Origin: Octopus vulgaris
Lineage: Eukaryota
Direction of reading: 5' to 3'
Length of the DNA stretch: 64,000 nt
Assembly (NCBI GenBank): GCA_951406725.2
Contig: OX597823.1
Coordinates: forward strand, 66,154,001 to 66,218,000
Both the position numbers and the translations under genes were made by a program. The notes beneath the pieces were generated by a model. That model had not been told where the DNA came from and did no database searches. It worked only from the letters and a program-made list of their open reading frames with translations. Of the stretch, positions 1-64,000 are shown one piece after another (positions within the stretch are counted from its first letter, which is position 1; the number at the start of each line of letters is the position of its first letter).

Positions 1-536
1 GTAAAAATAAATGAATTAAAATATTCTTCGGATATTCCATGAATTATAGAAACGTTGCAAGAATTCAACTGAGAAATGTAAAGAGAGATATAATTGTGTT
101 AAAGATGTTAGACATTGATCATAGAAGGTAAATACAAGAAAACTATTATTTATACACACATTAGTTTACATCGTGATCTACAACGTTTTCATTTTTCTGT
201 TATCAAACTTCTGCTATTGAATTAGGCTCTATTCAACTAAATATAAAATGAGACCAAAGACTCTTATGAAAGCAATCCAACGTTCTTCCAGTAAGACAGC
301 TTCCTTTGATCATAATTCTTGTCTTTTTTTTTCTTTTGCTTTGAATTATTATGTCTCAATACTATCAGCACGTCTCCTTGAATCGAAACCTTTCGTATGT
401 GTTCAAATGATATCTCATATCTACTTCTCAGTAAACACGTATTTATCCAATTTATGAATCTCCTTTTATCTGATTTGTAAGACGAGTCTATAGGCATGAT
501 TCAACCCATTTGGTTATCTTTATCCCGATATTCAAT

Positions 537-584
537 TCATGTGCATGTACATAGATATTGCATATCAATACATACATACATACA

Positions 585-618
<34 letters not shown>

Positions 619-721
619 CATATATATACATATATATACATATATACACACCGACATTCACACAGATATATATCGGCTAATCTGCATATATGTCCCCACA
701 CAACAAAGATTTGTGTGTGTG

Positions 722-755
<34 letters not shown>

Positions 756-765
756 CGCATATATG

Positions 766-796
<31 letters not shown>

Positions 797-904
797 GCAT
801 ATATGTATACATATATATATATATATATATACACTTACGTATATATATATATATATATATATTTATACGCACACATATATATACACACATACATATATAT
901 ATAT

Positions 905-943
<39 letters not shown>

Positions 944-1050
944 TACGAATATATATATGCGTGCGTGCGTGCGTGCGCTTTATATATAAGTATTCAAACG
1001 TGTATGCAAGTGTGCGTATCCATGTATGCATGTACGTTATGTATGTTCTT
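537..1050. repeat. Compound (TACA)n/(TA)n/(CA)n microsatellite
   Basis: Visible short tandem repeats; source of the YIYI/HTHT pseudo-ORFs. Confidence 0.95.
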
Positions 1051-2870
1051 TATGTAAACACTTCTTAATACGTGAACATAATAAGAAAGAGAACTTGTCA
1101 TTGCATTAACTTCTACGAACTTAAAGATTTATAGTTGTAGCTTTCTAGCAAAGCTCACATGATGGTTCTGGTCGGTGTTGGCATGAACACATTGGCGTAT
1201 TTAATGACATTCGCTTTCAAAATTGATATATTTAGCTTGACCTTCTTGTCAAGTGTCACGGAGTGTTGAAAATATCATAAATGAAAAATAGCATAAGAGT
1301 TACCGTCACTTTTATAAATGTTTCCGTACACTCTGCATAAAGTAGGCTGAATGATGCCGCTATTCATTTTCATTCCAACTGTCTTTCGTCTGTAAGAACG
1401 CCTCCCGATGACCATTTATCTTCTAAACGTTTATACAGTGTAAAGAATTAGGCCAACATCTTCGTACATTAAATTAAATTATGTGATGACACTATTACTG
1501 CTCCGTGTCACAGAAACTGTGGGGTAGTGAACATTTTAGTTTAAGAATACTTTCAACTGATTTCCTTTTCATGCAGTTATTAGTAAACATTATTTTCAAT
1601 ATGTTTCTCATTTTCTTTACAGAAAACTAAAACTGCTCTCGTTATTAGATTACGTGTAAACATGAGTTACAAAAAAATGTCATGCAAGGACATTAAATTA
1701 TGTCGAAATTCTAAAAAAAAAAAGATATTTAAACTTTTCATTATTATTAGTTTCTGCTTGCAAATCTGAGGCAGGCTTTATTATTAAAGTTTCAAGAAGA
1801 CAACCATTAGAGATGAATAAATCCCATGATTTACAATAACGTTCGCCTTTGGGACTCGCGTCTTTGCTTTCTAGCATACACAGAGGAAAACTGTTCCACT
1901 GTGTTTATTTCTATATCGTTGGGTGCTATCCTTTGAAAGTTGTAATTCAAGTCTAACAATTTTATGCTCTGACATTATTTTAACGTTTATAAAAAGAAAG
2001 AACTTAATTTATTTTTCTATTTGTTTGGCCTGCTATTTGATATGAAACGCTATTTCGATCAGATTGTATTTTATTTTTGAAGGGTCATACTATATGAACT
2101 GTCTAAGAAACAAGCTATAATAATTATATATTTCAAAACTATTTTTAAGTTTCGTATTGCCAGAAATTCTGCATATATAATTATTCAGGTTGTATACTCT
2201 TTAGACATACATTTGCTTCATTGGAATGAAGATATACATAAAAGAAAGTTTGAAACAGATTAATTTAATATGGTTCAGCTTCAATATTAGCTACGTTTTT
2301 ATCAAACGTAGCTAATATTAGCAAGTAATCATTCATTAAAGATTTACTAAGTTTAATCAAATTACATCAATTTGATTACTTAAGTTGGACAAAAGAAAAC
2401 GCTTTTAATGTATTGCAGTATACATTAAGAAAACTGAACATGAAAAATATCCAAAATTTACTTACACTTATACTTAGTAAACGATATTATCAGATGTAAA
2501 TTTGAAACTCTGGGATGCCATTTTGTATCTTATACCTCGTATCAATTTTTCCTTTGCCGATGTTTATATGAAATAGTGAACCTACAGACAGTTGTAATCA
2601 ATTTAATCCCTTATACTTGAGGAATTCATAAATTATTTGTCGTTTGATATAAGAAAATTATTTTCCATTTATATTCCTTGAGACAATAACCTTTCAATTA
2701 TTGCTGGTTTTTCTTTTTTTTTTTGGCAACATTTAAAAGTAGAGCAATTGGTTAGTAACAGCTAGTGGGGAAATATTTTTTGTCTATACTGTGGATGAGG
2801 TCGTATAACTAAAAGTAATTATGAATGGATTACGTTATACTCTGTCTACATGAGTTTGCTTCCAGTTCAA

Positions 2871-3207
2871 TATTTAAAACATGAGGAATTATGTACATTA
2901 TTTACATTTGAAAGATAATTGTCCTCATCTTGTTTGTTGTTAACACAACGTTTCAGCTTATATATCCTCCAGCCTTCATCATATATGTTGGAGTAATTTC
3001 GAACCTGGGTTCTCATTCCTAAGGTATTTTTAGATGTTGTTATTATTATTATTATTATTATATTATCGAACTCGGAATCTTGGAATTAAAAGCCCGCGCT
3101 CTTAACCACTACGCCATATGACCACGGGCATATGGTGTAGTGGTTTGAAATAGATTAATTTGAGGACAAATATCCGTCAAATGTAAATTATGTAAATAAT
3201 GTAAATA
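2871..3207 (-). mobile_element. tRNA-headed short retroelement with decayed hammerhead and inverted ends
   Basis: Minus strand: A-box TGGCGTAGTGG and B-box GAGTTCGAT (3066-3120), then (TAA)n, then ATGATGA-aggct..agct-GAAACGTT-gtgtt (2942-2990). Inverted arms at 2888-2928 and 3161-3200. Degenerate ~21-bp flanking direct repeat at 2850-2870 and 3208-3229. Confidence 0.7.
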
Positions 3208-4013
3208 ATGAGTTTGCTTGTTAGTTCAAAATCATATGTATTGCATGTTATAATTTGCGATTTTGAAGAGGTATCAAATATATCCGTTCATGGAACCTTG
3301 TCATATATTTTGCATAACTGACTTTATGGAACTAAAATGGAAGTATTTGGACTTGACGTAACCTACGAGGTATGATATTGTTAATTCGTTTTTTATACAT
3401 CGAATACCTTTGATGATTAACATGCCTTAAATAATGAACAAGACTAATAATTGTAGGTTATGAATTACTGACAATATATTAATATTCTACTACTCACAAC
3501 AACAAAGTTAGAATTCCTTATCAAATATATACACGATCAAAAATTAATCCTGAGATTTGCTGGGAGTTTTCTTGAATGTACTATTAAAATGACAAGTCCG
3601 CGTATATTCATCAGATAGAAAATGTTCCGAATCTGCAAATCAATGTTTTAGAACTTCAAAAACTTTTACTTCAACACATCCACGGAATTCAGAGTGGAAA
3701 TCTACTATCCAACAGCCTCTTATGCATTATTTGATTGCATTGTACTTATGCTTTTCTCTGTGTTTCTAACAAACTGTCTATACAATAAGAAATATTGAAT
3801 TTCTAAATCTCTCGTAGAGACATGTACGGTGGTAGGGCGATAGAATGGTTGTATACTGTCAATCTAACAAGAACGTGACAGTAGGAGGTACACCACCGCT
3901 GTATAGCCCTAGGAAGCATCGAACGCCTCCTGATAGCTTTGACACATTTTTTCCCTGTGTCCTTATATAGATATACGAAGGGGTGACAAACACCCCCGGC
4001 TGCCGGAACTGCA

Positions 4014-4059
4014 TCTAGAGACACCGTGTTTCAGGATCATTGTCCTTCATCGGCCTAGA
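4014..4059 (-). ncRNA. Minimal type I hammerhead (CCGAUGA core)
   Basis: tctagg-CCGATGA-agga(caatga)tcct-GAAA-cacggtg-TC-tctaga. Confidence 0.8.
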
Positions 4060-4187
4060 GTAGCAGACGAGAGATTTAGAAATTCAATATTTCTTATTTT
4101 GATAATCAGTGAATAAACTTCACAGAATATAGATATATAGAATTACGAAGTCGAGGCAAATATCACCAGCTGACCGGTATCTGCTAC

Positions 4188-4233
4188 TCTAGGACGATGA
4201 AGGACAATGATCCTGAAACACGGTGTCCCTAGA
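4188..4233 (+). ncRNA. Minimal type I hammerhead, core mutated (ACGAUGA)
   Basis: Stem I tctagg/cctaga, stem II agga/tcct, GAAA, quasi-palindromic stem III, GUC triplet; C3 changed to A. Confidence 0.7.
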
Positions 4234-4552
4234 TGCAGTTCCGGTAGCCGGGGGTGTTTGTCTCCCCTTCGTATATCTATATAAGGACACAGGGAAAAAA
4301 TGTGTCAAAGCTATCAGGAGGCGTTCGATGCTTCCTAGGGCTATACAGCGGTGGTGTACCCCCTGCTGTCACGTTCTTGTTAGATTGACAGTATACAACC
4401 ATTCTATCGCCCCACCACCGTACATGTCTCTACGAGAGATTTAGAAATTCAATATTTCTTATTTTGATAATCAGTGAATAAACTTCACTGAATATAGATA
4501 TATAGAATTACGAAGTCGAGGCAAATATCACCAGCTGACCGGTATCTGCTAC

Positions 4553-4598
4553 TCTAAGCCGATGAAGGACAATGATCCTGAAACACGGTGTCCCTAGA
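4553..4598 (+). ncRNA. Minimal type I hammerhead (CCGAUGA core)
   Basis: tctaag-CCGATGA-agga..tcct-GAAA-cacggtg-TC-cctaga; predicted cleavage after C4592. Confidence 0.8.
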
Positions 4599-5539
4599 TG
4601 CAGTTCCGGCAGCCGGGGGGTGTTTGTCTCCTCTTCGTATATCTATATAAGGATACAGGGAAAAAATGTGTCAAAGCTATCAGGAGGCGTTCGATGCTTC
4701 CTAGGGCTATACAGCGGTGCTGTACCCCCTACTGTCACGTTCTTGTTAGAATGACAGTATACAGCCATTCTGTCTATACAATTTTGTCTAACAATCATTT
4801 TTCATTCTCTCTTTTCACGTTGTGTCTCGTACTTTCTTTTCTCAACTTCTCCACTTTATTCCTTATGGGTAAGTCAAAACTTTCTAAGGGATTGATTTTC
4901 AGCAGAAAAACGTCATGTATATCAGAGAACGATTTTGAGCTTACTTTGTTTCGAACGTATATATACTAATTGCTGTTGCATTTCATCATTCGTGAACGAA
5001 TTGCTTATCGATGGGTGCCGATGTCTGTCGAGAATCAATACGTATTTCATTGTTTTCAACGGTGAACAAGGGTATCGTTTTGGTGATAACAATAAGCGCT
5101 TGCAATTAACGTTTTTGCTGAATTCGAAAAATTGACCGACTGTTCAATGCAATCAACTCGCCATTTAATGAAACTGAATCATTTGTTTGATAAAATAACA
5201 TCGGTTGTCAATTAAAAAAATTTCGATCAATTATAATTCTGTAGCTATTCCATCAATGGACAACTTGATAAATTTCGATCTACTGACCATTTTCTTGCGT
5301 TAGCTTATATATTTTAAGTTCTGTTGGCTGATATCTATATTACTTTTGAATATTAAACAATAGATTTAGCCTGTTATAACGCTAATATATTTTATCATAA
5401 AAGTTATTATAGGCTAAATCTATATACACATTTTATCATACAAGAATTCGATCAAATGTTCTGATTATATTTTATGAAATTCTATCACCTGACAGTTTAA
5501 AGGGGAGTTGGATCAACAATTCCGATAACTTCACCTACA

Positions 5540-6441
5540 CGTCGTGGTATCAAAATGTTCCAGGACTAGTCCTGTAGCACGCTAACAGGTGACGGCACAC
5601 TGTTGCATGCGCAGTGAGAAGTAGTAGTGGCCATCGTACGGCAATGTGCCGAATGGCCTTGCTGTGTTTACTTCGCAATTTGTGAAATTTTTATTTTATT
5701 GATCATGTTAATGTTATAGTCTGCGATTTTGTCATGGAGAGGAACAAAGAACCAACTTGAAGTTTTGTGGGGGAAGTGGGGACTTCTGCTACAGAGACAA
5801 TGAGAACATTTCGGCAAGATTACGGCGGTGAGGCAATGGCTCGTATGCAATGATTCGAGTGATACGGGCGTTACAAAAGCGGAGGAACATTCCTGAAAGA
5901 CGATGAGCGATCTGGAAGACCTCTCACGTGTGTCACCCCCGGAAATGTGATATTTTGCATCTATTATTCTTCCCACTTCGGCCAGACCGTCAGTGGAGAG
6001 TTCCACTGTAACGTTCTGAAGCATTTAAGGGAGGACATTCAATGAAAGCGACCGGATCTGTGGTGCACAAAGAATTGGATTCTTCACCGAGCTCTCTTCA
6101 TTCGTGAGCTTCTCGCAAAAAAGAACATGTTATCGCTTCTGCATCCACCCTATTTGCCAGATTCAGCATCTGGTGACTTCCATCTTTTTCCGAAGATAAA
6201 AACGCAGCCCATAGATCACCGTTTTAAAAACGTTGTCGTGATGGAGAGCGAATAGCAAACATTCTCGACTCGCCTACGGAAAACGAATTCCAAACCGTAT
6301 TCTAAAAATGGCAGGAACAGTGGAACCGGTGTATTGCAGCGCAAGATGTCTATTTCGAAAGATATGGTGTAAAAGCCTAGGAAAATAAGTAATTTTTTTT
6401 ATTAAACATAAGTAGTCCTGAAATCTTTTCATGCCACCTCG
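5540..6441 (+). mobile_element. Decayed, internally deleted mariner transposon
   Basis: ~30-bp terminal inverted repeats (TIRs) cgtcgtggtatcaaaatgttccaggactagt / agtagtcctgaaatcttttcatgccacctcg; remnants KDDERSGRP and HPPYLPDSASGDFHLFPKIK (mariner YSPDLAP motif). Confidence 0.9.
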
Positions 6442-6892
6442 TATATTTTAGAATGTGTTAACATATAAGTACGTTGGTATACTTACGAGAGGCTGTGCGA
6501 AGACACAGTTTGCTATAATGATGCTGCCATAACATCGTCTGCAGTGAGAACATTTCTCGATATGATGAAGTGATATGAATATAAATTATCGAACATGGGA
6601 GAAACAAAAGAGTGAAGGTAAAAGAAAGGGAAAACAAGAGAAAATAAATTAAGGGGGGGAGTGGAAAGAGGAAGTTGAATTAGATGCGTAGTAGGATAAG
6701 GTTGAACATGAGAAGAAAGGGTATCGTGTAGATCTCAGGATAGGAATTTGAAGTATCTTGCATTGTCTTTTGGGTATCCATGTGTTTTACTGTTTCGAAT
6801 GTTAAATAAACCTAAAACGGGACGTATCATGAGTCTTATATTTTGTACATAAGAAGAGAACAGAAGGTTTTCTATATTCTTTGAAGAATTCA

Positions 6893-7091
6893 GATTTTGA
6901 CACAAGGCCAGTAATTTCGATGGAAGGGTAAATCGATTACGTCGACCCCAGTGGTAAAAGGTAATTGTTTTATCGATATGAAAGAATGAAATGCAATGTG
7001 GACCTCGGCAGAATTATCAACTGAGAAAGTAAAGACCCACGAAATGCCGCTAAACATTTTGCCCGGTGTGCTATTTTGTCAGCTCGACACC
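6893..7091 (-). mobile_element. tRNA-derived SINE family 1 (diverged)
   Basis: Shares gattacgtcgaccccagtg and gacctcggcagaatt blocks with other family 1 copies. Confidence 0.75.
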
Positions 7092-8829
7092 CTAATTCTT
7101 TTATCAATATTGCCAGGAAGAATCCCTGCTTTCGTTTAGCAGTGACGTGACACGCAATTTATATTTGCGTTCAATATGAATATACCTTTAATGATATTCT
7201 TTAGCACCTATACACCTATACATGCGAGGTCTACAATTCCTTGATATTTCAGGTCTCAGATATATTTCGACAATGCAATTTTGCGTATTTCTGTTTCTGA
7301 ACAAATACACGATCAGACTAAATTTGTCTTTAAATGTATCCTCATATAGTATTGTATTATTTATCTCCTAATATGATAATGAGCATTGTGTTTTATATAT
7401 CTTTATATATCATTATATATATATATATATATATATTTGTCCAAATTCACGGAGAGAGAGGATGGAGTAGGAGAAAGAGTAGTATAAGTGAAGGGGGGAA
7501 AGAGAAAATAGTATTTCAGTGAAGGAGAAGTAGTGAGAGTTGAAGCCCTGACAGAGAGAGAGTGAGAGAAAATAAGAATGAGAGAAAGGAAGTGGCAAAG
7601 AGCGCATCGTGTATCTTCTATTTTCCCCCGTCACAACATATGAATGAGAAAGGAAGCAGTGATAGATGAATATGGATGGAAAGGGTGAAAAATAATCAGC
7701 ATTTCAAATATGTACGGGTGTGCATGTTAAAAGGAGGTATGTGAATGTTTGTTTGTCTGTGTGTGTGTGTGTGCTGTATGTGTGTGTGTGTGTGCTGTAT
7801 GTGTGTGTGTGTGTGAATGGAAATTAGATGGCGAACGTTCATCGCTGAAAAGAAAAATCAAGCAGCATTTCAACTTTGAGTATATGCGTGTATAATCAAT
7901 CATGTACACGGAAGGTATGTGAATGTTTGTATCTGTGATTATTATGTACCTTATTTATATATAAAGTATTGCAGTTAGCCATCATTCTTGACGGTACAGG
8001 GTTGGCTAGTTTCATAATAAAATAGATAAGTCTAATCTTTTTTTACAGAGTTGCTTAGGGCGGTAATACAAAATAGAGTTATTATATTTTTGCTTATATA
8101 CACATTGAACCACTTTCAGGGTAATTGAACTAATTATTCATGAGCAGGTTGTTACATTCTTTTTTAATACATGTCGTTCTTTCACTTCATTTGGAGGTCT
8201 GACTTTGGTATATTCAAAATAATTTGCTATTCCATTATCATCATCGTAAAGTTTTAACATCAATGTCATGAGTTTATAAACCTTTTCAATATGAATCTCA
8301 AAATATAAATCGCTTGATAGGTAGAATCAATTTGGCAGTTTAACTAGAATATACAGAATGGTTGAATGGAAAGCAGCTTGCAAATACCATATATAATGTA
8401 TTCCGATCATTAAATAAACAATAAGCAATTCTGTATATGACTTTCCTTTCTTATCCTAACATAATATACTTAATATAAATATATAACGTAACATAAGTTT
8501 AACTAAATCAATGATCACAGAATAAATCCTTTTTTTTTTTTGTCTAAATTTAAAGAGCTACGATACACAAAGCTATTTTTATTTTGAATATTGCCAGTAA
8601 CAATACAGATATATTAAGCCCAGGTATATGATAAATAAGCTTTTGTATTTGCCATATATTTTATAATTTCTAACATTGCCGTTTAGATCATAAAATCAGT
8701 ATAATTATATATACTCATATAGTAATATACTTAGCTGTTGTAGCTGTTGTAGCTGTTGTTTGGGTTGATTTTCATGTTGGTCCTGATGGAATGGATCTTC
8801 GTCGTTTTCTATGGTGTGTGTTCTGTTCA

Positions 8830-9082
8830 CGTTTAAAACGTCAAGGTTGACAATGCTAAAACAGTTTTATAAAAAAAAACATTTCAGTACCAGTTTCAGT
8901 CATTGAGATGTTTTCTACCGTAAGTATGGAAAACAATTAAATTTTGGAAAAATTAGATGTAAAGATTTTAAAAGAATGCTTGCATAGTATTCAAATACAA
9001 GGGTCATTTTCCTTGTTTCTGTCTGTCTCTGTCTCTCTTGTTTACTCTTGTGGATTCAAGGTCGTTGTTAATTCTTGGCAGA

Positions 9083-9113
<31 letters not shown>

Positions 9114-9145
9114 AAGAAGAAGAAGAAGAAGAAGAAGAAGAAGAA
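8830..9145 (-). repeat. pLTR-like repeat abutting (GAA)n, inverted homolog of 28547-28990
   Basis: Alignable blocks (aatgctaaaa, gtacc(a/g)gttt, aaacaattaaatt, caaggg(t/a)cattttc, tttactcttgtg), each next to a GAA/TTC tract. Confidence 0.7.
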
Positions 9146-9149
9146 GGAT

Positions 9150-9620
9150 GCGGGAGTGCTAGTGAAGGATTTACAACTAAAAGCCCTACCATGCATCTCC
9201 ACACACAGCCCTCTTAACAATGAAGCCTTCGATACCATCCTTCAAAACCTTCCCCTGCTAAAAAAAGGAAAAGAGAATGAACTTAATCCTCCAAACACAC
9301 ATCATCATAAAAAGCAAGAGACAACCCAAATGAAAAATCTCCTAACACAAGCCCGAATACGCTCAACAATAATACTGAAGCCATCAGTAAAAAAATGCGA
9401 AAAACCCAACTGTGGGATATGCGACAATTTAATTGAGTGATCAGAGTTCTCCTTCAAAGAGGGACAAAGTTTCACAGTGAAAAGTAGCTTCACATTTGCT
9501 GATCCTGGAGTTCACAGTGCACATAAAGGCAACATAGCGGAATAGGAGCAACCTTAGGTTCTCTGAGGCTATCCTCATACACCAACAGAAACCCAAAATC
9601 AATAATAGAAGGGAATTACA
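9150..9620 (+). mobile_element. Penelope-like retroelement fragment (RT-endonuclease linker with Cys motif)
   Basis: ISTHSPLNNEAF..KNLLTQARI..VKKCEKPNCGICDNL; homologous to YISTHKPHNNEAF at ~24880 minus. Confidence 0.75.
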
Positions 9621-9983
9621 GAAAGTTAACTGGTTGCTGTAGCAATACCTTTATGCGCATGTCCACTCTACAAACACTCACACACACACACATCGGCAAC
9701 ATTCGCCAATTTCTTGAAAATTGGGTTATAACTCCGAAATATTGAATACAAGGTAAGTCCACATTAATTCACATATTTGATTTCTTGTAATTTACATTGC
9801 ATTTACTTCGCATTGCTTTGACCTTATTCTACACAATGGTTCACAGTAAATATTCCATCATAAGATATATATATATATATATATATATATATTGCATACA
9901 CACGCATATTTTATGCAAATGTGCATATATAAATATTTATTCATATATAAATACGTATGTACTCATACATATGTATATATATA

Positions 9984-10021
<38 letters not shown>

Positions 10022-10629
10022 TATAAATCATTGGAAGAATCAATTTATTAGACGGAGTCCAATAAATGTCATCAAATGAATGGACACAGGCTGTGATGGT
10101 AATGTGGATTATTTATTTAATTTAACCAGACAGCTGTTTCTGTCGCAAAAGCCCATATTTCAGGCATACAATTGAAGAATATGTATTTCAACAAAAGTAA
10201 TACACATTATTATATTAACCCAATTGGTACTCATCAGTGGATAATAATAAAATATTTTAATATTCAAAGTTAGTACGTTTAGTTTTCTTATTTGTGGTCA
10301 TTATATTGATTTCGTTTTCTAAATATTTTCTTACTTACACTCGCCAAGTCAAATTCTAAACTGAAGGTTACAAGTGTAACTCTGTTAGTATTCAGTTCCT
10401 TTCATTCATATTATTATCTACTCGTTATTTCCTCCCTATATAGTTAATTAAAACTTCGCTCTCGATTCCGCCTTTTTTGCTGGTCAAAAACGCATGCATA
10501 TGTACATCTTGAAACATCATATAAGGGATTATATATATATATTTTTTAAAATCGTAATGAACATTTTAGTAACTGTCATCTATCATATTTTATATAGATT
10601 TTTAACCTCGTGTTTAGTTATAAAGAACA

Positions 10630-12075
10630 ATGTAAGATGAATCGATAGCTTAAGCTGTTCTTTATTTAAAGAATTCAATAAATTCATACCACTGTTATTT
10701 AAATTATGTTAACTATATTTAAATTAACTTTAAACATCTTTGATATACTTATTAAAAGATATCGGCCATCTAGTCATGATATTTACGTAAATTTATATAT
10801 TTACTCTTATACTATGATTCTAAGCCTACTTTTCGGATAAGTATATTCCTTTCGTAATTGACACAAAGCAAATGTACTTATTTACCGTGTTATTATACAC
10901 CCTTACATAAAATGATGTACTTCATCAATTTCTTATTAAATTATATTAATGCCCCAGTATTAATATTATGTATTATTAAAAAAGATATGTTTTAAACCAA
11001 TATATTAATCCTTTCTTGAATATTATCATTTACAATATAAGGGGAGATAACATTTCATATTTATAGTGAAATAGAATATACTGTTAATTCCAGTTATCTT
11101 TAGTAGTTCAAGCCTCCTATTAGAGGTGTTTTTAAGGATAAATAACGCATCGTCTCTATAAAGGCCTAATCTCTGGGAATCCGTCGTATAAATAAGATAA
11201 TAGGTAAATACCCACTAAATCAGATTCCTGTGCTGAATCCGGGGGCCCCATTGTGATGTCGAAATCATTGGGGTGTCGTTCCTTACCCACAGCGTGTTAT
11301 CGAATTGTATTACAGATTTCCTAGTTTGTATGATTACCTTAAGTTCATCCATTGTCAATTTGGGTTGTCTTCTTAGCGAAAAATCAGAGCGCTATGTAGA
11401 ACTGTAGGATTAATTGATGAGTAATAGTTCTCTATGTCTATTTGTAGGAACTTATAACTAGTTTTATTCTGTATATTGGAGAACCAATTAAGGACGTTGT
11501 GTGTATTTGGCCATAATGCTAGACTTATCTTGTTTTTTTATAGTAGGAATATATTTAAGATTAATTTACTTAGGATTTATTGGGGCAGATTAGTCTAGTT
11601 TTCTTATCTGTTAAGAAATATTATTTGTGGTCTTTAATTGTTATGCGGGGTCTCGAAGGTGCGAAAAGTTCACATTTCTCATCTAAGTTGTAGTTGGTCA
11701 TAATCTTCTTGGCGGATAAGTTCAAAGATCTTAAAGTGTTATTAAACACTATTTTATATTTATTCGTTATTTCTTTATGCAACAGCCATTGGTATAAATT
11801 AACGTCTAAATTCTATGTTCCTGGTTTTGTCGGAATGTTCAATAATCTCCTTTTGCGATTTCGGTTTGATTAGTAGGTCCTTTAAGCTGCTTTGGTATGG
11901 ATTATTCCTTAGTGGATGATGTTTAAATTTTAGGTTCCTAATATTATCCCGTTGTTTGTTTTCAAAGGCGTCCAGGTACCTGTGAGGTAGGGGTGTTTTT
12001 CTAGTTTTGAAAATTCCTTCAGTAAACTCCTTGCAGGTGTTATTTGGTAGTCCCTGTTTGGTTATTTCCATCGTT
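10630..12075 (-). mobile_element. Decayed Penelope-like element RT region (YRDD type, probably Naiad clade)
   Basis: SDKTRNI, DITMGPPDSAQESDLVGIYLL (~11200-11260) and GLYRDDALFIL (~11140-11165); many stops and frameshifts. Confidence 0.8.
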
Positions 12076-13244
12076 GAATAAAGCTTTCCATCATGAACGG
12101 TGGATGAAGTCTGTAAATTTTGCAGTCACTCCTTTTAGATAAATATATTTTATATATATATATATATACATATATTATCTATCTATATATATATATCATC
12201 TATCTATCTATGCATATATATATATATGTTCTATTTATCTATACATATATATACACCTATATATGTTTATTAATACATGCATATGCATTCCCATACATAT
12301 ATATATATGTGTATGTGTGTGTATCTTTTATATATGCTCATACATATTCACATGTAGATCCATGTATGTATGTTCTTATTGACCAGCACTAAATTATTAA
12401 CATATAAACATACTAGTACATGGAGACATACATTCGATCTAACACTTAAAAATATGTATACATCATACTGTACTTGTTAGCATTTGTGCACCTATACGTA
12501 TCAAATACACACTCACAAACACACACATACATATATATATATATACATACATCTATCTTTCATAATAATACAAATCATAAATACATCAAACAATACAAAA
12601 AATGTATATCATTAAATTTGTACACTACATAGCCCAAAAGTCAGAATAAAATGGAGAGGATTTCTTCTTCAATTATATATATCAATATTAAATATTGTGA
12701 TCCTATAAGATGGCTTATTTCTTCTTTCATTAATTTTATCTCTATATAATGGCATATAATAATATTTTGCCCCCAAAATATTATATTCATAAACTTGTAA
12801 AATATAGTAAGACCATATAATTTTTTTAATATTATACTTTCTCTATAAAAGTACGTTTTATATATATCATATACACCCATATTCATACTTATTCACATAC
12901 ACAGAAAAATATACATATGTAAAAACTAATGTCCACACGCGCTTACACTTAGATCCATATGCATACTCATCGGTGTATATACCTGTATACATATTGTACA
13001 TATTCACATGTCCATACATAGGTATATACATATACTCTCTCATATTTAAGTTATTCATATATATACACACATATAGTTATAATCAATTTTAGTTGAGTAA
13101 AATTTCTATTACAATTTTCTAAATAGCCTTTATAGTGTTCATGTTAGTTATATCTTTTATAATGTCTAATTTCAGCTATTAATTTAATATATTCATGTAT
13201 ATCTATAGTTTTGAAACTGGATTTGAATATCTGACATCAAACCC

Positions 13245-13830
13245 CATTTCACGTAAGTTTAATAAGTAGGTACTTATTGAAGTGTTTACATGAAAATACA
13301 TCCTCATTTCTTATGTTGATAATGTTTCTCTTCCTTTCATTATCTCCTTCTAAGCATAATCTACAGCATTTATTATCAATTTTGTAACTTGGTGTGTGTG
13401 CTAAAATCTTCCATTTAATTGTGTAGTTAACTTTATTTCTTTTAAATTGCCATATTTTTCTTGATAACCCTGTACTATTCATTTTATTTTGGTCCCTGAA
13501 TGTCCATTCATGATTCGCTATTCTACATGTAACACAGTTCTCCGTTGACCCTGTATAGAAACATTCACTCATATCCTGTGTAGTTATTGTCTAACTTGCA
13601 TCTTTCAGGGTCTCAACAATTACAGCTTTTATTTTGCGTAGGTGTCCTTACAGTTATCCATAGTTCCCTTCCAATTTTCTTCTACTATTTTGTTATGAGT
13701 CTTTCTAGCCATTTGTGTTTAATATTTCCCTAGAATTTATCAAGTTTTCTGTTATTTATCGATGATATTATCCTAAATAAGTTTGGGAAAACAGACAATC
13801 CAAATCTTATATATTTCCCATTAACTATTT
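13245..13830 (-). mobile_element. Penelope-like GIY-YIG endonuclease fragment (Naiad-like)
   Basis: CNC..C upstream, then FYTGSTE..RIANH..TGLSRKIW..IKWKI..CRLCLE..INIRNE..CKH. Confidence 0.85.
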
Positions 13831-15023
13831 TTTCATATGTGTGTGTGTGCCTGTTTATTTGTGTCCCGGGAGAGTCATACTGCCTTAATGCAAAATTGAA
13901 GTATATATATATATATATATACATACATACATACATACATACATACATGCATTCATACATACATACATGCATGCATTCATACATACGTACATAAATAGAT
14001 AGTATACGAATGTGTGTGTGTGTGTGTGTGTGTGTTCTAGGCGTATAGATATATATATACTGATTTTTTAATCTTTCCGTCTGATAAGATTTGGTATAAA
14101 AATGTCAAGAATAAGAGCCAAAATTGTAATTAAATTCCATCTATCTATACATATAAACACACGCGGACGCGTGCTCGGAGCGCACATACGCTCATATCCA
14201 CACCCTTAGATGACCAATACACAGCCCAATAGTATTTGATTCTTCTCTTATCTCTTAAATAATGTGACTGACCATACAAATCTTTTGTTCTTGTCGCCTC
14301 CCTTTCACCAAGGTATACGTCAGTATGTATACGTATCTAAACCACATACATAATTGTGCGTGTCTATACTATATACACGTTATTGTTATCTCTATATCTT
14401 CTTTGTGTATGTATGACTGTGTGTCTGCCTGCATTTGAACGGGCTCATGTACATGTGTGTATGCGTGTGTGCGCGTGTCCATACATCTCTGCTGTTTCTG
14501 TGTGACTCCATGTCTGCGTGAGTTTTCTTTTCTTTTCTTTTTCATTCTAGTGTAAGCGCGTGCGTATATTTGCATACATTTTCTACTTTTGGAGAGAATA
14601 TTCTGTAGGCATCAACATTGACTTTCTCACTTGTAACGCCTGTATGTTCCGAAAATGTAATTGTCCCCAAATAAAGATCACTTCATATTCTAAGCTCCGA
14701 TGAAGCTATACGATGTTATCCGAGTACTCAACTAAGAGTCCACCGCATTTTATAGCAGAAACTTCATGAGGTTCATGACATAATCTTTGTTTCTTCCAAT
14801 ATCATCATTCTGTTCTTCGGAGCTATATATATATATATATATATATTTGAAATTTATAGAAAAACAAAAGATGAAGACAGGTTTATGAATGACAAGGAAG
14901 TGTTTTACTTTGACGATCGGGAAAATGAAAAAGTCATTTACATTCCGAGCCTACGCACGTCAACAGAAAGAAATATAAGAAAGTAAACACAAAGAGAATA
15001 AAAAAAAATTGTAGTTTGCAGCA

Positions 15024-15110
<87 letters not shown>

Positions 15111-15177
15111 CTCAATTTTCCTTCCTGAACCATAGCCAGCACGGACTTTTTATCTATACATATTCTCCCCAATCAGG

Positions 15178-16100
15178 ACCTTAATATTTTGCTGCTTGTC
15201 CTGCGTATCTGTCCCTTTTGTGCATCAGGTATTTGGTCAATATTTCTTTATCCTGGATTGCAAGCGCATACTTTCCAAAGTGGGAGTTAGCAATCTGGTC
15301 ACTGGTCCATGACAGATTCGTTTGGTGATCAATATTACTATCACCACGGAGTTTTCTACTAACATATCCATGCATAGTCTTCTGCTGATATACGCTCCTA
15401 CATTCATCTGATGATACATTGCAGTAAGATTGTGCGACTACTTTCAGCATGTGTTTAAGGTCATCAGACAAGGAATGCTGCTCAAGAGCTGCTTTCCAAG
15501 TCTTATGATGTTACCATCCTCATGTATGCAAACTTGTTTAAGTGATGTACTTCGACACTTAATGGTTAAAAGATGTTGCCGAAGAGATATGATACGACAT
15601 TCAAAAGCAGTCTGGATTGATGCTAAGCCTCTGCCCCCGTTTTCGTTTTACCTACAGGCGGCCTGCGTCATTGTTGATGTGAAAATTATATGTGCTCGTT
15701 ATATCAATAGCTCGGATCTCATCAAACGGCCAATCAACTAGACTAGATTATCTTTATTTTCTTTATTCGACTGTAATATTCTTTAGTGACATGTATCTTG
15801 TTACTGGTGGCATCGTAGGATGCCACCTGTAACATTCGCCCCAAGGCACCTGCAACATTCTTCGTTCAATACAAGAGAAACAGTTAAGTCATTGATGGAG
15901 ATCTTGTTGGTCTGCTTTATGGTTTTCCTCTTTTCAAAATCATTTACCCAAATTCATCCTGATCAAACATCAACCCTATATCATTTGAAAACATTATAAC
16001 CAAGACAAGGCTCTTTTTCGAGTCATTCATATTCTTTGCATATTGTTTCAAGTCATACAGTATTCATCCACAATGAGTAGGTTTTGTATTTCTGATTATT
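15178..16100 (-). mobile_element. Decayed R4/Dong-type LINE fragment
   Basis: KTMHGY..ALAIQDKEILTKY parallels KPLYGKY..IIAAQDQGLPTRNY of the 52-kb element. Confidence 0.7.
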
Positions 16101-16883
16101 TGTGAATCAGCGAGATATCCTTCAGACATCCTATATATGTGTCTATGTATGTATGTATAATGCATGCATGCGTGTATATATGTTTGTATGTATGTATGTA
16201 TGTATGTATGTATGTATGTATGCATGTATGATGAACTTTTGAATCGGTTTTGCGGTGGGAAATAATTTTGGCGTGCAATTAAACTAGACCAAACGATTAT
16301 TTATTATAATTCACTCAACTGACCATAATATTAGTTGAATAAAATTTTAACTTAGCCATAAAAGCCTGCATATGCGTGTCTATGCGTGTGTTTGTGTGTG
16401 TGTATTTGTGTGTTTGTGTGTATGATTGTGTGTGTATGTATGCGTTTGTGTATGTGCGTGTGTGCCCGTGTCTGTGTGTGTGTGTGCGTGTGTGTGTGTG
16501 TGTGTGCGTGTGTGTGTGTGTGTCTGTGTGTGTGTGCGCATATGTGTGAACGAAACTGATATTGCTGACTTGCGAGCCAATGAATGTTTGCTGAATTTTT
16601 GATCAACGGTTCATTTGCTTAGTCATTATATTTTAGTTTATGATACATTTCAGTTAACTCGAAGCTTTGGACTGATTCTGACTATAGATTAGTTGATCAA
16701 CATTTCCTGCGGGAGATATATCAATGAGTACTAGCTTAAAGTTTTTAGCTTAATAGTCTATGGAAATTAGATGAACATGCAATTGCAACAAATTTCATCA
16801 ATTGATTGTTTAATGAATCTCGATCAACAGAATGTTTGATGAAATTCATTTAAATTGACCGTGTGATTTAATTCCAACCGTTG

Positions 16884-17010
16884 TCGTTTTGGTGAAAATC
16901 AGTCCTCCTATGTTTTAACATACTACTTGCCTATAGATTTCATTCCATCGTTTTGGTGAAAATCAGTCCTCCTATCTTTTAACATACTACTTGCCTATAG
17001 ATTTCATTCC
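16884..17010. repeat. 64-bp tandem duplication (2 copies)
   Basis: tcgttttggtgaaaatcagtcctcctat..gatttcattcc at 16884 and 16948. Confidence 0.95.
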
Positions 17011-17313
17011 GTAGATCTAGCCTCGAAATATTGCCTATAAATTCATCCTACATGTTGCGCACATTTTAGGGAGCACAAATTCGTTCAGTTTATATTTTGG
17101 AGGAAATTCAATTAAATAACCGTTTGAAAAACCTAATTATTTGTCCATTTTGATATACTTCTATCAACTAACCGTCCTCTTTAACATATCCTATATGTGT
17201 GCCTAGTTTAACCCTGAAATTATAGCCCTATATTTTAATCTATAGCATAGCTTTTCGATTAAGTGCAAGTTATCGTTCATAGTTTTAACCTATAAATAGC
17301 CTACATATTATAT

Positions 17314-17544
17314 GTTTCTTTTTTTACCCACAAGGGGCTAAACATAGAGGGGACAAACAAGGACAGATAAACGGATTAAGACGATTACATCGAGCCTAAT
17401 ACTTAACTGGTACTTAATTTATCGACCCCGAAACGATGAAAGGCAAAGTTGACCTCGGCGGAATTTGAACTTAGAACGTAACGGCAGACGAAATACAGCT
17501 ACACATTTCGCCCGGCGTGCTAACGGTTCTGCCAGCTCGCCGCC
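17314..17544 (-). mobile_element. tRNA-derived SINE family 1, full length
   Basis: Head ggcggcgagctggcagaa, B-box-like gttcaaattcc, core ggggtcgataaattaagtacc, tail ccccttgtgggtaa. Confidence 0.9.
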
Positions 17545-18529
17545 TTATTGGTGCCTACATATTATAGTCTATAGTTTAGCCTGTGATTTAATAGCCTACG
17601 GTTTTAGCCTCGAACAGTTAGGGGGAAATAGGTCAATCGTCTGCTTCAGAAAAATAAGTCAAATTACTGCTGAAGGAAAATCGACGAGCATTTTGCTTGC
17701 GGAAATTTAATCAATCGTCCGCTTGCTACAATTCGAACATGTCCCCGATTGAGGATATTCAATCATTTGACAATTTAATAACATTTTATTAATACTCTGT
17801 TTGAGGAAATTCTATGAAATGTCCGCTTGAATAAGTTTTATACTTTGTCCGTTTTGGGAAATTAACTAGGACACAAAAGCAAAACAGACATTATGGTATC
17901 TCACACGGAATAAAGAAGGGAAATTAGGCGTAAAGTGACGAAATGACAGGAGTGTTGAATCATTGTGTATAAGATATAATCATTTTGATGAGCATAGTAA
18001 CACCCACTATATAAACTGGTGGGCCATGCAGTTGTAGATTTTCGTTAATGTGTTTAAAATTTGTCAGTGTAATCGTTTCCATTATTGCTGAGGTTACCTG
18101 AAACTGTAGAAGAGCTGAAAGAATGGCAGGTATATAGTTACATCTGTTTACTTTCAGATTTCCAACTCTATCAATGTCACATTTGAATACTAACCATCTC
18201 GGCTCGGAGAGGTAATTACTGACAGAATCGTGTGTCAATATTAATTGTGTAAGCCATCTCCAAGACGTTCCTTCATCAATATATGCGTATGTTCAAAATG
18301 TGTATATGATAATTTTAAGACAGTATTAATGTAATGGCATTTATTTACTAAAAACGAACTAATTTGTGATCCCCAAAAGATTTCGTTACTATTTCTAGCT
18401 AACCAAAATTACCATGGTTGACAATGATACTATGCGTATGTTTTTTATTTCTTTACCGTCACCATCCTATGATTTGTATTTCAAGCAATACTTAATTATA
18501 TGTTTCTATAGGTGTATATATACTTGTAT

Positions 18530-18607
<78 letters not shown>

Positions 18608-19129
18608 GTAGATGTATATGTATATATACATATTTGTGTGTGTGTGTGCGTTAGCTACATATTTCGCTTCACCTAGACGAATTCATCTGTAACATGAAAT
18701 GCTTTGATCCCTATACTGATAATATTAATGAGGATATTTTGATTTCAAAACTGCAATGGGATCACGACAGAATTAACGTCCATAGAAATAACGCTGATCG
18801 TACGTTATTGATTTTAGTTATGATAAGGATAATATTCCTGCTTCCGAGCTTAATACCAGACCCTACATAGTTCTGTATCATTACAGATATTGCTACTTCC
18901 TAATATTCACTACTTCACTAACTACAAAGAAGAGGAGAATGGTTATTATCGAATCTATCACAATGACAACTAACAGATCACTAATGAGAAAATCCATTCG
19001 AATAGAAAAACATGATGATTACCTTATAATATATTGACAGAATTATATAATACATATATTCGTATGTATCATATTATATATATTATACACGCACGTTATA
19101 TTGTTTTTTTATATACCCAGGCCTATTCT

Positions 19130-20020
19130 CCATTATTTGGGAGCGGGTAGCCGCAAAAAATTACACACACCAGGCATTCCATTCATTTCCCGGCTCAAGA
19201 GGCGAGCCCGTTCTATGCTCGGGTGAAGGCATAGAACGCAACCCCAAATATCAGCAGTGGGGCCCGACAGCATATGCTGGTTTATCTCCGCCACTTCATA
19301 CTGGTTCCGTACCACTTGGAGCAACATTTGATTCATTCATCCGTCCACAAATACTCTCCAAGCTTTCGTATCATTTATAATCTCTTTTGCCTCTCTCACT
19401 CCTACAACTCTAACCGCCAAAGATTTTGCCACTCTATCCATCCACATAAACGAGGTCTGGTTCTGCTGCCTATCATTTCTGCCTTCATAACACTTCTTAC
19501 CATCCGTTCCTCAACCATCTTCTCCATGTGGACAAACCATCTCAACATTCGTCTATCCATTTTGTTTGTTACTTTTTCTCTCATTTTTGCTCGCCTTCGC
19601 ACCTCTTCATTCTTTATTCTGCCATCTGTATCACACCAAACATAGTCCTCATACATCTCATCTCAAACACATCTAGTCGCCTCCTTTTCGCCTGTCTCAG
19701 CCCCCACGTCTCTGCACCATATAACATTGTCGGCACAATCACGCCCTCACACACAACATTTTTGCGTTCATACTCAACTTTTTATCACTCAGCATACCTT
19801 TTAGATCTCCAAGTATATTAAACCCCTCCCGCACTCTATATCCCACTTCCTAAGCCAACACTCCATCCACCGTCACCTCCTCTAACATCTCATCACTTTA
19901 CACTAAGCTACATTCACTTTCAGTTTCCTTCTCTCACACACTCTTCCAAACTCTACCACCAGTCTCCCCGGTCACACTTCGGAATCCGCTACCAGTGCTG
20001 TATCATCAGCAAACAACTGG
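19130..20020 (-). mobile_element. RTE-clade LINE, 3' fragment
   Basis: QLFADDTALVA, IVPTMLYGAETW, RIKNEEVRRR..MLRWFVHMEKM. Confidence 0.88.
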
Positions 20021-21015
20021 CTCACCTGCCATTTCTCACCATTTTCTCCCACCATATGGGCTCCCCTACCAAAGGTTCTCTCACCACACCATCATATATA
20101 TATATATATATATACATACAAGCATACACACGCATATATATTGTATGTACATGTATATATGGGTGTGAATATATATGTGCGTGGGTTGGCCGTACATACG
20201 TATATATATATACATATATATATATATGGTGGGGATGTTTCCATTTAGAAAAATTTTGAATCACATACTGCTGTATGACTCTGACATATGGCTGTAAAGG
20301 CTAGGCTCGACTTGGATATGTAGTGATAAAATTCATCAAGATATTTGCATTGTTCTATATTTAAATATCCTGGGAACAACCTAATCTACATTTAAAGGTG
20401 TTTACCAAAGTTTCATGTGTTCTAACACAGTGTTGACTACAGGAACACAGATAGTATTATCTTTTACCATTATTTACAGTAGTGCACATTATTAAATTTG
20501 TTGTATGGAACGTTCGATGTACGATAGAACGGGATGATAATAATGTTCTCGCAAATCTTTCTACTCAAGATACTGGTAATAAACCTCGACAATACGCAAC
20601 ACACGGCTTTACACATGCTCAAATGACTCTCTTACACTGTCCGCGTATGTCCATTTATATTGTGGCACAATCCATTAGGAGCCAACCAATAGGGAAGTTC
20701 TACTTCCACTTGACAAAGTCCTTGTAAAAAAACAAACAAAAAAAAACAAACACGACAACTGTGTTTACGATAGAATCAATTTACAATCATTAGTTTGGAC
20801 CATTAAGACCCCAGAAACAGCTGTTGGACTCGTACAACGCTTATTCAAACCCTTTAATTCTTCATATCGTTTCTATTCGTTTTTGTACACTTTTTGTATT
20901 AAATGTATTCTATATTTTTTGTATATCGTCTTTCCTTACATTTACTCCTCTACCTGCTCAAGTTTAAACGTCTTGAGCACTACGAAATGTATTCTGTACC
21001 GAAAATATTCTTTCA

Positions 21016-21074
<59 letters not shown>

Positions 21075-21085
21075 ATATATACATA

Positions 21086-21447
21086 GGCGCAAGAGTGGCT
21101 GTGTGGTAAGTAGATTGCTTACCAATCACATGGTTCCGGGTTCAGTCCCAAATTGGGCAAGTGTCTTCTACTATAGCTTCGGGCCGACCAAAGCCTTGTG
21201 AGTGGATTTGGTAGACGGAAACTGAAAGAAGCCCGTCGTATATATGTATACATATATACGTATGTGTATGTATATGTTTGTGTGCTTGAAAACCGTCCCC
21301 GTCACTTAGCGGTTCGGTAAAAGGAGCCCGATAGAGTAAGTACTAGGCTTACAATGACTAAGTCTTGGGGTCGATTTGCTCGACTAAAGGCGGTGCTCCA
21401 GCATGGCCGCAGTCAAATGACTGAAACAAGTAAAATAGTAAAATAGT
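21086..21447 (+). mobile_element. tRNA-derived SINE family 2
   Basis: tggctgtgtggtaag A-box, gggttcagtccc B-box, core ttgggcaagtgtcttctac, tail ggcggtgctccagcatggccgcagtcaaatgactgaaac. Confidence 0.9.
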
Positions 21448-22206
21448 AGTATACTTATATATATTACATAGATCACAAAAAAATACAAAATATTATGAAG
21501 ACACTACATAATTAGTTGACTCGAGAGTTTGGCGACGAATCTCAGTGTTACGTTATAATTATAAATGTCATAATTTGCAAATGGAATATGAAATAGTTTT
21601 AGGTATACAACCAGTAAGCAGTAACACAGAGATGTTACAGTAAGTCCGGCTTAAATAGCGGTGCCAATGATTTAAACGGTTGGATGGTGAGAGGAGGTAG
21701 AACACGAAAGGCAGCAGCCAGACGAGGATATCAATGATATAGGAAGAGAGAGAGAGAGAGAGTAGTAGAATAGAAGAAATAGAAAGATGAGGAAGAGGGT
21801 AAAGTTAAAGTCTGTGAGGTGAAAACAAACATCAGTGTTAGTCAAGACAATCTATCAATGCAGCAAATGAATCAGTCAGGGATGGCAGCTGAAAAGACGG
21901 TGAGACGGGAAGAAATAAAGATTGAAAGAAACGAATCAGGATGGAGGTAGCGTTGGGATAAATTATGAGGAAATAAAGAGAATTTAGGAGCATAATTAAA
22001 TCTCAGAATGAGATTGAAACAGTAATCGCTCGATAATGTAAAGTATAGAAGCCATCTTATCATGGCTAACCACATTGGGGAGGGGGTGTTACTGTAGCTT
22101 TATAGCCCCACGAGATCTTCGTCTCTAGCTGGCTTTAGACACAATATCAGTGTCCTTTGAGTATTTGCAAAGGGAGGCCATCCCTTCCTCTCAAGCCTGA
22201 GTGATA

Positions 22207-22249
22207 CACTCGAACTAGTTTCGGGATTGTTGTCCCTCGTCAACGGGCG
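22207..22249 (-). ncRNA. Minimal type I hammerhead (UUGACGA core)
   Basis: cgcccg-TTGACGA-ggga(caacaa)tccc-GAAA-ctag-TT-cgagtg; palindromic AACTAGTT stem III. Confidence 0.72.
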
Positions 22250-22457
22250 GTAACCACCAGATCGCGATGAAAGTGAAGGCTGTCATGATAAGATGGCTTC
22301 TATACTTTACATTATCGAGCGATTACTGTTTCAATCTCATTCTGAGATTTAATCATGCTTACTGTTCGTTTTTCTACATCAGTGGCAGGCGTCACTAGAA
22401 AAACTTATATATATATTTGCAAAGCAGCCTTCACTTTCATCGCGACCTGGTGGTTAC

Positions 22458-22500
22458 CGCCCGTTGACGAGAGACAACAATCCCGAAACTAGTTCGAGCG
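22458..22500 (+). ncRNA. Minimal type I hammerhead (UUGACGA core)
   Basis: cgcccg-TTGACGA-gaga..tccc-GAAACTAGTT-cgagcg. Confidence 0.68.
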
Positions 22501-22778
22501 TATCACTCAGGCTTGCGAGGAAGGGATGGCCTCCCTTTGCAAATACTCCAAGGACACTGATATTGCGTCTAAAGCCAGCTAGAGACGAAGATCTCTTGGG
22601 GCTATAAAGCTACAGTAACATCCCCTCCCCAATGTGGTTAGCCATGATAAGATGGCTTCTATACTTTACATTAAAGAGAATTTAGTATAAGGAGAAAGGA
22701 GAAAGAAAATGACACTAGAGAATAGTATATATATACAGATACGCATATGTACAGTTAGATAAAACAAAGGGAACAACT

Positions 22779-22900
<122 letters not shown>

Positions 22901-23169
22901 ATAGGGGAAACAAGTGTGTATTTTGCGAATGTTTATATTTTAAATCATCGCATGAATGAATTGATCTAAAATAAAAGGCTAACGTTCCGAAAGACTTCGC
23001 GTCGTTAGACAATATGTCAATAGTTCTATCATTTCAAACACAAGTCGAATAAAAGTTAACTTTCATAAAAGATAGATTCGGACTTGAAAAGGTTTGGGGA
23101 TTCTCCAGCATGACAGCAGTCTAATGACTAAAACAAATAGAAGATAGAATATAATACACACACACACGC

Positions 23170-23255
<86 letters not shown>

Positions 23256-23274
23256 GAGGTAACAAACGAGTAAA

Positions 23275-23345
23275 TACATATTTCTGAAAAAGGAGAACGA
23301 AAATGCTACTTTCTTAAAATTGGGTACATTTTAATTTTCCTTTAA

Positions 23346-23394
<49 letters not shown>

Positions 23395-23935
23395 CTGAGA
23401 GAATATTTCAGGTATAGAATACACTTCGTATTGCTCAAGACATTTAAACTTGAGCAGGGAGATAAGTTAATGTAAGGAAAGCAAGTTAGACAAGACGATA
23501 AAAAAAAGTATAAAATACATTAAAAGATGAATGCTTTGGCTTTGTTTTACATGTTTCGGTTTCTGAAAAAAACAAATCAAAAATATGTACTAAAATGGCA
23601 TATGTAGAGAGAAAAAGGAGCTTTTAATAAAATAAAATTTAAATTTAAATTAACACTCATAGTTTACTTTCCTTTCTTCCGCAAGTGTACGTATTAATTT
23701 CCGTTAATTTTCGTGGCATTACAAGTTGAACTGTCTGTGACCGCAAATTACTACTATGTGTTTATTTTGGTAAATTAAATAGTGTGAACAAGACTTGATT
23801 TTTATAGGTGTGGCTGTAGCAGTCAAATAACTAGCAGCAGTGATAATAATAGTTGACGTTGTAGAGAAGTTGTTCCCCCTGGGGTTTTAATAGAAATCGG
23901 GTTCTTCTATCCCTTGTCTTTGTTTCTTATGAATA
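23275..23935 (-). repeat. Penelope pseudo-LTR (3' copy)
   Basis: Inverted match to 25610-26097. Confidence 0.8.
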
Positions 23936-24120
23936 ACTTGCATATCCATATATTCATATATATATATATATCACCCGGATATATCTCCGCAAACAATAAC
24001 GCTCTGCTCGAATGGGCCTTGGTGCCCAAATCCTGAATTGAAAGACTTCGCCAGGTGGTGCTATTAAGTTAGACATGGCCTGGGCCAATACTGGCCAAAA
24101 CCTTTCTAAGTTATTCTAAG

Positions 24121-24201
<81 letters not shown>

Positions 24202-24288
24202 TATACACAGATATATATACACATACGCATATGAAGATACATACACACACTCATATATATATATGCATAAACACACATACACACACAC

Positions 24289-24331
<43 letters not shown>

Positions 24332-24369
24332 TATACATAAACACACACATATATACACACATACATACA

Positions 24370-25520
24370 TATAAAATGTCTCAGTATTGCGAGTTTAATG
24401 AATTTAGCCTCGGTCTATATCTCCATATGAAATGCATCGATGTGCTGGCTGAGAGGTATTTTCCTGTATTCCGGAATCATAATTTGAGATTTGTGCACCG
24501 ACGTCCTCTGGCGTAGGCTGTTTTTTTTGTGTGTCCAATACATTGCCGTTTTGCATCCCGAGCATGTAATTAAGTAAGTCAAATTCTCCGATGCACATGT
24601 AAAATTAGTTTTTTATGGTGAAATTATGGCCTTGCTCTAATCGGTATTCTGATACTTCTAGTATGTTGGTACAGAATAAGTTAGGGTCTCCCGCACTTTT
24701 TTCATTGTCGACTGTGTAGTTACTGCTGAGTATAATTTGGCCTGGGATAAAATCTTTTTCACTGATTTTGGCTTCTCTTACTTTTGATGATTGTGTGTGT
24801 TTTGAGGGTTTGATTCATCTTTGGGTCTCTCTTGGGTAGAGCTCTGCTGTGTAGCATAGTTTTGAAGGCCTCATTGTTATGTGGCTTGTGTGTGGAAATG
24901 TAAGATAGGGTTTTCAATTTTTCTTCCTTCTTTGGTCTTCGTAGTCTAAGTTCTTGAGTATTTACTGTACGTACTCATTGGATCGTATTGTCGATCAAGG
25001 GTTGTGTGTATTTCTTATTGATGAGTGTTGTTTTCAATTCCTCGCGTCGAGTCTAACGGGTGTTTGCGTCTGATACTATTGTGCATATTGTTTTGGCTAA
25101 ACAAAATGGGATGTTCATCCTGGTGCGTCCCGGGTGGCAAGAATCAAATGGCAGGTACTGTTTCGAGTCCATGGTTTGTAAAAGATATCTGTCTCTATTT
25201 CGTTCCCGACTTTTTTAAGGATATCTAAAATCGGTAGTTGTTCCTGGTTGTACTCTATCGTAAATTGGAAGTTTTTATTTATTCCATTTAGAAGTGTTTG
25301 GAATTCGTTACGTTTTTCTATACTTTCATTCCAAAGGATGAAGCAGTCATCGAGATATCTTTTCCAGTTGACTTGAATGTAGGTTGAAAAGGAGTTTCCA
25401 TATTTCTCGAGTGTTTTCTGGTATTGTTTAATTTTGAGATAGCCCATTACCAGTTTCGCAAAATAAGGTGCAGCCTGTGTTTCCATTGCTGTCCCTGATA
25501 TTTTGTCGGAAGTAGTCATT
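24370..25520 (-). mobile_element. 5'-truncated Penelope-like retroelement (RT C-terminal part plus GIY-YIG)
   Basis: SGTAMETQAAPYFAKLVMGYL, WKRYLDDCFILW, FTIEY..LPILDI, TDIFYKP; decayed endonuclease downstream. Confidence 0.9.
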
Positions 25521-25609
25521 GTTAAATATAAAATAATTGTTTTCTAGGATAAACCTTAGTCCTTCTAGTATGAGGTATTTTTTTTAATGCGAGTGGGTGT
25601 TCATAGGTG

Positions 25610-26097
25610 TATAAATAAAGACAAGGGTTATAGGGGTAGAAGAACCCGATTTCTATTAAAATCCCAGGGGGAACAAGTTCACCACGACAACTACTATTAT
25701 TATCCCCGCTGCTAGTTATTCGACTGCTACAGCCACTCCCATAGAAAACAAGTCTTGACCACACTATTTAATTTACCAAAACAAACAGATAGTAGTAATT
25801 TGCGGTCACAGACAGTTCAACGTGTCAAGCCACGAAAATTAACGGAAATTAATACGTGCACTTGCAGGAAAATGCAAAGTAAGCTATGAATGTTAATTGT
25901 AATTTAACTGTATTAAAAGCTCCTTTTTCTCTCTACATATTCCATTTTAGTACAAATTTTTTGATTAGGTTTTTCAAAAACCGAAACATGTAAAACAAAG
26001 CGAAAGCATTCTACTTTTAATGTATTTATTTGAAAGAAAATTAAAATGTACCCAATTTTAAGAAAGTATCAGTTTCGTTCACCTTTTTCATGAATAT
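25610..26097 (+). repeat. Inverted Penelope pseudo-LTR with relic hammerhead
   Basis: TTGATTA-ggttt(ttcaa)aaacc-GAAACATGTA at ~25961-25992; inverted match to 23275-23935. Confidence 0.78.
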
Positions 26098-26691
26098 GTA
26101 TGTATGTATCTATGTTTGTATGTACGTATGTATGTATGTATGTTTATATGTATGTATGCATACTTTTGCTATACCGGATTAAATCATGATTCAAATAAAA
26201 GAGAGCTGTTTATTCATTTAAATGAAGCAGAGCCTACGACTTCTATTTTGTGCGAGCCAGCAATGAAGCTTCAACGGCATCATGTCATCAACTGAAAATA
26301 GCCTAAACTCGCCCCAAAGTCCAAATCTTACGCCTTTTTTTAGAACGGTGAATAATGTAGTACTCGTTGGACTTTGCTTCAATAAAGGATTGGATGGTCA
26401 CAGATGAGAGTCATTTCTCGTAGACCCACGAAACAGTGCTGATTTGTCTGCAAAGAGACATATATTATGTACTTCTCAGGGGATTGAAACCGGTTGCTAA
26501 GAAAGTGACAAGAATTTTTGAGTTAAGAGAGTTGCTGGTGTTTGTAAAAATATGGTTTGGTTGGTGTGTCGGTTGAGGAATCGATGAACACATGCAAGTG
26601 CATACATGTATGCAAGGTGCAAGTATGTATGCATGTATGCAAGTTTGTATTACGTGTATATATATGTGTGTGTATATATGCTGATATAAAT

Positions 26692-26724
<33 letters not shown>

Positions 26725-26746
26725 GTGTGTATACGTCTAAAATGTA

Positions 26747-26796
<50 letters not shown>

Positions 26797-26992
26797 TAAC
26801 AAATATACGTGTGTGCGTGTATCCATTACATTATCAGCCAATCAGAGCGTCCAGCTAACTTACTTTCCGCAATTTATGCTGCATTTCGCCTTTTCGCTCA
26901 CTCTATACATCCCAGAATACTGTTCATCAACCATGTTTCAGAATTTACTCAATGAAACAAATATTTCACCACCAATAAATGTTCTTTGCTTA

Positions 26993-27040
<48 letters not shown>

Positions 27041-28546
27041 CACACACGATTATATGCATATATTGTTCATATATGAATATAATAGCTCTTCCACATTCAT
27101 TGTCAATCTCTATCTCTTACTGCATCAACATGTATGCATATGTGCCTGTCTATATATTTGTGTGAGTGTGTTTCTGTGTGAGTTTACATTGCGACTGATC
27201 TGCTCACTCTATTGTTACGCTTTATCAGTTCACATTAAGCAATATACTTCACGATCTGCACCACCCTACTACCTCCACCAATATATTCACAATCAAATAT
27301 CAATATCGGTCAACCAAAGAATGCGTCTGAAATAAACAAAAAAAAATGTCCGCCCGACGCTCATTCACTTCAGATTAACCAATATAAACAAAGTGACTAG
27401 CAATTCATAAATATTATATATGCCAACCAACATTAGCATTCCCAGTTGATTCTACTGAATAGAGTTCACATTTACTCTAAGCATATTTATTTCTTATTAG
27501 CTTCTCCATTGTCTCCTGAACACATATGTTAATACTAACGTAACTACATTTTTGCTTACAATCGCTTACTTATTTCCTATAACCCAATAACTTCTTACAT
27601 TTGTTTAATGTGTGGTTTAGCCTTTCTTCTGTGAGTAGAGCAAAGTTAATGTTGCAAAGACATGGTCGTAACGGGTGGATCGTGTCAGGAGTCACCTCCC
27701 GAACAGGATATTTGTCGATACTCATAAATGCCTTGTTTTCTTGCTGTCCACTGCATACTTATTTATTTTTTTAAATCCCTCCTTACGCTTTGCTTGAATT
27801 TTTACTTCACGCAATGAAGCAACGAAGCATGAAATACCATTTGGTGAATAACCACAGGCTGATCAGCCCTGGTAGGTCTTTTATGAAGACAAAATACAAT
27901 GAATACCTCCTTATTCAGTGTGGCATTCGCTATTGTCAAAAAAGTGTAATTTTGGATTTTAGAGAGATTTCACTATTTTCTGTTGATCAAGCGATGTGAT
28001 GGTTTCGTCGATGGCTCGCACGAAATACTAGTATGCTCATTAAAGTAATGTGCAACTCATTTTCAAAGACATGATTTAATCTGGGATAGCAAAATTATAC
28101 TAATATAATCAGTTGCATTCTGCTAAGTTATTCATCATGGAGTTTATTAAATATCTATCCAATTATCAGGAAATTTGGTTGCAGAATTGTTGATCATGAA
28201 ATTGATATGTTCAAATGCGTTTATGACACTAAGAAATCAATACTTTCTGAATATATACATCCGATACACGACCATCCATCCTTATATACAGGCATACATA
28301 CATAGTGCGTGCACATAGGCATAGACTTACATACGCGTGCGCACACACAAATACACAGAGAAACACACTTGCTTTGGCTGTTGAGAGCAATATATAGGCC
28401 TAAACAAAAACAGTCTACGTCAAATGATGGCTCTACATAGATCTCAAATCAAAATTCGGGAATAGAGAAAAATAGTATTCAGCGAACACAACGACATTTG
28501 CGCCCCTAACAATCAACCCAGCTTCAGAATTTTTCTCTCTATAAAT

Positions 28547-28990
28547 TCTTCTTCTTCTTCTTCTTCTTCTTCTTCTTCTTCTTCTTCTTCTTCTTCTTCT
28601 TCTTCTTCTTCTTCTTCTTCTTCTTCTTCTTCTTCTTCTTCTTCTTCTTCTTCTTCTTCTTCGTCTTCTGTGCACCTTTATCACCTACTACTACTGCTTA
28701 AACAATCAAAATCAAGAACTCATATCAAATATTAGGACTGCTACTATATGCAACCTGCTACCAAGCCCTCACAAGAGTAAAAAGGAGAGAGACAAAAAAC
28801 AGACAGAAGGAAAGAAAATGTCCCTTGCATTTGAAAACTATCGAGATATTTTAAAAAACATTTAACTTAATTTTCCCACAATTTAATTGTTTCCCTGCTG
28901 TACTGTAAGTTGAAAAAGTCGCAGAGTTAAAACCGGTACTAAAATGTTCTTCGTGATAAAATTATTTTAGCATTTTCTACCTTGTCTTAT
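28547..28990 (+). repeat. (TTC)n tract plus pLTR-like repeat
   Basis: Inverted homolog of 8830-9145; relic TTGAAAA-agtc..AAACCGGTA. Confidence 0.7.
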
Positions 28991-30090
28991 TGTTCCTATA
29001 CATATCAAATAGTGTGTTCCTTTTCAAGAATCTACATATCATACCCCCACACGAGATACAGAAATGCCGACAAAAAACAGACACAATCACTACCATAAAT
29101 GACGAAATACTAAAAAACTCAAGAAAATCAACACAAATCTGTCAACGTTTTTTTACCAAATTTGACTCGACACATGAATTCAATCGAGAGAACAATGAGA
29201 AAATCGATACAAAAAATACGAAAAATCGTCAAAAACCTTGGAAAATTATTCGAAACAATTAGAACATTTTTCTCAAACAACGCCAACTGAGGAACTCCGA
29301 ACGAGACAGCATATGGGATCAATACACTAATAACATACCAAATGAAACACCACATAGTACCACAATAGAACAAGTCATTCAGAGACAGAAAGTTCGCATT
29401 TTGGGAGATGAAGTAAAAAGCAACAAAACGCATATATGCGAAAAATGGCTCAATCTGACACCGTTAATTCTCCCCTGCAAACTCCAGATCAAAGCCATTA
29501 TAGATTAACCCGAGACACAAAAAAAATCTCAAGGAAAGAATTGCACTGGAAAACATGAAGATGAAAATAGAACTTCTGAAATTGAGGGCTCAGACGAATG
29601 AAGATAAAGGAAAATCCATCTATGAAGTGATTAACTAAGAAAATAACAAAATGACTCAAGACCCCGACCTAGAGAAGATCTCTGAACTATGAAAAGAGGA
29701 ATGTGAAAAAGAGGAAACGAAATCCCTTCAACGCTGTATGTATATGTATGTTTGTATATGCATATATATATATATATCTTACGTGTGCGTATATATATAT
29801 ATATATATACGTGCATGTCTTTATATACATGCATGTGTATATATACGTGTATGTGTATATGTATTATGCATATACGCACATGTATATTCCTACCTATCAC
29901 ACTAACCTATCATAGTCTCTTTATAGAAATTCTAACATCCTTGTATTCTTCCCTTCACTTTAAATTTTACTACTAAAACTACTACTCACTTTGGTATCAC
30001 CCACCCCGTACATTTTATCTACCGATCCCTTAATACAGCCCGGTCATATAACCCCTACCCACATATGTCACACTTATTCACACCTTACCT

Positions 30091-30318
30091 ATTTCTTTAT
30101 TACCCACAAGGGGCTAAACACAGAGGGGAAAAACAAGGACAGGCATAGGTATTAAGTCGATTACATCGACCCCAGTGCGTAAATGGTACTTAATTTATCG
30201 ACCCCCGAAAGGATGAAAGGCAAATTCGACCACGGCGGAATTTGAACTCGCAACGTAACGCAGACGAAATACCGCTAAGCATTTCGCCCGGCGTGCTAAC
30301 GTTTCTGCTAGCTCGCCG
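30091..30318 (-). mobile_element. tRNA-derived SINE family 1, full length
   Basis: Closely matches 17314-17544. Confidence 0.9.
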
Positions 30319-30883
30319 GCTTATTCACACCTTACCTACTCATCTCTTCCTATCCACTCCTCACTCACTCCTCTCCCTCTCTCACATTATTTTACCACCA
30401 ACTAACACTCCTTTTCTCAAACCTGTCACCCTTAATATTTTGATTCTTGACACTTTTCACTTTTTCCTTCTCTCTTTATTATCATTACTCTTTTATCCAT
30501 TTTCTTTTTTCTCTCTTTCTGCGTCTCATTTTCCGATCCTATCTTCATTTTGACGTATCTCCTCCTTCTTATCATGCACATTTCCTCCCGCCATCTATCC
30601 ACAAACACTACCTATACATTCTCAATTCTTCATTCACACCACAAAACCCCTTTGAATGGGCAACACAGAATCCACGGCTCCATACTTTGAAATGTCTAAA
30701 CATGACCTATTATCGGAACTGATATACCATGTGCAGGAAATGTTTTCATCACTTCTATGCACCACTTTACTTGAAAAATGGAACTGCAGCTACAATATTC
30801 TGTATGTTAATTCTACTTTCATTCTCTTATTTTCCTCTCTTTTCTATATACTCCTCCTTTTCCATTTACATCTCTCACATCTT

Positions 30884-30927
30884 CTCTGATGAAGGGATAT
30901 CCATAATATCCTGGAAAAAGCTGTAAG
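30884..30927 (+). ncRNA. Degenerate minimal hammerhead
   Basis: CTGATGA-agggatat(ccata)atatcctg-GAAA-aagctg-TA; stem I only 2 bp, position 15.2 mismatched. Confidence 0.5.
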
Positions 30928-31175
30928 TCTATATCTCTTTCCTTATAAATGCCCTGAAAACTCCTCACAGCTTTGGCTTTGTTATCTGTTTTTGTCTTAT
31001 ATATATTTATATATATATATGTATATGTATATATGCAGGCTAATATAAAGCCCACATTAAACTCCTCACTCGTATCACAATCGAACCAAGAGTTTAACTA
31101 ATGTCTGTCCTTAGCACTTACTTAGCATTACGTGCCAGACATTAGGTCTTCTAGATACGAATAACTTTTATATAT

Positions 31176-31230
<55 letters not shown>

Positions 31231-31406
31231 AAATATTAGGGAATAAATCCAAATTTACAGGGAAAAATCAGATTTAGGATTGAATCCAATTTTATAGTAA
31301 AATATTATATAATATTAATTAGAGACAAAACCACTATTTTGCAAATCAAACAAGGAAAGAATTAATCAATATATAAAAAAATTTTTAATATAAAGTAAAT
31401 AAATCG

Positions 31407-31450
31407 CCACTACAATTGTTTCCTGTCTTCAAATGACATTCATCAGGTGG
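31407..31450 (-). ncRNA. Minimal type I hammerhead (canonical core)
   Basis: ccac-CTGATGA-atgtc(atttgaa)gacag-GAAA-caattg-TA-gtgg; palindromic ACAATTGT stem III. Confidence 0.72.
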
Positions 31451-31819
31451 ATTTCGTATCTAAAAATATCAATATTTTAAAAAATAAATAAATTTAAAAT
31501 GGCTAAAACTATAAATAATATAAATTTATCAATGAAAAAATATAAAAATATATAATCTATATATAATCTATATATAATATAATCAAGAACTAAAATAACC
31601 TCTATAAACAATTGAATATAAAGAAACCTATTATTAAAGTTCTCATATTTAAAGATGAAGAATCTAATTTCAAAAAACAAAAAACAAAAAACAAAAAAAA
31701 AAAACATATATATATGGGGAGGGGTATGTGTGGAGAAGGTCCTTATTTTAAATAGCGATCAAATCCAGTGGCTGCCTCTGAAGGAAAATCCTTATAAGTT
31801 ATCATACGAAAAAATATAT

Positions 31820-31939
31820 GAATTAATGTAGACTTACGTTGTATTCAATATTTCAGGGTTATGACCTCAATATCAAGAAATTAACGACAATGGGGTCATA
31901 ATCCCAACATATTGAATCAATGTAAGTCTACATTAATTC
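31820..31939. repeat. Fold-back repeat, homolog of 9705-9800
   Basis: gaattaatgtagacttac / gtaagtctacattaattc arms; relic GAAATATT hammerhead-like half. Confidence 0.7.
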
Positions 31940-32267
31940 TGTTTTCTTGTGATTTGCCTTGCATTTACTTACTCGCGATTCTTTATACAATATATATATA
32001 TATATATATAATGTTTCACATATATATAAACGTTTCATATACATACATATATATATATACATGATGAAACATTTATCAATTATGTATACATGTTTATGTA
32101 TAGATATTTATACACACAAACACGTACAAACGTACACACATATACACGTACGAACGTCACGCTCATATACACACACATGTTTATAAATTACATTTTAGCT
32201 CCGAAATTATCCCACTCTGTTACCATTTTCAATTCATTAATTATAGATGTAATTTATATAATGATAG

Positions 32268-32655
32268 TTACTCTTTTACCCTTTTACATGTTTCAATCAT
32301 TTGATTGTGGCCATGCTGGATCACCGCCTTTAGTCGAGCAAATCTATCCCAGAACTTATTCTTTATAAGCCTAGTACTTATTCTATTGGGCTCTTTTACC
32401 GAACCGCTAAGTTACACACCAGCATCGGTTGTCAAGCGATGTTTGGGGGACAAACACAGACACACAAACATACACATACATACACATACATATACACATA
32501 TGCGACGTGCTTCTTTCAGTTTCCGTCTACCAATTCCACTCACAAGGCTTTGGTCGGCCCGAGGCTATAGTAGAAGACACTTGCCCAAGGTGCTACGCAG
32601 TGGGACTGAATCCGGAACCATGTGGGTCGTAAGCAAGCTACTTACCACACAGCCA
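32268..32655 (-). mobile_element. tRNA-derived SINE family 2
   Basis: Reverse complement of 21086-21447. Confidence 0.9.
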
Positions 32656-32867
32656 GTGAAGCCATTTTAAATTATTGTCTTCTTTGGCTTTAAATGACTT
32701 GAAAAAAGACTGAATTTCTTTAGCGCGTGTTGATTCAAGCATGTACAGGTCAAGGGTTGAGTTACAAACGGAAAATATTCTCAGCGGGGTCATACCCTCA
32801 GTTCGAGTACTAATGCAGTTGTGGCTGAGTTTTAACTAGAAAGAATAATTCGTTTTTTTTTTATATA

Positions 32868-33079
32868 CAGGGTCGCCCAAAAGTAAGTTCACAATTATTC
32901 CACTATCTCTTTCGTATTCATATATTAACAGTTTAGATCTTAATTGTAAAAATATATGAAACCATTATTCTATGCTAATTTAGTTAGTTGTAAGATAGAA
33001 ATTTAAATGTAGTACAATGTTTTAAAAGAAACCTAAAGTGTCTACGTGATAACTGTAAACCTACTTTTGGGCTACCCTG
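32868..33079. mobile_element. Tc1/mariner-type MITE (212 bp)
   Basis: TIRs cagggtcgcccaaaagtaagttcacaattat / ataactgtaaacctacttttgggctaccctg, TA on both sides. Confidence 0.88.
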
Positions 33080-33897
33080 TATTTAATTCTAGTATACTCT
33101 AATCTCTATAGAGAAGTTTAATTAACTTTATTTTACTTGTACATATTTTATCGTTCTAAATGCATTTTAAATCCTGCAGGTTTAAAAATGCGAACGTAAA
33201 TGGTCTCAGTGGCAACCATTAAAGAGTACGAAGCATTTTACTACCCTTACGAAATGTAATAATTGCACAGAAATATATATATCATAAATGATTTATGCAG
33301 AAAAACATTAAATGAAATATGTTAATACTTAATCAATCCTCATCAAAGGTTTCTATAAATCGGGGATAAGCTTTATAGACGTCGAGTAATTTTAAAAAAT
33401 AAAAACTCGCTGTGGACTTCATGTTATTCTCTTGGTCATTAACACTATTAACCTAACATGAGAGGAAGTCACAGCTCACTGGATACATATTATTCATGAA
33501 GTGCAAACGATCTCGTTTATTTTATAGGCTACGCTTAGGCATTTGATATATTTACTGCTGAGTAGCGTCAGCTCTTATATACTAACTACAGTCCCATAAA
33601 CTAGAAGTGCTGTGCTAATGTTGGATTAAGCAAATTTGAATTGAAATATATAGTAGTCGATATTCGTTTCGTTCATTTAACTTGCTCTTGTCTACTTCAT
33701 CTGTAGTTTGTCGAGGTACACAAGTTTGCAGATGACATTTCTTCTTTTTGTCATCTTCTCTCTCTTTCCTGCGGTCAGGTGAATTTATTTCGCACATTCC
33801 ATTCTTTATCGCCTGATATCTTGATATACCATAAGTCGAACAAACCAACCAATACTCTATCATGGCTGTAGTTCGAACAATGACACTAATAACAAGG

Positions 33898-33930
<33 letters not shown>

Positions 33931-33931
<1 letters not shown>

Positions 33932-34068
33932 TTTTCTCTCTTTTACTTGTTTCATTCATTTTGACTGCGGCCATGCTGGTGCACCGCCTTTGATCGAGCA
34001 ACTCGACGTATTCCTTTCTAAGCCCAGTACTTATTCTATCGGTCTCTTTGGCCGAACCGCTAAGTGAC
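33931..34068 (-). mobile_element. SINE family 2, 3' tail fragment
   Basis: Matches 21300-21447. Confidence 0.85.
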
Positions 34069-34201
34069 ATGTTTACATATTCATCTGGGCGAATTTGCGT
34101 TTTTGTTGAATTTTCTGCTGCTTTAAATAAAGCATATTACTCTACCACTGGTATTTGAGTACTCTTTTTTCCACCTTCTTTCGCATTTATGTGTTTACTC
34201 C

Positions 34202-34254
<53 letters not shown>

Positions 34255-34408
34255 ACGTATATATACACATATGTACCTGTGTATATTACTTCCTATACAT
34301 ATATATATGCATATATTCGTCCATACATATGCGTATACGTGTGTATCTAGTTGTATTTAAATACCCTTATACTTGGATGTGCGTGTGTGAATGCGAATGT
34401 ATATGTGC

Positions 34409-34460
<52 letters not shown>

Positions 34461-34707
34461 GTATATATCTGTGTAGGTATATATGCGTTTAAGCATGAAC
34501 ACAAAAACTTTTCGTCCAAGTATTATCCTTCTTTCGAAAGCTTATTACACCATTTTCTCTAAACTAGAATGTATTCTTTCCACGTTCATACCTGAAAGTT
34601 TTGCTTTTCAATAATTTTTCTCTGATTTTACTCACTCTCCAACGTTATGGACATATAGCGGTACGTAAATTGACTCAAGAAATCTCTAGTGACACGTTTT
34701 ATTGAAG

Positions 34708-34748
34708 TACCCGATGACACCCCCAAACTGGTCGAAACTTGCGTTGTA
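34708..34748 (+). ncRNA. Degenerate hammerhead (CCGAUGA core)
   Basis: tac-CCGATGA-cacc..ggtc-GAAA-cttgcg-TT-gta. Confidence 0.45.
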
Positions 34749-34911
34749 GCCAATAAAGTCTATCACTCATTCCATGTCCTATTTTATTAATTCTGTTCCC
34801 CCTACCGCCACTACGAAGTTCCTGCAAATCATCTGCGGATAACAACAGGTAATCGAAACTGTGCCGGTGCAGTTTACTCATCCTCTATTTATACATTTTC
34901 TACAATTTCTC

Positions 34912-34991
<80 letters not shown>

Positions 34992-35053
34992 ATATATATA
35001 TATATGTATGTATGTATTTATGTATGTATGTATGTATGTATCTATGTATATAT

Positions 35054-35190
35054 GAAAAATTATTAGAAATGGCTTATCTGATAATTTTTCCACTATAATA
35101 ATTAAATGTTTATAGGCTCTTTTGTAAACGTATTAACACATCATTATTGAAGTAGAAAAATTATCAGAAAGCCATTTCTATTCATTTTTT
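35054..35190. repeat. Short fold-back inverted repeat
   Basis: tagaaatggcttatctgataatttttc / gaaaaattatcagaaagccatttcta. Confidence 0.8.
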
Positions 35191-35256
35191 CAAATATATA
35201 ATACTTTACCAAAAGATTTTCTATTTCTTATTCCACTATATACATACATATATATG

Positions 35257-35288
<32 letters not shown>

Positions 35289-35503
35289 AACTAGCTCTAT
35301 CTGTGACCGTAGGGCGCATGTCTCCCGTGTCAGCTCATTGAGATAATGCCTTTTGTGGCTATTGAGTTGTTTTGACTCGTATTTTTGGCAATATTGTTGC
35401 TGATTAGTTCCCTTGTTCACTTTAGTGACGTATATATTTCTGCCTTTAGGTTGTAAAATTGCGAATTAACCTCCCATATAATATATATATATATATATAT
35501 ATA

Positions 35504-36953
35504 CTAGCAGAAAAAAAAAACCGTGTTGCCCGGGTTAAAGAAAATAATGAAATTTTAAAATGGCTTTTAGATGTATAACATGAATCATAGACTACGCAGG
35601 TCTTACATCCTAGTAGCTGAAATACCATGTTTATACGTTAATAATTCGGCGTTTTCCAGGTTATGGAAAAATAATGAAATTTAAGTATGCCTTTTAAATC
35701 TCTAAGTAAAATGTAACATGGATTATGCAGTTCTCAAAAGTAATTATCTGAGATACAAACTATTATTGTCAATAACATGATTTATCCGAAGTTCTCACTG
35801 TTAAACTTGTTAAAAAAACAACTAGTTCTTGAGTTTGCAATCACCTACAATTATCAGGACTTATTTGAAACAAGTTGAACTTTAAAATGCATAAATTTGG
35901 GAAGGACCGAGCTGCTGATGCTCCCATCTTGTTAATAAGTATTTTTTAACAAAAATACTATCAGACGACGTGAGTATAAACAAAGGTATTGAAACAAATC
36001 TGAAAATCAATCACAGTTTAATTATGTAGAGCGTCTAAATATTTGATGCTTTGATTGCGTTCTTTAATTGGTGCATAAATGAAAAGATTTTGGGGTCTTC
36101 CAACTCACAAACATCCTACATATAATTGCCCATGATAGAAGCAAGGTGAAGTCCAACCTTGAGAGACTGTCCTTGAGACTTGTTTATATGCATAGTGAAA
36201 CTTAGTAGAGAACAGTGGGGAACAATTTTCAAACTATTCCCCAATTGCTTTTCCCTTATTCGCTCGGAATCTACATACTCCGGGGTATATCTGTAGACAA
36301 ATTCATTAAAAAAATATCCATTTTCTTGAAAGTTAGAGAATTGAAGTGGACTCAGATGAATTTTCCGAAAATCCGATCCCACGCCTCCTAAAACACTTTC
36401 TCCCCACAAAACCTTTGTATATTCTGAATCTACATGATATAACACATATTCATAGAAACTTTCATTAATTTCTGAAAGTTATGATCTTCGAAAGTCGAGT
36501 GGGGAGGGCAGAAATCTGTTGACAATTGATCAGTTAAATGAAATTTTCTCTCTCTCTCTCTCTCACTCACATAGCTATATATGTTACACAAATAGAAAGC
36601 CGGAGAAAACTATAAAAAAATGAAAGTAACTTTAGAAACTCTATTTTATCTGAAATCGTCACAACTGTAATGATGTAAACATACGCATGTGTATGTGCGT
36701 GTAAAAAGTTGGTTATTTGTTACTATATTAATGTTGACAAAACAGTTAAGTGACAGTGTTAATAAGTCGATCTGCGCCAAGAATAATCACACGAGATTTA
36801 AATGTCAAACATCAAATCTTAATAATGCGACTTGTTCCAAAAATGTCCGAAATCTGTATCGAAAAATCAATGTACAATATACAGTACCGCATTTGATTAA
36901 TTGAGAAGAAGTCGTCAATCTCCTTATGAAATGTTTTTTTCTAATATGGAAGT

Positions 36954-37003
<50 letters not shown>

Positions 37004-37261
37004 GTGTGTGTGTAAATAGCCGGTTAGGACACCAAAGACAAGATGTTCAAACACAGGAAGTTGAGGAGCCGGTTTGAAGAAGTGAATATTTATATGGAGA
37101 GCAATATTATATATTTTTAATGAAAAAAAAAAATCAAGATCGTGTTATTCTATCCAAGTTCAAATTATTCATGTACCCCAAGTATGGTACACAATGATAC
37201 GGAGGTTTGAGTGTGCACTGAGACACACACACACAGCGTATTATATACTTATATATAGAGA
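35504..37261 (-). mobile_element. Non-autonomous Helitron with PIF1-helicase C-terminal remnant
   Basis: 5' A|TCTCTATATAT at 37261; 3' hairpin cccgggcaacacgg then CTAG|T at 35504; FTMHINKSQGQSLKVGL and HGQLYVGC motifs at 36085-36205. Confidence 0.85.
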
Positions 37262-37292
37262 TATCACAAATATAAAATTTCTAAATAACTCA

Positions 37293-37517
37293 TAGAGATA
37301 TGTACGGTGGTGGGGCGATAGAGTGGTTGTATACTGTCAACTTAACGTGACAGTAAGGGGGGGGATTACACCACCGCTGTTTATCCCTAGGAAGCATCGA
37401 CACTTCCTGTCGGCCTTGAAATGTGTCAAGGCCGACAGGAAGCGTCGATGCTTCCTAGGGATAAACAGCGGTGATATAATCCCCGTCTTACTGTCACGTT
37501 AAGTTGATAGTATACAA

Positions 37518-37525
<8 letters not shown>
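37293..37525. repeat. Fold-back of a family A relative (family C), HHR segment absent
   Basis: ~100-bp arms around 37420; homologous to 4300-4430. Confidence 0.88.
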
Positions 37526-37581
<56 letters not shown>

Positions 37582-37883
37582 CTCCTGTAATTTGCACCTA
37601 CATTATGGATGGATTCACCTTCTCTGTGAAGCTAACAAATTAGAGAACTTTGGAAGTCTGCTTACAATCTAAATTTGCTTTTTATAGAACTATCTCCGAT
37701 ACTTCATAAGTGTAGCCTCACCCACTAGGATGCTTGGAGAACTCATATGTGTTATGGCTGATGAGTACGGGACACTTGTATTTGCTGCAATATTTGCAGC
37801 TTTTAATAAAGCTTGTCTTCGTATGAAACAATTGTACTGAAAAACTAATCCATTCTTGTTGCTTTTTTCTCGTTTATATGTAG

Positions 37884-37916
<33 letters not shown>

Positions 37917-37923
37917 TATGTAG

Positions 37924-37954
<31 letters not shown>

Positions 37955-38115
37955 TATATATTAGAAGAAATGATGAGAAAGCGCTAATGATCTAAGTGAT
38001 ATGATATATATAAAAAATGTAATATACAAATAAATATCTGTAAATATAAACCATCCGATTTTCTGAGTACCTCATTTCTTCTAATATATGATACCTGTAC
38101 ATCATCTCCAAACCT

Positions 38116-38205
<90 letters not shown>

Positions 38206-38248
38206 GTATATATATATGTATATATATGTATTGCATTTACGCTGAACG

Positions 38249-38325
38249 AATGCACTGATGAGGCCACGGACATTTGAATTATGTAAGTAATTTTTTTGTT
38301 AAAGGCCGAAACCGAGGTATGCATT
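38249..38325 (+). ncRNA. Type I hammerhead ribozyme, intact canonical core
   Basis: aatgca-CTGATGA-ggcc-(38 nt)-ggcc-GAAA-ccgagg-TA-tgcatt; predicted cleavage after A38319. Confidence 0.85.
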
Positions 38326-38706
38326 TAATTCTGTTTTTTTATATAAATTTTCATCTGTCCTGCCCGCCAAATTTGGTTCTGGTGTTCGCTGAATTTTCCC
38401 TCTAGAGAACTTCCTTTGTAGTTTGATCGTTGATGATCTATTTCTAGCATACGGCTGACTACCTAGCAGTCTTGCCCTGCCACTATACACTTATATTAGA
38501 ATTTTCTCTGATTCCTCAGATTTTTTGTATGGTAGACTACTGGTTTTAAATTGATATTAACATTAATATTAATTTATCTCCCTCATTATTTAAATGATAT
38601 ATATATATATAAAATACCCTGTCTGTGTGTGTCTTCAATGCACGCTCAATTTTGTATGGCTCTTTTAGTTCCCCTCATACTTTCTTCCTTTTTTCTTTTT
38701 CTCGCC

Positions 38707-38772
<66 letters not shown>

Positions 38773-40657
38773 TCTCTTGGCCTCTCTTTAACTCCCACAT
38801 TTACCCCTCGTTTATCTCACTTCTACGTTTCCGTTTGTCTCTGATTTTTCTAATCCTTAAATCCCGCTGCCCCTACCTCTCTCTCCTTCCACATGACTGG
38901 TGTCCGGCCATGAGCTTTCTTTCTTGATCTGACTGCTAACTGCCAACATCTCTTATGTCTAATTCCTATGTTCCTGCCTTTAGGCTTTCACTTCATACAC
39001 GCCAGCTCGATTTGATTCGTTCTCAGTCGAAAGTACGTGTTGGTATTTTCTTGTTAGTATTTGTGTTGGGTACCATGTTCTCCGTCTTTTGTCTTCGTTA
39101 CTATACACATTCGCTAGATTTCTTACAAATATATACCCTTAGCTTAGACTTTTTGGGGGCAACCAGATCGAAATATCTCAAGTGTAACTGCCCGAAACAT
39201 AAGGACTTCTGGTAAACTTGACTGATGTAAGAAAGCTATGAATGAGCCGTCTTTCCTGTCCTTCTAATTGCCAGGTAGAAACGCTCTGTCGACGACTTCG
39301 AAATATAACAATATCTGTCAGATCGACAACCGTCATCAAAAGAAAGATACAACAATGCCAAAAGACAGCTTTACAACAATGACGTGACTTCATTTGTAAA
39401 AAGATCGCAATTTATACGACCTAAATTATGCATTGGAGGTTTCACTTTTATTCGGCGTGCGTATCTTTTTTTTTATTTTGGTATTTTGGTCCTTATTTGT
39501 GTCTGGAGAAAGGAGCAGTGCTCGTGACATTTACAGATCCTGTAAGGAAGATGGCACCGTTAATATTCCAGGCTAACATTACAGCCCTACACCTTGGGAG
39601 TTATGCTCACGGAAACATCGCTGTTGAGAATTGACGGAAATATATGACCCACAAATTAGTGGTTCAGAGTAATTAGCTCTAGTTCAGAAGGAAGAAAATG
39701 GACGGACATGTGGTTCATGAATGCATAAGCATCATACAGAGAAGAAATACAAGAATTGTGCTACTGGCTGGAGTGCCATCCAGTTTGGCAGAATGGTTCA
39801 TTGATGTTTTTTTCTTGTAATCCGAACCGAACCGTTTCCAGTTTATCTAGGAATGATTAGCTCTAGATAGGTGTATCATTCAGCTTCCAATGTTTCTAAT
39901 ATGAACGGAAAAACCAAAAAGAAATGTTTCACTCACCCGCATAGATGGTTCTGATAAGTAGAATTGAGACACCTGTGATGGTAGGGAGTATTAGCGTCAA
40001 ACTTTTTGGCACACCAATAATTCGGCGGTCATAGGATCTAAGGGAGTTGTGCGGTCAGTATGTAATGTGTCGAAGGTAAAGTTTAAGTTTTGGTTCAGTT
40101 CCTCTATTCTTTCCCTATTCTATAAAATATTGCATTAATGGGGAATGTCAACTAACCTCTATAGCTACTAAATTTATGGTCATTAATGTGAAATATTGTG
40201 AAAATTTCACACGTACATTCTCGCTCATGCACACACGTACACACACGTACACACACACACACACGCTCACACGAGCACTATTAGGTTGAAGATTTTCCTC
40301 ATTAATACAGAGTGAAAATTGATCAGAAAATTACGCTAAAATAAGGAAGTAATATATGTCATTACTAGCTCTTCTGCGATTCAAGAACATCAGAATAATG
40401 AGTTATTAAAAAATATCATTACTTTCGTCAACGAATATAAATATCTACTTAGTTTTATTAATGCTATGCGTATTAAGTAAGATTATGCAAAATTATATAT
40501 TAAAACAACAGATTAATTATAAAATATATCATCGGAAAATATATTAATCACAATCTTCCACGACATTCTCATTCTAAGATTCATTAATAATTTGCATAAT
40601 AATCGTAGAAACACACACATAGCTATCCCTACGACCTAACGGAACACACAGACATAT

Positions 40658-40698
<41 letters not shown>

Positions 40699-40720
40699 GA
40701 GAGGTAATATATATATATAT

Positions 40721-40766
<46 letters not shown>

Positions 40767-41070
40767 ACTATCTGCCTAAAATAATCTTGCCTGTTCTCCC
40801 TCTAATTATACATACATATGTCAGTCTATCCATTCATCCATGTATGTATGTATGTATGTATGTATCTCTAACTATGTACACACACACACACACACACACC
40901 TCTCTATATATATGTAGGTGTGTGTGTGTGTACTGGACACACTTATGCATATACTCTATGTCAATTGCATCAGAGCAAACATAAATGAACAAACACATAG
41001 TCATACATGCACTCACGAGCACGCACGCGTACACCGACACAAGTATGTATGTATGTTTGTACACACACAC

Positions 41071-41110
<40 letters not shown>

Positions 41111-41847
41111 CGCGCATGCTATTTCTTTTGGGCCGTTGAGTAGTAAGTTCCAATGCACCTGCGTTTGATTTTCATAATTTCAGAAACTATAAACATGTAC
41201 CAGTAAAGGACGAGGGATGTGGGAAAGTACTAGAATGATCGATTGAATGCCTACCAGAAACTGTTCTCACTCTTTCTATCTGAGTTCACATCCTGTTAAT
41301 CACCAAGAAACTATAACATGTCCGTCAGTATTTGCAATTTTTTGAAAGTATCGACAATTTCAAAAAACAAAGGAACAATGCTTTCTTCGGTTCGATAGAA
41401 AAGAAAATACCATGTCCAGCACTATCGTATAGGTATGAAGCACAGCAAACTATGGCAAAGGTCAGACTTATTAAGCCTTATGTTGGATCTCTGATAGGAA
41501 AATATATTCTTAGGTGAAACAACCTATTTTCAACATTTAGACAGCCCAACGAGGGACATGAAGTGAACCACTCGATAGTAATCTTGAAGCTTAACGACCA
41601 CAACTTCAGCTACAAACTTTCTTAGCCCAAATCCTTTATCAACGGGTCAAAAATGGTGTTCCATATGTCCATTTCGAAAACTACGTCTTTTAAAAACGTA
41701 AGGGCTTCCAGAGACAATGTTTCATTATATCAGCATAACATTCTTACATGGAATTTAAGGATACACTACAGTATTCCTGATAAAGCTCTTCTCATGTTGG
41801 TTTCTGTGTAGTGTTTGGATGTATATGTATAAATGCATTTACATACG

Positions 41848-41879
<32 letters not shown>

Positions 41880-41980
41880 TACATACATATATATGTGTGT
41901 GTGTGCGTGTGTAGATAGAGAGATGTTGATATAAATCGATATATGTATGTATATATATATGTGTGTGCGTATGTGTGTGC

Positions 41981-42013
<33 letters not shown>

Positions 42014-42092
42014 CTCTCATGCACACGCACATACACACATGTGTGTGCACGTATTTATTCATCAATATATCCCCCTGTCTTTGCATACATAC

Positions 42093-42290
42093 ATGGCGGG
42101 CGTGATGAAATGTTCCTGGATTTAAGGGTGTCGCGAAAAGTCTGGCTGGAGACCCAACCTTCCGATTTCTTTTACAGAGTTTAGGAAAACTGAATGACCG
42201 ACGCAATAAGTGTGTGAATCTGAGAGGGGAATATGTTGAATAAAATCATTAACTGATCCTTCTGTATTTTCTTTCCAGCACTCATTCGTA
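42093..42290 (+). mobile_element. Short mariner deletion derivative
   Basis: Transposase C-terminus RNKCVNLRGEYVE* with degenerate TIR-like ends. Confidence 0.65.
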
Positions 42291-42907
42291 TATGCGTGTT
42301 TGTGTGTGTGTGTGTTTGTGTGTATGCGAGCGCGCGCGTGGATGTATACATGTATGTATGTATTATGTACAAATAGAGAGAGCGACAGAGACAGTTGTGG
42401 TACGTACTCATTACGATGTATAAAGTGATAAATTGGCAGGTATAGTGCAGTCCTTGTCATTTCATTGCTGGTTTTTTTCAACGTTTTAAGATATCTTAAT
42501 GAAATGAAGTCATATATTTGTATTTCCAAATTAGAATCAATCGATTATATACATCCCTTACAAATATACAGTCTTGCGGCAATCTTAAGGCAGGTTCCCA
42601 ATGTCACTTGACGTGTAGAAGTTGTAATGCAATTGTGAAGACATGCAAAAAAATTTATTGCATTACGTTGGACGGCATTGCGTTTTAAACCCTGCAGTAC
42701 TTGGTATCCTTTTATTTCACATTGGACGACAAATTATAACATTTTGTCCATGTTAGTTTAACCGGCTATAATTCTTTTGCACAAATTCTTGGCTTTAGAC
42801 GGATATGTGCAATCAATATTATCATTTGTACAAAATATATATTTGATTTTTTAATTTATTGTAAATTTAACAAAATTCTATTATTTCACATGTGATTATA
42901 TCGCGCA

Positions 42908-42993
42908 GCGGAGGGGCAATGGCCCAGTGGTTAGGGCAGCGGACTCGCTATCATAGGATCGCAGTTTCAATTCCCACACCAGGCATTGTGAAT
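42908..42993 (+). mobile_element. SINE family 3 head (duplicated with its flank)
   Basis: tggcccagtggttagggcagcgg..gtttcaattccc. Confidence 0.8.
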
Positions 42994-43580
42994 GGGGTCT
43001 GAGTGTAGTATTGTGGAAAGAATGCTCAAAGAGCACATTGTATTTTGTTATCTCTATTGAAGTCACTACTTGATGGGTATTTCGTCTAATGAAAAAATGA
43101 AGTCTAGTAATTTTACTGTGTATATTTTTCATTATATCCGTGTAGAATAAATGTAGGTTGTTGACTTAGATGTCGATGACAAGAAAAGTCAATAGAAAAG
43201 AAATCATTACAAATCCGAGATTAGATTTTTCCGAAAAATAAAAACGATATTCAAGAAAGGATTATGCATATAAGCTGTCAAATAACAAACATTAAACTGG
43301 TATTGGAATAAAAATAATGCCAAATAATTATAGCATTTACAAGACTTATCTAACAAATAGAAAATAAATATGAAGTCAGGTTGAAAACTATGCAATATAT
43401 GTAGTCATTTTGTTTTGTAGCAATAAAAATTCTTATCTGCTAACTAGCAGTGGAATAATTATAGACAATATCTGCAACCCATTTGAAAATGCGGTCATCT
43501 GTACAAAATATATATTTGATTTTTTAATTTATTGTAAATTTAACAAAATTCTATTATTTCACATGTGATTATATTGCGCA

Positions 43581-43907
43581 GTGGAGGCGCAATGGCCCAG
43601 TGGTTAGGGCAGCGGTCTCGCGGTCATAAGATCGCAGTTTCGATTCCCACACCGGGCGTTTTGAATGTTTATTGAGCGAAAACACCTAAAGCTTCACGAA
43701 GCTCCGACAAGTGGTGATAGTGAACTCTCCCGTATTTTTTCACCGCAACTTTCTCTCACTCTTTCTGTTGTGCCTGTATTTCAAAGGGCCAGCCTTGTCA
43801 CACTCTGTGTGACGCTTAATCTCCCCGAGAAGTACGTTAAGAGTACACATATCTGTAGAATGCTCATCTACTTGCACGTTAATTTAATGAGCAGGCTGTT
43901 CCGTTGA
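43581..43907 (+). mobile_element. tRNA-derived SINE family 3
   Basis: A-box tggcccagtgg, B-box gtttcgattccc, cloverleaf-like head followed by a non-tRNA body. Confidence 0.85.
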
Positions 43908-43958
43908 TAAGAACAGTAAAATTGTGGGTGCAATCAACGATACTTTATTTTTAACTGA

Positions 43959-44135
43959 GGCGACGGGCTAACAGAGTCGTTGCCTCGCTCGGCAAAAGCT
44001 CTAGCGGCATTTCGTCCGCCATTAAATTCTGAGTTCAAATTCTGCCGAGATCGACTTTGTCTTTCATTTTTTCCGAGATTGATAAAATATGTACAGGTTG
44101 AGCACTGGGGTCGATGTAATCAAATTTACCCCACC
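43959..44135 (+). mobile_element. SINE family 1
   Basis: gagttcaaattc, cactggggtcgatgtaatc. Confidence 0.8.
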
Positions 44136-45194
44136 CCTACCTCACACTATTTTATTTACATCTACACAGTACGTTTCCCTTCAGATTATTTTCAACTGCA
44201 CCATCAATAATCAAAGGGCTTTGAAAAAGACAGTAAAAGCCTGTAATAAAGTTAATAGTCTCTATACCTCAACTTAAACATTTATGCATGTTTGTCTTCA
44301 AAACACTGTTCATATTTGCTGTGAGGAAGCTGGTGCGCGGAGGAAATTGTACAAAATCCAACTAAAATCATTGCGTCTTTTCACTCGAATCACACTGCTA
44401 TTACTTTATACATCGCTAATGCATGGTATGTGAAGTTCAGAAGTGAGATGTTATAACTAAAAATGGCTCTGACGAAAGTAGCATGAATTTTATAAGGTCG
44501 TTCAATTTGTCTCACTTGATCAATAGACCAGTTGAGTAAACATCTTCGTAATGTACCTATAATGACTACTGGAAGAGCTGTAAGCCAAATTTGCTCTAAT
44601 AAAGGAATATGTAATGACCATTATTTTAAACCTGTTTCTAATTTATCACTCTGTATAAAAAACATCTACGGATTTATAGTATAAAATAGTGATGGACCAT
44701 AACTTTGGACCCTCCCAGAAGATTACCTGAAGTTCTGTACTAATCTAAGTAATACTGTTAGCCTAGTGTGCCAACAGAGAGTTTGTATATAACTAGTTTG
44801 TATACGTAACACGCTCTTGATAGAATGATTGATTAATAAATTACAGGAAAGATAATGTAGATTAGTTTTGAAGCTGTACTGTGTTACTGAATATTTGCGT
44901 AGATTACAAAAATGTAGAAGAAATATACCGAGGTTAATAGTATTAAATTAAAATTTTGTATACCAATCACATCTGTAAAGTATTTAAATAATCTCTAGTA
45001 AAGTATTAAGATTTAACAAATCTGAAATTTGAAATTGGCTTGAGATCCAATTAAGACAATATTCTATTCATTCCTCCTCTCTCTCCCCCTCTCTCTCCCC
45101 CTCTCTCTCCCTCTGTCATCCAGAGTGCTAAAGATTCTGCCAGCTCGCCACTTTTAGCCTGTTTATAATAGAATTGTTTATTATAATCATTTCT

Positions 45195-45609
45195 ACTGGA
45201 AGCACAAGTCCTCAAATTTGGGAAAATGGATTAAGCAGGTTACATCGACCCCAGTGCATAGCGGGTACTTATTTAATCGACTCCCAAAGATGGAAAGGCA
45301 GAGTGGATCTCGGTGGAATTTGAACTCAGAACGTAACGGCAGACGAAATAACGCGAAGCATTTCGCCCGGCATGCTAACGTTTCTTTATTGCCCACAAAG
45401 AACTAAACATAGAGGGGACAAACAAGGAAAGACAAACGTATTAAGTCGATTACATCAACCCCAGTGCGTAAATGGTACTTAATCTATCGACCCTGAAATG
45501 ATGAAAGGCAAAGTCGACCTCGGCGGAATTTGAACTCAGAACGTAATGGTAGACGAAATACGGCTACGCATTTCGCCCAGCGTGCTAACGTTTCTGCCAG
45601 CTCGCCGCC
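45195..45609 (-). mobile_element. Two tandem SINE family 1 copies
   Basis: Two successive copies joined at ~45383. Confidence 0.88.
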
Positions 45610-46867
45610 TTGTCATAATGATTACGAGTTATTTACGTTACATATTACGCACCAATGCAAAGTAGATCCAGTTAGACTATACATATTACTGACAACTATT
45701 TTTTTCTGTTGTTGAATTGTATATCATACTCTCGATAAGGGAAACGAATTTCGTCTTTCAGAAGAAAAATCAGATATTTGCCTCATTGTTGCGACTGTTT
45801 TCATGTGCAATCAGCATAACAATTGCTGTATTCTGATGAAAAATATTCCTTACTCTGTGATTGTACAAAAAGCATCAGATATAACGAATATTTTACAAAA
45901 CATCCATTCTTGTAACGATGGATGATTTAGCAAATCTGTATTGAAAAGCAATTGGTGCAATAATGTATTTTTTCACTTTGGCATGTTTCCCGCTTCGGAA
46001 TCAGAATAATCTATTCAAATTCTGAATCATTCTATCGGATATATACATCACATTCAGAATAACGTTTACAGAGTATGCACCCGACTTCATTCTTAAACGG
46101 GTTATGCAGTCAAGAAGGTAAGATGCTGAAGATAATGTGCGTTGCGAGAGATATTTAGATTATATTGCAATGAGAAACAACATGATAATAATTCCTTCTT
46201 TGCCTGAGTAAACGAAAATTTTTGCTTTGCATAAAAGCCTGAAAAACACTAAATCAAATAAGTGTTTATACAAATGGTGAAACAACCAAATAACAATATG
46301 TAGGGTTTAATAGCCAATATCCTTTTGTAACAATAAAATAAAAAATTTTAAAAATATCTGCACAAATTGTAAATATTTCCAGATTGTTTCTCGATAACGA
46401 CAAATATTCAAATTTATCAGAAAACAATTTATGAATATTGCATACATTTCACAAATTCTCATGTCTTGACGACAACATTGGCTTTCAGTGAACTGTGTCG
46501 AAATCCTGGAAAAAATGGAAATGCATTTCATTATGCACATTTTCTGTTTCGTGTGGCTGATCACTTATAACGTTATTCAAAGAAACAATTGCACACATAC
46601 ACGATAGCAAGTCGCTGAATCCTTTCAGTGTTACTGCTGAATTGACAAGCAGGTCGTAAGGAAGATAAATTTCTTAAAATTATGTTTACACCATTAAAGA
46701 CGCAGAATGCAATCACACATAGGGCAAAATTGAAACATAAATCATTCAACATTTTGATCTATCTCATTGTTATATGCACAGGTAACCCCAGTCGGTTTTA
46801 ACCATTATTTCGAATCTTACTTAGTGAACTGTGAACTCTCTGTAACTTCACGTGCATTTAGTACAAA

Positions 46868-46995
46868 TTGGCAGAGTCGTTAGAGCATCGAATGTAATGT
46901 ATAATGGTTTTAATTCCGGTAGTCTACTCTCTGAGTTCAAATCCCGCCGAGGTCACCCCTCGTTTTCATAGTTTTTATAAGTGAAGCACCAGTCA
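46868..46995 (+). mobile_element. SINE family 1 (diverged)
   Basis: tggcagagtcgttag, gagttcaaatcccgccgaggtc. Confidence 0.7.
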
Positions 46996-48244
46996 ATAAT
47001 ATTTGAATTAAGAAGGAAATATAGGTAATTATCACCCTGAAGCTACATACGGAATCTTTTATCACATGCCAAAGTGAACGAACGTGTTACAAGTAGTGAC
47101 TAAATATATTTTAAATCAAATGCCGCTATTTTACAAAATAAACAGACTTTGTATAATATAGCTATTGTATAAAAAATATCGGGATGATCATAAATCAAAG
47201 AAACCGTTAGAGCTGATACTAGTCGAAAAATAAATTTAATTAGGCATAATGTAAAATTCTTTGTAAGTGTGATTAATGGATTAAATAGGAATATTGTATC
47301 ACTAGATCGTATGCCACTTAACTTGGAGTCATTTCGAATTAAAACATAGAGAGAGAAGTGTATAAATCATTCAGATAAAACTAACGTATTAATATCCAAA
47401 TAACAACTATTTAACTGGGCACTTTTATATTTCTTTTATATATAATTCACTGCGAATATAGTAATAGATTACAAAACCAATGCATAAAGAAATTGTTAGA
47501 TTAAAAAAAAATCAATGTGATGGAAATGTATAAAACGATCTGCGCCATAGAGTATTTTTGCAGATATTAAATGGGGTTACGCGGTAAATGTGTATTTGTG
47601 TTTGATCGCTGAAATATAATAGAGTTACTTAATTGTTAATAGCCTCTGCTGGAAAGCAAGATCTACTGAAATGAATATTCAATCCATCATTTATTTACTC
47701 ACAATACACTATTAGAAACCCGGCTTCACTAACATCAATAGGAGACTAAATTGATCAGTCTGATATATTTTAAGAGTGATTACTTTTCATTGGTCCATAA
47801 TATGTCTATTATTGTCTTGTCTATATTTCAATAAAATCTTCACGGTTCATGCCGACTGCAGCATTTGTATTCAAACATCTGATTACTGCTTCAGACACAC
47901 TGAATCTTTAAATCGAAATATAGCTTCAATACAAGAGATATCAACAGATACGTCCAACCGAGTTATCCAATGATATTATTTATTGGATAGAAATTATTGA
48001 TGGACTGAAAGCATCTGGAAATTCTGTTGCGATTACATTCAATCCAGAAAATTAAATGTTGGTCAATGAAGTTTATTTAAAGATGCTATCTAAACTTTCG
48101 CAATATCAGAATGTAAAAGTTTGACATGCTCAGAAGTTCATCAATTTTCTAACCGGTCCTAATTTATATTTTCAAAACAGCGACTGGATTAAAAGTAATC
48201 TTTCTATCTTGTGCCGTTGAAATAAGTTCTGTTCTTAATATTCT

Positions 48245-48920
48245 TTTCCACTATAGGCATTAGACCAGAAACTTTGAAATAGGTTGCTAATCAATTTCAT
48301 CGACATCAGTGCTGACCTGGTATGTATTTAATCGACCCCGATAAGGTTAAAAGCAAACTCAATCACCACAAAATTTGAAATCAGTATGTAAAGACGTAAG
48401 AAATGACGCTAAGCATTTTATCCGGTGCGGTAACGATTACGACAGCTCACCTCCTTAAATGCCGGTTTCAAATTTTGGCCAAGCCTAGCAAATTGGGAGA
48501 CGCAGTAAGTTGATTACATCGAGGCCAACGTCCACCGGATACATGTTTTTTTATTGACTCCGAAAAAATGAAAGCAATGATCTATTGTAATTCGACCTCG
48601 AAGGAATTTGAACACAGACCCTAAGGACGGACGAAATGCAGCTAAGTATTTTGTCCGGTGAGGTAATGATTCTGCTAGTTCACCGCCTTAAATACTGTTC
48701 TTAACATTAAAGATGTATTTAAGGCAGCGAACTGGAAGAATATTTAGTGCGTGGGGAAAATTCCTAGCAGCATTTTGCCCGTCTATACGATCTGAATTCA
48801 AATTCCTCCGGGGTTGAGTTGCCTTTCATGCTTTCGGTATCGGTAAATTAATTACAGGTCCAGTCGATGTAATAGACTTATCCACTCACTCGAAATTGCT
48901 GCTCTTGTGTCAAAATTTTA
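48245..48920. mobile_element. Cluster of three SINE family 1 copies (-,-,+)
   Basis: Copies at ~48245-48455, 48465-48688 and 48722-48920. Confidence 0.8.
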
Positions 48921-49916
48921 AAAGAATATTAAAGGCGTATATTACTGCTTTCTTTGGCGGAAATGCTGCCAGACATGATTTCATAGCAGACAAGCTGCAA
49001 TACTCGTTATGGTTTTGGAACATTACTTTGTAATCTGCCTTGAAACGATGATCAAGGTTTTTGAGAAACTCTACCATATTAATGAAAGATAAGTTAATGA
49101 AATTGTAATATTGCGTTAAGCTTTGACCATACAAAACGATATTTTATTTCTAAGAATATAGCTGTACATTTACCACTCTTTTCTTGGTTCATGATCCTGA
49201 TACCTTCCCAACTGAACAGCAGCCAGTTGTCATCATTCCGTAAATCAATAAACATCGCATATCATAAGATACGTATTAACAAAGTATCTGTAAGTTACAT
49301 CAATTTTATATTTCAGGTGTAACGCTTAACGTATAAGAATACTGACAGTAGAAATGTGAGTGATGTGTATCTTGTCATAAGCATTGCATTAAGTCATTAC
49401 CGAGGGCTGTAAATATCACCAATTCAGTCCACCTATGAAACAATTAGCAATTGCATAAAGTGACCGATAAAGGTAATATGAATGTGCGTTTCATCGATCA
49501 TGGTCTTGCCTTAATATCAATTAAGAGAGAAGATAGGTTACACTTCTGTAAACTGTTTCACAGCATACATATATAAATGCCAGCTCACAATATTGCATGC
49601 GCATGTTCTATGTGGGGATGTATGTCATTTCGATGCAGAAACCTTGAAATCTGCATTACTTCCTCTATTGCATAGTAATTGATGAAGTTAGCTATTCGGA
49701 GTAGAAGCCCTTCCAAACCAACAATTGCTTTTCACAGCTGCATGTCGCCCCCGTGTTTTCATTAAAATGAGATTAGATTTCAACTCGGAACATAGTCCGA
49801 TACGGTAACAATCAATCACCTACAGTAAAAATTTGAAATGAAGAGAAGTGGAGCAGTCTCACTCGACAATCGAGCCGACGCTCTACAAATTTGAAGGTGG
49901 TATGTATGTATGTATG

Positions 49917-50125
49917 CCGGAGTAAGCACATAAATGTGAAACAAGGTGGAAAAAAGAGTACTCAAATACCAGAGGTAGAGTAATATGCTTTATTTAAAAG
50001 CAGCAGAAATATAACAAAAGCTGTTACTCAGAGTCTCACGTTCCCGTTAACAAAACTGTCCGACGAACGGGAACGTGAAACTCTGAGTAACAGATGTTGT
50101 TATATTTCTGCTGCAGTTAGATAAA

Positions 50126-50127
<2 letters not shown>
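49917..50127. mobile_element. Short fold-back hammerhead element, homolog of 34095-34203
   Basis: Arms 50010-50048 and 50066-50126; lies between (TATG)n and (TA)n. Confidence 0.8.
50056..50093 (+). ncRNA. Compact type I hammerhead (CCGACGA core)
   Basis: ctgt-CCGACGA-acg(GGAA)cgt-GAAA-ctc(t)gag-TA-acag; all three stems pair; predicted cleavage after A50089. Confidence 0.82.
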
Positions 50128-50166
<39 letters not shown>

Positions 50167-50920
50167 TATGCCTATGTACGTCTGTTTGTGTGCACTGTTA
50201 TTTCTTTATTACCCACAAGGGGCCAACGAAGAATGGGACAATACATCATGATTTGGGGTCATGAGACACAAATGGTATTTACAGAAAAAATGAACTTTTT
50301 TTTTTTTTAAATTACACAAAAATCGGGTAAATCGAATGATACACAACAACAACACAACATAGAGAGAACACATGAAGTGGGAACACCAGGATTGCCGACC
50401 CCACGAGCCCTGCTATTCCCACTGAAACTCGGCAGCCAGTTTGTGTGCACTGTAGGTTAGTGTATGGTTAGAATTTACTTTAAAATAACTCTATCTCCTC
50501 AACTGCCCCTCCATATAATTTGTGCGAAGCCAATGCCTAGAACAAATTTTAAATAAGAAAAAAGAAATGTTATGACATGGCCAAATGTATTATAAAAAGA
50601 AACAAATATAAAATAAATGCTAATATGCTATTAGAGAATCAATTGAACTAACCGAAATCTGCTTTAGCAAAGGGGAAAAAAAAAAGAAATGTTTAAACTA
50701 CCGCAGCCACCTATTTCTTTTGGAAAAAATCTACAATAGTTAGTATAGCCGTCATTGGTGTAAGCATTTCATTATAACTTTCTGCATCTATATGAATGCC
50801 TACATATTCACATTTATACAGCTCCACACATAAGCGTATTAAATACACTATACTTTATAAGTACCATTAGTTTTAAAGAATGTACATGTGTGTGAATGTG
50901 TACATATATTGAAATACGTT

Positions 50921-50971
<51 letters not shown>

Positions 50972-51299
50972 GTATTATATCTATGTATCTGGGACCGCTG
51001 CTATGTATATCCTTATGTATTTTGTTACTGTTATTAACTATGATATTCCAATCTACTTTCTTAAAAGCTTTTATTGATTTTTGATAGGGAAAATATATTA
51101 GATAGGGAGAAAAATATAATCAATATAAAGTGTATAAACCATAAAAGTATATCATAGCTAGTCATGATGCCGTGGTGGTAATGATGATCTGTTATGGGTT
51201 AATAATAAATCAATAATATTGATATAAGTTAAGTGATAGGAATATTTGCAGCTCATAATTTCCAAGTCGATCGTTATACCAGCAAATCTCGTCGCAAAG

Positions 51300-51455
51300 T
51301 AGGAAATAATTAACTGGCACTTTAGTTATTGATTTCAAAGCGATAAAAGATATGGTTGACCCCCAGGTGAAAATTGAACTCCAAACGCAGATAGACGGGA
51401 TAAATAGCAACAAGCATCGTAAGCGATGTTCTAGTAACTCTGCCAAATCAGCCAC
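51300..51455 (-). mobile_element. SINE family 1 (diverged)
   Basis: Degenerate head and B-box on the minus strand. Confidence 0.6.
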
Positions 51456-51544
51456 TTAGATACTTCTAGCTAACAGCGATTATCGTGTTCGAATTTAATC
51501 AAGTTACGGAAAGTTTACACTTAACCAAGGCCGTGTAAGCTTTT

Positions 51545-51880
51545 GTTTTCCTCTCTAGTTTCAGCTCAGAGCTGCAGCCACGCTGATGCACCGCCGTTTT
51601 GCTACACAATTGTTACTGAGAGCCAACTCTAATATGTGGCACTTGGTGAAGAATGTAGTTTGATGTAGCTACCCTCATTTGCACCTCTTGCCGCGAGGTA
51701 GGTTCATTTGGAACTCTCGACAGGAAGAGGTCCAGCTTTGATCTAAAAGCCCCTACATCTACTTTGTGCAGGTTCCTCAGGCTCTTTGGGAGAATATTAA
51801 AAAGCTGTGGGCCCCTGAAACCCAGGCTGTTGCAATAACTGGTCCTGAAGCGCGATGGGGTTGCTGGGTTCTTTGGCACT
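51545..51880 (-). mobile_element. 3' end of a CR1/L2-like LINE
   Basis: NSLGFRGPQLFNILPKSLRN..FRSKLDLFLSRVPNEP plus a 3' tail; clade assignment tentative. Confidence 0.75.
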
Positions 51881-51924
51881 ATAATTTAATTATGTTCGTG
51901 TTAAGCTTATGCATGTAGCAATGA

Positions 51925-54900
51925 AATACTTTATATTTGCTAAGTTTTTGGTAGGTCTTGACAGATACGTTTATATCGATTGGGACAGTCATATCAATGA
52001 GGAGGCATGTTCTTTGTCTGAAGTCTTTCAATATGATGTCTGGCCTATTTGCATCTATCCTTCTGTCAATTTGAATGGTGAAGTTCCAGAGGAGTGAGAT
52101 GTGGTCATTTTCAAGCACTGGAGGTGGATTGTGTTCCCACCAGTTTTTTTTCATGGGGCAAATTCAGGTTTTTGCAAATTACCCAGTGAATATATTGTGC
52201 AGCTCTATCATGCCTGTTGAGGTACTCTGTAGTCGCTAGAAGACTGCATTTGGAGACAACATGATCAATGGTTTCATTTTGTTGTCGGCATACACGACAT
52301 GTTGGGCTACTACCGTTCTTTAATATGTTGGCCTGGTAGTTTCTCGTTGGTAGGCCTTGATCTTGAGCTGCTATGATAAACTCCTCTGTTTCAGATTTTA
52401 AGCCAGATGCCATTAGCCATTGATGGGTCAGGGCTTTGTCAATATCTGCATTATTCGCTCTCTTTGGGTATTTGCCATAGAGAGGTTTTCTTGCCATTTA
52501 TTATTCAGAATATCTAAGGCCGCAGTTTTGGCACGGGTTTTCATGCGCCTAGCTTTTTCTGTGCTTGTTTCTTGTATGTCTATCTCTAATTCCGAAATTG
52601 GTTGTATTCGGAATTCACTTAGATATTCCTTTGCCTGTTTTGTTACTGAGTATGATGCTTTCTTGTTTTCATGTTTTGAGACAAGTTTTAACATCCAGTC
52701 CTCAGACTTATTCAGGTAGGTGTCTAGGCCACTTGTAGCAATTTTCATTGTCATTGCCAGTTGCAAAAGACCACGGCCTCCTCTTTTCTTGGCAGATAAA
52801 GTCGTTCTGTATCTGCCTTAGGGTGGTGCATTCTATGCATTGTCAACAGTTTTCTTATTTTTCTGTCGAGCTGACATATTTCAGTAATTGACCAGTTAAC
52901 AGTATTGAAACTGTAAGTCACGACTGGTATGGCTAATGCATTGATCGCTTCGATCCTGTTTCTTGCATTCAGCTCTGTCTTGAGTATTGCGTTCACTCTT
53001 CGATAGCATTCTCTCCTGATCATTTCCATCATCTCTGAATGCCTTATTCCGTTCCCTTCAATTACCCCTAGGTACTTGTAGCTCTCCGCTGGGTCTAGTT
53101 CTTTTATGACATTCTGCTGGTCAAGGTTAACGTTACATGTTTCTGTCATTTTTCCTTTGATAAAGGTAGCTTTTGCACATTTATCGAGGCCGAATTGCAT
53201 TCTGATGTCGTCACTGAATTGTTTGACTATCGCTAGTAAGCCCTTGAGTTGTTGGTCATTTTTTACAAAGAGCTTTAAATCATTCATGTAAATGAGATGA
53301 TTTATATTTTTATCAAACATTTTATACCCGTACTGCGCGTCATTGAGCAGTTTTGAGTGAGGTATTAAGGCAAAACAAAAGAGGAGTGGTGACAGTGAGT
53401 CACCCTGGAAAATGCCACACGAAATTTTTACATCACCAGCATTTAGGATTCATTGTCACTGTTCAGAGTTAGTGTGGTTCTCCATGATCTCATACTTACA
53501 GTCAAAAAGTTTCGCAGAGTAGGTACTATCTTATACATTTCTAGGCATTTCCTAATCCAGCTATGTGGTAGGCTATCAAAAGCCTTTTTATAGTCTATCC
53601 AGGCTATTGATAAGTTTATGTGTCGTTTGTGACAATCTTCTAAGATCATCTTATTGATGAGTAGTTGATCTTTACAGCCGTAGAATCCACGTTTACATCC
53701 TTTCTGTTCATTAGGGAATATGCTGCTGTCTGTTAAAAACTATAAGTATATTCCGTCAGGACAGATTTTAGCGTTTTATACATAGTTGTTAAGCAGGCTA
53801 TGGGTCTATAGTTTTTTGGTTCATTTGTTTCTTTACTTTTTGGAAGCAGGAATGTTAACCCATTAACTAGCCAAGGAGGCATCCTACTAGGGTGTTGCAA
53901 AACATCATTGTACAGTTCTGTTAGCAGTTCATGGCTCTCTGGGAAGGCATTCAGCCAGAAGTTAGGAATTTTATCCTTTCCTGGAGACTTCCATTTGCTT
54001 GACCTCCTGAGAGCAGATCTTATATCTTCTACCTTGACACCCTCCCACTTTTGCTCTTCTAAGGGGTCCAGTTCTGTCGATATTCTGTCAATCCAGGGGG
54101 CCTTTTCGTTGTGTGTTTTTTCTTCAGCACAAATTTTATTCCAAAATCCCTGCACTTCTTCTTTTGATGGTACAGACCTTGCAGTAAACGCTGTTTTTCC
54201 TATCTTCCTGTAAAAATTCTTGGGGTTATTTTTAAACATGTTGTTGTCCTTGAAAAATCTAACACGCTTTTCATACCTCGCTATGCGGGCAGCTTTGGCA
54301 GATACCTTTTGTTTGATGGTTTCTATGGTTGCATCAATATCAAGTATAGTTTTCATATTGTATTTTTTCAGCATTTTTTGGGTTTTTGTAGGTTTGGTAG
54401 TCTTCTGAGCCTTAAGGTTTTTCAAATATTCAATGTCAGATCTAAATAGTTTAATTTGTTGTTGCAGACGCTCTTGCCAAGAAGGCTTTTTGTGGGAATG
54501 TTGCCGTTTTCTAATCTTTACACCACATAGTATCGTTGAGATTTTCGCGGATGCATAGTATAGGTGGTTGAGAGTTGTGATATCAACATCATTAGCTGAA
54601 ATTATATCCCTAAGTGCAAGCCGGATTTTACCAATTATTTTCATGTTTTGGTTAGAGTTGCGGATTTTAGGGAGTGTATCACGTTCATCCATGCTGGTTT
54701 CTTTAATTTTCAACCATTCAATCATGATTTGATTTTTAGCTCATGTAGTTCTGTTGGGTCAATATTTGTGTGACTTTCTTTATCTATTTGATGTTCATCT
54801 GTCTTCGTGTTTATGATTGGTTCAGGGAGTATTTCACTTTGCCTATCACTTATACTAACTCTTTCAATCCTTACTTCGTTTTTATCAGTCCTGGGCTGGT

Positions 54901-55480
54901 CTATAATTATTTCCTCTGTATGATCTTCTCTAGCTGCAGCTTCGTTCATTTTATCCGATATTGCTTGTCTAACTTGATCAATCTCTACTTCAGTCAGTAA
55001 TTTTTTTTATAATGTTTCTTCTGACGTTGACAAGTTTGTTACTGTCTATGTAGGGTCTTACTTCAGGGTGTTTCTGTCTCCAGTTTAAGTATGTTTGTAC
55101 AGTGTTAGATTTATCTGTGAGGAAATATATGGCATGGTAGAAGGCCTCAAGAACTTCTTTATTATCTTCCCTAGACCATTTTTCCTTCTTTTTCTTTTGA
55201 TTATTTGGTGACGAGCATGGATGGCCATCTGTTGGAATATTCCGGTTGTGGAGTACGTCCAGCTCCTGTGTGTTGGGAATATTTGATCCAGTAGCTGATT
55301 TTTCAATCAGAATTTGGTTCAATTTTCGGGTACGTGGTCTTTTGTAATCCGCGCAACGACCAATGCGGTTTATTGTTTGATTTGTTGACATTGAAGCATG
55401 ACGAGCTGCCATTCTTATATTAGGAGATGGATATGTCAGTTTACGGTTCTCTACACGTAAGCATTGCTCGTAGCGCATCT
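51925..55480 (-). mobile_element. Near full-length R4/Dong-clade non-LTR retrotransposon (RT plus restriction-like endonuclease), pseudogenised
   Basis: Ordered ORF pieces: [91 protein letters not shown]. Confidence 0.95.
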
Positions 55481-56149
55481 TCTTAAGGCTAGTAGATCTG
55501 TATTCGTCTGTATTTTTTTTTGTTGATAGTTTTATCTCCGAACATTTTTTTCCCTTCTCTTCCTTTTTTCCTCTCTCTTTCTCTCTATCTCCTTCTTCCC
55601 ATTTATCCTTCCTTCATTTCCCTTCCTCTTTTAAACTTATAAAAGGCTCACTCTGCCTGTATTAGCTCGGAATAATGAGAATAGAATACGGAGAAAGAAA
55701 AGAAAAAAGGGATCTGTCAGTTATTATTGTTATTACTATCACCTTCATCACCATCACCATCATCATCATCATCAACATCACCATCACCATCATCATCATC
55801 AGTGACATTGTTTTATGTGTAGTCACAGCCATCATCAACACCACTACTGCCATTGTGTGGGGGATTAATTGGTTAAAGAGGTCATGTTCTATGGGTCTAT
55901 AAATAGATTCAGCAGATGGTGGAGACAAAGGATGTTAATAGTCAGTAAAAGGTCAAACCTGTTTACATTTTTTTTCCTTTCTCTTTTCTTCCTTTCCACA
56001 TACATATTTATATGTATACTCACACACACATATTATCTGATGTTTACGTCGATGATTTTTTTTTTAATTACTGAATTCAATGTTATGTATATATTTTTTA
56101 AATTTCTGAAATCAGTTGTATGTATATATTAGCAGGTGCTTAATTCCAT

Positions 56150-58900
<2,751 letters not shown>

Positions 58901-59097
58901 AAATTATCATATCTTTAGAATACCTTCTCTGATAAGTTCTGGGATTTTTTTGCAGTCTTCGATTCCAATTTGTTCCAAAAATACCAGCATCGTAGTACTC
59001 TTTTGCTCTGCAGGATGTACAGGTGCCTTATGGAAATTCTCTTCATCGAGACCAAACCATTAAAATGGTCCTCTGTCAATATTAATATAACATACGT

Positions 59098-59468
59098 CGG
59101 CCAGCTGGTAGTAACCTTAGCACGCCCGCCAAAATGCATAATGGCCTTTCGTACGTCTTTACGGTCTGAGTAAAAATTTAACCGAGTCGACTTTGCCGTT
59201 CATCCTCTCGATGTAATCGACTTACCCGGCGTCCTGGTGTCAAAATCTCAAACCAACATTAAGAGAGTATAAGACGGCAAGATGTGAAAATAGTACGTCG
59301 GGCCATTTCATGCGTGTTTACGCTTTGAGTTCAAATTCCCCCGAGGCTGACTCTACCTTTCATATGTCGGAGTAGATAAAATATGTACCAGTGGAACACT
59401 GGGGTCGATGTAATCGACTCACCCATTCGCTCGAACTTGCTGGTTTTGTGTTAAAATTTGAAATCAAT
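59098..59468 (+). mobile_element. Two tandem diverged SINE family 1 copies
   Basis: gtcgactttgcc, gatgtaatcgact, gagttcaaattccc blocks. Confidence 0.72.
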
Positions 59469-59850
59469 ATCAAGACAGCATAAAAACCAGACACATAAAA
59501 TACCATAAATACTGATGTTTCCCAGTCTATTGTCTTTTACAGCATCTAATTTATGATGCTTCTATATATCAAGTCTCAATATGTGCAGACCTAGAGCACT
59601 CAGAAAATAACACGGTATCTTAAAGTAGAAAGGACAAACTGTGAGAGTGATATAGTTTCATAAATTTTACGACATTATAGGCACAGGTTTCTTAATGCAT
59701 GAACGTTATTTTAATAATCAGATTGTTCTGAAGTGGCAGGTCTTCTGGCGAGAACAGTTATTTAATGTTTCTCATTCACATTGTAGATTTTCTGAAGGTA
59801 TAAATGCAAAAAATATAAATATAGAAATATATTCTCGTAAATTATATATG

Positions 59851-59956
<106 letters not shown>

Positions 59957-60647
59957 CGTGTGTGTGTATGTGTGTGTGTGTGTGAGCGCGTGTATGTGTG
60001 TGTGTGTATGTATATAGGTGAATATTGTGATGTCTGAAAATCTACTAAAATTATAGTGTATACCACTAGAGTTCAGAAACATAGGATTGTCAACTCACCA
60101 GTAAAGTAAGTAAAACATTCTGATATCATAACCGTTTCAAAATATTACCGTAACGATAATGATTTATAGGTAGTCTCACTGGGGAGAATTATAGAAACAA
60201 GTCATGAGATCTCAATGCAAATGGAAAATAATCCAATTAATCATTCTTTTTCTGCCCACAAAAATTTTATATTTAAAAGAATACTTTTTTACATTTGTCT
60301 ATAGATAGAATATCGTTTACCTCTACTCATCACAAATATTCATTCTTGACTCTACTACTAGACGAAATGTAATCGAAATGTTATAGAAGATGATATCTCA
60401 CAGCTCTACTTGATATGGTCTATATTATTGACTTTGGAAGCTTGAGTTTCTATGCAGCGAAATTTTAACTCAGAATGTAGTATATTGGGCCTCAAAGCTG
60501 CGCGGCATTTTGTCTAGCTCACACGCCTGCCTTTTTACCAGGATCAAACTAGAGGTGAGATACAGAACACAGTAAATTTTACCAACATATAAAGATTCCT
60601 GGCATTTTTGACACTAAATAAAATACTACTTAGTATTCATTAAAATA

Positions 60648-61493
60648 CGAGGTCTTATCAATAAGTATCCGGACTGCTGCTATAGGAAGGAAGTTAAAAC
60701 AAGCAGAGTAAAGCCGTTTGACAAAAATTGACCTTGATCCCTCTTATTTATGTGTATTAAGTTTTAATGTTCTGGCTCACTACCACTGTTTACAGCATTG
60801 CTTGGAAGGAGAGTGTGTAGCGTGTGATCGTCGCACTGACCATGACACAGAAAATTGTCATGGTGATACCTGCTCAGTATCATATACAAAGTTGCAGAAA
60901 GTGTATGAAGAGGAGTATATGAGCTCACACAAGTGTACGAGTGTTTCAGACATTTTTAAGATGGCCGAAAAATTGTCGATATTGACGAACGTTCTGGGAT
61001 ATCTACAACCAGCAGAACTGAGAAAAACATCGCAGATATGCGTGCAACTGAGAGGGGAAATCGTCGAATCACCAACTATGAGTTATCAGAGGATGTGCAG
61101 ATTAATTACGATTCAGTTCAGTCCAATATCACGTGTCTGCCAAATTTGTACCAAAGCCGCTTTGAGTTGTCCAAGAAGACACTCGGGTTTCAGGTGCAAA
61201 AGACCTCTTCGATCGTGTCGAGAACCAAATTAAAGCTTTGCGTAGGCATCTGAGCAGGTATCACCAAGCTTTTGGCAACATTTGATGCAAATTCTCCGCT
61301 CAACTTTCTCTGCCATGATCAATGCGACGATCATACGCTACACGCCTTCCTTCTAAACACTGTTGTAAACATCAGAAGTGAGCTAGAACGTTAAAACGTA
61401 CTGTTCATGCACAGCAATGTTAAAGCAGCTTTACTCTGAGTGCTTTAGCTTCGTTACTATGCAGCAGTCCGAGTACTTATTGATCAGACCCCG
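60648..61493 (+). mobile_element. Mariner derivative with ~230-bp inverted ends
   Basis: TA|cgaggtcttatcaataagta..tacttattgatcagaccccg|TA; HTH remnant FKDGRKIVDIDERSG. Confidence 0.88.
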
Positions 61494-61885
61494 TATTACT
61501 AACTACTCAGCGCAATGCCATTCAGAATCATCTTTACCATCATTACAGTTACGCTATATGAGGAATTTTTTTTTCGGAAATGGTAGTTTTCCTTATATAC
61601 CACCAATAGAATAGATATGAATTCTTCTAATTTTCGTAGTTTTGAAGTATAAAAATATATACAACTTACTCCGAACGTTGTAAATGGAATCTTGTAACTT
61701 GTTGCATGAATCTTCTTCTGAAAATATTTTGCATCAGTTAACACTCGCTTAAAACAACGGAAGACGTTCTTCTTAGCAGATACGGACTGATAAATCCTCA
61801 TTACTATATGGTTAAAAAGTATATTTTTAAACTCTACTTCATCCACTTGTTTATCCTCCATAAATCAGATGAATCCTGTAGAACG

Positions 61886-61921
<36 letters not shown>

Positions 61922-62749
61922 GGTATAATTTATATTCCATTATGAACTTTGCGTGCGCTGCTTATAAAAGTGTAAATGCTTAATCCTTCATGAATATCTA
62001 TTCCAATTCTCGAGATAGCTTATCTTGGATTTGTAATAATTATCTTTGCATTGACTTTTCTTGTCACGTACACTGCAGTGAATAATCTAAATTTATTCTA
62101 CACTAGATATCGAATAAATGCACGCTAATGATATTAGACATTATTTTTGTGTATCATAGAACACTTAACTAAATGTGAGACAAACTTCGACATGACTCAC
62201 GCAGTGAGAGAAGATAACTAAATAAAATTATGTATCAAAGGAGATCTTTGAACGTTTTGTCCTGAATAATCATTTCAGTCTCCACTCTATAATAATAATA
62301 ATACTTTTTCTTTCTAATTTAGTTATATGACATGAATAAATTTTGAATGAATGGGGCTACTGGTAGTTTATTTTATCAACTCAAAAATGTTAAGAAGAAA
62401 CTTTGACTCCAAGGGTTTTGAATCGAAAACGTAAACAATAGGAGAAAATACAGCAGATAGAAAATTACACCCAGAAAGCCAAATGAAGAAATACTGTACA
62501 TAGTAACGAGGATTCCAGAGAATGATTGACGATAATTGAAAAATAATTAGAGTCTACTGTGAACAAAACAATATATCTATTATGTGCCTTTCGGGATCGA
62601 TAAATTAAGAAACAATTGCGTACTGAAGTTGAGCAAATCGACAGGCCCCCTCGCCAAAAATTTCGGCCATGTGCCTAGAGTAGAAAAGTATATATACATT
62701 CTGTATTACATTTTATCATATGTCTGTGTGTGTGTCTGTTTTATTTAAG

Positions 62750-63455
62750 CCATCCCAGTGATATGTTACTCAGTAGTTTTCATGACATGCCACCATGGTC
62801 TTAATGAAGGCTGGGGCGTGGTTTTCACATTCCAGTTTGTTCTGGGCTTTTTCATGCGAAATTGCTTTTGCTTCACCGCCAGCAGCTTGGAGACCAATTT
62901 TACCGACACTCACCGCGTACACAAAAGTTTCGCTGACATTCACTGACCCGGAAATACACCGATCCTGTTCTTATTTCCACTTCATGAGCAATTTCTTAGA
63001 TTGTTACACGACGGTCTGTCATGACCATTCACCGAACCTTTTTAATCGGCTCCTCGTTTCAGCTGCAAATGGCCTGCCTGAGTGTGCGTCGCTCTTACAG
63101 AGGTGCAGCCATGTTTGAAACAGTTGTACCACTCTTTGATCTGCGTTTTGTCCATCATCGCCAAAGTCCTGCTGAATATTCTGGATGGTTTGAGCTTCAG
63201 TATCAAGTTTCTGGCAAAGCTCTTTGCAATATCTCTGTTCAATGTGCATGGCCATCTTGAGTGAAAACGGAAATTCCGACGAGCGCTGATTACATGTCTC
63301 TACTCTAGGCATAACCGCCGGTAAATGACCGGCCCGAAAGTTTTTGAAGGTGCACAGGAAGGGTGGCTTCACCTCCCACCTAAGAGGATTTTCTCCCGAG
63401 CGGTAGTAGTGGTGGAGGTAAAAAATAATGTCAGATACTTTTTGAACCCAACTCA
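62750..63455 (-). mobile_element. Truncated mariner (5' half)
   Basis: TIR-like gagttgggttcaaaaagtatctgac; EQRYCKELCQKL, QIKEWYNCFKHG, SDAHSGRP. Confidence 0.85.
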
Positions 63456-64000
63456 TGTGTGTGAATGAGTGTGTGTGTGTGTGTGTGGTGAGGTATGTCT
63501 GCCTGTCTATGCCTGTTAATGATATAAAATTAATGAATAATATAGTTTTTATTCTTCATACCTACTAGCGAAAATGATGGCATGTTTCATCCTTGTTTTA
63601 ACCTGATCAATTCATTGTGGTTTATTTTCGTGATTAGTGCGATAGCTTATCGAATACAGTTCAATAAATAGATGAACTGAATCAAATAGCTCGCTTTTAT
63701 CTGTCTAGTGCCGATAAACAAAGTATTGGTTTTTCGCAATGGAGTAGCAGAGACGCTAGATTGCTGCATAGAGTGACGTGCAGCATTTGTCCAAGTATTT
63801 CGGGCTCTTCAGAATTCAAATTTTACCGTATCTTGCTTGGAGATCGATATACTTATTCTTTCATTTAGTATAATACTATGACCTAGTTTTTCGGTGTATC
63901 TTGCATTCAGTGAATTTGTCAATTTTCCTTTAAATATTCGCATCATTTCTTGTCTAAAGAACAATGAATTAATTATATGAGTATAGAAAATGATGCCGTA

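Follow-up and report, generated by a model that had tools for sequence, protein, structure and literature searches.

Which structured element follows the hammerhead motifs of the short repeats at this locus, and what would it do for the RNA that carries it? The window, by which we mean the whole 64,000-nucleotide stretch of Octopus vulgaris DNA analysed here (contig OX597823.1, positions 66,154,001 to 66,218,000), lies in a genome of 2.8 Gb rich in microsatellites, and the original prediction had described in it three divergent hammerhead families, A, B and C, sharing a second, unassigned RNA domain. The repeats, about 355 bases long, are parasitic mobile elements, namely retrozymes, which are non-autonomous Penelope-like elements. 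Their units are non-coding and measure 365 nt in A, 359 nt in B and 342-365 nt across lineages; each has one type I hammerhead, identified by core and stems, and tandem arrays reach about 9 units, as in non-LTR retrozymes. The 5'-truncated partial tandems, and the inverted copies in which one end has a tail, are those of a non-autonomous Penelope-like element. A first genome search gave 2,032 candidates for A and 1,802 for B, the best copies being 95-98% identical (40 scored each), and genome searches gave 1,513 for D and 384 for E, two further lineages. The A, B and C regions of the window are each an inverted-repeat insertion, laid out as follows (helix P3 and end sites 1 and 2 belong to the domain described below).

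3784 to 4774, both strands: family A insertion with head-to-head arms, from sequence comparison; minus arm 3784-4067, plus arm 4067-4774 (about 1.9 tandem 365-nt units)
3774 to 3786, plus strand: left copy of the 13-bp target-site duplication of A, end microhomology included
4770 to 4782, plus strand: right copy of the 13-bp target-site duplication of A
4182 to 4239, plus strand: type I hammerhead of A, core 4194-4227, from a core and stem search, with no Rfam match
21989 to 22282, minus strand: family B minus arm, with hammerhead 22191-22261 and complete domain 22158-21989, ending at site 2
22284 to 22673, plus strand: family B plus arm, with the tail of a truncated unit (TTACTGT at 22323-22329) and a hammerhead core from 22464, ending at site 1
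22550 to 22673, plus strand: domain of the B plus arm, P3 5' strand at 22612-22618
21974 to 21987 and 22672 to 22685, plus strand: left and right copies of the 14-bp target-site duplication of B
37264 to 37527, both strands: 'family C', 5'-truncated copies arranged head-to-head, from a subfamily of the A group; the minus arm runs to site 2, the plus arm to site 1

The shared order of motifs (GGACAC-loop-GYGTC, AAGC, hairpin, GGGCTA, AGC, C-run) is present where it had been described and occurs far above chance. The pattern GGACAC-N-GYGTC-N-AAGC matched 2,633 times in the genome against 73 for the reversed control, a second pattern search 2,836 times against 120, and the core pattern 5,007 times against 0. 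At least ten homologous lineages with the domain are found in the genome, those beyond A and B being labelled D, E, F, G, H, I, K, M, N and P from the pattern searches, and more may exist. Identity of the domain between the main lineages is about 55-71%. Five complete units can be aligned end to end, and since whole units align in this way the lineages descend from one ancestor, so that the families do not have different bodies joined to a common module, as the original prediction had it. The third family was likewise not a divergent one: C is a head-to-head 5'-truncated pair of the A group, identical at 136/149 positions to another copy (L093) and at 124/142 to A, and no hammerhead core was found in the insertion. 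A metagenome scan gave 10 pattern matches, 0/10 of which fit the domain model. Contigs from 4 sequencing runs, three other organism labels among them, cover A-like sequence and are silent on strand, ends and expression; no RNA runs are listed among the sequencing runs recorded with such sequence.

The domain is the conserved 3' part of the retrozyme unit, for which our model predicts a nested fold: hairpin P1, then P2, then a P3/P4/P5 junction closed by a long-range helix (P3), and then P6. Its location agrees with the 4283-4425 of the original prediction, and it continues past 4425 to 4462. The elements on the A copy are as follows.

4286 to 4306, plus strand: P1 hairpin, GACACA/TGTGTC (alignment model, folding)
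4309 to 4342, plus strand: P2, with outer strands AGCT (4309-12) and GGCT (4339-42), an internal loop and an inner hairpin at 4316-4336; the G-run is paired within it (RNAalifold, tree test, MFE)
4348 to 4356, plus strand: P3 5' strand, partner 4413-4421 (RNAalifold, tree test, MFE)
4357 to 4363, plus strand: C-run, unpaired in A and B, in most other lineages the 5' arm of local hairpin P4
4364 to 4393, plus strand: P5 hairpin (GYCA ... TGRC, loop with a conserved TT)
4403 to 4407, plus strand: insertion end site 1, putative RT start 1; single-stranded linker, with the P3 3' strand following after about 5-10 nt
4408 to 4462, plus strand: tail, 55 nt, between both ends, with the P3 3' strand at 4413-4421, P6 at 4426-4440 and P7 at 4443-4459
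4458 to 4462, plus strand: insertion end site 2, putative RT start 2

The same fold is the single-sequence MFE structure of window positions 4282-4462 (z -3.3, minus strand z -1.4), and the centroid of B retains P1, P2, P3, P5 and P6 (z -1.5). P3 is a helix of 7-9 bp whose sequence is changed on both sides between lineages: it is CGGUGGUG/CACCACCG in the RNA of A and ACAGUAA/UUACUGU in that of B, and the DNA strands read CGGTGGTG/CACCACCG in A, ACAGTAA/TTACTGT in B, CAGCAACA/TGTTGCTG in D and GTAGTAACA/TGTTACTAC in E. The helix spans site 1, with one strand upstream of the site and the other in the tail just beyond. Several nucleotides at predicted unpaired positions are near-invariant, namely AAA after P2, TT in the P5 loop and TTT after P6. 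A TATA-box upstream of P1 was considered and rejected, as B, F, G and H lack TATAA.

This fold differs from the one originally proposed, in which the G-run and C-run paired as a pseudoknot across another helix. The intervening helix of A (cggtggtg/caccaccg) is real and corresponds to P3 at 4348-4356/4413-4421. Its supposed counterpart in B (ctaca/tgtgg) fails outside B, being paired in 26% of cells across lineages, and the actual partner is TTACTGT in the tail (22323-22329). The gggat/atccc pairing of C depends on a rare C>A change, the nucleotide after the G-run being A in 2/186, C in 168 and T in 16. The partner of the G-run is AAGC in outer P2, and in E the pair reads AACC/GGTT, i.e. it covaries. 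The runs could still pair in an alternative conformation, as a switch against P2a/P4 that would lie beside the template, as in telomerase, and control hammerhead cleavage or RT loading: the first 3 bp (GGG/YYY) could form in 101/107 cells, and the C-run of A, B and G is free, its local P4 partner having been lost. Against this, double changes occur in 0/5 pairs, the fourth position is never paired, the tree test is not significant (p 0.37-1.0) and the G-run covaries with AAGC instead, and we regard such a switch as improbable.

The nested helices were identified in two alignments. RNAalifold on a structure-blind MAFFT alignment of 18 copies returned P2 (AAGC/GGCT closing the inner hairpin) and P3, with 12/18 pairs changing on both sides. 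In a second alignment of 17 copies, 86.5% of the cells of the P1-P6 model are paired and 21/40 pairs change on both sides, including 8/9 of the pairs of P3. As the copies are related, tree-aware tests were used, on the 41 tail-containing copies among 77 model matches; this alignment was fitted to the model, yet the same P2 and P3 columns are found in the MAFFT alignment. Changes on the same branch were more frequent than in rate-matched columns for P3 (9.7 vs 3.4 expected, p=0.0002), also on a tree built from unpaired columns (9.5 vs 3.7, p=0.0009), and for P2b (11.0 vs 2.3 expected), while P2a was weakly significant (p about 0.03). Co-change of P4, P5 and P6 was not significant in the 41-copy test, and the significance of P1 was set aside, since a few rows whose 5' sequence is unrelated inflate it. 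An R-scape-like all-pairs test on the model-fitted and MAFFT alignments of the 41 copies gave no pair at E<0.05, the best true pairs reaching E 1.3-2, and in the cells of P3 G-U and A-C are equally common (21 vs 23). Covariation is thus seen at the level of whole helices, P3 and P2b and weakly P2a, and not in the all-pairs test. A conserved, covarying structure with a function, as the original prediction held, is supported.

The ends of the insertions indicate what this function may be. Among 57 A arms (30 loci), 44 have their 3' end at 4403-4409 or 4453-4462, one of them at the equivalent position of the unit, and usually run into (TA)n; the 5' ends of the 57 arms lie at 54 different positions. 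Because the 3' ends cluster on the hammerhead strand and the 5' ends are scattered, the sense strand is fixed, and the functional strand, which the original prediction had left open, is the hammerhead strand, plus at 4283-4462. Fixed 3' ends with scattered 5' ends are the signature of Penelope-like insertion. Site 2 is 42-55 nt downstream of site 1, which itself lies inside the P3 loop. Measured from P5 in A, B, D and F (E, A2-4 and I were left out, with indels and subfamily differences), site 1 is at 12-18 nt despite differing local sequence and site 2 at 57-63 nt in B and F and 66-74 nt in A and D, and the linker between P5 and P3 has a constant length. These end positions could also be passively inherited from the common ancestor.

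Of 36 inverted insertions, 27 have one end of each kind; both arms end at site 1 in 2 and at site 2 in 2, and 5 could not be classified. One-of-each use in 27/31 classifiable insertions departs from an expectation of 1/2 (p=2e-5) and also from 2/3 (p=0.009), the latter being the fairer null for the A loci as the A query used for their selection crosses site 1. The A, B and C insertions of the window are all one-of-each. The targets are TA-rich, with (TA)n flanks, and the insertions are bordered by target duplications of 13 bp at A and 14 bp at B, as at Penelope-like targets; no duplication was seen at C. Rare variants are shared between the arms of one A insertion in 13/132 cases as compared to 5/2310 between loci, and between tandem units in F in 22/40 as compared to 5/228, which a circle or an array transcript fits equally well. 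Such sharing would be consistent with one template for the arms or units of a locus, and gene conversion is an alternative.

The helices might nevertheless serve only the compactness or stability of a circular or linear RNA (nuclease resistance, ligation, insulation of the hammerhead), with the RT starting in accessible single-stranded A/U-rich stretches and no specific recognition domain. The whole unit is homologous and predicted to fold as a self-paired circle composed of a hammerhead rod and the domain helices, and circRNAs of metazoan retrozymes are described as highly self-paired in the accessible text of PMC7229834. The contrast in conservation is modest, too: per 30-column window it is 0.46-0.65 in the domain and 0.42-0.57 in the rest of the unit (5 units), a slight excess, and the sampled autonomous elements do without the domain. 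The near-invariant AAA, TT and TTT at predicted unpaired positions are not what stability would call for, nor are the constant linker from P5 to P3 and the fixed distance of site 1, and one-of-each site use requires positional information. On balance we consider it unlikely that the domain acts through stability alone. Recognition by an RT, one of the functions originally suggested, is the option best supported, since the domain brackets both insertion ends.

Another of the suggested functions was a second ribozyme, which might cleave itself or ligate and complete RNA circularisation, and the state of the hammerheads bears on it. In A and B the hammerhead precedes the GGACAC hairpin by about 60-90 nt and is on the same strand. 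By sequence the cores are canonical in D, F and G and variant in A, B and E: the A core is CCGATGA (U4C) in 47/52 copies, U4C is also present in most E copies, and the B core is TTGACGA (U3 opposite G8) in 33/34 copies. Rfam Hammerhead_1 scores 32.2 bits in F (GA 34) and HH9 30.7 bits in B (GA 52), both below gathering, and the A hammerhead had no Rfam match. Cleavage in A is predicted after 4227, a position that we assume from the hammerhead consensus. The variant cores of A and B, together with the conserved unpaired residues of the domain, would leave room for a second ribozyme, and according to the accessible text of PMC3088659 U4C lowers activity in vitro. D, F and G, however, combine canonical cores with the same domain, and 5' truncation shows no preferred position. 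The available text of PMC7229834 ascribes the circularisation of retrozymes to tRNA ligases. The Rfam covariance-model search of the domain gave no match to any Rfam family, and none to a ribozyme even at E<=10, the pseudoknotted small ones (HDV-like, twister, pistol) included, the remaining matches being microsatellite or inverted-repeat artefacts and sub-threshold hammerheads, and no covarying pseudoknot was found. A second ribozyme is therefore very improbable. That A and B reach thousands of copies with variant cores would fit a relaxed requirement for cleavage. F and G form near-identical arrays (L243, L314) of up to about 9 units with canonical cores and are probably the youngest lineages. 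A further hammerhead-like core (CCGACGA ... GAAA) lies at window position 50060 on the plus strand, where the domain covariance model R1 does not match.

The genome also holds candidate enzymes. Many intact 781-aa ORFs encode an RT, a GIY-YIG domain and a Cys linker, and by the clade description in the accessible part of PMC8557442 they would be classed as Neptune. In this family and in a second one, copies terminate at two sites that follow hammerhead-like cores, precede (TA)n and are about 30-38 nt apart, and Neptune-type elements are plausible mobilisers of the retrozymes. Among 91 loci centred on Penelope-like elements (the best-scoring GIY-YIG/RT matches, searched 1.5-2.5 kb downstream), the domain was found in the element's own 3' region in 0/91, and model matches in 4/91 were each a separate insertion, so an origin of the domain from the pLTR of an autonomous element is unsupported in this sample, which gave no homology between them. 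The autonomous tails are shorter (about 30-38 nt) and have no evident P3; a possible GTATATAT/ATATATAC pairing appears in 2/6 folds of Neptune 3' ends, without covariation.

Members of the 781-aa family (L121, L124, L130, L249, L255) have an upstream 475-aa ORF and 3' UTR repeats with CCAAT/TGACGT. Their hammerhead-like core is minimal and of the U3-A8 type, and the 38-nt tail contains a CTCG/CGAG hairpin similar to P6. Within the window, positions 23500-26030 (minus strand) hold a degraded Neptune-type element with inverted terminal arms (23639-23914/25632-25907), an internal (TA)n run and a Penelope-type RT remnant at 25115-25543 that is related to the 781-aa ORFs. A piece of the same Neptune-type protein, its linker with CxxPxCxxC, lies at 9072-9440 (plus strand), and pieces of a broken non-LTR retrotransposon ORF at 52111-55613 (minus strand; Pfam RVT_1 E 2.7e-10).

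Taken together, it seems likely that the domain is a putative binding and start-positioning element for a Penelope-like RT-endonuclease, probably of the Neptune clade, that is borrowed in trans. Tandem arrays would be transcribed and the RNA then cut or circularised by the hammerhead, after which the RT would bind the P2/P3 architecture and the endonuclease make two staggered nicks. Priming at site 1, which lies inside the P3 loop, would use one 3' end of the target, and priming at site 2 the other. The two cDNAs made in this way would vary in length, at times spanning several units, and would be joined head-to-head. Self-priming on the antisense template, described in the accessible text of PMC3846280, competes with the two nicks as an account of the head-to-head junctions.

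Retrozymes, the tail and internal initiation are already known. The conserved structure at these insertion ends has no description in the accessible literature. More tentatively, the domain could be the first structurally defined RNA recognition domain of a Penelope-like RT, a telomerase-RNA-like junction closed by a helix with two internal starts, one for each active site of a dimeric RT-endonuclease. It would then explain the tail and the head-to-head insertions and provide a portable module of 180 nt by which an RNA could be retrotransposed in trans from internal starts. These data bear on the way in which Penelope-like RTs, to which telomerase RT is most closely related, recognise their RNA and select two internal start sites, and mobilisation of animal retrozymes by Penelope-like elements has so far been inferred mainly from co-occurrence and phylogeny. 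With more than ten lineages carrying natural compensatory variants around both ends, and intact candidate enzymes in the same genome, the recognition model is directly testable by mutate-and-rescue.

In SINE/LINE pairs a 3' stem-loop, and in R2 the 3' UTR, is a structured RNA through which an autonomous element's RT can copy the transcript in trans. In contrast, initiation here would use two internal sites and not the RNA 3' end, and no sequence shared with an autonomous partner was found. Telomerase RNA has a template boundary helix and the CR4/5 three-way junction, and its RT is related to those of Penelope-like elements. The likeness, which is an analogy only, lies in the internal template position defined by a helix and in the three-way junction; the units differ in that they lack a telomeric template, repeat addition and Rfam similarity and that their pseudoknot is unsupported.

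Metazoan non-LTR retrozymes are non-coding tandem units of 170-400 nt with a type I hammerhead and thousands of copies, according to the accessible texts of PMC7229834 and bioRxiv 10.64898/2026.07.22.740005. The octopus elements have the small tandem units, the one type I hammerhead in each, the thousands of copies and the proposed Penelope-like mobilisation in common with them, but most of their insertions are dispersed head-to-head copies that lack a 5' part, have two fixed 3' ends and are bordered by target duplications. The cores of A and B are variants, and the accessible retrozyme texts describe no conserved domain other than the hammerhead and no mapping of ends to structure. The pLTR and tail of Penelope-like elements are closest in layout. 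As far as the available texts go (PMC11167929, PMC8557442, PMC3846280), they have in common with the octopus units two 3' ends preceded by a hammerhead, a tail confined to one end of inverted insertions (described in the latter two), target duplications of 8-14 bp and AT-rich targets, with a (TA)n preference as in Neptune; here there is no ORF and the tail is 42-55 nt as compared to 30-40. In PAc, a Poseidon element, two RT start sites have been mapped by experiment, one on each side of the tail, and mutation of the hammerhead does not abolish insertion, by the accessible text of PMC11167929. PAc starts in an AC-rich stem-loop within its ORF, whereas the putative starts here lie on either side of the 3' strand of a long-range helix that covaries.

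What the first reader, a model, noticed from the sequence alone, without database searches (positions are those of the whole stretch)
21974..22685. Second independent ~360-nt hammerhead insertion with the same architecture
A 14-bp perfect TSD flanks an inverted partial copy and a circularly permuted 359-nt monomer that overruns its own start by ~28 nt. A terminally redundant, permuted copy is what reverse transcription around a circular or multimeric RNA would give. The same layout in two divergent families implies a shared integration mechanism.
Basis: partly seen in the sequence, partly recalled or inferred. Interest (0 to 1): 0.75.

Follow-up and report, generated by a model that had tools for sequence, protein, structure and literature searches.

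The report
Small ribozyme retroelement with Penelope-type ends
This is a short non-coding jumping element carrying a self-cleaving hammerhead ribozyme (a retrozyme), probably in an octopus genome, and its fixed outer ends look like those left by Penelope-like retrotransposons, which points to them as the enzymes that copied it.

Summary
The layout is real: a perfect 14-bp target-site duplication (TSD) encloses a 294-nt inverted arm joined head-to-head to a 388-nt forward arm (a 359-nt unit plus 29 nt). Each arm carries a type I hammerhead.

Two claims need correction. The family is not independent: it is collinear and about 50% identical to the element at 3774-4782. The breakpoints are not dispersed: in all 3 related insertions in the window, one outer 3' end stops at the same column (about +177 from the cleavage site) and the other stops 47-57 nt further on. 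Only the inner 5' ends vary, so the 29-nt overrun is just where 5' truncation fell.

Two fixed starts, a one-sided tail, head-to-head inversion and a TSD are the published signature of Penelope-like elements (PLEs). Best reading: a non-autonomous non-LTR retrozyme, copied by a PLE enzyme from both strands of a staggered break (0.8). The template was longer than one unit; circle versus uncleaved tandem transcript is unresolved.

Retrozymes, and PLEs as their proposed helpers, are in print. I found no description of this end signature in retrozymes. New member of a known kind; interest 0.42.

The parts
21974..21987 (+). Left copy of the 14-bp target-site duplication
   Evidence: 14 of 14 identical to 22672-22685, not extendable; only 2 matches in the window
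21988..21988 (.). One untemplated base between the TSD and the inverted arm
21989..22282 (-). Inverted arm, 294 nt: unit positions 142-359 + 1-76. Runs from -70 to +224 relative to the cleavage site and carries the long 3' end
   Evidence: 9 of 294 differences from the forward arm
21989..22035 (-). 47-nt tail: sequence beyond the short 3' end, present at this outer end only
   Evidence: difference between the two outer ends, +177 and +224; 57 nt in element A
22191..22261 (-). Type I hammerhead, inverted copy; predicted cleavage between 22213 and 22212; stem II fully paired
   Evidence: Rfam HH9 30.7 bits, below gathering; descriptor scan; pair counts
22283..22283 (.). One untemplated base at the head-to-head (5'-to-5') junction; no microhomology
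22284..22671 (+). Forward arm, 388 nt: one permuted 359-nt unit plus 29 nt. Starts at +149 of the previous unit and ends at the fixed short 3' end, +177, with 2 nt of microhomology into the TSD
22406..22436 (+). TATA-like run (22406-22415) and initiator-like motif (22431-22436) upstream of the ribozyme; putative internal Pol II promoter (inferred)
   Evidence: same arrangement described for a rotifer PLE pseudo-LTR (PMC3846280); TATA-like run also in family A
22414..22544 (+). Predicted long stem whose tip holds the hammerhead
   Evidence: MFE of the unit, z -2.83; similar rod in family A, 13 of 53 consensus pairs changed on both sides
22446..22516 (+). Type I hammerhead, forward copy; predicted cleavage after 22494. 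U at core position 3 opposite G8, a C-A mismatch in stem I, and a palindromic one-pair stem III
   Evidence: Rfam HH9 27.2 bits
22643..22671 (+). 29-nt terminal redundancy (repeat of 22284-22312)
22672..22685 (+). Right copy of the 14-bp target-site duplication
3774..4782 (+). Element A, homologous family with a 365-nt unit: 13-bp TSD (3774-3786 / 4770-4782), inverted arm 3787-4067 (-48 to +233), forward arm 4067-4769 (1.93 units, ends at +176/177), three hammerheads
37269..37522 (.). Element C, a diverged A-like copy without the ribozyme part: two short head-to-head arms with the same short and long outer ends, a near-palindromic junction, and no TSD seen (right flank is a CT microsatellite)

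Best explanation
The element is a non-autonomous, non-coding non-LTR retrozyme inserted by the reverse transcriptase/GIY-YIG endonuclease of a Penelope-like element. Its unit is about 360 nt: TATA/initiator, canonical type I hammerhead in a long stem, then a structured 3' region. Steps: (1) A tandem or partial-tandem copy is transcribed into RNA longer than one unit; part of it may be cleaved and circularised (inferred). (2) A PLE protein binds the structured region downstream of the ribozyme and nicks AT-rich DNA on both strands 13-14 nt apart (stagger inferred from the TSDs, which are shown). (3) Each nick primes cDNA at one of two fixed internal sites, about +177 and about +224 to +233 from the cleavage site (fixed ends shown in 3 of 3 insertions; priming inferred from PAc biochemistry). 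(4) The two cDNAs run for variable lengths, through the uncleaved ribozyme site and into the preceding unit, and are joined 5'-to-5' with 0-1 nt of overlap or filler (junctions shown; joining inferred). This gives TSD, long-ended inverted arm, short-ended forward arm, TSD. The template was either a circle (about 0.4) or an uncleaved tandem transcript (about 0.5); template jumping between linear monomers takes the rest.
For: Short ends: in B, A and C homology to the unit stops exactly 9 nt after a shared 5-nt motif, with 2 nt of microhomology in each. Long ends: 8 (B), about 14 (C) and 17-20 (A) nt after a shared 8-nt anchor. For random ends on a 360-nt circle, P = 1.5e-4 and 5.6e-3, product 8e-7 (windows chosen after seeing the data). 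3 of 3 insertions have one short and one long outer end, joined head-to-head. The six 5' ends vary: +149 and -70 in B, +205 and -48 in A, roughly +70 and +90 in C. Published PLE anatomy matches: direct pLTRs plus an adjacent inverted pLTR, a 9-bp TSD, a 31-bp tail on one end, TATA plus initiator (PMC3846280); inverted 5'-truncated copy and 30-40-bp tail at one end (PMC8557442). The purified anole PLE protein cuts and extends both strands, is predicted to be a dimer, starts at two internal sites downstream of the hammerhead whose interval equals the tail, prefers AT-rich DNA and does not need ribozyme cleavage (PMC11167929). The empty sites here are 67% and 72% AT, close to the window average, so this point is weak. 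The RNA is under structural selection: 51 of 55 hammerhead cells pair and 5 of 11 pairs changed on both sides between the families, against 14-47% paired in slid controls; circular MFE z is -3.8 (B) and -6.3 (A), 60 shuffles each. There is no coding capacity (longest ATG-started frame 45 codons). Remnants of RT and GIY-YIG-like genes lie in the window, and O. vulgaris has 31 recently active PLE families (PMC13282606).
Against: n is only 3, and A and C belong to one subfamily. The long end of C is ambiguous by about 8 nt, and C shows no TSD. The tails (47-57 nt) are longer than the published 30-40 nt. No sequence link was found between the units and the RT/EN remnants in the window (only 12-23-nt AT-rich matches), so the partner element is unidentified; calling those remnants 'Penelope-like' rests on recalled motif order, not on a database label. 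The B hammerheads score below Rfam's cut-off, have no unusual folding stability in isolation (z -0.13 and +0.15) and deviate in the core. The covariation comes from two lineages only, and the structure was drawn from these same sequences. No expression, cleavage or circular-RNA data exist here.
Confidence: 0.8

Rival explanations
1. Strong form of the first reader's idea: reverse transcription starts anywhere on a circular RNA and rolls slightly more than once, so permutation and terminal redundancy are direct products of the circle.
For: Both arms cross the cleavage site and the unit junction. A's forward arm holds 1.93 units. The three copies in A carry 3, 7 and 3 private differences, which fits identical copies at insertion (chi-square p 0.29). 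Mussel retrozymes of 350-390 nt accumulate mainly as circles (PMC7229834).
Against: All 3 short ends and all 3 long ends are fixed. A has no short overrun. The same tandem/inverted layout occurs in multi-kilobase PLEs, including Naiads that lack hammerheads (PMC8557442), so it does not need a circle.
Confidence: 0.06
2. Same element and PLE enzyme, but the inversion arises by self-priming (fold-back) on one cDNA or on an antisense template, with the two outer ends set by endonuclease resolution rather than by two priming events.
For: Proposed for PLE head-to-head junctions with palindromes (PMC3846280). Element C has a near-perfect palindrome at its junction with about 6 nt of spacer. Family A has a TATA-like run in the 3' arm of the rod that could fire antisense.
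Against: In B and A the two 5' ends are far apart on the unit (-70 and +149; -48 and +205) with 0-1 nt of microhomology and no junction palindrome. In vitro, PAc extends both strands from sense RNA.
Confidence: 0.1
3. The insert is only the 5'-truncated end (pseudo-LTR) of an autonomous PLE, not a separate non-autonomous element.
For: PLE insertions are usually 5'-truncated and have inverted pLTRs (PMC8969392; PMC8557442). Promoter, hammerhead and start sites lie in the same order as in a pLTR.
Against: Upstream of the TATA run the arm continues into the previous unit's tail, about 46 nt away, not into endonuclease coding sequence. A has two in-register 365-nt units. There is no ORF, and the translated units do not match the fetched RT proteins. 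The hammerhead is the canonical retrozyme type, not the minimal type usual in animal PLEs (PMC4209133).
Confidence: 0.04
4. A SINE-like RNA mobilised by a LINE (RTE, CR1 or L1), with the inversion made by ordinary twin priming (model recalled from memory, not read here).
For: A TSD of 13-14 bp, a head-to-head inversion and 2-3 nt of microhomology are also typical of LINE insertions (recalled). A LINE-type RT remnant lies in the window (RVT_1, E 2.7e-10).
Against: No poly(A) or simple-repeat tail at either end. Twin priming on one linear RNA gives non-overlapping arms with a variable internal priming point, whereas here both arms copy the same 247 nt (-70 to +177) and the second start is fixed. 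No Pol III A or B box matched in B.
Confidence: 0.03
5. Assembly artefact, or a local DNA-level inverted duplication.
For: Fold-back chimeras do occur in assemblies (recalled), and the window is repeat-rich.
Against: The arms differ at 9 of 294 positions, a unique perfect TSD brackets them, and three loci share homologous ends.
Confidence: 0.01

Closest known systems
Metazoan non-LTR retrozymes (Cervera and de la Pena 2020, PMC7229834; mussel 350-390-bp units)
   Same: Non-coding unit of 359-365 nt, GC below 50%, canonical type I hammerhead, tandem or partial-tandem units, TSD longer than 4 bp, stable predicted circular fold.
   Different: Circular RNA and self-cleavage not shown here. The insertions are head-to-head with two fixed ends and a tail, which the parts of the retrozyme papers I read do not describe. 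The B core is deviant.
Penelope-like elements, EN+ (Penelope/Poseidon, Neptune, Hydra clades; PMC3846280, PMC8557442, PMC11167929, PMC2377424)
   Same: Partial tandem, adjacent inverted 5'-truncated copy, head-to-head junction, tail on one end, TSD, and the order TATA/initiator, hammerhead, two start sites.
   Different: No RT-EN ORF. The tail is 47-57 nt against 30-40. The start sites are further from the cleavage site (+177 and +224, against about +85 to +92 for the mapped PAc site, my arithmetic). The hammerhead is canonical rather than minimal.
Vertebrate retrozymes as non-autonomous PLE derivatives (bioRxiv 10.64898/2026.07.22.740005)
   Same: Same conclusion about who mobilises retrozymes.
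   Different: That study argues from co-occurrence and pLTR homology in Xenopus; its main text has no 'tail' and uses 'inverted' only in a reference. Here the evidence is insertion anatomy in an invertebrate, and no homologous pLTR was found.
Axolotl HHR_Amex1 and newt satellite 2 hammerheads (PMC7229834; PMC4209133)
   Same: Stem III reduced to one pair capped by a palindromic 4-nt loop, as in B; predicted to cleave as a dimer.
   Different: No sequence comparison was made. B also has U3 opposite G8, whereas the natural covariant reported is U3-A8 (PMC3088659).
Non-autonomous Chlamys PLEs such as MRC1 (PMC8557442, PMC9977147)
   Same: Non-coding elements moved in trans by PLEs, with pLTRs and head-to-tail copies.
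   Different: Algal, generally without hammerheads, and sharing 3' ends with known autonomous partners.

Membership tests
Non-LTR retrozyme | Unit of about 150-450 bp, GC below 50%, non-coding | tested here: met
   359 nt (B) and 365 nt (A); segment GC 0.31-0.51; longest ATG-started frame 45 codons
Non-LTR retrozyme | Type I hammerhead in each unit | tested here: met
   HH9 matches at E 1e-5 and 2e-4, below gathering; 5 of 6 descriptor hits in the window lie in A and B; compensatory pairs. C lacks that part of the unit
Non-LTR retrozyme | Tandem head-to-tail units (two or more consecutive units with a hammerhead) | tested here: inconclusive
   A has two consecutive ribozyme-bearing units; B has 1.08 units, so only one hammerhead per strand
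Non-LTR retrozyme | No LTR/PBS/PPT; TSD longer than 4 bp | tested here: met
   TSDs of 14 and 13 bp and no LTR pair. PBS and PPT were not searched specifically
Non-LTR retrozyme | Highly self-paired predicted circle | tested here: met
   circular MFE z -3.8 and -6.3; 63-65% of bases paired
Non-LTR retrozyme | Self-cleavage and accumulation as circular RNA | not testable with these tools
   no transcript or bench data; the B core variant may be weak
PLE-mobilised insertion | Fixed 3' ends with variable 5' truncation | tested here: met
   3 of 3 short ends and 3 of 3 long ends fixed; six 5' ends vary
PLE-mobilised insertion | Tail on one end only | tested here: met
   47 nt (B), 57 nt (A), about 54 nt (C); longer than the published 30-40 nt
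PLE-mobilised insertion | Adjacent inverted 5'-truncated copy, head-to-head | tested here: met
   3 of 3
PLE-mobilised insertion | Homology to the pLTR of an autonomous partner | tested here: inconclusive
   none with the three remnant regions tested in the window; the rest of the genome was not available
Autonomous PLE | RT plus GIY-YIG ORF | tested here: not met
   no ORF in either unit; no tblastn match below E 1
LINE-dependent SINE | Pol III A/B boxes and a poly(A) or simple-repeat 3' tail | tested here: not met
   no A or B box pattern in B, one isolated B-box-like match in A, no tail at the ends
Plant LTR retrozyme | Type III hammerhead in LTRs, 4-bp TSD | tested here: not met
   type I topology and 13-14-bp TSDs

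The most novel reading that the evidence does not exclude
A covalently closed ribozyme RNA is the direct template for target-primed integration. A Penelope RT-endonuclease dimer cuts both DNA strands and starts two cDNAs at two fixed internal sites on the circle. Internal initiation would remove the need for a free RNA 3' end and let the enzyme roll past one unit. This would explain how animal retrozyme circles re-enter the genome, and it would be a case of circular-RNA retrotransposition with a defined cis signal.
Probability: 0.3. Interest if true: 0.72.

Novelty: new member of a known kind. Interest (0 to 1): 0.42.

Why it matters
Which enzyme mobilises animal retrozymes has been inferred from co-occurrence and pLTR homology. 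A 2020 review states that the repeats show no conserved motif pointing to the helper (PMC7761336). Here the insertion ends themselves carry the PLE two-start-site signature at homologous positions in units only about 50% identical. That defines a small candidate cis element (roughly +90 to +235 from the cleavage site) and makes the question directly testable with the published in vitro PLE assay, including whether a circular RNA can serve as template. It also suggests a ribozyme-bearing repeat family in a probable octopus genome that is not labelled as such: the main text of a 2026 O. vulgaris repeat annotation has no occurrence of 'ribozyme' or 'retrozyme' (its supplement was not read). As a single decayed insertion it is ordinary repeat DNA.

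Tried and rejected
Rfam at gathering level: 0 hits. In the whole-window E-value scan, 1 of 148 rows was a hammerhead; the MIR8742 hit is only the inversion hairpin.

A strict CUGANGA...GAAA regular expression gave 9 hits, none in A or B, because their cores are variants.

Other family members: nhmmer gave 13 hits, 8 strong ones all inside A, B and C, and 5 weak ones at E 0.21 or above. There was no match in the phage collection and no exact match of a 26-nt ribozyme stretch in bacterial/archaeal genomes. No eukaryotic genome or transcript collection was available, and the viral and metagenome contig collections stayed unchecked, so copy number and expression are unknown.

Circle versus tandem transcript from arm divergence: not decisive. 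Private differences in A were 3, 7 and 3 (raw 4, 7, 3 of 226 columns; one end-gap column dropped). One part of the unit diverged less (2 of 189 against 18 of 443, Fisher p 0.049), but it is also much poorer in GC and CpG, and in A it compares different units, so I draw nothing from it.

The idea that the inverted arms begin at the transcription start: the 5' ends lie 8-14 nt upstream (B) and about 15 nt downstream (A) of the predicted start; C does not fit. Kept as a lead only.

A shared local fold at the start sites: the consensus was weak, with 4 of 34 pairs changed on both sides and a misaligned stretch; B alone gave z -1.2. No AC-rich stem-loop common to both families was shown.

A helper element in the window: no link found. 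A search for longer homologues of the 13252-13590 frame found none among 10 candidates. Pfam named only 2 of 11 window frames at E below 1e-3, both from the LINE-type element.

Supplements: that of PMC7229834 could not be read, those of the bioRxiv preprint are closed, and that of PMC13282606 was listed but not read. Any of them may show cephalopod retrozymes or inverted insertions.

Full report
CONTEXT. The window is AT-rich (27-40% GC per 2 kb) and full of microsatellites. A degraded reverse-transcriptase frame at 25118-25543(-) has 8 hits among 10 candidates. The closest named ones are Octopus vulgaris (72%) and O. bimaculoides (76-77%), then Mytilus (57-58%). The host is therefore probably an octopus; this is an inference.

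OBSERVATION (element B). The TSD (21974-21987 / 22672-22685) is perfect, not extendable and unique in the window. Inside it lie one filler base, a 294-nt inverted arm (21989-22282), one filler base (22283) and a 388-nt forward arm (22284-22671). The forward arm is a 359-nt unit plus its first 29 nt. The inverted arm is unit 142-359 + 1-76 and differs from the forward arm at 9 of 294 sites. In ribozyme sense both 3' ends face outward and the 5' ends meet (head-to-head).

THE RIBOZYME. Rfam HH9 matches both arms at 30.7 and 27.2 bits, below the cut-off of 52; nothing passes the cut-off in the window. A relaxed descriptor finds 6 sites in the window: 2 in B, 3 in element A and 1 unrelated. Across the 5 A/B copies, 51 of 55 cells pair and 5 of 11 pairs changed on both sides, against 14-47% paired in slid controls; only two lineages contribute. 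The topology is canonical type I, with a bulged stem I and a six-base loop 2. Both B arms share U3 opposite G8, a C-A mismatch in stem I and a palindromic one-pair stem III, so the RNA that was copied already had them. Such a stem III is described as dimer-dependent (PMC4209133, passages; PMC7229834), and the natural covariant reported is U3-A8 (PMC3088659, section 8). B's ribozyme was probably weak. The isolated B hammerheads are no more stable than shuffles, but the whole unit folds well, linear (z -2.8) or circular (z -3.8; A -6.3), with the ribozyme at the tip of a long stem. A TATA run and an initiator-like motif precede it. There is no coding frame.

NOT INDEPENDENT. The other element (A, 3774-4782) has a 13-bp TSD, a 281-nt inverted arm and a 703-nt forward arm of 365-nt units. 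Its unit is collinear with B's: 167 of 337 columns identical, score 103 against a maximum of 59 in 300 shuffles. A third, A-like insertion (C, 37269-37522) is also head-to-head. nhmmer finds no further members in the window.

THE DECISIVE MAPPING. Counting from the cleavage site, the forward arms end at +177 (B) and +176/177 (A). In B, A and C, homology stops exactly 9 nt after the same 5-nt motif, and the last 2 nt are shared with the target. The inverted arms end at +224 (B) and +233 (A), which is 8 and 17-20 nt after a shared anchor, and about 14 nt after it in C (ambiguous). Random ends would coincide this closely with P of about 1.5e-4 and 5.6e-3 (windows chosen post hoc, n = 3). The 5' ends vary: +149 and -70, +205 and -48, about +70 and +90. 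Each insertion thus has one short and one long outer end, 47-57 nt apart. The 29-nt overrun is simply 177 - 149 + 1, and A has none.

MECHANISM. This is the published anatomy of Penelope-like insertions. A rotifer copy has direct pLTRs, an adjacent inverted pLTR, a 9-bp TSD, a 31-bp tail at one end and TATA plus initiator (PMC3846280, passages and Discussion). Inverted 5'-truncated copies and one-sided 30-40-bp tails are general, also in Naiads without hammerheads (PMC8557442, passages and section 11; also passages of PMC2377424, and PMC8969392). The purified anole element cuts and extends both DNA strands, is modelled as a dimer, starts at two internal RNA sites downstream of the hammerhead whose interval is the tail, and uses mostly uncleaved RNA (PMC11167929, parts 1-2 of 4). 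I therefore propose a staggered 13-14-nt cut, each nick priming at one of the two fixed sites, variable-length cDNAs, and 5'-to-5' joining. Shown: TSDs, fixed ends, tail, junctions, passage through the cleavage site. Inferred: transcription, the enzyme's identity, priming from both nicks.

CIRCLE OR MULTIMER. The template exceeded one unit. For a circle: related-size mussel retrozymes accumulate mainly as circles (PMC7229834, parts 2-4 of 6); A's three copies have 3, 7 and 3 private differences (p 0.29 for equality), some of which break conserved pairs, as expected from decay of initially identical copies; a dimer-dependent ribozyme would leave a monomeric circle intact; and internal initiation needs no RNA end. 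For an uncleaved tandem transcript: B's weak ribozyme, the in vitro preference for unprocessed RNA, and the same layout in long PLEs. These data do not separate the two.

HELPER. Remnants in the window include an RT-containing element at about 24380-25634(-) with a related piece at 9195-9315, and a GIY-YIG-like frame at 13252-13590(-) (Atlas score 0.95). Calling them Penelope-like rests on recalled domain order. Neither unit matches them. O. vulgaris is reported to have 31 recently active PLE families (PMC13282606, passages and section 7).

WHAT IS KNOWN. Non-LTR retrozymes, the circle-template model and PLEs as candidate helpers are in print (PMC7229834; PMC7761336, passages). A 2026 preprint calls animal retrozymes non-autonomous PLE sequences, on co-occurrence and pLTR homology (10.64898/2026.07.22.740005, parts 1-3 of 5 and a term search; supplements closed). 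Non-autonomous PLEs are also known in Chlamydomonas (PMC9977147, passages). In nine literature searches I saw no report of octopus retrozymes or of the two-start-site tail in retrozyme insertions. The library lacks most subscription papers, and I could not see the relevant supplements, so this is a limited negative. L1 twin priming is recalled, not read.

VERDICT. Real feature; observation mostly right; interpretation partly right. It is a new member of a known kind: a non-LTR retrozyme that works like a non-autonomous PLE (0.8). Membership of the retrozymes is met on sequence criteria but untested for cleavage and circular RNA. It is not an autonomous PLE. The added value is anatomical evidence for PLE mobilisation and a small testable cis region. 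Interest 0.42; the circular-template version has probability about 0.3 and would merit 0.72.

Noticed in passing
window 49905-50117 and 34101-34215: An unrelated small head-to-head insertion with a type I hammerhead-like motif at about 50055-50095(+). Its longer arm ends at the same point as a solo copy at 34101-34215, both running into TA-rich microsatellites: another PLE-style fixed end.
   Followed up: partly
window 37269-37522: Element C: a diverged family-A copy lacking the ribozyme part, with a near-palindromic head-to-head junction, inserted beside a CT microsatellite; fits a fold-back junction.
   Followed up: yes
window 24380-25634 (-) and 9195-9315 (+): Degraded, frameshifted RT-linker-endonuclease remnants, 62-77% identical to Octopus proteins in the longer stretches; Penelope-like by recalled motif order.
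   Followed up: partly
window 13252-13590 (-) and 11802-12125 (-): A GIY-YIG-like C-terminal frame (Atlas 0.95), possibly Hydra-clade by eye, and a second unclassified frame nearby.
   Followed up: partly
window 52114-55613 (-): A broken LINE-type element (RVT_1 E 2.7e-10, zf-RVT E 3.9e-5), with a related piece at 15184-15510 by eye.
   Followed up: no
window 60644-61497: An element with about 210-nt imperfect terminal inverted repeats (72%), mariner-like by eye.
   Followed up: no
window ~6900, 17300, 30100, 43950, 45200-45600, 48300-48900, 56600-56800, 59100-59470: An abundant 150-230-nt interspersed repeat family, SINE-like.
   Followed up: no
window 4278-4286, 4134-4142 and 22406-22415: In family A the two arms of the stem that holds the ribozyme each contain a TATA-like run, so the unit could be transcribed in both directions; B keeps only the sense one.
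   Followed up: partly
window 22282 and 4067: The 5' ends of the inverted arms of B and A lie within about 15 nt of the predicted transcription start, which might hint at a linear primary transcript; C does not fit.
   Followed up: partly
window 45642-46698 and 56910-57976: A 1.1-kb inverted pair at 69% identity, an older repeat.
   Followed up: no
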